Assembly: GCF_963676685.1 (NCBI RefSeq)
Contig: NC_092352.1
Coordinates: 34,224,001-34,288,000 of the forward strand
Source of the DNA: Mytilus edulis
Lineage: Eukaryota
DNA length: 64,000 nucleotides
Direction: 5' to 3'
Both the position numbers and the translations under genes were made by a program. The notes beneath the pieces are model-generated. The model searched no databases. It was not told the origin of the DNA and saw nothing but the letters and a program-made list of their open reading frames with translations. Of the stretch, positions 1-64,000 are shown piece by piece; position 1 is the first letter of the stretch, and each line of letters starts with the position of its first letter.

Positions 1-189
1 CATCTGCAAAATGTATTATATATTGTAAAAGATGAAATAGCACAAATGACCCTGCAAAAAATATCTTTTACAGTAAATAAAGCAGTAAATGTATATGACT
101 TTTCATTTTCTAATCAGCCTAATAGCCATAAGCACAGTTGAATTCCCATTCATTGAAATTTAAAATTTAGCATGTTACAAAGACCTTAC

Positions 190-415
190 CCTTTCTCTGG
201 ATCCTCAGTAAGTTGTAACAAACAGTAACACAGACACACAAGGAACTCTGTATCATAATTGTTTGGTCCAAACACAAGACTTCTGTTACTGGTCAGTTTG
301 TGTAGGGCATCCAGTACACCTGTTGATGAGGCTACATTGGTGAGCGGGCGAGACAGCTGGTAAAGAATGGTTCTGTTTAAAGATTTGTAGATCAGATCCA
401 GAGATACACCAGAAG
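190..415 (-). CDS. WDFY3: WDFY3 coding exon 39
   Basis: ASGVSLDLIYKSLNRTILYQLSR...FGPNNYDTEF; a further acceptor (ttttgcag) lies at positions 4-11. Confidence 0.93.
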
Positions 416-3400
416 CTAAAAAAGAAACAATCATTTAGTATATGTAATTACTTCTAATGAACTAATAATTAAAGTCATATTTGTCAATTTAAGAAGAACT
501 GATTAGAATAATATGTATCAAATATTAAGAAAATGAGTTTACAATAAATTTATTTTTGTTTAGGAGGGAGGATTGATCATTTACTTTAGTATTTTAAAAG
601 TTACAGACTTTCATTATGTCATAAATGTTTAAAACTTATTTGTATTAATCATTACAGATTACATGGTTTCCAGAAAAAAAGTGTCTGTCATTCTTTTGTT
701 TCAAATATTTGAATTACATTTTGTCACAGCAGAACTAAAATATACCGGTACTGGCAATTTCAGATTCTGATATGTAGATTTAACAGAATGATGCTGGCAA
801 AGACAGTCAAACACTGACCCCTTTTAAAGCATCAAAGATTGAATCATATTTTTTTAATTGTGGTATGAAATATGTTCTTTATATGTCAGTATACAATACC
901 TTTTCTCTTTGCCTGAGCAATCAACTTGCTGATGAATTCAAAAACTTCCTTTGATTCTCTCATAAATACACCTGTAAAACATACATGTAGATTAAACAGA
1001 TGCATGTGTATTTCTTTGATAGTACATGTACTTTAAATCAATTAATCAAATTCAACATAGTGTTCAAAATTGTTTAGAAAAAAAGAAGCAAACAAGAATG
1101 TGTCCATAGTACACGGATGCCCCACTCGCACAATCATTTTCTATGTTCAGTGGACCATGAAATTGGGGTCAAAACTTAAATTTGGAATTAAAATTAGAAA
1201 GATCATATCATAGGGAACATGTGTACTAAGTTTCAAGTTGATGTAACTTTAACTTCATCAAAAACTACCTTGACCAAAAACTTTAACCTGAACTTCACAC
1301 TATCATTTTCTTTGTTCAGTGGACCCTGATATTGGGGTCAAAACTATATTTTGGCATTAAAATTAGAAAGATCATATCATGGGGAACATGTGTACTAATT
1401 TTTAAATTGATTGAACTTCAACTTCTTCAAAAACTACCTTGACCAAAAACTTTAACCTGAGGCGAACGGACGCACAGACGGACGCACAGACGGACGATTT
1501 TGTTAATGATTTCTGTGAATGTACTGTACTGATTTTTCAAGTATAGAAACTTGAAGAATTCATTTGAAACTTAATGAATTGTACAGAACACTTACTCTGC
1601 CATAACTTATCCACAACCCTACTGGCAAAGTAGAATACATTATTAGCCATGCTGACATAGCTACCACCTGTAGCTATAGGTAGAGCAGCTTGTTCCCCTA
1701 ACAAAACATCAGCAGCTACTAAGTGTTCCATGATAGTCTTCATTATCTCTGTCTGAAACTCATGTCTCTGTTGTCTACTGGCATTGTCTGGAGAAGCCTG
1801 AAATACAGTATCAAGATAAAACAGCATGTTCCTATTATTTTCATACATAAATTTAACAGAACGATGTTTTTGAAGAATTCTAGAAATGAGTGCAGGAAAT
1901 TTTGAATGTTCTTAGAAAAGAAAAATGTAATGTACCCCTTCATAATTATAAATTCTAATTGAAAAGAAATCAACTTTCTTGTTTCATTTGTCAGGAATTT
2001 TTAAAGACATTGTATGAGGAGAGGCCTATAAGTATAAAAATCTAGATATAATAATTAAAAATTTGTGTTTCACCTCAAATTTTTTTTTGCTGGATGTAGG
2101 TGTACATTATAGTAGTTTGGTAATTACAACAAAACTAGAGGCTCTCAAGAGCCTGTATCGCTCACCTGATTCTACTTGGGTTTTTGAAATCATATGAAAA
2201 AATATAAAATTTGGCTAAAAGTGACAACACAACCTCATTGATAAGGAAAGGAACATGTTTAATTTCATTCAAAAGTCCCCCACTGGCGGCCATCTTGGAT
2301 GGCGGATCGGCTACAAAGTAACAACACTTGGTCAGCACCTCATAAGGAACATTCATGCCATGTTTGGTTTTATTCCATTCAGTGGATCTCTAAAAGAAGT
2401 CATTTGTATGCATTTCCCATAGGGTCCTATGTTAAACTAAGTCCCCTGCTGGCGGCCATCTTGGATGATGGATCTGCTACAAAGTAACAACACTTGGTCA
2501 GCACCTCATAAGGAACATTCATGCAATGTTTAGTTTTATTCCATTCAGTGGTTCTCTAAAAGAAGTCATTTGTATGCATTTTCAATAGGGTCCTATGTTA
2601 AACTAAGTCCCTGCTGGCGGCCATCTTGGATAATGGATCGGCTACAAAGTAACAACACTTGGTCAGCACCACATTAGGAACATTCATGCCATGTTTGATT
2701 TCATTCCATTCAGTGGTTCTCTAAAAGAAGTCATTTGTATGCATTTCCCATAGGGTCCTATGTTAAACTAAGTCCCATGCTGGCGTCCATCTTGGATGAT
2801 GGATGGGCTACAAAGTAACAACACATGGTCAGCACGGCATAAGGAACATTCATGCAATGTTTGGTTTCATTCCATTCAGTGGTTCTCTAAAAGAAATCAT
2901 TTGTATGCATTTCCCATAGGGTACGTCCTATGTTAAACTAAGTCCCCCGCTGGCGTCCATCTTGGATAATGGATCAGCTACAAAGTAACAACACTTGGTC
3001 AGCACCACATTAGGAACATTCATGCCATGTTTGATTTCATTCCATTCAGTGGTTCTCTAAAATAAGTCATTTGTATGCATTTCCCATAGGGTCCTATGTT
3101 AAACTAAGTCCCCCGCTGGCGGCCATCTTGGATGATGGATTGGCTACAAAGTAACAACACTTGGTCAGCACTCCATAAGGAACATTCATGCTATGTTTGG
3201 TTTCATTCCATTTAGTGGTTCTCTAGAAGAAGTCATTTGTATGCATTTCCCATAGGGTCCTATGTTAAACTAAGTTCCCGGCTGGCGGCCATCTTGGATG
3301 ATGGATCGGCAACAAAATAACAACACTTGGTCAGCACCTCATAAGGAACATTCATGCCATGTTTGGTTTCATTCAATTCAGTGGTTCTCTAAAAGAAGTC

Positions 3401-6400
3401 ATTTGTATGCATTTCCCATAGGGTCCTATGTTAAACTAAGTCCCCGGCTAGCAGCCATCTTGGATGATGGATCGGCAACAAAGTAACAACACTTGGTCAG
3501 TACCTCATAAGGAACATTCATGCCATGTTTGGTTTCATTCCATTCAGTGGTTCTCTAAAAGAAGTCATTTGTATGCATTTCCCATAGGGTCTATGTTAAA
3601 CTAAGTCCCCCGCTGGCGGCCATCTTGGATGATGGATCGGCTACAAAGTAACAACACTTGGTCAGCACCTCATAAGGAACATTCATGCCATGTTTGGTTC
3701 CATTCCATTCAGTGGTTCTCTAGAAGAAGTTTAAAATGTAAATTGTTAACGACGACGACGACGGACGACGACGACGACGGACGACGGACGCCAAGTGGTG
3801 AGAAAAGCTCACTTGGCCCTTCGGGCCAGGTGAGCTAAAAATCATAATTAATTCTTTTTCCATTACAATTGTTTGTTAATACTACTGATTTCCTCTGTTA
3901 ACATTAGCATCAAATCTAAATGACAGGCATCAATACCAATTACACGCCCATATTCTAATATTGTTAAAGCAATATCATATAAACGACTTACATCTAGAAC
4001 CACATCTAGTACTGGTTTAGGAGAGTACTGCTGGGAGAAACTGTCCAGTATAATTGTCCGTAGGAAATCTACTACAAACTTTCTGGCTGGATGTTCACTT
4101 AAAACACCTGAAATATGGAATAAATATTTTACAATTTGTTCTGATTCTCTGAAAACAAGAATGTGTCCCAAGTACACGGATGCCCCATCCGCACTATCAT
4201 TTTCTATGTTTGGTGGACCATGAAAATGGAATAAAATCTCTAATTTGGCATTAAAATTAGAAAGATCATATCATAGGGAACATGTTTACTAAGTTTCAAG
4301 TTGATCGGACTTCAACTTCATCAAAAACTACCTCAACCAAAAACTTTAACCTGAAACAGGATGAACGGACGAACAGACAAATGAATGAATGGACGGACAG
4401 ACACACAGACCAGAAAACATAATGCCCATAAATGGGGCATAAAAATGGGTTATTTTGTACTGATACTCAGCCTCCATCTCTGACATACCAAAGGTTTGAT
4501 TTTTAAATGTAAAGATAGACACAAAACCATGAGGAGTTTTAAAACATTAGCAGACTATGTTAGTTTATGTAGATTAAAATTTTGCACAGACCAAATATAC
4601 TATAAGAGCTTGATACAATATTAAAGATTTATATTGGTTACTTTCGTCTTCGAGTTGCTCATTTATGTTAACCTTACAATTCTTTTTCTTCATAACTAAA
4701 TGATGCAAACAAATAAATTTCTGATAATATTTACATTTTCACCCTAACTTCCTGAGGAACAAATACTTCTTTATCTTATTCATTTTTTGCCTCCACCAGT
4801 AAACAAGAATGAACAAGTAAAACATTTTAGAATAACAAAATGTAGCAGCAACTAGAAATACTTACTTGCTCTTGAAGGGTCTGGAGTTTTTATGTGAATA
4901 TATCCATCTGCATCTGGGAATGGCTGAAATAACATTAAACATTTCATAAATCTATTCTGAATGACTGAGTGTATATAAATAATATCATACTTAAGTTTTA
5001 ACTAGAAATGAGATATTGAAATACATTAATCAAATAGATTTTCATTTGAACTAAAATGAACATAAATGGAGAATGTGTCTATGGGTCATGAGTCAACTTC
5101 CACATACAAATGCAAGATTCACTGTTGTATTTGAAGAAAATGCCATGATTAAAATATCTTTCTATGTAGTAACATTTCTTCTAAAGAAATAAATTAAAAA
5201 ATTTAAGAACATTCTTACCATGTATTCGTCCTGTGGTGTAGTCACTTTACTTTCTGTGGATACATTGGTGGATGGGAACAGTGTTGCTACCAGTCCTGAG
5301 ATAAATTCTGATGTGATTGACAAAGAGATAAAGTCTGGCTGGTTGTGGTACAGAAACAACAGAAACTGCATCAGTGTTACTGGGTATTCTTGTAACCATG
5401 TACTACATTTCTGGTCAGACTCCTGTAAAAGAGGATTTGAAATTGAACTATTTTATTTAAACTCAAACATTCAACTGTGTTTTAATTGAAAAATTATAAG
5501 AGTTGCACAAATTGAGTTGTTTTTATTATCTTTTAAAATTTAATAAAAATGTCTGTTGGAAGCACTTGTGCTGTTCATCAAAAAGAAACAATTATTCAAT
5601 GTTATACATGGCCTATATTTCTAAAGTCTTGTATCCCTAAATACTTGTCCCTGAATAATTTTACTTTCCAAGGGTTTATACTTTATACAAGCATAAAATT
5701 ATTAAATCTGTAAACTTGCACACATTGTTTATTAACATTGTTCACTTCTGTGAAAAAATTGTATTTAGTTTATTGATAAACAAGGCATTTCCACAACAAT
5801 GTTTTTCCACTGCAAGAACTCTCTCTTTATATCTGTTACCCACCTGATTCAGCATGTGTCTGATAAGAGCTAGCAACACTAGGGCAGCATCAGGACACAG
5901 TTCAGCCTGTTTTTCCTTAGCTATGGCTGAAACAGGTTTACTGGCAGGGACACCGAATATCACTGTCCATACTTGATCCAAGTTTAACTGAAAGGAAAAA
6001 AAAAAAACTATAATCAATTGGCATAAATTTAAACTGTCAATTCTGTGCTTGATAAAAGCTTGTCATAACTTTTATCTACCAGTCATCTCAAATTAGGTTC
6101 TTCTCTCTCTCAATAACAAAGTTGACAACACAGTGCCAGTTTAAAGATGTTGACAAATATAATTCCCAACTATGTTACAATATCATGAGATGAAATAATT
6201 TTAACTAAGTATTTCTTCTTATACCTACAATAATAAGCAGTGCTCTTGAGTCTTGTTATAATTGTGAACTTACTAAAGCATCAATACAGCTATAAGAAAG
6301 TTCACTTTATGTTCACTTATTCAGTTAAAGTCAAACTCTCTCACATTGTGATATTAGCAGAACATGTCAGTAAGTATGTAAAGTTCTGTCACATGATATA

Positions 6401-9400
6401 ATTACCTGTACATCAGAAGGCAGATCTTTAATATGTTGACCCATTAACATTGCCATCAGTATGAAGTATATTTCTGCCACATTAGCATGTTTTGGTAGCA
6501 ACCATTGTACTATAGTAAATCCCGGGACTTGACACACCTCTCTGTTTAGGGCCCTTTTCTGACCTTTATTGCTTGTTCCTATGTTCAAACCTGTTGATAG
6601 AATAACACAGCATATGAGCATAGGGACTCATATAAACTTTAAAACTGGTTTTTATTATGAGTTGGTATTCTTTCAAAGATTGGAACAGACAAAAGAGGTC
6701 TGAAATTCCATAAACCAGACCAACCTCTTTCAATTCAATTGCATGTGTATGGGGTATATTCAGGCTTTCATGACTTAGTGTACTAAGTTCCTTGCTTCTG
6801 AGTTGAGAAAATAAATGCTGCATTAACTTATTTTTAATAAAATGTTCAAAGTGTCAAACATTTACTATCATTCAGACAAAACATAATATAGTTTAAAAAG
6901 TCAGCTTGTCTGTAAATCTAATCGAAATAAAAAAGTGTTCTATGATTTTAAAGGGTATCTTAAGAAATTAAGTTGGAAAACAACAGATAATGGCAAAGTT
7001 ACAAGTTGTCTGTTATATGTATCAGACTTCAAACTGATACAATTGAAACATATCATTTTCTTTACATTATATTTTAAACTTGAAATTCCTACATAGAAGA
7101 AGCAAACAAAACTATCAACCCAAAGTTGTAATGTTAAATAAGAATAGAAAGTTGACTATAAAGATCAATTTACCTAACATAACTCCCACATGTTGTTTAA
7201 GGACTGGTTCTGTTCCTTTTAGCCATCCACCTCCCAGACTACCCTCTCTGAACTTCTGTGTTGCTGATTGGCTCTGTAGCATGGTCAGTAGGATCAGGGA
7301 TGCCTTGACAACTGTTGAAGGGTGAATGTGACCTTGCATAAACAGCAGTAACCAATCAAATCCTAGCACTTTCTGAATCTCATCTGACATTCTAGAATGT
7401 ATGAAAATTAGTAATATAAACAATTGGACCATTGCATATGTTAAATATTTGGACAGAAGCAAATGCCAAACCATTTAGTTAACCTATAGATGAACTGTTC
7501 ACATGTTGAGTCTCTAGTACATAGTTATAGCAATACAAGATAATGCAGACAGAAATGTAATACAAGAAAATACAGACAGAAAAAAATAGTAATACAGAAA
7601 AAAAAATATGACTTCACTTGTTCTTGACCTATTATATCGTGGTTATATCTAATACCAAATATAATTTTAATACAATGGCGTTTTCAAGACAAAAATATTA
7701 TCTGCATCAATATGTAGCATATAGAAAGGCCAAATGTACATTCCTTTTACACCATAAGAACGAGTTGGTGTAAACAATATTTTATTATGAATAATACAAG
7801 TATGATTATAAACACATTCACAAATAGGATTCAGAAACAATTATAAACACATTCACAAATAGGATTCAGAAACAAGCAACAAGGGCTTATATTAATTTAA
7901 CAAGTTAATTATTTTTGTCCAAATCTCAAGGACAAGTTGATCATTGTATTAGACAAGCATTGAATCAAATGTGCCATCCCAAATCTGTATTGGCAATAAT
8001 AAAAACTGTGTTAAAGACTTACTGAGTATTAAGTTGTATAGGTTCTACTTCTGTGTTCAGTATCAACTGGTGTATCACATTTAAACAGATGTTCCTTAGT
8101 TTAATTGTGTAGGATGACACTTGTTCATCATCTATAAAGTCAAAAAGAAAACCATGAGGTAAATAAACAAACATTTGGGATTTATTATGATTGGTAGAAT
8201 GGGTTCCTTTGCATATTCTAGCCTCAATAAAAAAAATTAGTTGCTTTGTTACAACAAAAATTTTATCACTTCAAATTAATTCATGCTAATATCAAAACTG
8301 ATCACATACATAATTATTCAGCCGAATATTTTGATTTCTGTTGAGTATGTTAAGAACTTTTTAGAATCTTATTGTCTTTGATTTTAAAAAAAACAAAACA
8401 GATATTGTATAATTGTAGTTTTATTAAAAATACCTGATAGTGATATGCGATCTTCTTGTGTCTCTTCAGCTGGTACCTTTAGTCCATTGAGAGCCACATT
8501 TTTCTCTGAATTAGACATCTGTGGTAATGTTGATACAATAAACTGACCAAATCTGAAAATTTCATAATTACAAATAGGTAAGAACAAGCACAGAAAGTGC
8601 ATAACCTTTTCATTGCTCCTTTTTTTAACTTTACTATCATGTGAATTTTTAAGTATTAATAAAAGCTTATAACTGCTGGAGTTTTATATTAATTACAGTG
8701 TATGAATTCACTTATGATTGCTGATAGTTTTAGTTTCTGCATCATACTTGCCTTGGTGTTTAAACCCTGACTCACTAATTAAATGGCTGATGATATCGGA
8801 GTTTCTGTTTAACATGATTAGTTACCACTAGGTTTAGTGCTTATATTGCGACATGTCAACATGACCTGTAGTGAATTGAAGGTATCCCACATGAGTTGGT
8901 TTTTAGGTCATACCCAGGAAAGCTATGTAACAATGCGTGTGTCACAGTTTTAGTGGACTGTTCTCTACAAACTCACCTAAGTAAGGAATGATTATCTGGA
9001 GGGCTCTGTAGGAGTACATGTATCACACTTGTTATTGTGTCTATTGATGCTTGAGTCAGTTTGTTGTCTTTTAGGATGTGTAATAGTCTTGATACCAAGC
9101 CAATGTCTCTCATCAATTGGAAATTACTAATCTGTTCACTGTAACACAAAATCACCATATATCAGTATATAGGCAAGTCATTTTCTACACTTCTACAAAC
9201 ATTGTTTTATATTTTTTGGCAAGGATACATTCTTATGAATATACAGTAGCTTACATCACATTGTTGAAACCAAATTTTAATTGCAATCAACTTTAACATT
9301 AAGCTAGCATAACTTACTGATCACAATTTTAGTATAATAAGTATTATTCAACCAGGTATGTTTTCTCTAATATGGGCTATTGAAAATACAGCTGAATGGA

Positions 9401-12400
9401 TTAATCAAGCTCAAAAATGAGATATGATGTCTGGGCTTACATGCCCAAAGTAGTTCTAAATTATTCGTTAAAATGTCCTGTGCCCATTTCAAAGGAGTAG
9501 TATTTTGACTTATGTATGTTACAGCTGTAGTTAAGTCTACAAAGATTGACTTTTGAAATTACAACCAACTGTCGATGCAAGACAGATTCCAGCAATAACT
9601 CAATTTTTATTCTGTACTCTTTTGCCCTTATATATATGTTAATACAATGTATCTAAATACTAAAGATCTTACTAAAAAAGTCCCCAACTTAAAAAGTAAT
9701 GCATAGCCAGACAAAATCATTTAATAACTGAAAGCTAGAGAACGATGACATACCCACACAAAAATTACAACACTATGTTCAAACCACTATTCTTGGCAAC
9801 AACATCATAAGTATGCTAATGATATTCAAATCTTGATTATTAAATTAGTTCTCAGACATCAATCAATTTGATATCAGAAATATGGAGTAAACTTTATCTT
9901 TCTTTTTTAAATGAATAGCAAAAAGAGTGTGTAATTGTGTGAGATGTCATCAGGTAAATCAGTTGAAAATTAGAGAAAACATGTTTAAACATACAATTAC
10001 AATAATGTTAAAGTCATATGAAACTTCAAATTAAAAAAAAAATATGCATATGTTTTTTATAACTAAATGGCTGGTTTTTATTATAAAACTTATGTACATA
10101 TACTTTTTTCTCAAGAAAATTCTATAGTTTGTCAAAATTTAGAAGAAGTTTACTTTTTTTAATAGCTTGCTTCCAGCAAACAATTCACTGAAGTGTTTTC
10201 CGTATGCAGCATGACTTTTCTCCTAAAAATCTGATGATCACAACTCACAATTGCGAATGGAAACCCAAACGTTAACATTGCTCAATCATCATGATAAACT
10301 GTATCTTATTGTACCCGCTTACCTGAATATCCATGCTTTTTTGTTAATTGTTTACAAGCAGGTGACAATCATTAAACTTTGGCTTCTAAACACGACCACT
10401 AATGAGCTGCCATATTTTCACAACAACACTGACCAATTGACATATTTTTTTTACGATTATACGAAATTTATGCGAAAAAAATGATAAATTCGTTCACAGA
10501 AGACTAAGTTTGTGATGTTTGTATGCATTGGTTCAAGAATTGGATAAACATTTTTTTTCACCAGTCACTCGTTTCATACGACTTTAATGTTTTACAAATG
10601 TGTATTACAATGACAATATAGGAACATCTTCTGTATATTGTACTTCTTTACTGGATGAGAGAAAAATGATAATACAACCTGCAACAATCCACGCCATAGT
10701 AATTTCTATTGTCCAATTCATACTATTCATTTTGCTAACATAACGTTAAATGAAAGGACTTATAGGATGAGCAAAACTACCAGCTACCATTATACTAGCC
10801 TGTCATTTGATCAGTTGCAAGTAAAAAACATATTTCATCAGATCTATTTAATACAATGGTTCATAAGAAATTATACTCTTTAAACTAGTGCATAAATTTT
10901 TCATGCATATAATAGGTTATATATATAAATATTGTTATTAAACTTCATGCAATTCCCAACAGGGATTTTTCCAACTATTCTATTTCATATATGAGCATCA
11001 ATAATTTCTTAGTAAAATACTCTCTAAAGGGCAGTTTTACTTTTAAAATTTTAATATATCTCATTTGGACTATGACCTCTAATATAAGTTATATGGTTCG
11101 CTATTGACCCCCTACGGATCCATAGAGGGTGAAACCTGAGGCCGAGTCCCCTATGGATTTCATTCACCCTCTATGGATCTGTAAGGGGTCAGTAGTTAAC
11201 CGTATAACGAATTTATCGCACGCTAGACTTTTTCTGCTGCGTTTTGTTTAAATAAACAATGAAACACAACAACATTAATAGATGACGTCACCATTAACGC
11301 GTCATGAACCCCCTATGAAATTTACTACCCCCCTACGGTCTCATAGGGGGTCACCACGTGACGGCATTAAACCAATCACAACGTGATAATTTACCCGCGG
11401 TGCGATAACAGTATATATCCAAAAAATGTCAATGTTATTCAATAAAAGTGTGTACATCATAACTAATGAAAACAATATGTTAGCCTCTATCATCAAAATT
11501 AATGCCATTCTATGTGGAGAGGAGGAACACAGTGTTAAAATTTCATAAGGATCACTCAACAATACTTTCAAGATGATATGAAAATATATCTTCTACAGAT
11601 TGACAAAAACGATACAATAAAATGACCACATAAATTAGCAGATTGATAAATATATAGATTGTACCAACATTTGAAATATATCATGCATTGTTTTAAATAC
11701 TGGTAATTTAAAATAATAAAAAGCAACTCTTAACATAAAGTTTAGCTTTTATAGCTGTATAGTAAAACATGTAAAACTTCAACAACATTGAAAGAACAGG
11801 AAACAGTACACTTATAAAGAGTACAAAATGTTGTCAACACTGGTTAGTGAACCACTACCAAAGGTGAACTCTTTCTTACCTATTATCAATGCATCTATTT
11901 ATAGAAATCCAGTAAATTACAGTATAATCTTGTTAAATACCAATATTAGAAACTGAATTACATTCAAACCTGTATATAAAGGTCACCATTGGGACTAAAG
12001 TAATGTGATCTTAAAAGAGAGATGACCTTTGAATTAAGGTTAAAAATGTTATAACTACAGTGAGACAAGAAGACAACAACCTGACAAGACAGGTTTTCCC
12101 TGAAAAGAGGTGACCTTCTTAACAGGTTTGACTAAATTTAACTCATATTTCTCCACTATCATAAAAGGACAACAAAATATTAATTAACAAGAATGTGTCC
12201 ACAGTACACGGATGCCCCACTCGCACTATCATTTTCTATGTTTAGTGGACCGGGAAATTGGAATAAATTCTCTAATTTGGCATTAAAATTAGAATGATCT
12301 TATCAAAGGGAACATGTATACTAAGTTTCAAGTTGATTGGACTTCTACTTTATCAAAAACTACCTTGACCAAAAACTTTAACCTGAAATTTGCAATATCG

Positions 12401-15400
12401 TTTTCTATGTTCAGTGAACCGTAAAATTGGGGTCAAAACTCTAATTTGGCATTTAAATTAGAAAGATCATATCATAGGGCACATGTATACTAAGTTTCAA
12501 GTTGATTGGACTTCAGTTTCATCAAAAACTTTAACCTGAAGTGGGACAGACGGACGAACGAACGGACGAACAGACGAACGGACGGACGCACAGACCAGAA
12601 AACATAATGCCCCTCTACTATCGTAGGTGGGGCATAAAAACAGGATTTAAAATTATCAAGGACAACAAAATATCAATATCAAAAGCAATTAAAAAATTAT
12701 AAGACATAATTATAATATATTTATAATTCAATGATAAATTAGCATATAATTACATTTTAAAATAAGGAATGATAAATAAAGCATTCAACCATCACATGCA
12801 AGTTATAAAAAGATGAGTAAATCACCTGAAATGTTCTATCAAATACATACCTTGATTCAGTTAAAAGTTCAAAGAAATGTTCATAAAGGGATTTCTGTAG
12901 ATCAAATGGTGCCTCATGCCAAACCTATTGGATGATAATAAAAAAAAATATTCAAGGAATTTTTTAAAATTTGAAACTTAAGGTATAGAGAATCAAGAAA
13001 TATTTTATCACACAATATACACAAGTATGAAATGCAGGAATTATAATTACCACAAAAATTTCTCTTGTATGATCTTTTTTTTCAAATAACAATAATAGTA
13101 CAATCTGTGTATAAATTATTCAATAGTACGATTATTTTGACAAAATTGCAGTCAATGTAAATCTTTTTCAAACAAGCTTTAATTTTTGGGGCCCTTTATA
13201 GCTTGCTGTTTCTGGTGATCCAAAGCTCTGTGTTGAAGGCCTTACTTTGACTTATAATGCTTTACTTTTATAAATTGTTACTTTGATGGAGAGTTGTCTC
13301 ATTGGCAATCATACCACATCTTTCTATATCTCTTTAATAAATGATTTGCAGTGCACTATTCAAAATCATAAGATTATTTTGTATTCAGTTTCAGTCTGCT
13401 ATTTAAACTTTATTTGATGCCTGTTTATAATATTGTGTTTAACAAATAAACAATATAAAATGGAAAATAAATCCTTTTAAATATCACAGAATTAAACTTA
13501 CCTCCAAATCACAGAGTAAATCTTCAAAAGCCTTTTTATTGGGAATGACTGAACTTTCTTTACCACTGTCTACAGTACCAATCAGTGAGAAAGTCAGGTG
13601 TAAGATATGACTGTTCAATAGGTGTTGTTTCTTCTTATAAAGCATGGACAGTGTCTAAAATATACAAATAGCATATTGAATAAGAAAATAATAAGATATG
13701 ACTGTTCAATAGATACTGTTTCTTCTTATAAAGCATGGAAAGTGTCTTCAATATAAAAGTTTCATATCAAATAAAGAAAACAAGAATGTGTCCCAAGTAC
13801 ACGGATGCCCCATCCGCACTATCATTTTCTATGTTCAATGGACCGTGAAAATAGGATAAAATCTCTAATTTGGAATTAAAATTAGAAAGATCATATCATA
13901 GGGAACATGTTTGCTAAGTTTCAAGTTGATCGGACTTCAACTTCATCAAAAACTACCTCTACCAAAAACTTTAACCAAAACTTTAACCTGAAACGGGACA
14001 GACAGACGGACAAACAGACGAACGAACAGACGAACAAACAGACCAGAAGACATAAGGCCTAAAATAAAATATTGTTTGTTTCCCCCAATCCCGACCGACC
14101 CTGCAAAAATGGTACTACTCATAAAATTTTATTGTCAAAACTAAGTCAAATATTATTTTATTCATTTCTGATTTACAGGCTTGCTGGATCGTCTGATAAT
14201 GTTCAAGCTTTTTGGAAAAATAAAATTGTTTCCCTACCTACCTACCCACACCTGGCTCGGCAGGGTCGGGATTGGGGAAACAAACAATATATTAATTTAG
14301 GCCTAATGCCCATAAATTGGGCATAAAAAGATATGTTTATATCGAATAAAGAAAATAAAATAAGGTGATGTTTTTCAGGGAAGGTTTTTAAAATACATGA
14401 ATGTCATATTAAATATGAACAGAATTAACAATGTAAAATATTTACAATAAGTTTTCAGCGTGGATGTACATCACCATAACTCATTGAATACAAGTGTTCT
14501 TCTAAATTTAAACATGAATACCTGATATCCTTGTATTCTGTCCATGTCTTTCAAAATGTTTTTGTTGCTCTTGACAACACACACAAGGGCCTTAACTGCA
14601 GCATACAGCTCTTCTACATCTGTTGCCATGGCAATTAACCCCAATAATGCAGAGGCTCCACCCACATTCTCTAACATCTTAGCTACAGCTTTTGGACAAA
14701 ATGTCCTAACACCTGTAACAGACAATTATATAATAATCTGTAACATGTCCTAAAATGGCATTAATATTACAATGTTTGCAATGATAAGTAAACTTTCCCA
14801 TTCCCTCCACCCACCCCACCACCGACTACTTCCCTTTATAAGAAAATTTTATCATCTACTATATAAATTCAATAACCAGAATTCTCATATCTTTGTTTCA
14901 TTAAGGTCTAGTTCATTTGTATAATGATGATATGATTAATGTTTTATGTTTCCTTACCTAAATATCCAATCAGTATAGCTCCTAGACTTCTGGCAGGCCC
15001 ATTCATATGACCAGCTGAATTTGGCAGGATTCTAATAGGTGTAGCATTATCATGTGCTGACATGGCTAGCTGAAAACACAATATAACTTTTACTTTTATG
15101 TTATTGTATGGCAGTAGTTTGAACTTTTCATGCATAAATAAAAGAAGATATTAGTTTCAGATAAACCTAAGATTCATTTTTAAGATAGTTTTTTGGCATT
15201 ACAAAGTTATCAGTGATATTTGCAGTGTACATACATTTTTTGTTTAATTCAAATTACAATAATCGAATTCCTGCATTAGCTCTGTTTGTAAATTTTGAAA
15301 AAATGAACTTAAAAATACAAAATTTATCAAATTTATGATAAAGTTAATGTTTAAAAAAAAGTCTAAACCATTGAAATAAGGCGGTTACCTGCTTGGCAAT

Positions 15401-18400
15401 AGATTTACTATCTATTTTGTTGTAAGCCTTTCTGATCTTTGATACGGTCATTTGCAGTACAGTATGTGCATGTACCCCATACATTACTTTCTCTTCGTTG
15501 ATATATGGTCCTTGGAAGTCAACTTCATCTATGAAATATAAAATATGTGTTTTAAGGGTTTCCTTTCTAAAAGCAAATGAATGGTTGAAAGAATTTTTTA
15601 AATCACAATCTGGAAATAAGTGTTTTAGCTAGACCTGTTTCAAGTTTTAAACATATCTCCTCTAATACAGAACCCATCCAGTAGAAATAAGTGACAATGT
15701 TTTACATGTTTTTGATCAATTGGACGCATACTTTGATGAAAAAACTAATCAGTAACAACGTTTTTTTTGTTGAAAATATATTGTTTAGTAAGAGCATGTA
15801 CAGTGATATAGTGTCACAAAACTCAAAACATATTTAATTTGTAATCTAATAACTGCATATTACCCATATTTGGTGCTTGGAAACTGCCTATATAAATGGG
15901 TCCAAGGTTGTAGATATTTCTGATGACATTGAAGCTGACTATATCCTCCATAAGATGACATGGACCCTGTCTCCAAGTAAGTCTTGAGTTACGTCTGACC
16001 TGAGGAGGACTTCCAATGTAAGCAAAAACTGAGGTAAAGGCTGTGGGACTAGCTGTTCCTCCAACTCCAAGGTTAGGGGATACATAGTGTAGCTGAAAAT
16101 TACACAACAACCATACATAGATATAGGAAGATGTGGTATGAGTGCCAATGAGACAACTCTCCATCCAAATAACAATTTATAAAAGTAAACCATTATAGGT
16201 CAATGTACGGCCTTCAACACATATATTTGACAACAGTTTCCTCATCCCTCCCTACATATCCACACACAAAAAACAATGCAAAAGAAGGAGTTGGTTGTTT
16301 TCTTTAAATAAAAAAACATAAATCATATAAAAAGTCTATCCAAATTATTTTTTAAAATAATTCCTCTCAAGCCGGTGCTAGGGGCTGTCTTAAACTTGCA
16401 GTGAAGTAGGAGAATTTGTAGAACGCCTCATTGTGATTTTGAGATGAAGAACATCAAAAAAAGCACTGTTCCTTTGCTTTTTGTTAGTTTTTTTGTTGTT
16501 GTTGCTGTGCATGCATTGATTTTGTATCATGAATAGATACCCAATATCCTTTAAAAATCCTAATAATTTTTCAAAAGAAAGATGCATGTATGTTACTTAA
16601 ACAATATTAATTGAGATACCTTCTGAGTATTCACATGATCACCATCAACAAACAGACCAACACTACTATTCTTCATTATTCCTGCTCTGTGAAATATTAA
16701 CACCAGATGGTGCCACTGTCCTTCCTGTGTTAGTTCAGGATACCAGAATCTCACTCTATTGTCATTTAAAGATAATTCTTCATCTATTTCTGACCCTGTA
16801 ACTAACAAAGTAAAGGAGTTAATAATATAAAATCATAAAGTTTGCAACTTCAAAAGATGTTTTGTCCATTTAGAATTTGATGTTGATGTCATATTTTGCT
16901 ACTGCTGTCTTAGTAAAAGTAAGTTTTAACTCTAAGCCCAAGATAATCAACTGCAAAAGAAAGTTCATATATAGCTATTGGTGAATCTTACAGAATATTG
17001 AATCGATCAATGCACATTATATTTTTCAAATTACATGTTTTTCTTGCTGTCTCTTCAACATATTGATTTTTACACACACATTATTCTTTCTAATAGTATA
17101 CATGTTTAGCTACTATTAACAAGATATATTCCATAGATCTTACCTGTATTAGGTAACAAATGTTCCTCCGTTGACACTATCAATGCCCTTTCCCTAGATG
17201 TCAATATAACACTGAGACATATCAAATTTTCTTCTCTACCCTGTAAATTCCTGACTAGTGTAAGAAGTCTGACTGGATGTGGATCTGACCTACTACTGAA
17301 CTTATCTACACAAAACCATGTGGAAAATGTCATCCCTGCCTGGGGTGGAAATACTCTTTCTCCTACAAAACGAAAAACAAATTTCAAAAATAACATAACA
17401 AGAAAGACATTGTGTTTTCATTATATTCTGAGTAAATTACCATTTTAAGTTAGCTTATAATCTTTTGTAATTTCTAATCTAGTGTGTGCATGTGTTATTG
17501 CGATTTTTTAAGAAAGGACAATAATGCAGATTAATTATTGTAATTTTTGGAAAAGCTGAGTTCAGATGTATCTATTCGATATTAGAATGTGAGTTCTTAC
17601 TGTTGCAATACTCAATCAGTCACATTATTTCATTTAGAAAAACCTCACAACAATTTTAGAATTTACAATGTATGAACTTATAGGATTTATGTTTTGTAAT
17701 GTAAATATTTCAGCCAATAATATCAATGCAAATATAAGGTAAAAGTCGGAGTCAGCCTTTTCCCGCCATATTTTAAATCTCAATTATCTCGAAAAGGAAG
17801 TGACCTATCAATATTTTTAGCTTACTTTTATCCTTAATTGATGCTCTACCAGCTTATAGTATCAATTTTAACTTCTTAATTTATTAACTTTTACCTAACC
17901 TCACCTAAGTACATCCTTAACTACATGTGTTTCAAGCATAGGAAGGCAGGTTTTTAAAAAAAATCTGATTAAAGTAGGATGTTTGCCACTGATAGGTATT
18001 CTGCTCCTATTTTTGTTATTTTAGAGTGAAAGCAATACCTGTTCCAATTCCTCCTATAACTGCAGGATCATTACCTCCAACTACACCACTGACTACAGAT
18101 GGGGTTGGAGGTCCCTGGGGGGCTATACTGGGTAAATATAGACATCCAAATCCCTCAGCTGTCATATCAAACTCTACAAACGATGGTGTCACTGCTGATC
18201 CGTGCATTCTGGCATCTTTAGGTGTTGTCATTGAAACTAAACATTTGACTCTGGTCAATGGTACAGCTTCACCAGCAGTTTTCAGTTTTCTTTCTACCTC
18301 AACAGGTGTTTTTCTTTCCTCAACACTAGAGGCCCTACTGACTGGCCAGTTACAACTCCAATTGTTAGAACCTATATCATAGTCATTGTCCATAGGCCGA

Positions 18401-21400
18401 CAATTCAATGGAGATCCCAATCGTAAAAAATCTCTGAAAAAATTAAACATAAACACTAATGAGTCTGATGTTCTAATTTAACTGAATTCATTTTTTAAAC
18501 CACACTAAATTTTGTTTCACACCAGTTTGACTATATGAAACATCTATATCATGTAGAAATATCTCATCAGGGCAATAGATTTTCTTCATATGCAAATTTG
18601 AACAATTTATGCCTACACATACCAAAAACTGATCTCATTTAAAATTTAACAAATAAAAGAAAAAAAAATATTATGTTTATGTATTCTTAAATTCCCAATT
18701 TGTAGGTTTTGATACCAAGTTTTACATTTTACAATCTTAAAACCTTATTCTATAAACTATTGATCTCTTCATTGATGTCTACAATACCTCAAGTCTCTAG
18801 GTGTTAGAGATTGTGATGCCAGCCTTTCAAACATAGATCTGAGTGAAGGATGGAGTGGGTGTGTCTCATCAGCTAGTGCTATATATCCATGACTCAAAAG
18901 TTCATGAGGATATCCATATTCACACATTATCTGTTGGTTCCTCTCTGTGTGTAACAGACTTTTCAATAGTTCTGCTGTATTGATTTGGAGGGCTAGGGCA
19001 GGCTATAATGGAAATAATAATTTGTGAGTAAGGTTTTGACTCATATTTATGTCAACTGGGATATAAAAGATAATAAAGTAGATGAAATTTTATGTAACAC
19101 AAGTTTGAGGCTACATAGACATTATAAAATTGAAACAAAAATGCTATATTATACTACATGATTAACCAGGTGCTCCGCAGGGCGCAGCTTTATACGACCG
19201 CAGAGGTCGAACCCTGAACAGTTGGGGAAAGTATGGACAAAACATTCAAGCGTGATACAGCTCTGAATTTGGATTGTGATCAAATTTTTGCCATTACATG
19301 GGTTTTTTTTACACAAAACAAATGTCAAGATTTTACAAATCAATTAAAGATTTCTTCTTCAAACTTTTTAAATCTAAAATTAAATAGTTGACACAGCATA
19401 GGTTTCTGACACAGAATGAATGTGGTCTAATGAACTTTTTTTTTTTTGCCTTTGAGCAATTCACTATGCTGTTGAATATTAATCACCTCAAAAAAATGTT
19501 TGAAGAAATTTTGTTTTTATTTATGAAATCTGAAATGAGAAAAATTTAAACCCCCCCCTTTTTTTTTACATCCCCGTTTCCCTTTTTCCAAAACTGATAT
19601 CAATTCAAATTTCTAATGGAGTTTGCAACAATAACTACTCTTTTAAATACATCATAAAATATTAAAATGTAAAATAAAGTGCTTGTTATCACTGAATGGT
19701 AAAGATTGGTTGGTAGTAAAAGTGAATATACATTGTTTATTGTATAAAACAATAAAAAAAACTTCATCAGCAACATTTTATATTGGCAAATTTCCAATGA
19801 AGTTATTTACATAAAGTTATTGGCAAATAAAAATAGAAAATGACATCATAGTCATGTCTGGCAAATGTCCAACATACATTATCTAAAAACATTTTAGATA
19901 AGATAAGGAAAAAAAGCTTCATCAGCAACATTTAATATTGGCAAATTTCCAATGTAGTTATTTACATAAAGTTATTGGCAAATAAAAATAGAAAATGACA
20001 TCATAGTCATGTCTGGCAAATTTCCAACATATATTATCAACTACTATTCTATACAAAGAAAGATAACTCCAATTGAAAATTAATTGTTATTGCACAATAT
20101 TGTGCAATTAGATATTTCTTGCTATTGTGCAAAACTGTGCAATTGAAAATTTCTTGCTATTGCACAATACTTGATATGGAATCCTGATTTGGACCAATTT
20201 GAAAACTGGGCCCATAATCAAAAATCAAAGTACATATTTAGATAAAGCATATCAAATAAGCCCAAGAATTTAATTTTTGTTAAAATCAAACTTAGTTTAA
20301 TTTTGGACCCTTTGGACCTTATAATGTAGACCAATTTGAAAACTGGACCAAAAATTAAGAATCTACATACACAGTTAGATTTGGCATATCAAAGAACCCA
20401 TTTATTCAATTTTTGATGAAATCAAACAAAGTTTAATTTTGGACCCCCATTTGGACCAACTTGAAAACTAGGCCAATAATTAAAAATCTAAGTACATTTT
20501 TAAATTCAGCATATCAAAGAACCCCAAGGATTCAATTTTTGTTAAAATCAAACTAAGTTTAATTTTGGACCCTGTGGACCTTAATGTAGACCAATTTGAA
20601 AACTGGACCAAAAATTAAGAATCTACATACATAGTTAGATTCGGCATATCAATGAACCCCAATTATTCAATTTTGATGAAATCAAACAAAGTTTAATTTT
20701 GGACCCTTTGGGCCCCTTATTCTGTTGGGACCAAAACTCCCAAAATCAATACCAACCTTCCTTTTATGGTAATAAACCTTGTGTTTAAATTTCATAGATT
20801 TCTATTTACTTATACTAACGTTATGGTGCGAAAACCAAGAAAAATGCTTATTTGGGTCCCTTTTTGGCCCCTAATTCCTAAACTGTTGGGACCTAAACTC
20901 CCAAAATCAATACCAACCTTCCTTTTGTAGTCATTAACATTGTGTTTAAATTTCATTGATTTCTATTCACTTAAACTAAAGTTATTGTGCGAAAACCAAA
21001 AATAATGCTTATTTGGGCCCTTTTTTGGCCCCTAATTCCTAAACTGTTGAAACCAAAACTCCCAAAATCAATCCCAACCGTTCTTTTGTGGTCATAAACC
21101 TTGTGTCAAAATTTCATAGATTTCTATTAACTTAAACTAAAGTTATAGTGCGAAAACCAAGAAAATGCTTATTTGGGCCCTTTTTGGCCCCTAATTCCTA
21201 AACTGTTGGGACCAAAACTCCCAAAATCAATACCAACCTTCCTTTTGTAGTCATAAACCTTGTGTTAAAATTTCATAGATTTCCATTCACTTTTATTAAA
21301 GTTAGAGTGCGAAAACTAAAAGTATTCGGACGACGACGACGACGACGCCAACGTGATAGCAATATACGAAGAAAAATTTTTCAAATTTTGCGGTCGTATA

Positions 21401-24400
21401 AAAAGTTTAAGAACCAAGTCTCTGGTTTGACTCAGCTGAGGATTAAACCCCTGACTTCCATGGCTACTCTTAATGAGCTATCTTAAGATCACAGAATTAG
21501 TTTCAATACATGAAAACCAATTTAAATGGAAGTGTGTGGATACATGTACTAACATACAATATGGACATGATGGAAAAGACATGTTGCATTTTTATGTACC
21601 TGTCCTACATCAGGAGCCTGTTGTTCAGTGATTGTTATTTATTGGTATGGTTCATAAGAGTTTTGTGGTTGTTTTTTTTTTTATAGATTTGACCATTGGT
21701 TTTCCTGTTTGAATTCTTCTACACCAGTCATTTTAGGGCCCTTTATAGCTTGCTGTTTGGGGTGAGCCAAGTCTCTGTGTTGAAGGCCGTACTTTGACCT
21801 ATAATTGAAAACTTTTAATACATTGTCACTTGGATAGAGAGTTGTCTCATTGGCACTCATACCACATTTTATTCTTATGTTAAACTAACATTTATCAAGG
21901 TTTTAATCAAGTACTGACCTTTTTGTCATCATCATGTTCTATGGCAGGTAGTAGGTGGAACAAAGACAAGACAGCACCAGGATGTACAATAATTTGATCT
22001 GCACTGACATGTGATGCCTCTGGTATACTTCCTGTACTGGCCCGCTTCTGTTTGGGTGAGGACTGGGGAGAACCACTACTATCTCTATTATAAATCATTG
22101 TAAACCTCTTTAATGATGGGGAATCTGTCTTAGCTTGGCTAGATGTTGGTCTAAAATGTAGATAAAATTGAGAATGGAAATGGTGAATGTGTCAAAGAGA
22201 CAACAACTTGTTATCTATGATCTCAAACAAAGATATTTTAACTTTTGAAAGATATAATGAAATTATTTTTCTGATATTCCTATACACTTTTAAATCAGAC
22301 TGTTTAACCAATAATTATGAATTTTCAAGGTTAAACACTGCTCTTCTATTTTGGCATATTTAGCTGCAGTTTAAGGTATCAAGTCACACAGACTATCTAT
22401 AATTATTAGCAAACTAAAAACACTTACTTATCAAAGATATCCTGAGCCATGTTGTACAAGTACTTTAACATTACACAAGCAGATAACAGTGTCATGGGAA
22501 TGCCATTGTAATCCCTGTAAAAGAAAAGATTTCAGATAGGCAGAGCCTTAATTTAATTTCAAATTTCATTGTTTTTTATTTGAGCTGTGAAAATGCACTG
22601 AGCCATTGAGTGTATAAATTATTCAAATTTTAAAGTAAATTTGGATTTTATTAGATAAATACTTACCATCATAAATTCTGAGTGTAACCCCAATTGCGTC
22701 ATAGGTCAGATGGAAAATCCCAACTAAAAATAAACGTACTCTCACTGGTCCGGACATATACCCCTGTTTGCCCATATTCTTCCATTCAATTTCCTCAAGA
22801 CAGAAACATAAGGAAAGGGGATGAAGGGGAGGTGGGTGGGACCTATAATTTATGATGGTAAGTATTTATCTAATAAAATCCAAATTTACTTTAAAATTTG
22901 AATATTTTATAGCTATAAATACGTTACCATCATAAATTCTGAGTAACAGAATCTAACGTAAAGCTGAATCCCCTGTAACAGAAGAAACAGGAGGAAAGTT
23001 CAATCTTTGTGCTGAAACTATAGGTCCAAGAGAGTATAAACTTTCGGCAAAAGTAGCCATAGATTGGAGGTAGTGAGATAAAAAAGAGTTCTCATTTCTC
23101 CAGAAACCTGCAGACAGTACCTCTTCTAGAGATGCACTGTTAAACAGAGCCCAGGATGTAGAGATACCCCTAACATCATGAGCTTTAACATTAAAACTAT
23201 TTAAAAGTTCTGCCTTAGAAGAACCATAAGCTAAAGATATGCATTTGCATATCCAAGTAGAAATAGTTTTAACAGAAAGATCTGAGATTCCTTTTTTAAT
23301 AGGAATAAAGAGTCTTGAGTTAGAAACAGAACGTAAACTACACGTTCTTTCCAGATAAATAGATAGGATTCTTACTGGACATAAAAGTACAGAAATAGAA
23401 TCGCTAGGGAGTGCAGGAATCACAACTGGTTCTGCACCCTTATCTGGAATCTGATTCTTTGCCAAAAAAGCAGGATCCGTTAAAAGAGTAACAGAAGATT
23501 TATCCCTGTTAAATCGAAGGCAAGCATCAGAAATAGAGAAGGCATGGATTTCACTCCTTCTCCGTCCAGAAGCCAAAGCTAAAAGAAAACAGCATTTATA
23601 GGAAAGAAACCTTAAATCTATTGTTTCTGCTGGTTCAAAAGGAGGAAGTTTTAAAAAGGATAAAACTAGTCCAAGGTCCCACTTAGGAACTAAAGTTTTT
23701 TGTCTTGGTCTTTCAAGACTAAAACTACGAACCAAAAGAGAAATATGCTCATTGATTCCAAAATCTGGGCCACCAGAAATATGAATAGTTCTTGAGATAG
23801 CTGATCTATATCCCTTAATAGTAGAGGGACATAATCCTTTGGATTCAAAAAGAAAAACTAGAAAGTCTGCTAATTGTTGTACAGTGACTTGGAAAGGATC
23901 AATTTCCCGCTCACTACACCAATCTGAGAAGATTGACCATTTTGCATCATAGACAATGCTAGTGGAGTCTCTGACAGACTTTGTGAGATGCTTGGTTGCT
24001 CCTTCAGAAAAACCTCTCTTTCTGAGGCTAACCCTGAGAGAAGCCAGGCGTGTAGTTGAAGTTTTTCTGGATTTTGATAAAGAACCTTGCCCTTGATTTG
24101 AGACAGAAGGTCTGGTCTCAGAGGTAGAACCAGAGGACAAGCACATGATAGGCGCAGAAGGTCTGGAAACCAAGACTGTTTTGGCCATGCTGGAGCAATA
24201 ACTATGATCTTGCAATTTTCCCCTGCTATTTTCTGAAGTACTGGGGAGAGAAACCTGAAAGGAGGGAAGGCGTACCCGAACATTCCTTTCCAAGATAGGC
24301 TCATTGCGTCTACCGCAAAAGATTTTGGATCTGGAACCGGAGACACAAATGTTAGAAGTTTGTGATTGAGACTGGTCGCAAACAGATCTATCTGAGGTGA

Positions 24401-27400
24401 CCCCCAATGAAGAGTCACAGCTTTGAAAACTACTTGAAGTAGTTCCCACTCCGTGTTTACTGGAGCAAGGGATCTGGATAGAGTGTCGGCTAGAATATTG
24501 AGGTGCCCCGCAATATGTCTCACCACTAGATGAACCTGGAGTTGAAAACACAGAAGGAGAATGTCTCTGGCTATCTGATAAAGAGAAGGTGAATGAGTTC
24601 CTCCCTGATTCTTGAGATAAGCTACAACTGTTGTGTTGTCCGTGGCCAGAATGACAGACTGATTCTTTAGAGACATTTGGAAATGATTCAGTGCAAACAG
24701 AACTGCTTTCATTTCCAATACATTGATATGCTCTTCCAAAAGATCTGGACTCCAGACTCCCGAGATTGTAAGCCCCTCCAGATATGCTCCCCAACCGAGG
24801 GTGGAGGCATCTGTGAATAATGTTAGACTGGGAACTTGAGGGGACAGACATAGGCCCCTCATTACATTTTCCCGTACTAACCACCATTGAAGGTGTGGAA
24901 ATAAAGGCTGAGTGATTGGAATCAATGCTTCCCATTCTTGTGAAGCTGCAATCCATAACTTGTGCAGATAAAACTGAAGCGGACGAATGTGAAGTCGTCC
25001 CAATGGAATTACATCTGCCAGAGAGTTCAATAGACCCAGAAGTTGCAAGAATTGACGTGCTGTGACTGATTGAACCGTCAGGAATAAAAGTATTTTCTGA
25101 CATAGTTTTGTAAATTTCTCCTCTGGTGGGAGGACTAGGCCTACACTGGTTAGGAAATGTTCTCCCAGGAAAACAAAGTCTTGAGACGGAATTATCTCTG
25201 ACTTTTTCCAAGAGATAAGGAAGCCTAGGGACAGAAAACAATTGATGACCAAGTCTGTCTGAACCCTCAATTTGATTGGGCAAAATTCCTTGAGAAGGGA
25301 ATCGTCCAGATAGGAATGAATCTGAATAGACAGGGAATGTAGGTGAGCTATAGCTGCCTGCATGATTTTGGTAAAAGCCAAAGGGGCTGTAGACAGGCCA
25401 AAAGGGAGAGCCTTGAACTGGAAAACTTTGTTGTTCCAAACGAAGCGAAGGTATTTCCTGTAAGTTTTGGAAATGGGAATGTGGAAATACGCGTCTGAAA
25501 GATCCAGAGAAGTAGTCCACATTCCTGGAAGGATTGAAGCCCTGATGGATCTGTTTGTTTCCATTTTGAAGTGGGGAACAATAAGAAATTTGTTCAGAAT
25601 AGATAGGTCTATGACTGGCCTCATTCCTCCAGTCTTCTTTGGAACCAGAAAAAGACGGGAATAAAATCCCGGAGACAGAGTTAAGATCGACACCTCCTCT
25701 ATTGCAGCTTTTTGTAACATAGTGTCCACTTCTACTGATAGAAGTTGACACTTGACTGGGTCTTGTGTATGAGACAAACTTATTGGAACTGCAGATAGAG
25801 GAGGTGGGTTCTTGAACTGAAGTGTTAATCCCCCTCGAATTATTGACAGCACATAACAGTCTGAGGTAATTTTCTTCCACTGATTTAGGAAAAAACTTAA
25901 CCTCCCCCCTACTGGTATTGATTTTTGAGGAACTTGTTGTAAATTTTCCCCTGGGGAAGCTGTCAATAACGTACGAGGGGGCAAGAACCTAGGTACTAGA
26001 CCCAGGTTTCTTGGAACCCTTAAAACCACCAGAAGGCTTACCTGAGCTTTTTCCTGAGTTATTGGGTTTGTTCTGCGGTTTGCCGTAGTTATTCTTCCTT
26101 TTCTTAGCAGAAGAAGGGGGACCACCTGAAGCAGAAGTACTATTAGAACTAGATGTAGCATTAACCGACCTCTTGCCATTAGTAACTTGTACACTAACTT
26201 TGACTGGAGGAGGGTTTTTGCTGAGTTCCTCTTGAACCCGCTGTAAGGGTAAACCAAACATCTTGTCAGAGAGTGGAGATTTCAGTAAAGAATCTTTCAA
26301 AGGCTCAGCGATAGAAATGTTTTCAAGAAACTCTGCTCTTTTAGATAGGGTGCAATTAGCAATAGAACCCATTAAAAGCAACTGAGATGAACCTAAAGCT
26401 TTATCCAGTTGAAGTAAGAAGGATCGTACTTCTGCTGGAACAACCGAATCTTCGCTGTTAAGCAAATGTCCGGTTGCAGCTAGAAAATGTTCGGCTGTGC
26501 CAAGAACTTGAGAAGCACTACGAAGGAGATTCTCAGTCTTTGACCAAACAGGTTGAGTGAGACGAAGACCATCTACTGGCTTTTTTCCCAATAAAGATGA
26601 CATAGATTTGTCACAAGTGGGAACAAGTCTACCCAGTGAAGAATCAAAGATATCAAAATCCTTGTACTTAACCTGATCAGAAAAGGATGACATTCCAAAT
26701 CCTGAGATATTGTTATTAGCAACCTTTTCACTAGCAGAATTAGCGATACCTTCATTAATAAATTGTAAAGCAAAAGTCATATGGCCAGATTCAGGAAAAG
26801 AATTGTGAGAAGTAACAGTATCCTGAGAAATACCACAGGAAGCTTCAAAAGTTGAAGAAGGTTTCTTCGGCTTGGAAGGAGAGAGAAAAGGGATATGTGC
26901 TTCATCCCTCATCAAGGTATACACCTTATCCCTAAGATCCTTCAAGGAAGGAGGATCCTCAGTCTCCTTGGTGGGAGGTTGTTGAGCTGACTTAGAAGAA
27001 GGCTCAGGGGCCGTCTTCGATACCTTGGGAGAAGAAGAACTTTCAACATCCTCATCAGTGAGGAAAGCCCTTTCATGACTCCCAGGGGAAACAGAAAGCT
27101 CGTCATCCTCCCTCTCATCACATTCTACAGACTTAGCTGGAGAAGGTTGATGAGAAGAAACTCTATTTTCCAGTAGAGTCATACGACTGGATAGAGTACT
27201 AAATTCAGCCTTGAAAGACTCACCAAAGTCTAAAAGTAACTTCTGTAAACCATCCAAAGGTGATGCATGATCAGAAACCCGAGTACCATGAGAAGAACTA
27301 GAAGCTTGAGAGTCAGGTACGGTGGTAGAAGGAGCTACTGCAGAAGTCAAAGATACTGCTACGGGTAGAGCAGGAGCTAAAGGTGGTGCAGTAGCTACCC

Positions 27401-30400
27401 CAGAAGGGGGACCATAGAAATTGTCCCTATAAGGCCAAAAACCAGGTTGGTTTGGCATAAACCCACCATAAGGGTAAGACTGTGGCCAAGGTGGCTGAGA
27501 CCATGAGGGTAAAGGTTGTGTGCCCGTGTTGGGAAGCATATACCCACAATAGGATAATGGGGGTCTAGAACCTGGCAAGTTCAAGCCCATAGCTGTACCT
27601 GGGACAGAACTAATAGTACCCGCTGAATTAACAGACCTAGATAAAGTATGAGTCACCGAAGTTGACGTAGGTACCCCCCCAAAATGCATGGCCGAACCTT
27701 GTGAAAGGGTCGGATAGGTAGCAATACCAGACACCGTTGTCGAAACTCCGGTCAATGTACTGGTAGTTTGGGGGGGACTTAAAGGTAGTGACCCATCTAA
27801 GAGATAGTCCGAACCAGGAATACTTACATACGGACTATTCAAATTAAAGTCCATAATAAATTTTACTTTAGTCAAAAACACAAATAATTTGTTTAGAAAT
27901 TTAAACAAAACAAGGGAATATATTTCCAATAAAATACACAATATATATGAAAAGCAATTAAGCTATTCAAAAAACTAAACACTTCTCTGTTGAATCTGTA
28001 AAACTTGATGTGCACGTGTGACCGATGTCGCAGATGGAAATTGAATGGAAGAATATGGGCAAACAGGGGTATATGTCCGGACCAGTGAGAGTACGTTTAT
28101 TTTTAGTTGGGATTTTCCATCTGACCTATGACGCAATTGGGGTTACACTCAGAATTTATGATGGTAACGTATTTATAGCTATAAAATTTATAAAGTTGCC
28201 ATGATAATGTCTGTATACAAGAATGTTTGTACCATTTTATCAGGAAAAGTTGTTTGATTGGTGGCAAAGTTAACAGGTACAAAAAATAATAATGTATTAA
28301 ATGTATCTAAAATCTTGTAAGTGAATCAAATTACTGATCAAGTATAAAAGTAAAATATAGTTGGTCTTTGGTGGAGAGTTATCTCATTTGCAATCATACA
28401 ACTACTTCCCATTTCTATAATTAGGTACCTTATTAAATATGAATGGGTTGTGGGTGTGAAAAAGATGCATCCCAACCCTCCATTTTTTTTCTTTCAGGAA
28501 CAGCCAATAAAATTAAAACTGTAGGAAATCTTTAATCCATAACCCACAACGCTTGATTATGTGTGCAACATTGATGTGATATAACCCCTAACATGATTCT
28601 AAAATACCCCTAATCATAAGATACGGACTTAATAATTAAATACTTACTTAGTTTCTTTAGTATTTACAAATACATCTTCAAACAGTAGCTTTTGTTCTTC
28701 TGCTTCCGTCACTTCACCAGATGGTTGTATATCTATTGTGGAGGAGAAACAACCTAGTAATCTTACTGCTTCTGTCAGACTATCATATCTTACCTGTTAT
28801 AAAATAAAATGTAAAAATAATGTATAATACATTTTATGATTTCAATTATGTCAAATCAAACTAAAAAATTTAGAACACCAAAATTGACAAAATGTTTGTG
28901 TCATACCAGCCCTAGTGGTCATCTTGATTAAATTGCCACAGACTGAAAAATGTTAAGACAATAGGGTATAATATATTATGTAAGTTTGACAATATAGATG
29001 ACAACTTCGACAATGCAAGTCAACAAAGTGTAAGCTCACATAGTTAAGCAGTTGTATAAAGCTGATGTCCAGAATCATTATTGTTGTATTTGTCACACAG
29101 TTAGAGTACTGAAAAAACTGTCTTCAGCTTACTTAATACATACCTCAGTCTCAAAGAATTTGGCATTAGCAGGTTCATATCTCATGGCTACAGTTATAGT
29201 ACTGAACACTGTCTTTAACATACTTAATACATCTACTCTTCTTACTGAAACATTCAATAATCCAATCATATAAGACAAGGAAATAAACATTATAGTTTAT
29301 CTTAGTTTATACTTAGTAAGTGTAAATCCTCATGAATTTAATAACCACACCAAACGTTTATGTATCGTACTCAGAAAATAAAATTTGAATAAATATCCAC
29401 TTTTACAATATATATATAAAAGAACAAGAATGTGTCCCCAGTACACGGATGCCCCATCCGCACTATCATTTTCTATGTTCAGTGGACCGTGAAAATGGGG
29501 TTAAATCTCTAATTTGGAATTAAAATTAGAAAGATCATATCATACAGAACATATATACTAAGTTTCAAGTTGATTGGAATTCAACTTCATCAAAAACTAC
29601 CTCGACCAAAAACTTTAACCTGACATGGGACAGACGGACGAACGGACGAACGAACGAACAGACGGAAGCACAGACCAGAAAACATAATGCCCATAAATGG
29701 GGCATAAAAAGGGAAACCTTAACTTTAACTGAGATTTACCTTGATCCCAGGGTACTTTAGGTGGATCACATAAACAACCTTCCATAGATACTAAGACAGA
29801 CATGACATACACAAAGCCTCCTACTCTACGGAATACTGTTCTTGATCTGTGGCTTTCTCGCAATACATTCAGCAGTGCCTAAAACATAATGTTTTTGGTG
29901 AAACAATTACAATAGAATTACTGTAAAAATTATAATTTTGAGATATCTCAGATTTGTAAAAAAAAAATATAGTTCAGTGTTTCAGTTTAAGAAATTATAA
30001 CAAAAGATAGACATGTAAACATCAATATCAGTGCCTTTTTGCTGAGAATAAGTGGGAAATAAATACAGAAGACAGGAATATATTTCTTTGATTTAGAATA
30101 GTATTTTTTTTTATAGAAAATCTTATTCAAATGAAATCTTCTATATTTTTCCTTGCTTTTATTCTATACATTGCGGGAATTTCTCGCTACATTGAAGACT
30201 TGTTGGTGACCTTCTGCTGTTGTTTTTTTCTATGGTCGGGTTGTTGTCTCTTTGGCACATTCCCCATTTCCATTCTCAATTTTATTATTGGATATCTTTT
30301 TTTAAAAGTTACCTTTAGAATATGTGTTTTAAGTTGAAGTGACAACACTGGTGAAGAATGCATCAGACCAAGTAATGTTCCCATGTCATCATCACCACCA

Positions 30401-33400
30401 GGGGACAGCACTAGTTGTTGTACAATATTTAAAGTCTGATGACGACACTGCTTATGTGGAATCATGGTATGAGCACAGCGAGCACCACCACACTCTCTAA
30501 AAACATCTGAAATTCAATAAAGTTGAAATAAAATAAGTCATCTTATAAAGCAGTTCAAGAACATTATAATCTAAAGACCAGATGCTCCGCAGGGCGCAGC
30601 TTTATACGACCGCATAGGTTGAACCCTGAACGGTTGGGGCAAGTATGGACACAACATTCAAGCTGGATTCAGCTCTAAATTTGGATTGTGATTAAATAGT
30701 TGACACAGCATAGGTTTTGGACACAGAATGAATGTGGTCTAATGAACTTAAAATATTTTTTTTGTCTTTGAGCAATCACTATGCTGTTGAATATTAATCC
30801 TCTCAAAAAAATGTTTGAAGAAATTTATTTATGAAATCTGAAATGAGAAAAATTAAACCCCCCCCCCCCCCCCACCATTTTTTTCACATCCCCCTTTCCC
30901 TTTATTCAAAACTGATCTCAAAATTCAAATTTCTAATGGAGTTTGCAACAATAACTACTCATTTAAATACATCATAAAATATTAAAATGTAACAAAAAGT
31001 GCTTGTTATCACTGAATGGTAAAGAGTGTTTTAATTTATCAGTTGGTAGTAAAAGTGAATATCCATTGTGCATTGTATAAAACAATGATTTAAGTTGATT
31101 CAACTACTATTCTGGACAAAGAAAGATAACTCCAATCAATTGAAAATTTCTTGCTATTGCACAATATTGTGCAATTAGATATTTCTTGCTATTGCGCAAT
31201 ACTGTGCAATTGAAAATATTTGCTATTGCACAATACTGTGCAATTGAAGATTTCTTGCTATTGCACAATACTGTGCAATTGAACATTTTTTGCTATTGCA
31301 CAATACTGTGCAATTGAAGATTTCTTGCTATTGCTGAATACTGTACAATTGAAAATTTCTTGCTATTGCACAATACTTAATATAATAATTTTGGATCCTG
31401 ATTTGAACCAACTTGAAAACTGGGCCCATAATCAAAAATCTAAGTACATGATTAAATTCAGCATATCAAAAAAGCCAAAGAATTCAATTATTATTAAAAT
31501 CAAACTTAGTTTAATTTTGGACCCTTTGGTATTTAATGTAGACCAATTTGAAAACGGGACTTAAAATTAAGAATCTACATACACAGTTAGATTTGGTATA
31601 TCAAAGAACCCCAATTATTCAATTTTTGATGAAATCAAACAAAGTTTAATTTTGGACCCCGATTTGGACCAACTTGAAAACTGGGCCAATAATCAAAAAT
31701 CTAAGTACATTTTTAGATTCAGCATATCAAAGAACCCCAAGGATTCAATTTTTGTTAAAATCAAACTAAGTTTAATTTTGGACCCTTTGGACCTTAATGT
31801 AGACCAATTGGAAAACGGGACCAAAAATTAAGAATCTACATACACAGTTAGATCCGGCATATCAAAGAACCCCAATTATTCAATTTTTTATGAAATCAAA
31901 CAAAGTTCAATTTTGGACCCTTTGGGCCTCTTATTCCTAAAAACCTGTTTGGACCAAAACTCCCAAAATCAAACCCAACCTTCCTTTTATGGTCATAAAC
32001 CTTGTGTTTAAATTTCAAAGATTTCTATTTACTTATACTAAAGTTATGGTGCGAAAACCAAGAATAATGCTTACTTGGGCCCCTTTTTGGCCCCTAATTC
32101 CTAAACTGTTCAGACCTCAACTCCCAAAATCAATCCCAACCTTCCTTTTGTGGTCATAAACCTTGTGTTTAAATTTCATTGATTTCTCTTCACTTATACT
32201 AAAGTTATTGTGCGAAAACCAAGATTAATGCTTATTTGGGCCCTTTTTTGGCCCCTTATTCCTAAACTGTTCAGACCTCAACTCCCAAAATCAATCCCAA
32301 CCTTCCTTTTGTGGTCATAAACCTTGTGTCAAAATTTCATAGATTTCGATTTACTTAAACTAAAGTTATAGTGCGAAAACCAAGAAAATGCTTATTTGGG
32401 CCCTTTTTGGCCCCTAATTCCTAAAATTTTGGGACCAAAACTCCCAAAATTAATCCCAACCTTCCTTTTGTGGTTATAAACCTTGTGTTAAAATTTCATA
32501 GATTTCTATTCATTTTTACTTAAATTAGAGTGCGAAAAACTAAAAGTATTCGGACAACGACGACGACGCAGGACGACTACGCCAACGTGATAGCAATATA
32601 CGACGAAAAATTAAAATTTTTGCGGTCGTATAAAAAGAAAATCAATATTAGAAAACAGAGCTTTTTTTATTTACACAAACAGCTATAATCAATATAATTA
32701 CTTACACATGTGACTTGTCATCACTTTTGAACATGAATGGCATTCTCTGACAATATAAAGTAGTGTTAATTTTAAAAGTTTTGTTTCAAATCAGAAATAT
32801 AACTATAACATTAAGCACTGAAATATCTAAGACTTAGTTAATTCAATGAAACTGATTAGCCCTACACGAAGTAAACAAATATGCAAAGCTTTCTTTTGTT
32901 CAGTGTTTTGAAGATGAAAGTATTAATAAAGGTTGTGACTTTTTTCATAACATTAAAATAAATGTTTAGCCATGACTCACCAGCATTTTTACTATTTCCA
33001 CTCAGAAGAGCTGTCAGACACTCCATGACCAGAGATCCTAATTCTTGTTGGTCAGCATCAATTGGCTCTGATTCTACTATAATTAAATACAATTATTAAT
33101 GTTCGTTGTATAATAGTTGTATAGTAATCAAGAGTTATTTTAGCATGTATTACTTGTTGATTATTTTGCATAATTTAATTTGTCTAATCCATATTCTTTG
33201 GAATATAATGGCTTTTATTGTCCTACTGTTTTATACAAAAATAAAATAATAAATTCTGATCATAAGATGGTTTGCAAAGGATTATTTGTAAAGATATAAA
33301 ATTTTGCCTTTATTGATTTTATTCATCAAATACACATTTTAATCATTACAGAAATTAAATTTAATTCTTACGCATGGGTAATAGAATGCTCTTGTTGTGT

Positions 33401-36400
33401 TTCAAAGCATCTATATTCAATTGACTCAAAATTTGGATTTTATTTTTTTTTTTGTATTCATGCTTTTCACAAGTTTCTTTCTTTAATTTATTGATGATTT
33501 AAAGAAAATAATTTTCAAAATCTCTAAAGATTGCACTTTGTAATTACAGCTGTTTCTCAAACCACACCTCTTTTGGGGAGATTTAGAATATTCATAGAAA
33601 ATTAATTTTGTTTACATACTGGTTCCCAGTTCTGATCTGTAGGTTGCATCTTATCAAGACATAACTTGGAAAAGTTACCAGAAAATATACATGTGAATAT
33701 TGTTTATATTGAAATCTATAGTAAACCTACAGTCGAGGTAGGAATAGTTAAGAAATTTAGTGTTAGTTTAAACTCTTAGAATTTTGGGGCATACGAACGT
33801 TGAAAATATGCCGCACAGCCCTACATTTTGACCTTTGAAAAAAATAGTAGTGCATATGAACTTTCTATTCTAGGATATGATTTTTTCAAAACCTCATAGT
33901 ACAGTGGTACAGTTTTAGCCGTAAAGGGAGTTCCTATGGGAAAATGCATTGTCCATATTTACAGAAATGCAACCTATATGCTTAGTAATCTGAGAAATAA
34001 TGTTATCAACATCAATTAAAATCTCGTAATTTTATCTGGAACAAATGTTAATTCTAATAAGCATAAACTCTTTAAAATGTAATTTGTAGTAAACATTTAC
34101 CTGTATCATTATCTGGAGTTTTCAACAGAGCAGCATATCTGTGTAAACATGTGATCATCACTTCTAACATTCCAACGTCTCGGAAAACATCTTTATAGAT
34201 TGTGTGGGTTTGTAAAATCTTCAGTAGACTCTTCATACAAAGTATATTGCACTGTGTGGAACTGTAAACAAAAATTATTTAATTAATTAATGAGGTGTGC
34301 TTTATATGTACATGTATATAAATTTTACATATCTTTTCATTTATATATTTTTTCATTCAAAATAAGTGACCCACAATAGGTGGATACACTGTGAAAAAGG
34401 TAATTTAACCAAATTTCTTGACATCATTATTAACCTCATGAGACCGAGATGCAAGAAGACTGTGTTATAAAAGCAAAAGAGTAATGGAACTATGTGCAAA
34501 CTTACTGGTCTGATTTGGTGAGTATACTTAACTATGTGAAAACTTACTGATCTGATTTGGTGAGTATACTTACTGTATACAACTTACTGATCTGATTTAG
34601 TATACTGAACTATGTGCAAACTTACTGGTCTGATTTGGTGAGTATACTTACTGTATACAACTTACTGATCTGATTTAGTATACTGAACTTTGTGAAAACT
34701 TACTGATCTGATTTGGTGAGTATACTTAACAATGTGAAAACTTACTGATCTGATTTGGTGAGTATACTTAACTATGGGAAAACTTACTGATCTGATTTGA
34801 TGAGTATTCTTAACTATGTGAAAACTTACTGATCTGATTTGGTGAGTATACTTAACAATGTGAAAACTTACTGATCTGATTTTGTAAGTATACTTAACTA
34901 TGGGAAAACTTACTGATCTGATTTGATGAGTATACTAAACTATGTGAAAACTTACTGATCTGATTTGATGAGTATACTTAACTATGTGAAAACTTACTGA
35001 TCTGATTTGGTGAGTATACTTAACTATGTGAAAACTTACTGATCAGATTTGATGAGTAAGCTGATACTGATGAGTTCTTTACAGGGTACAAAATTCAAAT
35101 CATACACAATAAACTCCAGGAGCTCAAAAAACTTTTCCTGTAACAAAAGAATTTTATGATTTATACATGTGAACATATTAGGGAAGTAAACAAGTATTTC
35201 AGTATGACTTCAGGAAAAAACATTTTTATAACTTCAGGAAAACAGAACTTTTTAATATACAAATGTATTATAGATAACATATTTTGCAATTAATTTTTGG
35301 TCAGACAGATGAATTATTGCAGTTGGCCTGACTATATGTCTAACAGTCCTTTAAATGTATTTTGTGAAGCTTTATGTAATAGGCAAATTAATAAATAGAT
35401 AAATTAATAAATAGGCAAATTAATAAATAGATAAATTAATAAAAAGGCAAATTAATAAATAGATAAATTAATAAAAAGGCAAATTAATAAATAGATAAAT
35501 TAATAAATAGGCAAATTAATAAATAGATAAATTAATAAATAGGCAAATTAATAAATAGATAAATTAATAAAAAGGCAAATTAATAAATAGATAAAATAAT
35601 AAATAGGCAAATTAATAATAACAAGCCTTCCTTTTACGTACCTGAACATCTTGTGGTTTCAGATAGATTTTTTCTACAAACTGTGACATGGTATGTTGTG
35701 GTTCTAATATGAAGTAGTTAGCATTGTCTTGGTGATATATACTGTTGATGACCTCTAAAATGGTATTACAAAGACAGCTTGTGGAACCCTGAAAAGGGGA
35801 TTCAGTTATTTAATAATTATATCATGTAATAATAAAACATGAAAATTAATAGTTAATTTTACATGCCAATTATTTCATATGATAATACAACATATTCTAA
35901 TAAATAGGGACAATTAATAAACAAGAATGTGCCCATAGTACATTGATGCCCCACTCACACTTTCATTTTTTATATTCAATGGATAGTGAAAAATCTAATT
36001 TGGCATTTAAATTAAAAAGATCATATCACAGGGTACATGTGTTCTAAGTTTACAGTTGATTGGACTTCAATTTCAACAAAAACTACCTTGACCAAAAACT
36101 TTAACCTGAAACTTGCACTATCATTTACTATGTTCAGTGGACTGTGACATTGTGGTCAAAAATCTAATTGTGCATTAAATAAGATAGACCATGTCATAAG
36201 GAACATGTGTTTTAAGTTTCAAGTTGATCAAAAACTACCTTAACCTGAAGAGGGACAGACGGACGAATGAATGGACGAACGAACAGTCAGACGAACCAAC
36301 AGATGTATGGACGCACAGACCAGAAAACATAATGCCCCTCTTCTATCGTAGGTAAGGCATAACAAGAGGCTCTAAAGAGCCTGTGTCGCTCACCTTGGCC

Positions 36401-39400
36401 AATGCGAATATTAAACAAAGGACGCAGATGGATTCATGACAAAATTGTGTTTTGGTGATGGTGATGTGATGTAAATCTTACTTAACTGAACATTCTTGCT
36501 GCTTACAATTATCTCTATCTATAATGAACTTGGCCCAGTAGTTTTAGTGGAAAATGTTAGTAAAAGTTTACAAATTTTATGAAAATTGTTAAAAATTGAC
36601 TATAAAGGACAATAACTCCTTAGGGGGTCAATAGATCATTTTGGTCATGTTGACTAATTTTAAGGTCTTACTTTGCTGTACATTATTGCTGTTTACAGTT
36701 TATCTCTATCTATATTAATATTCAAAATAATAACCAAACACAGCAAAATTTCCTTAAAATTACCCAATTCAGGGGCAGCAACCTAACAACGGGTTGTCCA
36801 ATCAATCTGAAAATTTCCTGGCATATAGATCTTTACCTGATAAACTATTTAACCCCGTCAGATTTGCTCTAAATGCTTTGGTTTTTTTAGTTATAAGCCA
36901 AAAACTGCATTTTACCCCTATGTTCTATTTTTAGCAGTGGTGGCCATCTTGGTAAGATGGCCCGGTCATCGGACACATTTTTCAAACAAGATACCCCAAA
37001 GATGATTGTGGCCAAGTTTGGATTAATTTGGCCCAGTGGTTTCAGAGTAGAAGATTTTTGTAAAAGATTACTAAGATTTATGAAAAATAGTTAAAAATTG
37101 ACTATAAAGGGCAATAACTCTTAAAGGGGTCAACTGACCATTTCGGTCATGTTGACTTATTTGTAAATCTTACTTTGCTGAACATTATTGCTGTTTACAG
37201 TTTATCTCTATCTATAATAATAATCAAGATAATAACCAAACACAGCAAAATTTCCTTAAAATTACCAATTCAGGGGCAGCAACCCAACAATGGGTTGTCC
37301 GATTCATCTAAAAATTTAAAGCCAGATGGATCTTGAACTGATAAACAATTTTACCCCATGTCAGATTTGCTCTAAATACTTTAGTTTTTGAATTATAAGC
37401 CAAAAACTGCATTTTACCCCTATGTTCTATTTTTAGCCATGGTGGCCATCTTGGTTGGTTGGCCGGGTCACGCCACACATTTTTTAAACTAGATACCCTA
37501 TAATGATTGTGGCCAAGTTTGGTTAAATTTGGACCAGTAGTTTCAGAGGAGAAGATTTTTGTAAAAGTTAACGGACGACGACGACGACGGACGCCAAGTG
37601 ATGAGAAAAGCCAAGTGAGCTAAAAAATTAATACCATAAATTATCAGGAAAACATTTAGAGAAAGTTTAGATGGGAGCCATCAAAGAAGGCCAGGCAAGG
37701 ATGTATTACTTCAAATAACTTTGTGGTTATGATCATCATTGTAAAGTTGCTTACATGAAATCAACACTTTTCAATGGTGGTAAATAATTTTGTCAAATTT
37801 CATGTCCAATATCATCAGTTTTAAAATATGCACAGGGCTAACTTAGTTGGTGAATTTTTTTTTATCAAAACTAATGAATTAATTGTAAAGACTTAACAAC
37901 AAATTTTATTCCAAACTTCTATCACAAAATATTGTTTCAACAGTATTTCAAAAAATTTTGAAAGCTGAAAATCAAGATGCTTGACTGTAATTGTATTACA
38001 AACCTTCAGGAAAACTGACTGCAACACTTGAAAAGCTTGAATATTCCGTACACTAACACCTAAAGCATAATAAAGCTATAATTAATAAATAGTATTACAA
38101 TTTTTAGCTAGACCTGTATTCATTCTATGTCATTTTATATTTAAGATCAAGGAAGTTGTTTTGATAACGAAGAATTGTTTCCTTATTAAACAGAAAACCT
38201 TCGGTAAAACAAAACAAATGATATCTATCTATATCTGTACAATACTAATTTTATTTTCAACAAACCATTTTTTTTTTAAATTAAACTTTTTACACAGTTT
38301 TTGGTTGCTGTGTTCTAAATGGTCCTTGATTCCAAAATGTTCTTCCCAAATTGCAGACACTACTGTAATATATTACTATTTTTAAAAAGCTTGATTCCAA
38401 ATATAGACTACACATGTGTTTAATATAATAGTTTAATACTTAACAGTAACTATCTTTTAAACTTTTAGTCCTTCTACAATTTATACAGTATTAGTAATTT
38501 ATCATCACTATTTAATAATAAATCGAAAGATAATATACATGCATTTTATCCAGATATACATTCTATTTCAACTAGTAATACCATACTGACCATGTAAGTG
38601 CTATATATGTTAAGATATTTTGTAATCTAACACATGCAACACAGAGAATAACAAATCTGATCTCCAAACACCACAAAAAACCCAAAAACAAACAAAAAAT
38701 TGGTCATGTTTTGAATGATCCTTTTCTTCTTTTTCGAATTAAAGACCCCCCCCCCCCCCCTCTTTCTTTAGAGATTCAAAAGGTTTAATGGTATGAATGT
38801 GTATTTTAATAAACATAACACACATAAAAAGATCACATCCAAAAATTAATATCTAAAGCATTTACTTGTGCAAATAGAGAAAGTCTAGACAAAATGGGTG
38901 CAATATTCTTTATGGTTTACATGAAGCTTAGAGAAAGAGAAATAAGACCAGCTTTTGTTTCTTATGACGTTGAGTGTTAAAGATGAAACAAAGAATATAA
39001 CATCACAAGCTATATGCCACACAAGCCACTATAACTATATTCAGTGATTTTGCTAGCGCTCGTCACTTTCGTATTTTACGAAAAGGTTTTCGAAATGACG
39101 AAAATATTTCATATCAATTTCGTCACTTAAATTTAGAAAATTTGTAAAAGTATTTACACATCAAATTACTTGAATTCTACCTGTCTTTATGATTCTGGCA
39201 AGTTTATGGCCCTCAGGTAATTAACGTTTACCAAAGGTGTTAAAAGTTGTGATGACAAGTAATCCGCTTATCGCCAATCAGATGGGTCACTAATCCCTTA
39301 ATTATCATTATAAAACCTCATAAATGACCATCATAATAATCTATTTAAGTTAAATCAGTCAGTCAGCATTTCATTTTAATCATTTCTCACAGTTCAGTCG

Positions 39401-42400
39401 TATTTTCGTCATTTGAACAAAATTGATAAACTTCCCGGACATTTCAACTTTATTTAAATTATAATATTTCCCTTAGGATTATAATTTGCAGTATGCTTGT
39501 CGTAGTTTCGTCATTTCAACGTATTTTCGTCATACTTTATATAAATATATTCATCATAAACTTTCGACAACTTCGATTAAAAAGAATGAACTTTATTCAA
39601 AACGTAAATATTTTCACTTGCAAACAGGTGCTTCCTGTTCAATGCATTGCGCATGCGTAAAAGTTCGTAGATGAATCCGGTTTTATTCTAAAATTATTAT
39701 TCAATTGTCACTTCCCGTTTTCATTTCATTTCGTTTAAAAATCGAAAGTAAACGTGATCTACAGTCTACAGTCATTAGAATTGTCCCATTAAGTATAGAT
39801 GCAGATCCTTCTATCCAATATTAAAGAAATTGATTCCAAATAGATATTAAAACGTATTTTCAAGGATATAAATGATTGTGAAGTGAAAAAGTCGTTACAA
39901 GTTCATTTGTGCAGTGGTTAAAAATAAAGGCACCCAACTTTTGTTGATAAGGGGTGTGCCCTGAAAATAACTGAAGTGAAGTTTTGACCATATTACCAGA
40001 TCCCTGTTCTTATCTTCATATCTTAGCATCACATCAGTCAATTCATTCAATATTGCAAATAACTGCCTACATTAGCAATCCTAAAGTCTTCAAAGATCCT
40101 AGACTAGTCCTTGAAGGACTTGGACATATATGTATAGCTAGTTTGATAAACATCCTAGATCCCTTGCTTTATAAAAAAATAAGGCTGATTTTTATCACGC
40201 GCAAAAGTGACTAAAGCCCTCAAAATCCTAGCTAAAACCCTGACTATATTGTTTTACAAAACTTAACTGGAACTAGGGCTTGCATTCACTTGCACATCTA
40301 AAACAACACATAATATGTTGAGGGTTTCTTAACATGCAAATTATACAAAATAAAATAAAATGCCTTTGTATTGAAAAAACTTGTAAACATAAATATATTT
40401 TGAAAAAAAAATTTCATGCAAGAAAATATTAAGTGCTATTATACATCATACAAAAGAAAACAAATAAAAGTGTGTGTTAACTGAAATAAGCAGATTATTA
40501 ATTACACTTAAATATTTAAATACAAATATTTCTAAAAAGAAAAAAAAATAACTAACATATTGTTGCAACAAATATTGAATGAAAAGACAGATCACATCTT
40601 TTTTCTAATCTATACCTTTGCCTGCTGGTTGTGGGAGAGAAAATCCTGGCATCTGATAGAGTGATCCTGAACTAGCTTGAGTTGGTTTAATTTCCACAAA
40701 GCCACAAGTTGTCAAAGAACCAACCAGTAATAAGAGATTTCTCAATGCCTGTGTGGATTCCATACTAGTGTCCAATTCTAATCTGATGTAAATAAATATA
40801 CATTGTTATTAAAGCATCTTTAGCCTTATTATTTGAATTACTTCAAAACATGGACAAAACCGTGATCCAGTGGTTTAGACAATTCAGTTAGTATGCATAC
40901 GTTGTTGTTGGTCTTTTTCTTAATTTCTTTTTGTTTATTGAAAATTTATTTAACTCAGACATACATGATATTTAATTTGTGTTGCTATCCAGAATTTGCT
41001 TCATCGTTTAAGTATGCTTACTCTGTGGAAAACCTTACTTTGAGCATAAGATCAACACATTGTTTTTGTCATGAAGATACTTTCACATGATCACTACTTT
41101 TGTTACATGGCAGTTGGATACTAAAGACAGTAAGTTTAATATCATCTTGGGTTGAACAAATCAATTGTTACTTGACAACAGAACTGAGATTTCTAATCTT
41201 TTGCATAAAATATGAGTAAAACTCTGTTTTCAAAAATCAGCGTTTTTCATTTCTTATAATTGCATTTTTTTTCAATCTGCAGCAAAACAATTCATCCAAA
41301 CTAGCTTTGTCTTCCTTATGAAATATAAAAGGATTAATCTATAAGTTTGACATTTTACCTCAAATAGTTCATTAGTATGAACTAGATATTTTATAACGAA
41401 AATATAACATTCAACATTATATTTTAGTGTAAGATGGAGATTATCACACACTTCATCTGCTGACCAATCATCTGTTTAATCAGTTTGTTTATTGTTGCTA
41501 TTTTTAGACCTTACATATGTATAAACAGATCAAATTATAATTACCTTAATAAAAATTCACATAAATAGTTATATCCCTGACAAGATTTGAAGTCTTCCAT
41601 TAATATCTGCGACACTTCACTAGAATCTTTCAGAAAACAAAACACAGTAACAAACATCTCAACTTGTTCTATGGGAGATAACTCTTGGATACGCTGCATG
41701 TTTTCTATACAGTGTCTAACACATCCTTTGTCTGAAAAGTATAACCTTTTTATTTTAATTTATAAGAATACAAAAGTAAAACAAAATAACCTTTACCAGA
41801 TAAAATAACAATACATTTTTATTAGATGCCCATATCAAGCAGCAAGTTTATTTAAACAAGTTGCCAGCTTCTTTTTCATTCTTTTATGTTAATCAAATTA
41901 CAAAAACAATGTCAACTGTTTGTATTTATATAAATTGCTATTGGAAAACTGAAACCATTCTATTCTGAAAAGTAACTTTTTAACATAATACACTTCCCGT
42001 TTATTTCCAGACAATTCAGAAACTTAAGTGATCATTGTATATCAGCTTATGAATGTAAAAAGTCAATTACATTTTTAAAATCAAATCCTATATACATCTA
42101 CCTACTTAGTGTTGTAGTAACAAACTGTAACATGAGATTTTGGTATTTAGACCTGTTCAATGACTCCAGAACTGCTATTGTCCACTTCTCTAGTAAGAGA
42201 AAAGACAGATCAGCTGTTGGTCAGGATTTAATGTGTCAAGAAATGGCAGCAACTTTTCTTGACACATTAAATATTTGTTTATTTTTCCTGTCAGTTGTTT
42301 GACCTGGATTATGTCCCTTTATGTAAATTCTCTAGTGTTCTGCATCTGTGTAAAGTTTCATCAATGTTCATCACACATTTTTGGAAAAGTTGTGCTTAAA

Positions 42401-45311
42401 AGGCAGATGGGAAGACAGATGAAATAACGGACTGATCAACAGACAGGGCAATAAACATATACCCCTCTAAAACTTTGTTAGTTGGTTGTACATATATCCA
42501 ACGAAGGATGTCTGTCTAATTCATTGTAGTGTATACCCATAATAGATGACTTTAAATTGGTCTAAAAGTTAATGTAATATTAAGCAAATTTATTAATCCT
42601 ATTTACCATGTATATATTTTACTACATTTGGGATCAGTCCGTGTCTTGACAGAGTCACTAACACTTCTCCAGCACTTTTTCTCCATACCACATTATGAGG
42701 AGGGCACCAGCTTGTAATTGCACTAAACAGTAAACTAAGATCGTCTTTTTTTGCAAGTTCTTCTGCTGGGGAAGAATAATTACATAATCTGACCAAAACC
42801 TGAAAAAAAGATAAAGATCAAATGCATAACCTAATACCAACACATAAAATAAAGTCAGACATGATAGTGCAGAGTAACCATATACATGTTCTAAGAAGAA
42901 TTAGCTCCTTGTATTACAATGGTGAATAACAGATTGTGCATCAATAAAGTCAGACATGATAGTACAGAGTAACCATATACATGTTCTAAGAAGAATTAGC
43001 TCCTTGTATTACAATGGTGAATAACAGATGATGCATCAGTTTAATAAATATAAAAAGTCTAGTGCCATATTTTGTAAATAAACAATTGTAAAGAAGGCAA
43101 AGTAATATCTGAAGTATGACAAAGCCTTTCAGTCCTAATTAAAACTTCTATCAAACAGATACAGTAAATTCAGAAATTATTGCTTCCATTCAATATTGAG
43201 AATTTTAAAGAATGGACTAAAAAGCAAGATTAATTTTTGGGATTTCCAGAATAGTTGCATACAATTATATTGATCCTATATTAGAATGCAATTTTTTTAT
43301 AATTGCCATTTTTCAATTATTGTCATACTCATTCATTCGCATTTTTAGCATTACTAAAAAATTTGTAACAATTTCTGAAATTATAGTTTACCTGAACAAA
43401 CACTTTCTGTAATAAAATTCTTCTTTCTGTGTGTGTAAAGTTGCAGCCAGGTTCAACTGCATCTCCATCAAGAATTTCTGGTAGGTCAAAGAATAAGTAG
43501 AGACATTTAACAAGAGTTGATGGCAGAGAAGCTCCTGTCATGTTGTCTATCAAAGCTTGTCCACCAGAAGATAAGAGAGTTAAAGCCTGAAGTAACATCC
43601 AACCATTACTAGCTTCTTCTGACGAGTTTATCTCTAGAAATCTCACTATTGCACAACTTGCTGCTTCTGTAAGAAGGTAAAAATGTTGCATTATTAATTG
43701 ATGATATTACACAATATTTAGCTCCCTTTTAACTTTTTTTAATACTTTAAACTTTTTGTTTGGCCTATGGTTTTGCTATAATGGAAAGACCAAATTACTC
43801 AACAATGCCAGCTGTTGTAGAAGGAATGTTGTTAAATACCTATGCAATGTCTGATCTTTTTACTTTGAATGTTAGTTCGTCCATATCTATAGAATTTCTT
43901 AACAGAAAAATAATGAAATTTTTTGTAGATGATCAAAACTTAATTTTATAGAACAATATATCAAAACGCTTGATGATACATTTTATAAATGATAATCTTG
44001 CTGATGTTAATCAAACCTGTAGATTGATTTGAAGCCCTCCTTCTTATCTCAGTGACCATTAATTTAGATAAGTGGCTAGAAAACTGTAAAATATCACCAA
44101 ACTTCTCCATCATTTCACTGGATGGTACCTCTCCAAAGGTCTGTAAAATAATGTTACATTTTAATAGATTTTTTTCCTCATTTATTTCTGTAGGAGAAAA
44201 TATAGCATTTCTCCACATCAATTTAAAGTTTTTCAAAATTCTACAACTTAAATGTCATATAACAAGAAACTGCACTCATATATAAATCTTAAGCAAACAT
44301 TTAACATCATTTCAAAAACATTGTCAATATCTTCGGATCATTAGTTAATTCTAAACATAGGATTTACCTCAATTTATATCCATCCAATTAGATAACAATA
44401 CACAATTTCAAAAACTAAATACTGAATAAAATCAATCCATGGTGAAAACAGGTGCTCCAGAAGGGTAAGCAGTTTCTGCTCCATTAATAGCGCCAACAAA
44501 CTTGTGTTGTCAGATAGTGTATCCCCAAAAAAGATTCTTTATAGTCATGACTTTTAATCATTTAATTTGGTCTCAAACCTCTGATGTCTGATTGCCTTTA
44601 TTTAACAGTAATGGTTTCAACTTTTTTTCATGTGCAAATTCACATTTATTATTCACCAATTAATACACCTTATCCTTATTTAGTCCAATCCGGGAAAAAC
44701 AGTCATTTTACAACTTCCTGTTTGGGTCATGCCGCCGAAAATAGAGGTCATCAGTAGTGGGCTGAGGGAGGAAAAACTTTAGAAAGCAATCATCAAGAAA
44801 CTTTAATAGAGTATGGTCTACTTTTTTCGAAATTAAAATCGAGGTAAAAAAATATTTTGTTTGAAGTAATAATAGTATTTACGGTAGTTTAAACAGTTTA
44901 AATATCATGCATGGTGAATTGTTTAAACAGGGTCCCAGATAGCTTCAACTGGATGAAAAAGTTGTGTAATTTTAGAACTTATCCGGAATGGAATGAATAG
45001 CGATTAGGTGTATTTCTTTGTTCCCTTTCATATGGAAACTAAAATTTATCATTCAACAATTAATTTCCTTGTTCCTTCTAGGATCGTTTGGAATACAGTG
45101 TACTTGCAATAAATGTCAGATAAACAAAAGTTGTATACATTACCTTGCAAAACAATGGTATCATTGTATACAATTTTTCTTCTTGTTCATCTTGAGATGC
45201 CCTTCTGTTTGGGTGTCGGAATTCAGCAAACAATTTTCGAAGATGATTTAATCCCAGGCTCATATCTGTATGGTGTTTACCTGGCATCATCTTCTTAATA
45301 AAGTTAGCCAT
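190..45311 (-). CDS. WDFY3: WDFY3/ALFY (autophagy-linked FYVE, BEACH family) ortholog; 39 coding exons, N-terminal ~2096 aa, 3' part outside window
   Basis: Spliced translation follows vertebrate WDFY3 (recalled, not aligned) colinearly: LGLNHLRKLF, VTEIRRRASN, KCLYLFFDLP, SAITSWCPPHN, RESHRSRTVFRRVGGF, VPLTRVKCLVSMTTP, EGQWHHLVL, LNSHILHLTFSL, HPARKFVVDF, LNRTILYQ. All junctions are GT-AG with matching phases. Confidence 0.96.
900..971 (-). CDS. WDFY3: WDFY3 coding exon 38
   Basis: VFMRESKEVFEFISKLIAQAKRK. Confidence 0.91.
1091..1497 (+). mobile_element. Helentron-type non-autonomous element (HINE/DINE-like), family A, 3'-truncated
   Basis: Starts aacaagaatgtgtcc...ggatgcccc; two ~165-bp core units; GGAC/AGAC microsatellite. 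Confidence 0.75.
1596..1797 (-). CDS. WDFY3: WDFY3 coding exon 37
   Basis: ASPDNASRQQRHEFQT...AADVLLGE...RVVDKLWQ. Confidence 0.94.
2133..3841 (+). mobile_element. HINE family B carrying nine ~166-bp satellite monomers
   Basis: 5' gctcacct and 3' aggtgagc subterminal IR; units start at about 2273, 2439, 2605, 2770, 2940, 3106, 3272, 3438, 3603; (GAC)n tract; terminal hairpin gctcacttggcccttcgggccaggtgagc. Confidence 0.82.
3992..4107 (-). CDS. WDFY3: WDFY3 coding exon 36
   Basis: VLSEHPARKFVVDFLRTIILD...VVLD. Confidence 0.93.
4154..4445 (+). mobile_element. HINE family A copy
   Basis: Same 5' end, one core unit, microsatellite, 3' stem-loop atgccc..gggcat then A-run. Confidence 0.8.
4866..4923 (-). 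CDS. WDFY3: WDFY3 coding exon 35
   Basis: PFPDADGYIHIKTPDPSRA; cag/gtaagt; supplies the phase 0 to 1 change that the neighbours require. Confidence 0.82.
5219..5422 (-). CDS. WDFY3: WDFY3 coding exon 34
   Basis: ESDQKCSTWLQEYPVTLMQFLLFLYHNQPD... Confidence 0.93.
5844..5987 (-). CDS. WDFY3: WDFY3 coding exon 33
   Basis: LNLDQVWTVIFGVPAS...IRHMLNQ. Confidence 0.93.
6406..6590 (-). CDS. WDFY3: WDFY3 coding exon 32
   Basis: GLNIG...NREVCQVPGF...LPKHANV...LPSDVQ. Confidence 0.93.
7174..7391 (-). CDS. WDFY3: WDFY3 coding exon 31
   Basis: MSDEIQKVLGFDWLLLFM...KFREGSLGGGWL...VML. Confidence 0.94.
7805..7874. repeat. 35-bp perfect tandem duplication
   Basis: attataaacacattcacaaataggattcagaaaca x2. 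Confidence 0.9.
8023..8131 (-). CDS. WDFY3: WDFY3 coding exon 30
   Basis: DDEQVSSYTIKLRNICLNVIHQLI...; phases 1/2 fit neighbours. Confidence 0.88.
8434..8552 (-). CDS. WDFY3: WDFY3 coding exon 29
   Basis: FGQFIVSTLPQMSNSEKNV... Confidence 0.92.
8977..9138 (-). CDS. WDFY3: WDFY3 coding exon 28
   Basis: SEQISNFQLMRDIGLVSRLL...SLLR. Confidence 0.92.
10012..10583. mobile_element. Kolobok-like MITE
   Basis: TIR AGTCATATGAAAC / GTTTCATACGACT flanked by TTAA on both sides; purine-purine termini. Confidence 0.7.
11087..11408. mobile_element. Foldback-type element (long hairpin plus second short IR)
   Basis: ~46-bp arms at about 11087-11133 and 11163-11208; ttatcgcac...gtgcgataa pair. Confidence 0.6.
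11961..12134. mobile_element. Degenerate Tc1/mariner-type MITE
   Basis: TA-CATTCAAACCTGT ... ACAGGTTTGACT ends. Confidence 0.55.
12186..12640 (+). mobile_element. HINE family A copy
   Basis: Two core units; 3' hairpin atgcccctctactatcgtaggtggggcat. Confidence 0.8.
12851..12924 (-). CDS. WDFY3: WDFY3 coding exon 27
   Basis: VWHEAPFDLQKSLYEHFFELLTES. Confidence 0.93.
13186..13332 (+). repeat. Dispersed repeat family D (other copies at 16117-16220 -, 21590-21870 +, related 47490-47622 -)
   Basis: gtgttgaaggccgtac..tgacctataat...gagagttgtctcattggcactcataccacat shared. Confidence 0.8.
13502..13654 (-). CDS. WDFY3: WDFY3 coding exon 26
   Basis: TLSMLYKKKQHLLNSHILHLTFSLIGTVDSG...DLLCDLE. Confidence 0.93.
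13601..13780. repeat. ~91-bp tandem duplication including the exon 26 acceptor and first ~54 coding nt
   Basis: taagatatgactgttcaata...aagcatgga.agtgtct at 13601 and 13692. Confidence 0.85.
13779..14329 (+). mobile_element. HINE family A copy interrupted by a Harbinger MITE
   Basis: Family A ends; insertion splits the cataatgccc motif. Confidence 0.8.
14056..14303. mobile_element. PIF/Harbinger (Tourist-like) MITE, 248 bp
   Basis: ~40-bp TIRs GGCCTAAA..ATATTGTTTGTTTCCCC(C)AATCCCGACC; TAA TSD at 14053-14055 and 14304-14306. Confidence 0.85.
14522..14712 (-). CDS. WDFY3: WDFY3 coding exon 25
   Basis: GVRTFCPK...LYAAVKALVCVVKSN...GYQ. Confidence 0.94.
14958..15069 (-). CDS. WDFY3: WDFY3 coding exon 24
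   Basis: LAMSAHDNATPIRILPNSAGHMNGPARSLGAILIGYL. Confidence 0.94.
15389..15528 (-). CDS. WDFY3: WDFY3 coding exon 23
   Basis: DEVDFQGPYINEEKVMYG...IRKAYNKIDSKSIAKQ. Confidence 0.92.
15864..16092 (-). CDS. WDFY3: WDFY3 coding exon 22
   Basis: LHYVSPN...AYIGSPP...YNLGPIYIGSFQA. Confidence 0.93.
16620..16795 (-). CDS. WDFY3: WDFY3 coding exon 21
   Basis: GSEIDE...EGQWHHLVLIF...LFVDGDHVNTQK. Confidence 0.93.
17144..17362 (-). CDS. WDFY3: WDFY3 coding exon 20 (start of ConA/laminin-G-like region)
   Basis: GERVFPPQAGMTFSTWFCV...LIVSTEEHLLPNT. Confidence 0.94.
18039..18433 (-). CDS. WDFY3: WDFY3 coding exon 19
   Basis: RDFLRLGSPLNC...VPLTRVKCLVSMTTP...GGIGT. Confidence 0.95.
18788..19002 (-). 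CDS. WDFY3: WDFY3 coding exon 18
   Basis: PALALQINTAELLKSLLHTERNQQIMCE...MFERLASQSL. Confidence 0.93.
19164..21404 (+). mobile_element. HINE family C with composite internal tandem arrays
   Basis: Subterminal IR tttatacgaccgca / tgcggtcgtataaa; ~35-bp, ~120-bp and ~160-bp (GGGCCC-containing) arrays; (GAC)n. Confidence 0.8.
21919..22150 (-). CDS. WDFY3: WDFY3 coding exon 17
   Basis: PTSSQAK...DQIIVHPGAVLSLFHLL...DDKK. Confidence 0.9.
22428..22514 (-). CDS. WDFY3: WDFY3 coding exon 16
   Basis: DYNGIPMTLLSACVMLKYLYNMAQDIFD; phase 2 matches exon 15 across the DIRS insertion. Confidence 0.88.
22847..22944. repeat. DIRS internal complementary region (ICR)
   Basis: First half is the reverse complement of the left terminus (22620-22677); second half is the reverse complement of the right terminus (28147-28186). 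Confidence 0.95.
22953..25988 (-). CDS. DIRS tyrosine recombinase ORF (long Ser-rich N-terminal region overlapping pol; YR in the C-terminal ~350 aa)
   Basis: SAM-like STSIVYDAKWSIFSDWC; catalytic ASGRRRSEI (R), AHDVRG (HxxR), GFW, SHYL (Y). Frame is open from the gag stop codon; the track start 25880 is GTG. Confidence 0.93.
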   Translation of the reverse strand, partial: VLAPSYVIDSFPRGKFTTSSSKINTSRGEVKFFPKSVEENYLRLLCAVNNSRGINTSVQEPTSSICSSNKFVSYTRPSQVSTSISRSGHYVTKSCNRGGVDLNSVSGILFPSFSGSKEDWRNEASHRPIYSEQISYCSPLQNGNKQIHQGFNPSRNVDYFSGSFRRVFPHSHFQNLQEIPSLRLEQQSFPVQGSPFWPVYSPFGFYQNHAGSYSSPTFPVYSDSFLSGRFPSQGILPNQIEGSDRLGHQLFSVPRLPYLLEKVRDNSVSRLCFPGRTFPNQCRPSPPTRGEIYKTMSENTFIPDGSISHSTSILATSGSIELSGRCNSIGTTSHSSASVLSAQVMDCSFTRMGSIDSNHSAFISTPSMVVSTGKCNEGPMSVPSSSQSNIIHRCLHPRLGSISGGAYNLGSLESRSFGRAYQCIGNESSSVCTESFPNVSKESVCHSGHGQHNSCSLSQESGRNSFTFSLSDSQRHSPSVFSTPGSSSGETYCGAPQYSSRHSIQIPCSSKHGVGTTSSSFQSCDSSLGVTSDRSVCDQSQSQTSNICVSGSRSKIFCGRRNEPILERNVRVRLPSFQVSLPSTSENSRGKLQDHSYCSSMAKTVLVSRPSAPIMCLSSGSTSETRPSVSNQGQGSLSKSRKTSTTRLASLRVSLRKRGFSEGATKHLTKSVRDSTSIVYDAKWSIFSDWCSEREIDPFQVTVQQLADFLVFLFESKGLCPSTIKGYRSAISRTIHISGGPDFGINEHISLLVRSFSLERPRQKTLVPKWDLGLVLSFLKLPPFEPAETIDLRFLSYKCCFLLALASGRRRSEIHAFSISDACLRFNRDKSSVTLLTDPAFLAKNQIPDKGAEPVVIPALPSDSISVLLCPVRILSIYLERTCSLRSVSNSRLFIPIKKGISDLSVKTISTWICKCISLAYGSSKAELLNSFNVKAHDVRGISTSWALFNSASLEEVLSAGFWRNENSFLSHYLQSMATFAESLYSLGPIVSAQRLNFPPVSSVTGDSALR
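23870..26179 (-). CDS. pol: DIRS pol: reverse transcriptase, RNase H and methyltransferase-like domain
   Basis: RT motifs YSRLFLVPKKTGGMRPVIDL, LDLSDAYFHIPI, LPFGL, YLDD; RNase H motifs FTDAS, HINVLE, TDN, NILADTLSR; MT-like IDLFA...YAFPPF...PAWPKQSWF. First ATG is at 26179; the track start 26257 is TTG. Confidence 0.95.
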   Translation of the reverse strand: MARGRLMLHLVLIVLLLQVVPLLLLRKGRITTANRRTNPITQEKAQVSLLVVLRVPRNLGLVPRFLPPRTLLTASPGENLQQVPQKSIPVGGRLSFFLNQWKKITSDCYVLSIIRGGLTLQFKNPPPLSAVPISLSHTQDPVKCQLLSVEVDTMLQKAAIEEVSILTLSPGFYSRLFLVPKKTGGMRPVIDLSILNKFLIVPHFKMETNRSIRASILPGMWTTSLDLSDAYFHIPISKTYRKYLRFVWNNKVFQFKALPFGLSTAPLAFTKIMQAAIAHLHSLSIQIHSYLDDSLLKEFCPIKLRVQTDLVINCFLSLGFLISWKKSEIIPSQDFVFLGEHFLTSVGLVLPPEEKFTKLCQKILLFLTVQSVTARQFLQLLGLLNSLADVIPLGRLHIRPLQFYLHKLWIAASQEWEALIPITQPLFPHLQWWLVRENVMRGLCLSPQVPSLTLFTDASTLGWGAYLEGLTISGVWSPDLLEEHINVLEMKAVLFALNHFQMSLKNQSVILATDNTTVVAYLKNQGGTHSPSLYQIARDILLLCFQLQVHLVVRHIAGHLNILADTLSRSLAPVNTEWELLQVVFKAVTLHWGSPQIDLFATSLNHKLLTFVSPVPDPKSFAVDAMSLSWKGMFGYAFPPFRFLSPVLQKIAGENCKIIVIAPAWPKQSWFPDLLRLSCACPLVLPLRPDLLSQIKGKVLYQNPEKLQLHAWLLSGLASEREVFLKEQPSISQSLSETPLALSMMQNGQSSQIGVVSGKLILSKSLYNN
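25989..27854 (-). CDS. gag: DIRS ORF1 (Gag-like), 621 aa from first ATG (MDFNLNSP)
   Basis: First ORF of the element; S/P/T-rich N-terminus and basic C-terminus. The ORF-track start at 27941 is TTG. Confidence 0.8.
   Translation of the reverse strand: MDFNLNSPYVSIPGSDYLLDGSLPLSPPQTTSTLTGVSTTVSGIATYPTLSQGSAMHFGGVPTSTSVTHTLSRSVNSAGTISSVPGTAMGLNLPGSRPPLSYCGYMLPNTGTQPLPSWSQPPWPQSYPYGGFMPNQPGFWPYRDNFYGPPSGVATAPPLAPALPVAVSLTSAVAPSTTVPDSQASSSSHGTRVSDHASPLDGLQKLLLDFGESFKAEFSTLSSRMTLLENRVSSHQPSPAKSVECDEREDDELSVSPGSHERAFLTDEDVESSSSPKVSKTAPEPSSKSAQQPPTKETEDPPSLKDLRDKVYTLMRDEAHIPFLSPSKPKKPSSTFEASCGISQDTVTSHNSFPESGHMTFALQFINEGIANSASEKVANNNISGFGMSSFSDQVKYKDFDIFDSSLGRLVPTCDKSMSSLLGKKPVDGLRLTQPVWSKTENLLRSASQVLGTAEHFLAATGHLLNSEDSVVPAEVRSFLLQLDKALGSSQLLLMGSIANCTLSKRAEFLENISIAEPLKDSLLKSPLSDKMFGLPLQRVQEELSKNPPPVKVSVQVTNGKRSVNATSSSNSTSASGGPPSSAKKRKNNYGKPQNKPNNSGKSSGKPSGGFKGSKKPGSST
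28170..28177 (-). promoter_or_regulatory. TATA box (TATAAATA) in the DIRS 5' terminus
   Basis: Consensus TATA about 30 nt upstream of where ICR homology to the 5' end stops. Confidence 0.55.
28648..28793 (-). CDS. WDFY3: WDFY3 coding exon 15
   Basis: VRYDSLTEAVRLLGCFS...; donor AA|GTAAGT. Confidence 0.9.
29144..29244 (-). CDS. WDFY3: WDFY3 coding exon 14
   Basis: VRRVDVLSMLKTVFSTITVAMRYEPANAKFFETE. Confidence 0.92.
29423..29710 (+). mobile_element. HINE family A copy
   Basis: Same ends, one core unit, GGAC/GAAC microsatellite. Confidence 0.8.
29740..29878 (-). CDS. WDFY3: WDFY3 coding exon 13
   Basis: ALLNVLRESHRSRTVFRRVGGFVY...PWDQ. Confidence 0.94.
30313..30506 (-). CDS. WDFY3: WDFY3 coding exon 12
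   Basis: DVFRECGGARCAH...GDDDMGTLLGLMHS...ILK. Confidence 0.94.
30576..32636 (+). mobile_element. HINE family C copy
   Basis: Colinear with 19164-21404, with an expanded 35-bp array at about 31140-31380. Confidence 0.8.
32981..33076 (-). CDS. WDFY3: WDFY3 coding exon 11
   Basis: VESEPIDADQQELGSLVMECLTALLSGNSKNA; TAGTAG tandem acceptor. Confidence 0.9.
34101..34261 (-). CDS. WDFY3: WDFY3 coding exon 10
   Basis: STQCNILCMKSLLK...YKDVFRDVGMLEVM...YAALLK. Confidence 0.92.
34488..35060. repeat. 42-bp minisatellite (~14 units) derived from the exon 9 3' end and its splice donor
   Basis: Unit aacttactgatctgatttggtgagtatacttaactatgtgaa. Confidence 0.92.
35040..35137 (-). CDS. WDFY3: WDFY3 coding exon 9
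   Basis: EKFFELLEFIVYDLNFVPCKELISISLLIKSD. Confidence 0.92.
35380..35617. repeat. 16-bp/32-bp dimeric minisatellite
   Basis: Alternating taggcaaattaataaa / tagataaattaataaa. Confidence 0.92.
35642..35788 (-). CDS. WDFY3: WDFY3 coding exon 8
   Basis: GSTSCLCNTILEV...DNANYFILEPQHTMSQF...VQ. Confidence 0.92.
35920..36360 (+). mobile_element. HINE family A copy (diverged), directly abutting a family B copy
   Basis: Same ends, two core units. Confidence 0.75.
36361..37626 (+). mobile_element. HINE family B-type ends with two ~500-bp internal repeats
   Basis: agaggctct..gagcctg..tcgctcacct start; gacgacggacgccaagtg...gtgagctaaaaa end; internal repeat period about 502 (36588 vs 37090). Confidence 0.78.
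38004..38059 (-). CDS. WDFY3: WDFY3 coding exon 7
   Basis: GVSVRNIQAFQVLQSVFLK. Confidence 0.92.
39042..40242. mobile_element. hAT-type non-autonomous transposon, 1201 bp
   Basis: CAG...CTG termini with imperfect 15-bp TIRs (12/15); exact 8-bp TSD ACTATATT at 39034-39041 and 40243-40250. Confidence 0.82.
40616..40782 (-). CDS. WDFY3: WDFY3 coding exon 6
   Basis: RLELDTSMESTQALRNLL...PGFSLPQPAGK. Confidence 0.92.
41545..41731 (-). CDS. WDFY3: WDFY3 coding exon 5
   Basis: DKGCVRHCIENMQ...CFLKDSSEVSQILMEDF...LL (not in the ORF track; read by hand). Confidence 0.92.
42607..42799 (-). CDS. WDFY3: WDFY3 coding exon 4
   Basis: VLVRLCNYSSPAEELAKKDDL...VVKYIH. Confidence 0.94.
42848..43038. repeat. 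95-bp tandem duplication
   Basis: Two near-identical copies starting at 42848 and 42943. Confidence 0.9.
43392..43666 (-). CDS. WDFY3: WDFY3 coding exon 3
   Basis: EAASCAIVRFLEIN...LQKVFVQ. Confidence 0.94.
44017..44140 (-). CDS. WDFY3: WDFY3 coding exon 2
   Basis: TFGEVPSSEMMEKF...RRRASNQST; cag/gt. Confidence 0.93.
44662..45014. mobile_element. Degenerate MITE
   Basis: Imperfect TIR aatacaccttatccttatt / aatagcgattaggtgtatt. Confidence 0.45.
45144..45311 (-). CDS. WDFY3: WDFY3 coding exon 1 (ATG at 45311; acceptor at 45321-45322 leaves 9 nt of UTR)
   Basis: MANFIKKMM...LYTMIPLFCK|GTAATG. Confidence 0.93.
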
Positions 45312-45333
45312 TTTTAAGTCCTAAAAATAGAAT

Positions 45334-45536
45334 TAAAATTGAGAATGGAAATGGGGAATGTGCCAAAGAGACAACAACCCGACCATAGAAAAAAACAACA
45401 GCAGTAGGTCACCAACAGGTCTTCAATGTAGCGAGAAATTCCCGCACCCGGAGGCGTCCTTCAGCTGGCCCCTAAACAAATATATACTAGTTCAGTGATA
45501 ATGAACGCCATACTAATTTCCAAATTGTACACAAGA
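45334..45536 (+). repeat. Dispersed repeat family E (other copies at 22163-22207 +, 30172-30284 -, 58975-59173 -)
   Basis: taaaattgagaatggaaatggggaatgtg.caaagagacaacaac shared among copies. Confidence 0.8.
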
Positions 45537-46009
45537 CAACTAGAAGACTTGTTTCAATAAATAAAATTTACTATTATTTTTATTTGATAGGCCATCATAG
45601 CCGAAACATTTAAAAGAAAAAGAGACAAATTTCTTTTCACGACCATACCCATGCATATCCTTGAACCAAATGAAAAGAGAAATTTTCTTAAAGAACCATC
45701 TTTGATCTGTCCAAGTTTGGTTCATATTGATCCAGCAGTTGAAAGAAAATACTGAAATTGTGAATCCTATCAGGGTTCAATGAGAACCTGTGAACATGAT
45801 GAAGTATTATTGTTTCCAAAAATGCCAACAAAGTCACCCTGGTAAACAATGGTAAATGGTCTACAATTTTTTGTTATTTGGGTTAAAAAATATTTAGTCC
45901 TATGGACATGGGTCATCAAACTTAAATGGCTGAATGTGTTGTTTGACCAATAGGTGGCGGCAAAAGGGCAGTCAGACAGACAAACCTACGAAGATTACGC
46001 AAAACTTAA

Positions 46010-48643
46010 GGGCATCCGATGCAGTTTCAAGGGAGTTAACTCTTTTCGCGACGTTAAGCGTTCGAATTCCCGCAAAACGTCACTTTTATAGCGGGACGTA
46101 ATGCATGTAATTTTCTGTAATAAGAAACGTAATGTGGATTTTTCGATACTCCAATTTCTGTTTCTCCTGCATCTAAATTCTACACCATTAATATTAGTGC
46201 TTTTGATTCTAACAGGATAACAGTCTAATAAAACCATAAGAAATAAAACACATAACTGTTTTTGTGAGATCTTCAACAGAATATCGTATTTAGTAATCTC
46301 AAGATGACTGACCCCTTTGGTGTTACTAATATAATGCATGTCAATTATCATTTTTGATATGAGGAAGGCACTACCATAAATGCCAGCTTAATACCAATAC
46401 TATGCCCTATGCATTGATTGGTTATTGGTTGCTTAACGTCCAGTGGCAAATATTTCATGCAATAATTTTGACGGGACATATTATGGAATACAAATGTCCG
46501 GCGTCCGTCTGTCCGTCGTAAACTAAAACGGGTGTTTTTTTCACAGTCAGCGCTGTATCTCAAAAACGATTATTATTATTGCTTAAAACTTTACACAAAT
46601 CTTAGTTATGTGAATCTGAAGATCTGTATACATTTTGAGGATGATTCAAATTTTGTATTTAGAGTTATTGAATTCTTGTAAAAAAGAGGTTTTTTTCACA
46701 TGTTGCGCCGTATCTCAAAAACTATATTGATAAGTATTGCATAAAAAAAACACATTCTTGTTAGTTAAATTATTCTTAAGATCTGTATATTCTTTCGTGA
46801 TGATTCTTTTTTTTATTTTTAAGTTCTCATTGATTTTTTATTGAGCTTCAATTTGGTATCATAGAAACATGTTGCGATATACAACTTCCTTTTTAGCAAG
46901 AATAAGTCAGAATATACTTCGAATGACTTCCTGTACAACCCCGTGTTATTTCAAAAACATGTATTATTTTTTCATGACACGACGGGCATGCTCGTAGAGC
47001 AGCTGTTTAGTTTGTTCTTTATTTTTTTTACAAATATATTAGAGAAATGACGGAATGACAGCAAATATGATGCAATTTCCAATATAATTAATATTTCCGC
47101 ATGGCATAACTCTTTTGAAGAATAGTTGATATGAACTGATTTTCGAACGTGTCCATACATTATCAGTTTTACAGAAATTTGGCAAGAATTGTACACTTGA
47201 AAAATCTAATTAACCATAAGATCCGGAAGGACAGACAGAGTAATGAACGTGTGAGATTTTATGTACCCCGCAATGCGTCGCGCTGTGGTGAAAAAATAAA
47301 TATATTTATTTACCAATGAATTACGCATAGGTTATATGTCCAGTCCTCTCGCTATTAATTCAATCGTTTTTGTCAAATCAAAATTTCAAAACTATGGTAT
47401 AGTTTCTCTGTCTGGACAAAAACATCCTTTTAGCATATTGAAGATTCTCCTTTATAAGATTTTGTTTTTGTTTTCTGACAACATAAAAAAGAAGATGTGA
47501 TATAATTGCCAATGAGACAACTCTCCAAAAGAGACAAACATCACACAGAAATTAACAACTATAATAGATCACCGTACGGTCTTCAACCATGAGCAAAGCC
47601 CATACCGCATAGTCAGCTATAAAATCTGTTTAGGAGCCTCCCAATTTTATTCAATTGTTATCATTGACCCAAATAAAAATTTAATTTCATGAGTTAATGT
47701 GAAATTCTAAAAAGTGATTAAAACGTGAATAGGGGGATTTAAAGTATTGTAATGAAACAGCAGCCCACCAAACAAAACAAGACAAAAAAACCCATCTAGA
47801 GGTCAACCTATGGTATACATTAATACATAAGTTAATACACGAGTGTGTACAGTACATGTACCTGTATGTCGAGTTCTAAATTGCTGAGTCTTTAATTTTA
47901 AAAGCCGTATTAATCACTTTTCTTGAGATGTTTCTCATTAAGACCACAAACAAAGAGATGTATTTATGATTTACCTGATTTCATTTCCGAAAACAATACT
48001 ATCAATTTTTTGCATGTTAGGTAGCTCTTTACAAGCAATATTTAAACATCTGAAAAATGTCGCCGGTAATTTGCAGCGATAACGTCGTAAAAGTCTGCCA
48101 GCGACGTCGTGCACTTTAACACCAACTTTGAGGTTACAAAGGGGTGGATGCAATTTTAAGGATAAATCGTGTTTAGCATAGAATCCAGCACGGTGACATA
48201 TATTTTTTATTTGAGATTTGGAGAAAGCATGACAAAATGCAGTTTATGCAGAAAAATGACAAAAATGACATTTTCAGAAACACTTTATTTTCATATTTTT
48301 GGGATTAAAAAAATGCCACTTTGAACATCTGGTCCGCAATGTCAAGCAAAGCTTGAATAATTGTATAGTCAGTCGTGTAGGGATTTATTTTTTCCCTTAT
48401 TGTCACTTATCACAGCTTCAAATTGAACCCGATCTTAATAATTTACGACGAAGAATATTTGCTCCAAAATTTTTATAACATTGCCTACCTTTTTTACAAA
48501 ATTGCACAAATCCCCAATTTTTTCGAAAACGAGCACGGTGACCTATGTTTAATTTTGTGTTTTATTTTATAACTCGCCAAGGCCTACAACTTATTTCAAA
48601 ACTATAAAAATGACATTATATCGAGAAACTGTATCGGATGCCC
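46010..48643. mobile_element. Kolobok-like non-autonomous DNA transposon (2.6 kb) with nested repeats
   Basis: TIR GGGCATCCGATGCAGTTTC / GAAACTGTATCGGATGCCC; TTAA TSD at 46006-46009 and 48644-48647. Confidence 0.78.
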
Positions 48644-49949
48644 TTAAACAGAAGTCTTGAAACCTTATTGAGATTTTTTTGGTTTGGTTGCTAACAGAAT
48701 TCCATTCATAGCCACAAAATTTAAACTAGTTCTGTTCCTTTATTATTTATACCCCTCGAAATTCTGAAAGAAGGCGGAAACTATCAGTATTTTTTTGTTG
48801 GTTTTATCTGGTAGTTATATAGAATCAGATCCATTTTGTCCAATCATTCTGCTAGATATGTGCTTTAATTAAGTTTTGATCAGTATTGTAAAAGACAAAA
48901 TATTTTTAACAAACTGATTTACCTATGCTATTGAAAAACAAGATCAAGAAAGTAAGATTTTTCTTTACAGTTTTTTATTTTCAAATTAAAAAAAACACTA
49001 AAAGATCATCAGAGAGAAAGAACCATATGGATTATGTCACTTCAAAAGTATTTTCTACATTAACAAAATGAATCTACATTTGTGTACATTTGTACATGAA
49101 TAATTACTACTGTTAAGTAAAGTATTGTCATATTAATAATATAATGGATTTTGTTAGAAAAATGTGTCTTTTTAAGTGCTTTAAATGAGCAGGGTTTTCC
49201 CCCGAAAATTTTTTGAAATCTAGATTCAAAATCCTGGCATCTGGTGAATTTTAAGACAATTTTTCATGCTTGTCAAATTGACATACTACCAGCAGAACTT
49301 TTTTTCTAAAAAATTTTGTCTGCACAATTTTAAGAGTTTGAATACTGCTATAATTTAAACGTTGACAAAATTGAGCATACTGTTCAAATTCTGTATTGCC
49401 CCTCAATTGATGTTTTCTAACTACTAAGTCTTAGTGTCATGATTACATGTATTCTTGTTAAGTGTGACTTAATTTTTCAAAATTAAATTATATTTTTGAT
49501 TCTGTCTGACAGCAAATTTGATTTGTAAATATTCCTTTATCGTAGGAAATTTTCCGTATTTGCTTGAAGTATTCAGGCCTGTTGGGTCATATCAAATCAG
49601 GAGACAAATAATGTATTCCATGTCTCCCAATTTAGAGACATCTCTAGATCTGGAGGCTGTCTCCCGATCGGGGAATATTGACTAGCTGTCGAATCTTTGA
49701 TCCAGCGTAGTGCATTTGAACCAAATTGACAATTATGTCATCGATTCATTCGCGACTATTAATAAAACACAACAGAACAAATTGAAAAATAATGCATGCA
49801 AACGTTATAAATTGTTTTATCATAAAAATCCACACCTTTGTGTCGCTTAGCGGGGAAAAAATCTGTGATGGAACATTTCATCGTCAACAGTTCAACAACA
49901 AATGAAAGTTTTTAACGACCTTGACATTGCATGACTTGCATATTTACTC

Positions 49950-50110
49950 GATATCTCTCGGAATAAATCATCTTTTATTGTTGACATTTCAGCGCAGTCA
50001 TCCGATAACATTTTTTTTTATAGTTCCGGCTAATCTTTTCCGATTGGCCGAGACTCTAGCGCATGAATTAGATTAATACGCTGTTGCTAAGGACCTTAGA
50101 AACTAGCGAT
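49950..50110. promoter_or_regulatory. Putative WDFY3 promoter
   Basis: Local CpG enrichment; TTCCGG (ETS), ATTGG (CCAAT box), GTTGCTAAGG (RFX-like); a possible donor AAG|GTGTGG at 49835; coding exon 1 needs an upstream UTR exon. Confidence 0.4.
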
Positions 50111-50539
50111 AATTTTCATTCTCACTCTACAGATTGAAATAAACAACAATTCTATGAGTAGTATGTAATTTCAGAGCGTACATGAAGTGGACAAGATGAG
50201 TTGAACACCTGAATTTGTCTTCTTATCTGTGCAATTTTAAGTTAGGCTTGTTACTTGCATTTGATTGATTCAAATTCTTTCAACTACGGGAATCCTCTAT
50301 GTGAATTGCCCTCCGACATTTCTGAAATTTATATACATTAACTTCCCTCATCCTTGACAGTTTAGGTTTGTGATATTATTACTTAAGGGTTTGTAGTAAT
50401 AACATATTGTTTTAAAGATGTGAAGTTTGATTATATTAAAATAATGTTTGAGCTAAATCACTGACAAAAATGTCACATCACTCTTCTTTGATTTATGAAT
50501 ATATAAACTTTCAAGTTTTTTCTGTTCACTGTTGTTCTC

Positions 50540-50660
50540 TAGTCCAAATAATTATGACGTCTTGAAAGGCTATTATAATTTTTTTCTTTGACGCCTTACA
50601 TTAAGGCTTCAAAGAAAAAAATTATAATAGCCTTTCAAGACGTCATAATTATTTGGACTA
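50540..50660. mobile_element. 121-bp palindromic MITE with 10-bp TSD
   Basis: Near-perfect hairpin TAGTCCAAATAATT...AATTATTTGGACTA; TGTTGTTCTC duplicated at 50530-50539 and 50661-50670. Confidence 0.85.
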
Positions 50661-52435
50661 TGTTGTTCTCCTGCAAAAAGTGAGTTGATAATGCTAAGAC
50701 TGAAGAAGTAAATGTTTTAATGTGCTGAAGTTGTTCATAATTGAGTGGTAAATATTTGTAATTTTAATGTGTCTACAATCTGCAAATGTATGATCGATTT
50801 TCATTTTCTGTTTCAGCAGCTGAACAGTGATGGAATGTACAACTGTTGAATGAAGTAATTCGACGTGTTTCAGACTAAATATCAAATGTGCAAAACTAAA
50901 AATTGTGGGCATACTTGAATTTGATCTTAATGTCAATCTGTCATTGAACATGTTATGGTAAATTCAATATTTATACAGGGTTGTGTATTTTCGCCATTGC
51001 GTCTGATTATTATGGCAAGTTAACTTCCGTGCATCTCATTTCCGGTTTTTTAATTCCGTCAGATGGCGGTTAAATAGGCGAAGTCATAAAATGCGCGAAA
51101 TTCAAACTATCCTTTGGAAAAAACAATAAGATAATACTCTCTGATATTAAAGTTCCCTTTGTGACCTTTGTTCATTGAATCTTACAAGTTGATTTCGTAT
51201 GTTCGTTTTACTTACCATAAAGTTTGTTCCTTTGTGATATTTTACACACTGTGTACATTCAGGCCTTTAGTCTAGAGTTTTTCATAGAACAAGGTGATGT
51301 ACAGTAACTTCACAAAACATCACAGTAACTTCAACTTTTATACAATAATGGGGAGGGGGTTTTGTTTTTTTTCAAAAAAAAATATCTTCTGATTCCCAAT
51401 TTGATGGGGGAAAAATTGTGGTCAAGCAGATAAAAAAATGTTTTGAATCCAGACTTATCCCCATTCCCACTGCCCATTCCTTGTAACAGTCAGGGATCAA
51501 CAGCTAGGATACCCCCAAAAAAAACTCATGATAGAGTTGGGGGCCCATTTTCGCCATGGACACATTTTCGCCATTTTGCTATTTTTTTCTGTAAAATTTG
51601 TGTGCCTTTAATTTACCAGTACTTGCCTAAATAGATTGTAAAATCTGTTTGAAATGTTCGAACGGTTGATATTCCTCTTTAACCCCATTTCAAAGGTTAT
51701 TCGCACATATAAAGAAATATGCAGGTATTTTTAAACAATTTTTGGCTATTATGTAAGGTTTATATGGCAATCATGCACACCGGCAGTCTTAATGTAAATA
51801 TTTGTGAGAAAAATCGTATAGGAATGATCTCTCACGCTAATTACAAACATCGTTTTTTATAAAATACCAGGATAATGAGGATGGTCATACCATACATTGC
51901 GGCGAAAATGTGCCTCACATGGTACACGAACAACTTGATTTCCTCTCGAGTTTGCGTTCATTTATAGAACAATTAACTAATGTTTTGAAGATAATTCCTT
52001 TATCAAATATTTTTTTCATATAGTTAAATTTCTGAAACCTACATAAAAAGTTCCAAATATTCAAATGTATGTCGGATGTAAGTGGAAATGAACTAATTAT
52101 GCGGCGAATATGGGTTACTCACTCTACTGATAATTATGGAAGCCAAGAAACTATTGGAGAGTCTGCAGAAAAGAGTATTGCTGATAGTTATGATGGGGGT
52201 GTTTGCCATTCTGGTATCAATTTTACTAATGGAAACCTGTATGGTAGAATTTTAAAATCGTGAAAACGTCCCTCCTGATACTGATGATGGAGACAACCTT
52301 GATCTTGAAATTCAGACAGATAAAGATATATAGGAGGAAATTATGGAATTTTAAAAGAAGAATCAGATGATGAATTTAAGAATTTCTGGTGAAAATAAAA
52401 CAAGAGATGCTCGGCTACTTGAAAGGCAATGTGAA

Positions 52436-54905
52436 CACGTACAAAATAGAATTCATTAAGCCAGAAAATAAAAGAGGTGATCAGCTATCTATCTATTAAT
52501 ATAAGAACAGCCAATGATTTAACAGTTATAAACAAGTCAGATGGTGAGAGTGGAGATACACTGTTTAGTCATATGGATTTACAGATGATGAGGCATTACT
52601 AGACAACTGGAGAACACATAATGAAAAAGTTGAGGACAATGGTAAAAACTGTAAATTAGAACTGTGGGATAATGTTATGGAAGAATGAATTGCATAAATG
52701 ATCTAGACTGGTAGAAAAAAGTTTTTAAGACTTGATGTGTTTGAGCTTTTTATTTTGCCATTTGATAAGGGACTTTCCGTTTTGAATTTTCCTCGGAGTT
52801 CAGTATTTTTTTGTTTTACTTTTTAGATGAGATCCAGAAAAATTCTCAAACGTGTAAAAACAATCTCTATGACTGATATTGTCAACAATTGCCAGTAAAA
52901 AAATTAAATCAGTGAACATTAAAACTGGTTTCCGTCAACGAGAAAAGATACAAATAAACTCATCATAGATACCAGGATTAAATTTTGTATTACACCAGAC
53001 GCGCGTTTGATCTACAAAAGACTCATCAGTGACACTCGAATCCAAAAAAAAATAAATAGGCCACATAAAATACGAAGTTGAAGAGCATCGTGATTAAAAT
53101 TCCTAATCGTTTTGCCAAATACAGCTAAGGTAATCTATTCCTGAAGTAGAAAAGCCTTACTCTATCAAAAATTCAAAAGTTTGGCAAACAATTAATTTAT
53201 AAATATGACCATATCAATGATAATTCATGTCAGCACAGAAGTACTGACTACTGGACTGGTGATACCTTCGGGGAATTAAAACTCCACCAGCAGTGGTATC
53301 GACCCAGTGGTTTCAAATAAACTCATCATAGATACCAGTATTAAATTTTGTATTTACGCCAGATGCGCGTTTCAAAAAGAAGTCTAGCTACTTGAGACCT
53401 CCAAAGAAGGTAAGGTCTGGCGCCTAAATTAACGTGTATATGAGCTTGCTGAAATTGTGTAAAACAACACTGTTATATTGTTAAGCAACAGTATCAAAAA
53501 ATGATTTAACAGTGTTCAATTGACATGTCAAAGGCTTGACTTGTGTCTAAGCAGTTTAATGTAGATGATTTTCTTTGGACAGGATCCAGTTTTTCGAGAA
53601 AAAAGGTGTTGTATCCATTCCATGATTAGTGGTCTGTTCGAGGATTTTGAAATAGTGCTGTACATTTTTCAAATATTTGAGACTAGATCCAAAACCAAGA
53701 CAATGATAGATTTGTTTTAAGCCAGAATTACTGATGACTATGTCATAATGCTGAAGACAGTTTTAATAGATAAGGACAGGGTAAGAGCCGCCAGAGCAGA
53801 CTTTATTGGGGTCCAAATAGGACAATTACTATGATAAACAAACATGTCTAGACATTGATTTTGATGTTGCACGTACACACTAGAATACAGTAAGCCAGAA
53901 AATGCAAGAGGTGATCAGCTATATAAGAAGAGCCAATGATTTAACAGTTATAAACAAGTCAGATGTTGAGAGTGGAGATACACTGTTTAATCATATGGAT
54001 TTACAGATGATGAAGATGCACAACTAGACACTGGAGAATACACAATGAAGAAGTTGAGGACAAAGGTCAAAACTGTAAATTAGAACTGAGGTATAATGTT
54101 ATGAAAGAATTGGAGATTGAATTGCATAGAAGAGCTAGATTGGTAGAAAAAAGTTTTTAAGACTGCTCAGTTTTTAAGACTTGATGTGTTTGAGCTTTTG
54201 ATTTTGCCTTTTGATCAGGGACTTTCCGTTTTGAATTTCATCGGAGTTCATTTTTTGTTTGTTTTACTTTTTAGATGAGAAATAGAAGAGTTCTCAAATG
54301 TGTGAAAACAATCTCTAGGACTGATATTGTCAATTATTGCCAGTACAAAATGTTCAATCAATTCAGTGGACGTTAAAACTGGTTTCCGTCAAAGGAAAAA
54401 AAGATACGAAGAGAAGTCTACTCGAGACATCCAAATAAGCTAACGAAAATGGTAAAGTCTTGCGCCGAAATTAACGTGTATATGATCTTGCTGCAACTGT
54501 GTAAAACAACACTGTTAGACTGTGGAGGAACAGTATCAACAATTGATTTAGCAGTATTCAGTTGACATGATGACAAAGGCTTGACTTGTGTCTAAGCACT
54601 TAACGTAGCTGGTTTTCTTTGGAAAGGATCCAGTTTTTCGAAGAACAAAATGGTGTTGTATCCTTGATTAGTGTTCTGTCATAGGTTGGTAAATAGTCTT
54701 GTACATCTTTCAAATATTTGAGACTATAAACTAAGACAATGATAGTTTTTTTCTAATCCAGAATTACTATGTCAGAATGTTGAAGACATTATTAATAGTT
54801 AAGGACAGGATAAGAGCCGCCAGACCAGACTTTATTGAGGTCCAAATAGGACAATTACTATGGTAAGACATACAAACATTTCCAGATATTGCTTTTGATG
54901 TTGCT
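52436..54905. repeat. Diverged tandem duplication (~1.0-kb unit; copy 1 about 52436-53869, copy 2 about 53870-54905)
   Basis: Colinear matches such as taagccagaaaat..aagaggtgatcagctat and taagagccgccaga. Confidence 0.85.
52952..53373. mobile_element. ~420-bp insertion with ~55-bp terminal direct repeats
   Basis: aaataaactcatcatagataccag..ttaaattttgtatt..c.ccaga.gcgcgttt at both ends; absent from duplicate copy 2. Confidence 0.7.
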
Positions 54906-55064
54906 GCTGTTCCATAAGACAAGCATAGTTGATAATGTTAAAGTCAATAAGATAGAAAGGAAGATGCAACATGATCGTGTGTCAATGCACTTTCATTATC
55001 TTATACAACATATGGAAATAAACTAATCATAGATACCAGTATTGAAATGTTATATTTGACTAAT

Positions 55065-58030
55065 GCATATTGTTCGGTGATGCCTCGTGTTGAAATCTTT
55101 CAGAATGCTGAAGCCAATTCGTTGTCTTTTTGATAGACGATCATTGAAAAGTGGACCAAATTACTTGACAGTCTAATACAGTGCGAATGATTTAAGCTTT
55201 GGTCGTAGGTAATGGATTGTGACTTGTAATATCTCTAATAGTTCTTTTTAATTAAATATCTATGGAATCATTCCCTTTTCAAAACGAAACGTATTTTTTT
55301 TCTTCAAGAAACAGACCAGACGATACCGATGTGTTTCATCGAAATGTGCTGTTGATATCACTTTCAGGTTCATTTTACTTGTTGGATTTTTGTTATAGAT
55401 TTTAACTATATACGTTATAATAAGCTAAGGCCATAAGTAGTCAATAAACGGTTGACCACGGGATTGTAAAACGACAGTTTTAATTTACGTAGATCATTGT
55501 CTGACAACTATTGTTTGACATTGGCACCACATTCGTTGTTGGCTTAATCGTTAGAAAATTTATCAATTAGTGCTTTTAACTTTTATCGAAGGCTAGACCA
55601 AATTCCGAATATTAAACATTGAATGTTGAGGTAAATGGAAAAGGACAATAAGTGGAAACAGACTTACAAGATTTGACGCCAATTTAATATGTTACTTACA
55701 AAATTGATAATAATTGAATAATTTGTTGCAAGTCGAGATAATGCTTCCACTTAATGAATCATTACACTTCTCTTTATTTTACGATTTTAATACCATGCAA
55801 GGTTCCGCACATATTCGTCTATTTCAGTTACTTTTGACCCGGACCAGGTTATCCAACAAGACGATGGGGGTATGACATTGACCGTAATCACAGCTACCTC
55901 AAAATTAATAGGGATCTTCATCTCATACGTGACAGTATATTAAATTCTAATATGACGTGCTCCTTTCGCTTAACCCATGCTCTAAATCCAAAAAAAATGT
56001 GTTTGCACATGCGTATAATGACCACTGCAGAATAATAAATTTTATCAAACTGGCATGCATTTAATTTGTTTCATTTACTTAAAACACTTCTAAACTCTTA
56101 AATGATGCACATGTTGTTACTATAAGAAATAATTGATACAAGCTTTACTTTATTGTAGTTTTAACATGGGTAGGCATTACATTCGTGATTATTTTTGCCC
56201 GAGCGGACATAGAAATTACCTTAATTGTCCTAATAAGAATTGAAATAATTGATGCAAGCTATACTTTATTGTAGTTTTAACATGGGTAGGCATTATATTC
56301 GTGATATTTTAGCCCGCACTGTTGCTCGGGCAAAAATAACCACAAATTTAATGCCTACCCATGTTAAAACTACAATAAAGTATAGCTTGCATCAATTATT
56401 TAAGTAAGATTGCAAACCACTATGAAGTATTGAATCATCATATAGATTACAAAATGACTGAAAGTCAGATCAGAAACTAGATATTTGGTGCGTGGTTTAT
56501 GATAATTGTGATTGATCCTTATCCGTAAACACTAAATCCATTCAAAGTGCATTGATTTATTTCTGCTGGGAAATAAAGGTTTATTCATTAGTTGAAATAC
56601 GCTTAGTATTAAGCTTATTTCATGCTAGTACTCATGTTTTCGTTTTCTTGTCAAGCCGGTTTTTTGTTATGCTTATTGCAAATCTGTTAGTCAAGCCCTT
56701 TTTAACCTAAAATAAGTTAGTTCTTGTGTTCTGTTATTTCTCAATCCCAAGGAGATGGCCAAGTGTTTACAAATGTCTATTTGTATTCATCTGATTTGTA
56801 AAGCCTTTTTCATCTGATTTTTTATAGTTTGTTCTTATGTTATACTATGATACCACTGTTCCAGGTTAGGAAAGGGTTGGGATCCCACTTACATGGTCAA
56901 CCCCGCCACATTCTGTATAAGGAAGATGTAATATGATTCTGCTTCAATGCACTTTCATAATCTTGACAGCATATTTATATTGTTCAGTGATGCATCGTTT
57001 TGGAAATCTTCCAGGTTATGGAAACTAAATTGTTGTCTTTTTGATGGGCGATACTTGCAAAGTGATCATTTGGCAGTCCGAGACACTAATAATGATTGTA
57101 AAGTATATGTAGTACTTTGGCAAGCAAATGTTTGGTCTTATATGACTGTGTGATATCTTTAATACATCTTTTTAAATGTATACCTATGGATCTATTCCCT
57201 TTCAAAACGAAAGGTTATTCTATTGAGGAAACAAAGAAGACGATATACGCGATACTGATGTTTCAATGAAATGTGCTGTTGATATTATTTCAGATGCATG
57301 TTACGTGTTGATTAAACTATATACGTTATATCACATCATAAGTGGTCAATTAACAGTATGACCACGGGAGTGTAAAACGTGGGTTAATGCCTGACAACGA
57401 TCGTCTGACATTGTCCCTAATTAAAACCACCATATTGTTGTTGCTTAATCGTTAGAAAATAAATCAATTATGCCAATACCTTCGTTTTTTAAACTTTTAT
57501 GGAAGGCTAGACCAAAATCCGAATATTCAACATTGAATCTTGGCTGAAGTTATCCCACATTGAAATGTATCCAAGGCAATGATTTCTGAGTTATATATAT
57601 TATTGTCGACTTTAGTGTTATGACATTAACCATAACCATTAAATCAAGAGGAACTCATATGAAAGTATATTAAAGTAAAGTTGATATCCAATATGCATTA
57701 TTGGATCTTTGGATAATATTAGAAAGATGTCTGTGCTTCAGGTAAAAAACTCTTCATGTTTAGCATGGGTTTAATGGTTTTGTTTGATACCCGTCCGTCG
57801 ACACTAAATTCATTCAATGTGCAAATTTATTTATGCTGGGATATATGTTTATTTATTTATTGAAATAAGCTTTGAACTAGCTTTTAGTAACTGAAAGTAC
57901 TCCGTGTTCTAGTTGTGTCAAAATGTGTTTTTTTATATGCTTTGTATAGATCGGTAAGTCAAGACCCTTTTAACATAGATTAAGTTTGTTCTTGTGTTTG
58001 TTGTGAGACCAATCCCAGGTTAGGGGAGGA
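55065..58030. repeat. Second diverged tandem duplication (about 55065-56760 vs 56975-58030)
   Basis: Colinear matches such as gaaggctagaccaaa.tccgaatatt and aaatgtgctgttgatat. Confidence 0.8.
56127..56401. repeat. Foldback with a duplicated arm
   Basis: ~75-bp arm twice in direct orientation (about 56127 and 56243) and once inverted (about 56323-56401). Confidence 0.75.
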
Positions 58031-58094
58031 ACAAAATATTTGACGATATTTGCGAGCCTACTATTCAATGATTGTTGACTGGTCGGTTTTATTT

Positions 58095-58640
58095 TCAGAC
58101 TTCAACTCCCAAAATCAATCCCAACCTTCCTTTTGTGGTCATAAACCTTGTGTTTAAATTTCATTGATTTCTATTTACTTTTACTAAAGTTTTTGTGCGA
58201 AAACCAAGAATAATGCTTATTTGGCCCCTAATTTCTAAACTGTTTGAACTAAAACTCCCAAAATCAATCCCAACCTTCCTTTTGTGTTCATAAACCTTGT
58301 CAAAATTTCATAGATTTCTATTTACTTAAACTAAAGTTAGAGTGCGAAAACCAAGAAATTGCTTAATTGGGCCCTTTTTGGCCCCCTTATTCCTAAAATA
58401 TTGGGACCAAAACTCCCATAATCAATCCCAACCTTCTTTTTGTGGTCATAAAAACTCCCATAATCAATCCCAACCCCCCTTTTGTGGTCATAAACCTTGT
58501 GTTAAAATTTCATAGATTTCTATTCACTTTTACCAAAGTTACAGTGCGAAAACTGAAAGTATTCGGACGACGACACCGCCAACGCCAACGTGATACCAAT
58601 ATAGGACCAAAATTTTTTTAATTTTTGCGGTGTATAAAAA
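58095..58640 (+). mobile_element. HINE family C, 5'-truncated
   Basis: 160-bp units plus the family C 3' end. Confidence 0.75.
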
Positions 58641-61600
58641 TCATCTCAAGCTTCCTCTAGCCCTTTCACATATTAAGCAATTGTCAGGGTTAGTAACATC
58701 TCAGGATTAGACCTACTTATAATTGCAGAATATTCAATGAATATACATTCATCGTCTAATTGAATATATCGGGTAATCGGATATTTTTAGCTGACATTTT
58801 GGGTATCCGATTGGCCGGAGTCTACTGTATCATGAAAACTTGGCGTCTATCAATGAACAGAGAAAATGAGTTCAGTTGGATGATCTTATCACACAGACCT
58901 GCAATTCCCATACTGATTCTTTATATCTAATATAGTTGTTAGTCCTGTATGTTTTTTTAAATTTTAGTTCAGTTATAGGTTTTGGAGTTTAGTAAGACCT
59001 CCATTTTCACTCAACTAGTACACATTTTTATTTAAGGGTTGTCTGAGGCCCACCTTCTGGTACTGGATTTTCTCGCTGCATTGAAGACCCTTTGGTGATG
59101 GTCAGCTGTTTTCTGCTCTTTTGACGTATTGTTGTCTCTTTGACATATTCCCCATTTCTATTCTCAATTTTATTGATATTTCTTAGCAATTATAAAACTT
59201 GAAATTTCAGACATTCTTTCTCAGATGGAAATGCAAGACCATATATATTTGATCTACTATTAACAACTGGATAAATGATCAAATCAAGGTTTCTGTAAAT
59301 TATTCTGTCATTTAACAATGAACATGAAGTCAAGACAATGGGATGCATACCAGATGATAAAGCATCAGTATGAAAAATGTAGATTTCAGCAAACAGTTAA
59401 TACCATCACAACTTCTTCTTAGAACTGAATCATAGATTCCAGAACTCCTTAATAGTGATATTGACAACAAGATTTGTTCATAAATTATTGCAATTATTTT
59501 TATTAAGTATAAAAAAAGATTTTGGTGGTAGAGAAAATGGTGTGAAGGAACAATATGCTTTCAAATTCAAGCAAAAGACTATTAATAGGGAACAACACCT
59601 AAAATTTCCAAAAATTTAAATTTTATGAAAAAAATTTAAATGCATGTAACAACAGATAACTTCTTAACATATTTGAATCTTGAAAATCATTTTAATGAAA
59701 AAGGAACATTAACTGTTCCGAATGAACATCAATAATAATAATACCATTTATACATCAGGAAATAAACTGTACGACCACAAGTGCACCAACTGTACTGAAA
59801 TATCACCACTGATAAAATGTAGTGGATTCTTCTTCATCTGCTTCAATGGAAGACATTCTTCCTGCTATAGTTGTTTACTACTAGCTCAAATGATAAATGC
59901 TAGATAACTATAATATGACTGCCCTAACGTTACTTGTAATTATCATAGTTATACACACTATAATTTGTTCAAATCTTTAAACAGACATATCAAAAGACAA
60001 AATTTGAACAACTAGACCAAGAAAATGTTCAAGATTATCAAAATATGACAATTTTACTGCAAAAGAATGCTTTTGTACAATTATGCAGATTCAGCATCTT
60101 TTATGGTGTTACAATGAAAAATAATATCACACTATAATTGGCATCCTAAAATATGGATCAAAAAGTTATATTTTGTTCTAATATAAGCAATAATTATGCA
60201 GAAAAAACTATTGAAGAAATTATCTTCTCAAGAAAAAAGTCTGCATCTTATTGATATCATGTAGTCTTGTATTCTGTTTTAGCCTATTGAATTTGTCTCG
60301 TTAACTGTCAAAAATGTTTTGAGGATTTCAAGAAAGCAGTTGATGATCTGTCCAACAGGGATTTTTTTTAAATCTGTTAAAAAAGGTTTATATATAATTT
60401 TGTTTTCAGCCAATTAAAGCTTGGATAAACCAATATTTCAGTTAGCTATCAAAGGTCTCATCTATAGTCTTAAATCTATTTATCAAAAAAAATTTCAGTC
60501 TTAACAAATGAAACTACCTGATATGCAAATAAAATGTTTAATATTTTTTTCAATCAACTGATCAGTTTTTGCCTACAGAATCACACTGTTGGACAGTTAG
60601 GCAATTTCTGCTAAGAACATGTATTTGTGTTGTCAGTACAGCATACGAAACCTACTCTCATATTAAGATATATTATATATATAATATAAACTGACCAGCA
60701 TCCATATCACAAATTGAAGGAGCAAATAAAAATCCACTACTTGTATCAGTTGTTAATAAATACTAAGGATTATTATGTCTGTTTTTGCGTCAGAAAATAT
60801 AAGATTATACATAAATATAAATATATGGAATGCAACTTTTAACAGATTCTGCAAATATAAGGAATAGGTATAGATTCATAACACAAAATCTCTCACAATT
60901 AAAACTCAAACAACCATCATGTATACACAAATGATAAAACGTATCAACTTGCATTTGGATTTCAATAAATTGAAAATATAATTTATAACGTTGTATGATA
61001 CACTTACAATATAGCCATTCATAAGATAAAGAAACAAAAAAGTCTGCTAGAACAAGACATTTAACCCTGGAAAATAAACCTATGAACAACACAAACAAAA
61101 AGGAACCAACATACTGTACACAACATAAAAAGTTTAAAGAACAATCTTCTATATCTATCTTGCACTTGCCCCTAAATATAATTTTTTTCTCTTATATATT
61201 AGATTTGTATCAGCTTTAAATATAAGAGATATGTACATTTGTGCATGGTTAATATTGACCTGAATACTCCATCAAATTACACATTGTCCCTCACATGAAG
61301 AATTGTTGTTACTCATTGCTGCGGGAAAATTTCCAAGTTTGGGCTTTGGAGGCTTTAGAAGCCATTCATCACTTATTTGTTCAATAGAAATTCTTAAGTG
61401 TATTTGTTCACTGATGGATTTTGAGTTTTATCGGTGATGTAATTCAAACCTCGATGTAATTGTACTTCCTTTAAAAGCTTCATGTAGCATTGTTTTTAGT
61501 TATATCTATGTAATACTCATCTCATTCTCTGAACTCATTATGCACAAGGAAATATCTAACTTATCTTTATAACATATAACACTCCTATTCTCATCACAAA

Positions 61601-62961
61601 TATAAACACAGACATCTAAAGTATGAGATTCTAATATCAGATACTGTATCTTCCTAGCTATATCTGAACTGAAGAAACTCAAAATGATAATTCTGTATCA
61701 CAAGCCCGAACCTTGTTATTCTTATTTACAATTGAAAGGAATGTTGGCTTAATCTACATGGGAGGGTAAGAACTTGTATTGCAAGAATTATGTTAAACAG
61801 TTACAGCATTACTCTGTTGGCTAAACATTCAAGTTTCATTTCTAACTAAACTTCTGATATAACATATGAAAGCAAAAGCAACAATAAAACTCTAGACATT
61901 AACAACTGCAGGATATTTTATATTTTACAATCCTGAGATGTTTTTCATTAGATATTATCACAGAAATTTTGTAGACATACAATAGATAATAACATTTACC
62001 CATTTGAAAATGTATGTAGTACAATAGGTTCTTTAGTACCAAGAACATTCAATTAGCACTATTTGATTACTTATTTTGTTATTAATTTTCCGATAGATAA
62101 ATATGCGAAAGATGTTGCAATTAATAACGGAAAATATATGTTGAATTGATTCCTGAAAGTAATTCAATACTTCTATATATATATATATATTTTTTTTTAA
62201 TATTTCCAAGGAGTGAACAGTTATTTAGAATTGTTTTCTTGCAGTTGTTTGTAACTGCTTATAAATGTAAAGCTTCAGAGGGAAAAACGATGTTGAAATC
62301 ATGTATAATAGAACAAACTTTGATCAAAATTCAAACATACACTTACAAAGGAAAAAATTCAAACTTGAATGTTCTTAGTATCACATCAACTATAAACACA
62401 TAGGTCTAAAAATCTTTCCATTAATATCTGGAACATAATTATTCCCCAGCACACAAAGATGCCACAGAAAAAAGATGATGACAATTACACTTAGTATGAA
62501 AATAAACTGGGACTAGCACTATGACTAAAGAGGATTTAAAACAAAACATTCATCTGGCAAGTTCCTACTTGACATCCACTTCAGGGGGAAATATAACAAA
62601 CAGATTTAAAACATTCCTTATGAAGCAGTGTCGATGTGGACATCTACAGCCATGGATAATAAAAAAGTTGATTAATTATAATAATAAATATTTGAATCTC
62701 AGAAAAAAAGTTATTTGTTCTAATGTAACATTCTGCGTACTCATCACTTGCAGCACAACCAATATTAGGCAGAGATAAGATGGTTTGCCAAGAGTATGTC
62801 TCTTCTTACTAGGTCCTTGCTGTGATAAGCCGGTCCACAAATGCCAATAACTGGCTGTTTCCTTCTGCCTTCTGTTTTAAGCTGCGTTGGACTGAGCATT
62901 GTGGAGAACTCTCGTTAAGCTGTCCATAAAGTGACATACTAAGAAAAAGCTGGCCTAACAA

Positions 62962-62981
62962 ACACACACACACACACACAC
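62962..62981. repeat. (AC)10 microsatellite
   Basis: Direct read. Confidence 0.95.
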
Positions 62982-63642
62982 TAACATTCATATAACGGAT
63001 TGACTAGATCTTGAAAGGAACAACTTACAGAACATTTATACAGTTTGTGAGCATTCAAATTATGAATTGTGTAGACATTTCAGCAGAAATTTCAAGTAAT
63101 AAAATATTTAAGTTATGTTTCTGAATTGCTTTTAGTCTATAAATACTGCATTCAATAATATACAAACTAGAGATCAAAATGTTCAATCTTTTTCCAGTTG
63201 AATCATCATGCATACATAGGCCAGCTTTTAGTCAGGAATGTCTTGGGACAGACCCATTGGACATGGTTAAAATTATCACGTAAGGAGACCAGCTCATTCA
63301 TGTCACTTGATAAGATTTTAACTACTATTGTGGGTATTATTTAACTGTTCTCGCCTAGGTGGCATTCGTTCATTCATCTTATCTAAACATTTTGCCTCTT
63401 CAAATCCACTGATTTTGTGTGTAGGTGAAAAACCACTGAGAGCTACAAATATAAAGATGTATATTGTCAGGTCATGAAATCTTCAGCATAGTTAATATAT
63501 AATTTTATAAATATGTCCTGATATGAATGAAATACCTAAGTTCCATTCATGTTAACATATCTTTTACAGCATTGAATTATTTTTAACGGTCAAGTATTTC
63601 ATTGAAGGCTGTGCCAGTGATATGATCTTTAATTCAAATTAC

Positions 63643-63708
63643 TTTAATGGCATCTCATTTAAATTGAAATTATAGTTTAATGGCATCTCATGTAAATTGA
63701 AATTATAG
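63643..63708. repeat. 33-bp tandem duplication
   Basis: tttaatggcatctcat.taaattgaaattatag x2. Confidence 0.85.
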
Positions 63709-64000
63709 AATCTAACCTTTACTATTATGCATTAATTTTTAATTCTCTAAATCTGCAAGTGTTATAAATAACATACCATTAGAAAGTGTATCTTTCCCTC
63801 CTGATAATGCTCCCATTGGAAGAAGACCATTTGGAGTAAGTCCCTTGAGCTGTAACACACTTTCACTTTCTTCTCTGTAATATGAAAATTATAAAATTAG
63901 TTTTCTTCATTTTTCAAAAATCACATTTGTAATATAACAATACTCTGTTGAATCAGCAGTAAAAAGCAAGTCATTTGTATGAAATGTATCATATCTTAAT

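Follow-up and report, generated by a model that had tools for sequence, protein, structure and literature searches.

A gag-like gene and a tyrosine recombinase (YR) gene share one reading frame, split by a single UAG, in a DIRS1-like retrotransposon of Mytilus edulis, and comparison across 68 families suggests that occasional readthrough of this stop yields a 1633-aa Gag-linker-YR protein (a probability of about 0.78 in our estimate), probably with the help of a predicted long-range stem in the RNA. This reading is favored because the stop is single and in frame, TAA is avoided at this place, the stop contexts are leaky, the linker behind the stop is open, and the YR frame has no conserved AUG. 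The gag-stop-YR junction is real and conserved; the recoding proposed for it is of a known kind, apparently new both for DIRS elements and for a recombinase. In the portions consulted of the literature searched (PMC3266345, PMC7192593, PMC3783388, PMC5633606, PMC9210276, and PMC6681497 among it, and further PMC2685390, PMC3537659, and PMC8547959), there is no description of readthrough in DIRS elements, and the first 300,000 characters of PMC5009743 do not mention DIRS. The same portions offer no explanation of how the overlapping, AUG-less pol and YR frames of these elements are translated, for which a leaky stop is a concrete answer.

The window (the whole stretch analyzed, 64,000 nucleotides of contig NC_092352.1, positions 34,224,001 to 34,288,000) holds a full-length copy of the element (Table 1). 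The element is DIRS1-like, because inverted terminal repeats (ITRs), together with an internal complementary region (ICR), bound its 5.57 kb; it also has an ORF for reverse transcriptase (RT) as well as RNase H and, instead of an integrase, a YR overlapping pol. A 132-nt arm of the left repeat (28036-28167) has 100% complementarity to 22663-22794. This young family has ~23 near-full-length matches at 99-100% identity in genome G000, the window copy counted in. Pol matches Pfam RVT_1 (E 1e-18), whereas RT_RNaseH is weak and the RNase H families fall below the cut-off; the methyltransferase (MT)-like motifs DLFA and FPPF were read directly, Pfam giving no methyltransferase match, and the conserved part of pol starts at PVGGRL near 25915. 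ORF1 matches no Pfam family, and its label "gag" reflects position only. The R, HxxR, W, and Y motifs, which we take to define a tyrosine recombinase, were read by eye in the window YR frame. Matches to Phage_int_SAM_5 in this frame (E 0.008) and to Phage_integrase in the homologue L055 (E 6e-4) are both under the curated Pfam cut-offs. Searches of viral contigs found no relatives, the PDB search gave no match, and the Rfam search nothing credible. Among the best 120 of 309 protein matches, identical proteins are annotated in M. edulis and M. galloprovincialis, and at least 100 entries have 900-999 aa. An M. edulis entry for the YR frame of family C, a sister family, bears the label "serine-rich adhesin for platelets-like" (P0032), likely a mis-annotation stemming from the Ser-rich linker. 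Tandem-repeat blocks with units of 161, 135, and 35 nt (window 19165-21341 and 30577-32545) are duplicated ~11 kb apart and flank the element.

Table 1. Features of the element in window coordinates; offsets (+) count from the gag stop.
Feature	Position	Strand	Basis or remark
DIRS1-like retrotransposon, full-length	22616..28187	-	~5.57 kb; both ends ATT
Left inverted terminal repeat	28036..28187	-	Inverted-repeat and copy comparison
Right inverted terminal repeat	22645..22794	-	Inverted-repeat and copy comparison
Internal complementary region (ICR)	22834..22944	-	Complementary to both element ends; AAT junction; inverted repeats I2, I4
Gag-like ORF1	25989..27854	-	621 aa, ATG 27854; basic K/G/S-rich tail; stop TAG
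Single in-frame gag stop, predicted readthrough site	25989..25991	-	Context ACC-UAG-GUU
YR frame	22953..25988	-	1011 codons: Ser-rich linker of ~630 codons that overlaps pol, followed by a SAM-like and tyrosine-recombinase region
Pol frame	23870..26281	-	803 codons, +1 relative to gag, overlaps gag and YR; RT, RNase H, MT-like
Predicted stem helix 1, 5' strand CCCCCUCG (+8..+15)	25974..25981	-	Pairing probability ~1.0 in 175- and 220-nt folds, four families
Predicted stem helix 1, 3' strand CGAGGGGG (+152..+159; pol codons IRGG)	25830..25837	-	Folds and alignment
Predicted stem helix 2, 5' strand (+19..+30)	25959..25970	-	Folds and alignment
Predicted stem helix 2, 3' strand (+139..+150)	25839..25850	-	Two both-sided changes, family A versus B
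Splice-donor-like CAG/GTAAGC	26036..26044	-	50 nt upstream of gag stop; consensus score

The layout described in the first-pass annotation is borne out at every point where it could be read from the DNA. The TAG at 25991-25989 that ends gag is in the same register as the 1011-codon stop-free frame 25988-22953, 36 stop-free codons lead to the GTG at 25880, and the first ATG (25103) comes 295 codons past the stop, so that the fusion would count 621+1+1011 = 1633 aa. The short motifs after the stop are present as well: GUUCUUGC, CCCCU (+9..13), CUUCCCC (+30..36), AGGGG (+37..41), and GGGGGAG (+81..87). The family alignment suggested there finds the TAG kept in 30/30 loci of the window family (family A hereafter). 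The -1 frame of window pol has no stop in 540 codons, against a mean of 25 and a minimum of 15 in 200 synonymous shuffles, and hence the open YR frame is not a matter of chance. Some odd loci were considered and rejected. The 1418-codon gag-YR frame of L079 is a single-copy frameshift that L123 and L124 of the same family lack; a TGA-to-TGG change in L075 occurs in one decayed copy only; and an 845-nt deletion in L015, a candidate spliced and re-inserted copy, mismatches any predicted intron.

The 100 loci fetched from the element's own genome fall into 30 families, with three architectures. In class I, gag is in the YR frame with one stop between them, and YR stays open for ~940-1010 codons in intact copies (13/30 families). 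In class II gag lies in the third frame and YR is short, ~400 codons (11/30), and in class III gag lies in the third frame and YR is long (4/30); the remaining two families, L092 and L095, were excluded as too broken to class. A further 20 own-genome loci added nothing beyond old copies from families A, B, and C. In metagenomes, 67 of the 80 best loci pass the strict class I rule, a share inflated because these loci are the ones closest to the window pol; another 8 have the same junction in broken or cut-off form, and 2 are class III. In the other three (L145, L160, and L163) it is pol that continues the gag frame past the stop (TAA-C, TAG-CGG, and TGA-C), and YR opens in the -1 frame before it. 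Clustering at 80% pol identity gives 68 class I families. In the comparison with relatives that the first-pass annotation had proposed, 68 families share the single in-frame stop; counting against the readthrough reading, gag is outside the YR frame in 15 of the 30 own-genome families. From the gag stop to the conserved pol start, the third frame of class I has 88 stops and the YR frame 0 in 1580 codons, although the rule used for selection imposes this zero. Across pol, it has 0 stops where synonymous shuffling predicts 10-32 (nine long-overlap elements tested), and in class II the same frame has 62-69 (three elements tested).

If YR started independently, at the GUG at 25880 or a later AUG, by reinitiation, or from an internal promoter, the frame shared with gag would be merely historical. 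Sister families B and C do have an AUG where the window has this GUG, and the Candida albicans retrotransposon Tca2 has a minor promoter at its junction (PMC2194720, in the part consulted). However, the first YR AUG lies anywhere from 5 to 542 codons past the gag stop (one truncated locus has none), and the commonest AUG column is filled in only 22/54 families and coincides with a Trp codon of pol. Since AUGs in the YR frame come from Trp or Cys codons of pol, this column is a by-product of pol. Ahead of this column, too, the linker contains no stop, and an independent start gives no reason for the bias in stop codons described below. We regard such a start as highly unlikely.

The identity of the stop is the second line of evidence for readthrough. 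Among the 68 class I families (pol <80% identical) there are 46 TGA, 21 TAG, and a single TAA, where local base composition predicts 24 TAA. The contexts TGA-C, TAG-C, and TAG-G account for 58/68 gag stops, where composition predicts 17, and for 35/120 control stops, namely 1/14 gag stops out of the YR frame, 24/63 pol stops, and 10/43 YR stops. Because the families are kin, Fisher p-values overstate the evidence. Thinning to <50% identity leaves 26/31 families in leaky contexts, with one TAA. A quick tree shows several swaps between TAG and TGA, of which at least three are forced. That these swaps recur while TAA stays out is difficult to put down to shared descent only. UGA-C is found in 37/68 families, nine of them with UGA-CUA, and UGA-CUA/CUC is frequent. 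UGA-CUA/CGG and UAG-G are the type II and type III readthrough contexts, respectively (PMC3159437, in the part consulted); the window family, with UAG-GUU, has the latter and lacks the former.

MuLV gag-pol readthrough uses UAG-G, an 8-nt spacer, and a pseudoknot. On this model the first-pass annotation had inferred a Gag-YR fusion stimulated by an H-type pseudoknot, and the two halves of the proposal fare differently: the 68-family comparison supports the fusion well, and the pseudoknot is unsupported. Its stems (CCCCU with AGGGG at +37, CUUCCCC with GGGGGAG at +81) can both pair in family A, stem 2 shows one both-sided change in L134, and it turns up as an inner helix of the long fold of family A. 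Stem 1, by contrast, breaks in sister families, with 5/5 pairs in A, 1/5 in B, and 4/5 in L134; over four families 65% of its cells are paired, a value equalled by 250/500 shuffles, so that the suggested check for covarying stems finds it not conserved. The loops measure 16 and ~39 nt, hence the pseudoknot is not compact. Its energy is poor, roughly -9 kcal/mol (with stem 2 two positions off register and a general-knowledge penalty value), and nested folds are far more stable, at -24 kcal/mol over 100 nt and -58 over 173 nt. Finally, a much more stable long stem competes for CCCCU, whose predicted partner is a distant AGGGG at +154..158. Neither the family comparison nor the folds give a compact conserved H-type pseudoknot 8 nt past the stop, and we hold readthrough driven by one to be most improbable. 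A different stem, seen in the 100-nt fold and joining +4..18 to the G-run of VGGR, was also rejected: 92.6% of its cells are paired, but its z is only -1 and it is gone in windows of at least 175 nt.

The long stem is common to four families. In A, B, L134, and C alike, helix 1 is predicted with a probability close to 1, the second helix of C being shifted. The stem window folds at -58.4 kcal/mol (z -5.26; 0/200 shuffles as good), and z ranges from -4.6 to -7.1 for B, C, L134, L135, L137, and L147. Two other windows of the element also fold strongly, at ~25650-25820 (+170; z -5.1) and at ~23100-23270 near the 3' end (z -6.5), hence the stop is not the only place where the RNA folds strongly. 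In the four-family alignment 83.5% of the stem cells pair (96.8% for helix 1), against 44-56% when the partners are slid, and there are three both-sided changes overall. The covariation is moderate only, 11-44/500 shuffles of the four sequences reaching the observed value and 321/500 doing so on pair types, and its reading is limited by the doubly coding 3' strand. Between A and B, 17/17 positions are identical at +5..21 and 22/51 at +22..72. The predicted stem has the traits of an extended 3' stem-loop: a start 7-12 nt past the stop, kept strands, a variable loop, and compensatory changes.

More distant families (L135, L137/L147, L148) have a different post-stop sequence that is complementary to the same pol codons. 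By a strict test, in which the post-stop strand must pair with these codons better than every control window of the same pol, 9/68 class I families are positive, eight of them independent (L207 repeats L147) and with five different strand sequences; 6 of the 14 TAG-G families pass. The other 59/68 class I families lack the stem by this test, as do all 14 families of other architectures, and over all families, pairing at long range is no more frequent behind the stop (18/68) than in internal windows (29/135). Since so few families pass and there is no general enrichment, the stem is best described as a lineage feature, not a rule. We think it somewhat favored that the predicted stem promotes readthrough where it occurs.

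The most serious rival is splicing, which could also join gag to YR if the donor at 26041 were used with an in-phase acceptor at 25817 or 24575 and the stop were thereby removed; in a variant, a 130-nt intron (26041 to 25912) would lead to Gag-Pol. In family A this donor reaches 7-8 bits (splice-site weights are general-knowledge values), that of family C overlaps its stop, and gag-phase-1 donors lie at most 60 nt upstream of the stop in 18/68 families, compared with 5-9 in windows further upstream. Automatic Mytilus gene models fit the donor, P0037 joining 26043 to 25912 and P0011 being Gag-YR minus 75 codons, and short-YR families have donor plus acceptor motifs. However, these models disagree between copies, and the longer of 15 checked entries are inconsistent spliced models. 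Sister families B and L134 have no donor near the stop; Gly-Lys codons alone create the donor motif, and any pol codon ending in AG is an in-phase acceptor. Four sequencing runs, none of them recorded as RNA, were compared (X1, X7, X21, and X24, the last uninformative with 0 reads). Contigs of X1 and X7, guessed to be RNA, cross the junction unspliced (22916-28010 and 22847-27955) with no joint listed, though a rare splice would escape them because contigs drop rare forms. Splicing leaves the avoidance of TAA, the leaky contexts, and the stop-free linker unexplained, and we consider it an unlikely route to YR.

The same runs hold some other signals. X21 has 352 short-insert reads over 22934-28117, mostly of the sense strand and with a peak over pol at 24470-25430, possibly piRNA-like silencing. 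A 514-nt contig of X1, at depth 183, shares the 5' region of the element (27981-28010) up to 27981 and then diverges; it may stem from an abundant non-autonomous derivative or be a chimeric RNA. In the DNA itself, a strong acceptor-like site at 22972, six codons ahead of the YR stop, is kept in A and B and found at the matching place in L032; its phase agrees with that of the gag donor, and a spliced RNA coding for gag only could result.

If readthrough is the route, most ribosomes would stop at the UAG and release Gag, and a minority would insert an amino acid there, the stem of +8..+30 with +139..+159 slowing termination. These ribosomes would then cross the ~630-codon Ser-rich linker, in the -1 frame over pol, and end in the recombinase, and the fusion would carry few recombinase molecules into Gag particles. 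One would then expect a Gag-recombinase protein of ~1600 aa, the ~600 codons kept open under pol would be explained, and annotations that start YR at an internal AUG or GUG would be truncated. A widespread group of animal retrotransposons would join the users of readthrough, with natural UAG/UGA swaps and covarying stems. Pol, in the +1 frame, would need a separate route.

That need opens another reading of the same signals, in which the weak stop and the stem mainly drive an antizyme-like +1 frameshift into pol, YR readthrough being a side product or absent. Pol is indeed in +1 and without a conserved AUG (44/68 families have any AUG before VGG), and at weak stops frameshifting is in competition with readthrough (PMC9841425, in the part consulted). 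Influenza PA-X and amalgaviruses use UUU_CGN as a +1 motif (PMC5052127, likewise in part), and it is found in the gag tail with the +1 frame open in 26/68 class I families (9/13 in the own genome), in 3/4 class III, and in 0/10 class II families, and 30/39 gag-tail Phe-Arg pairs are TTT_CGN; the motif is absent from the window clade. Against this reading, the clade varies in the codon ahead of the stop (ACC, TCC, AAA, AAG, TCC), UGA-C is retained in 22 of the 26 families that have UUU_CGN upstream, and the open YR frame stays unexplained. A frameshift can, besides, coexist with readthrough. That it takes the place of readthrough into YR seems very unlikely.

Nine families (L048, L049, L052, L055, L057, L065, L071, L074, and L076) have UUU_CGN 24-138 nt upstream of the gag stop and a donor-like AAG/GTRAG 7-16 nt past it. 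An in-frame XXXYYYZ heptamer lies within the overlap open in -1 in every one of the 11 class II and 4 class III families. Class II also shows a donor-like motif after the gag stop (8/10) and, at the opening of the YR frame, an acceptor-like AG (7/8), and its sequences suggest frameshift plus splicing as the route to YR. In L094, L098, L100, L105, L115, L116, and L118 of this class, the -1 slippery heptamer lies ahead of the gag stop, the donor-like motif (pol phase 0) past it, and the acceptor-like AG at FPPF-S. A broader proposal, to which we give even odds, is that DIRS elements use a single RNA to make YR and Pol alike as fusions to Gag, by way of a recoding hub where gag ends. Under the main layout, readthrough (at UGA-C, or at UAG-G plus the long stem) would give Gag-YR and a +1 shift at UUU_CGN would give Gag-Pol; other lineages would swap these, with -1 slippery sites for Pol and a +1 shift or splice for YR, or with readthrough for Pol. 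The long pol/YR overlap would then be explained as a translated tether.

The window element resembles the DIRS1-like elements described in PMC3266345 and PMC7192593 in its ITRs, ICR, ATT ends, gag, RT-RH-MT, and YR genes, and long pol-YR overlap. The portions of these accounts consulted describe three ORFs and the overlap, and contain neither an in-frame gag-stop-YR arrangement nor the translation of YR. Tca2 is a retrotransposon that also has an in-frame stop after gag (gag-UGA-pol) and a predicted 3' structure, but it is not a YR element, and its junction alone, with a predicted pseudoknot, gave no readthrough in yeast reporters, a warning for such junctions (PMC2194720, in the part consulted). 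With MuLV, the window element shares a UAG-G ending gag, a structure ~8 nt downstream, and, as proposed here, a low-ratio Gag fusion of an enzyme. In contrast to MuLV, there is no compact pseudoknot, the frame read through is YR, with pol in +1, and the spacer is pyrimidine-rich, that of MuLV being purine-rich (after a reference title within PMC3159437). The readthrough signals of alphaviruses, furoviruses, and Drosophila kelch have a 7-12-nt spacer, stem strands 100-270 nt apart, and a variable loop (PMC3159437, Firth et al. 2011, in the part consulted). The element has a spacer and a predicted long-loop stem of this kind, and most relatives have UGA-C contexts. The differences are that the window element has a UAG-G stop, a ~20-bp stem in two helices, a region read in two frames, and a recombinase as product, its readthrough function being predicted. 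The modeled geometry of the stem matches these extended stem-loops rather than the compact pseudoknot of MuLV.
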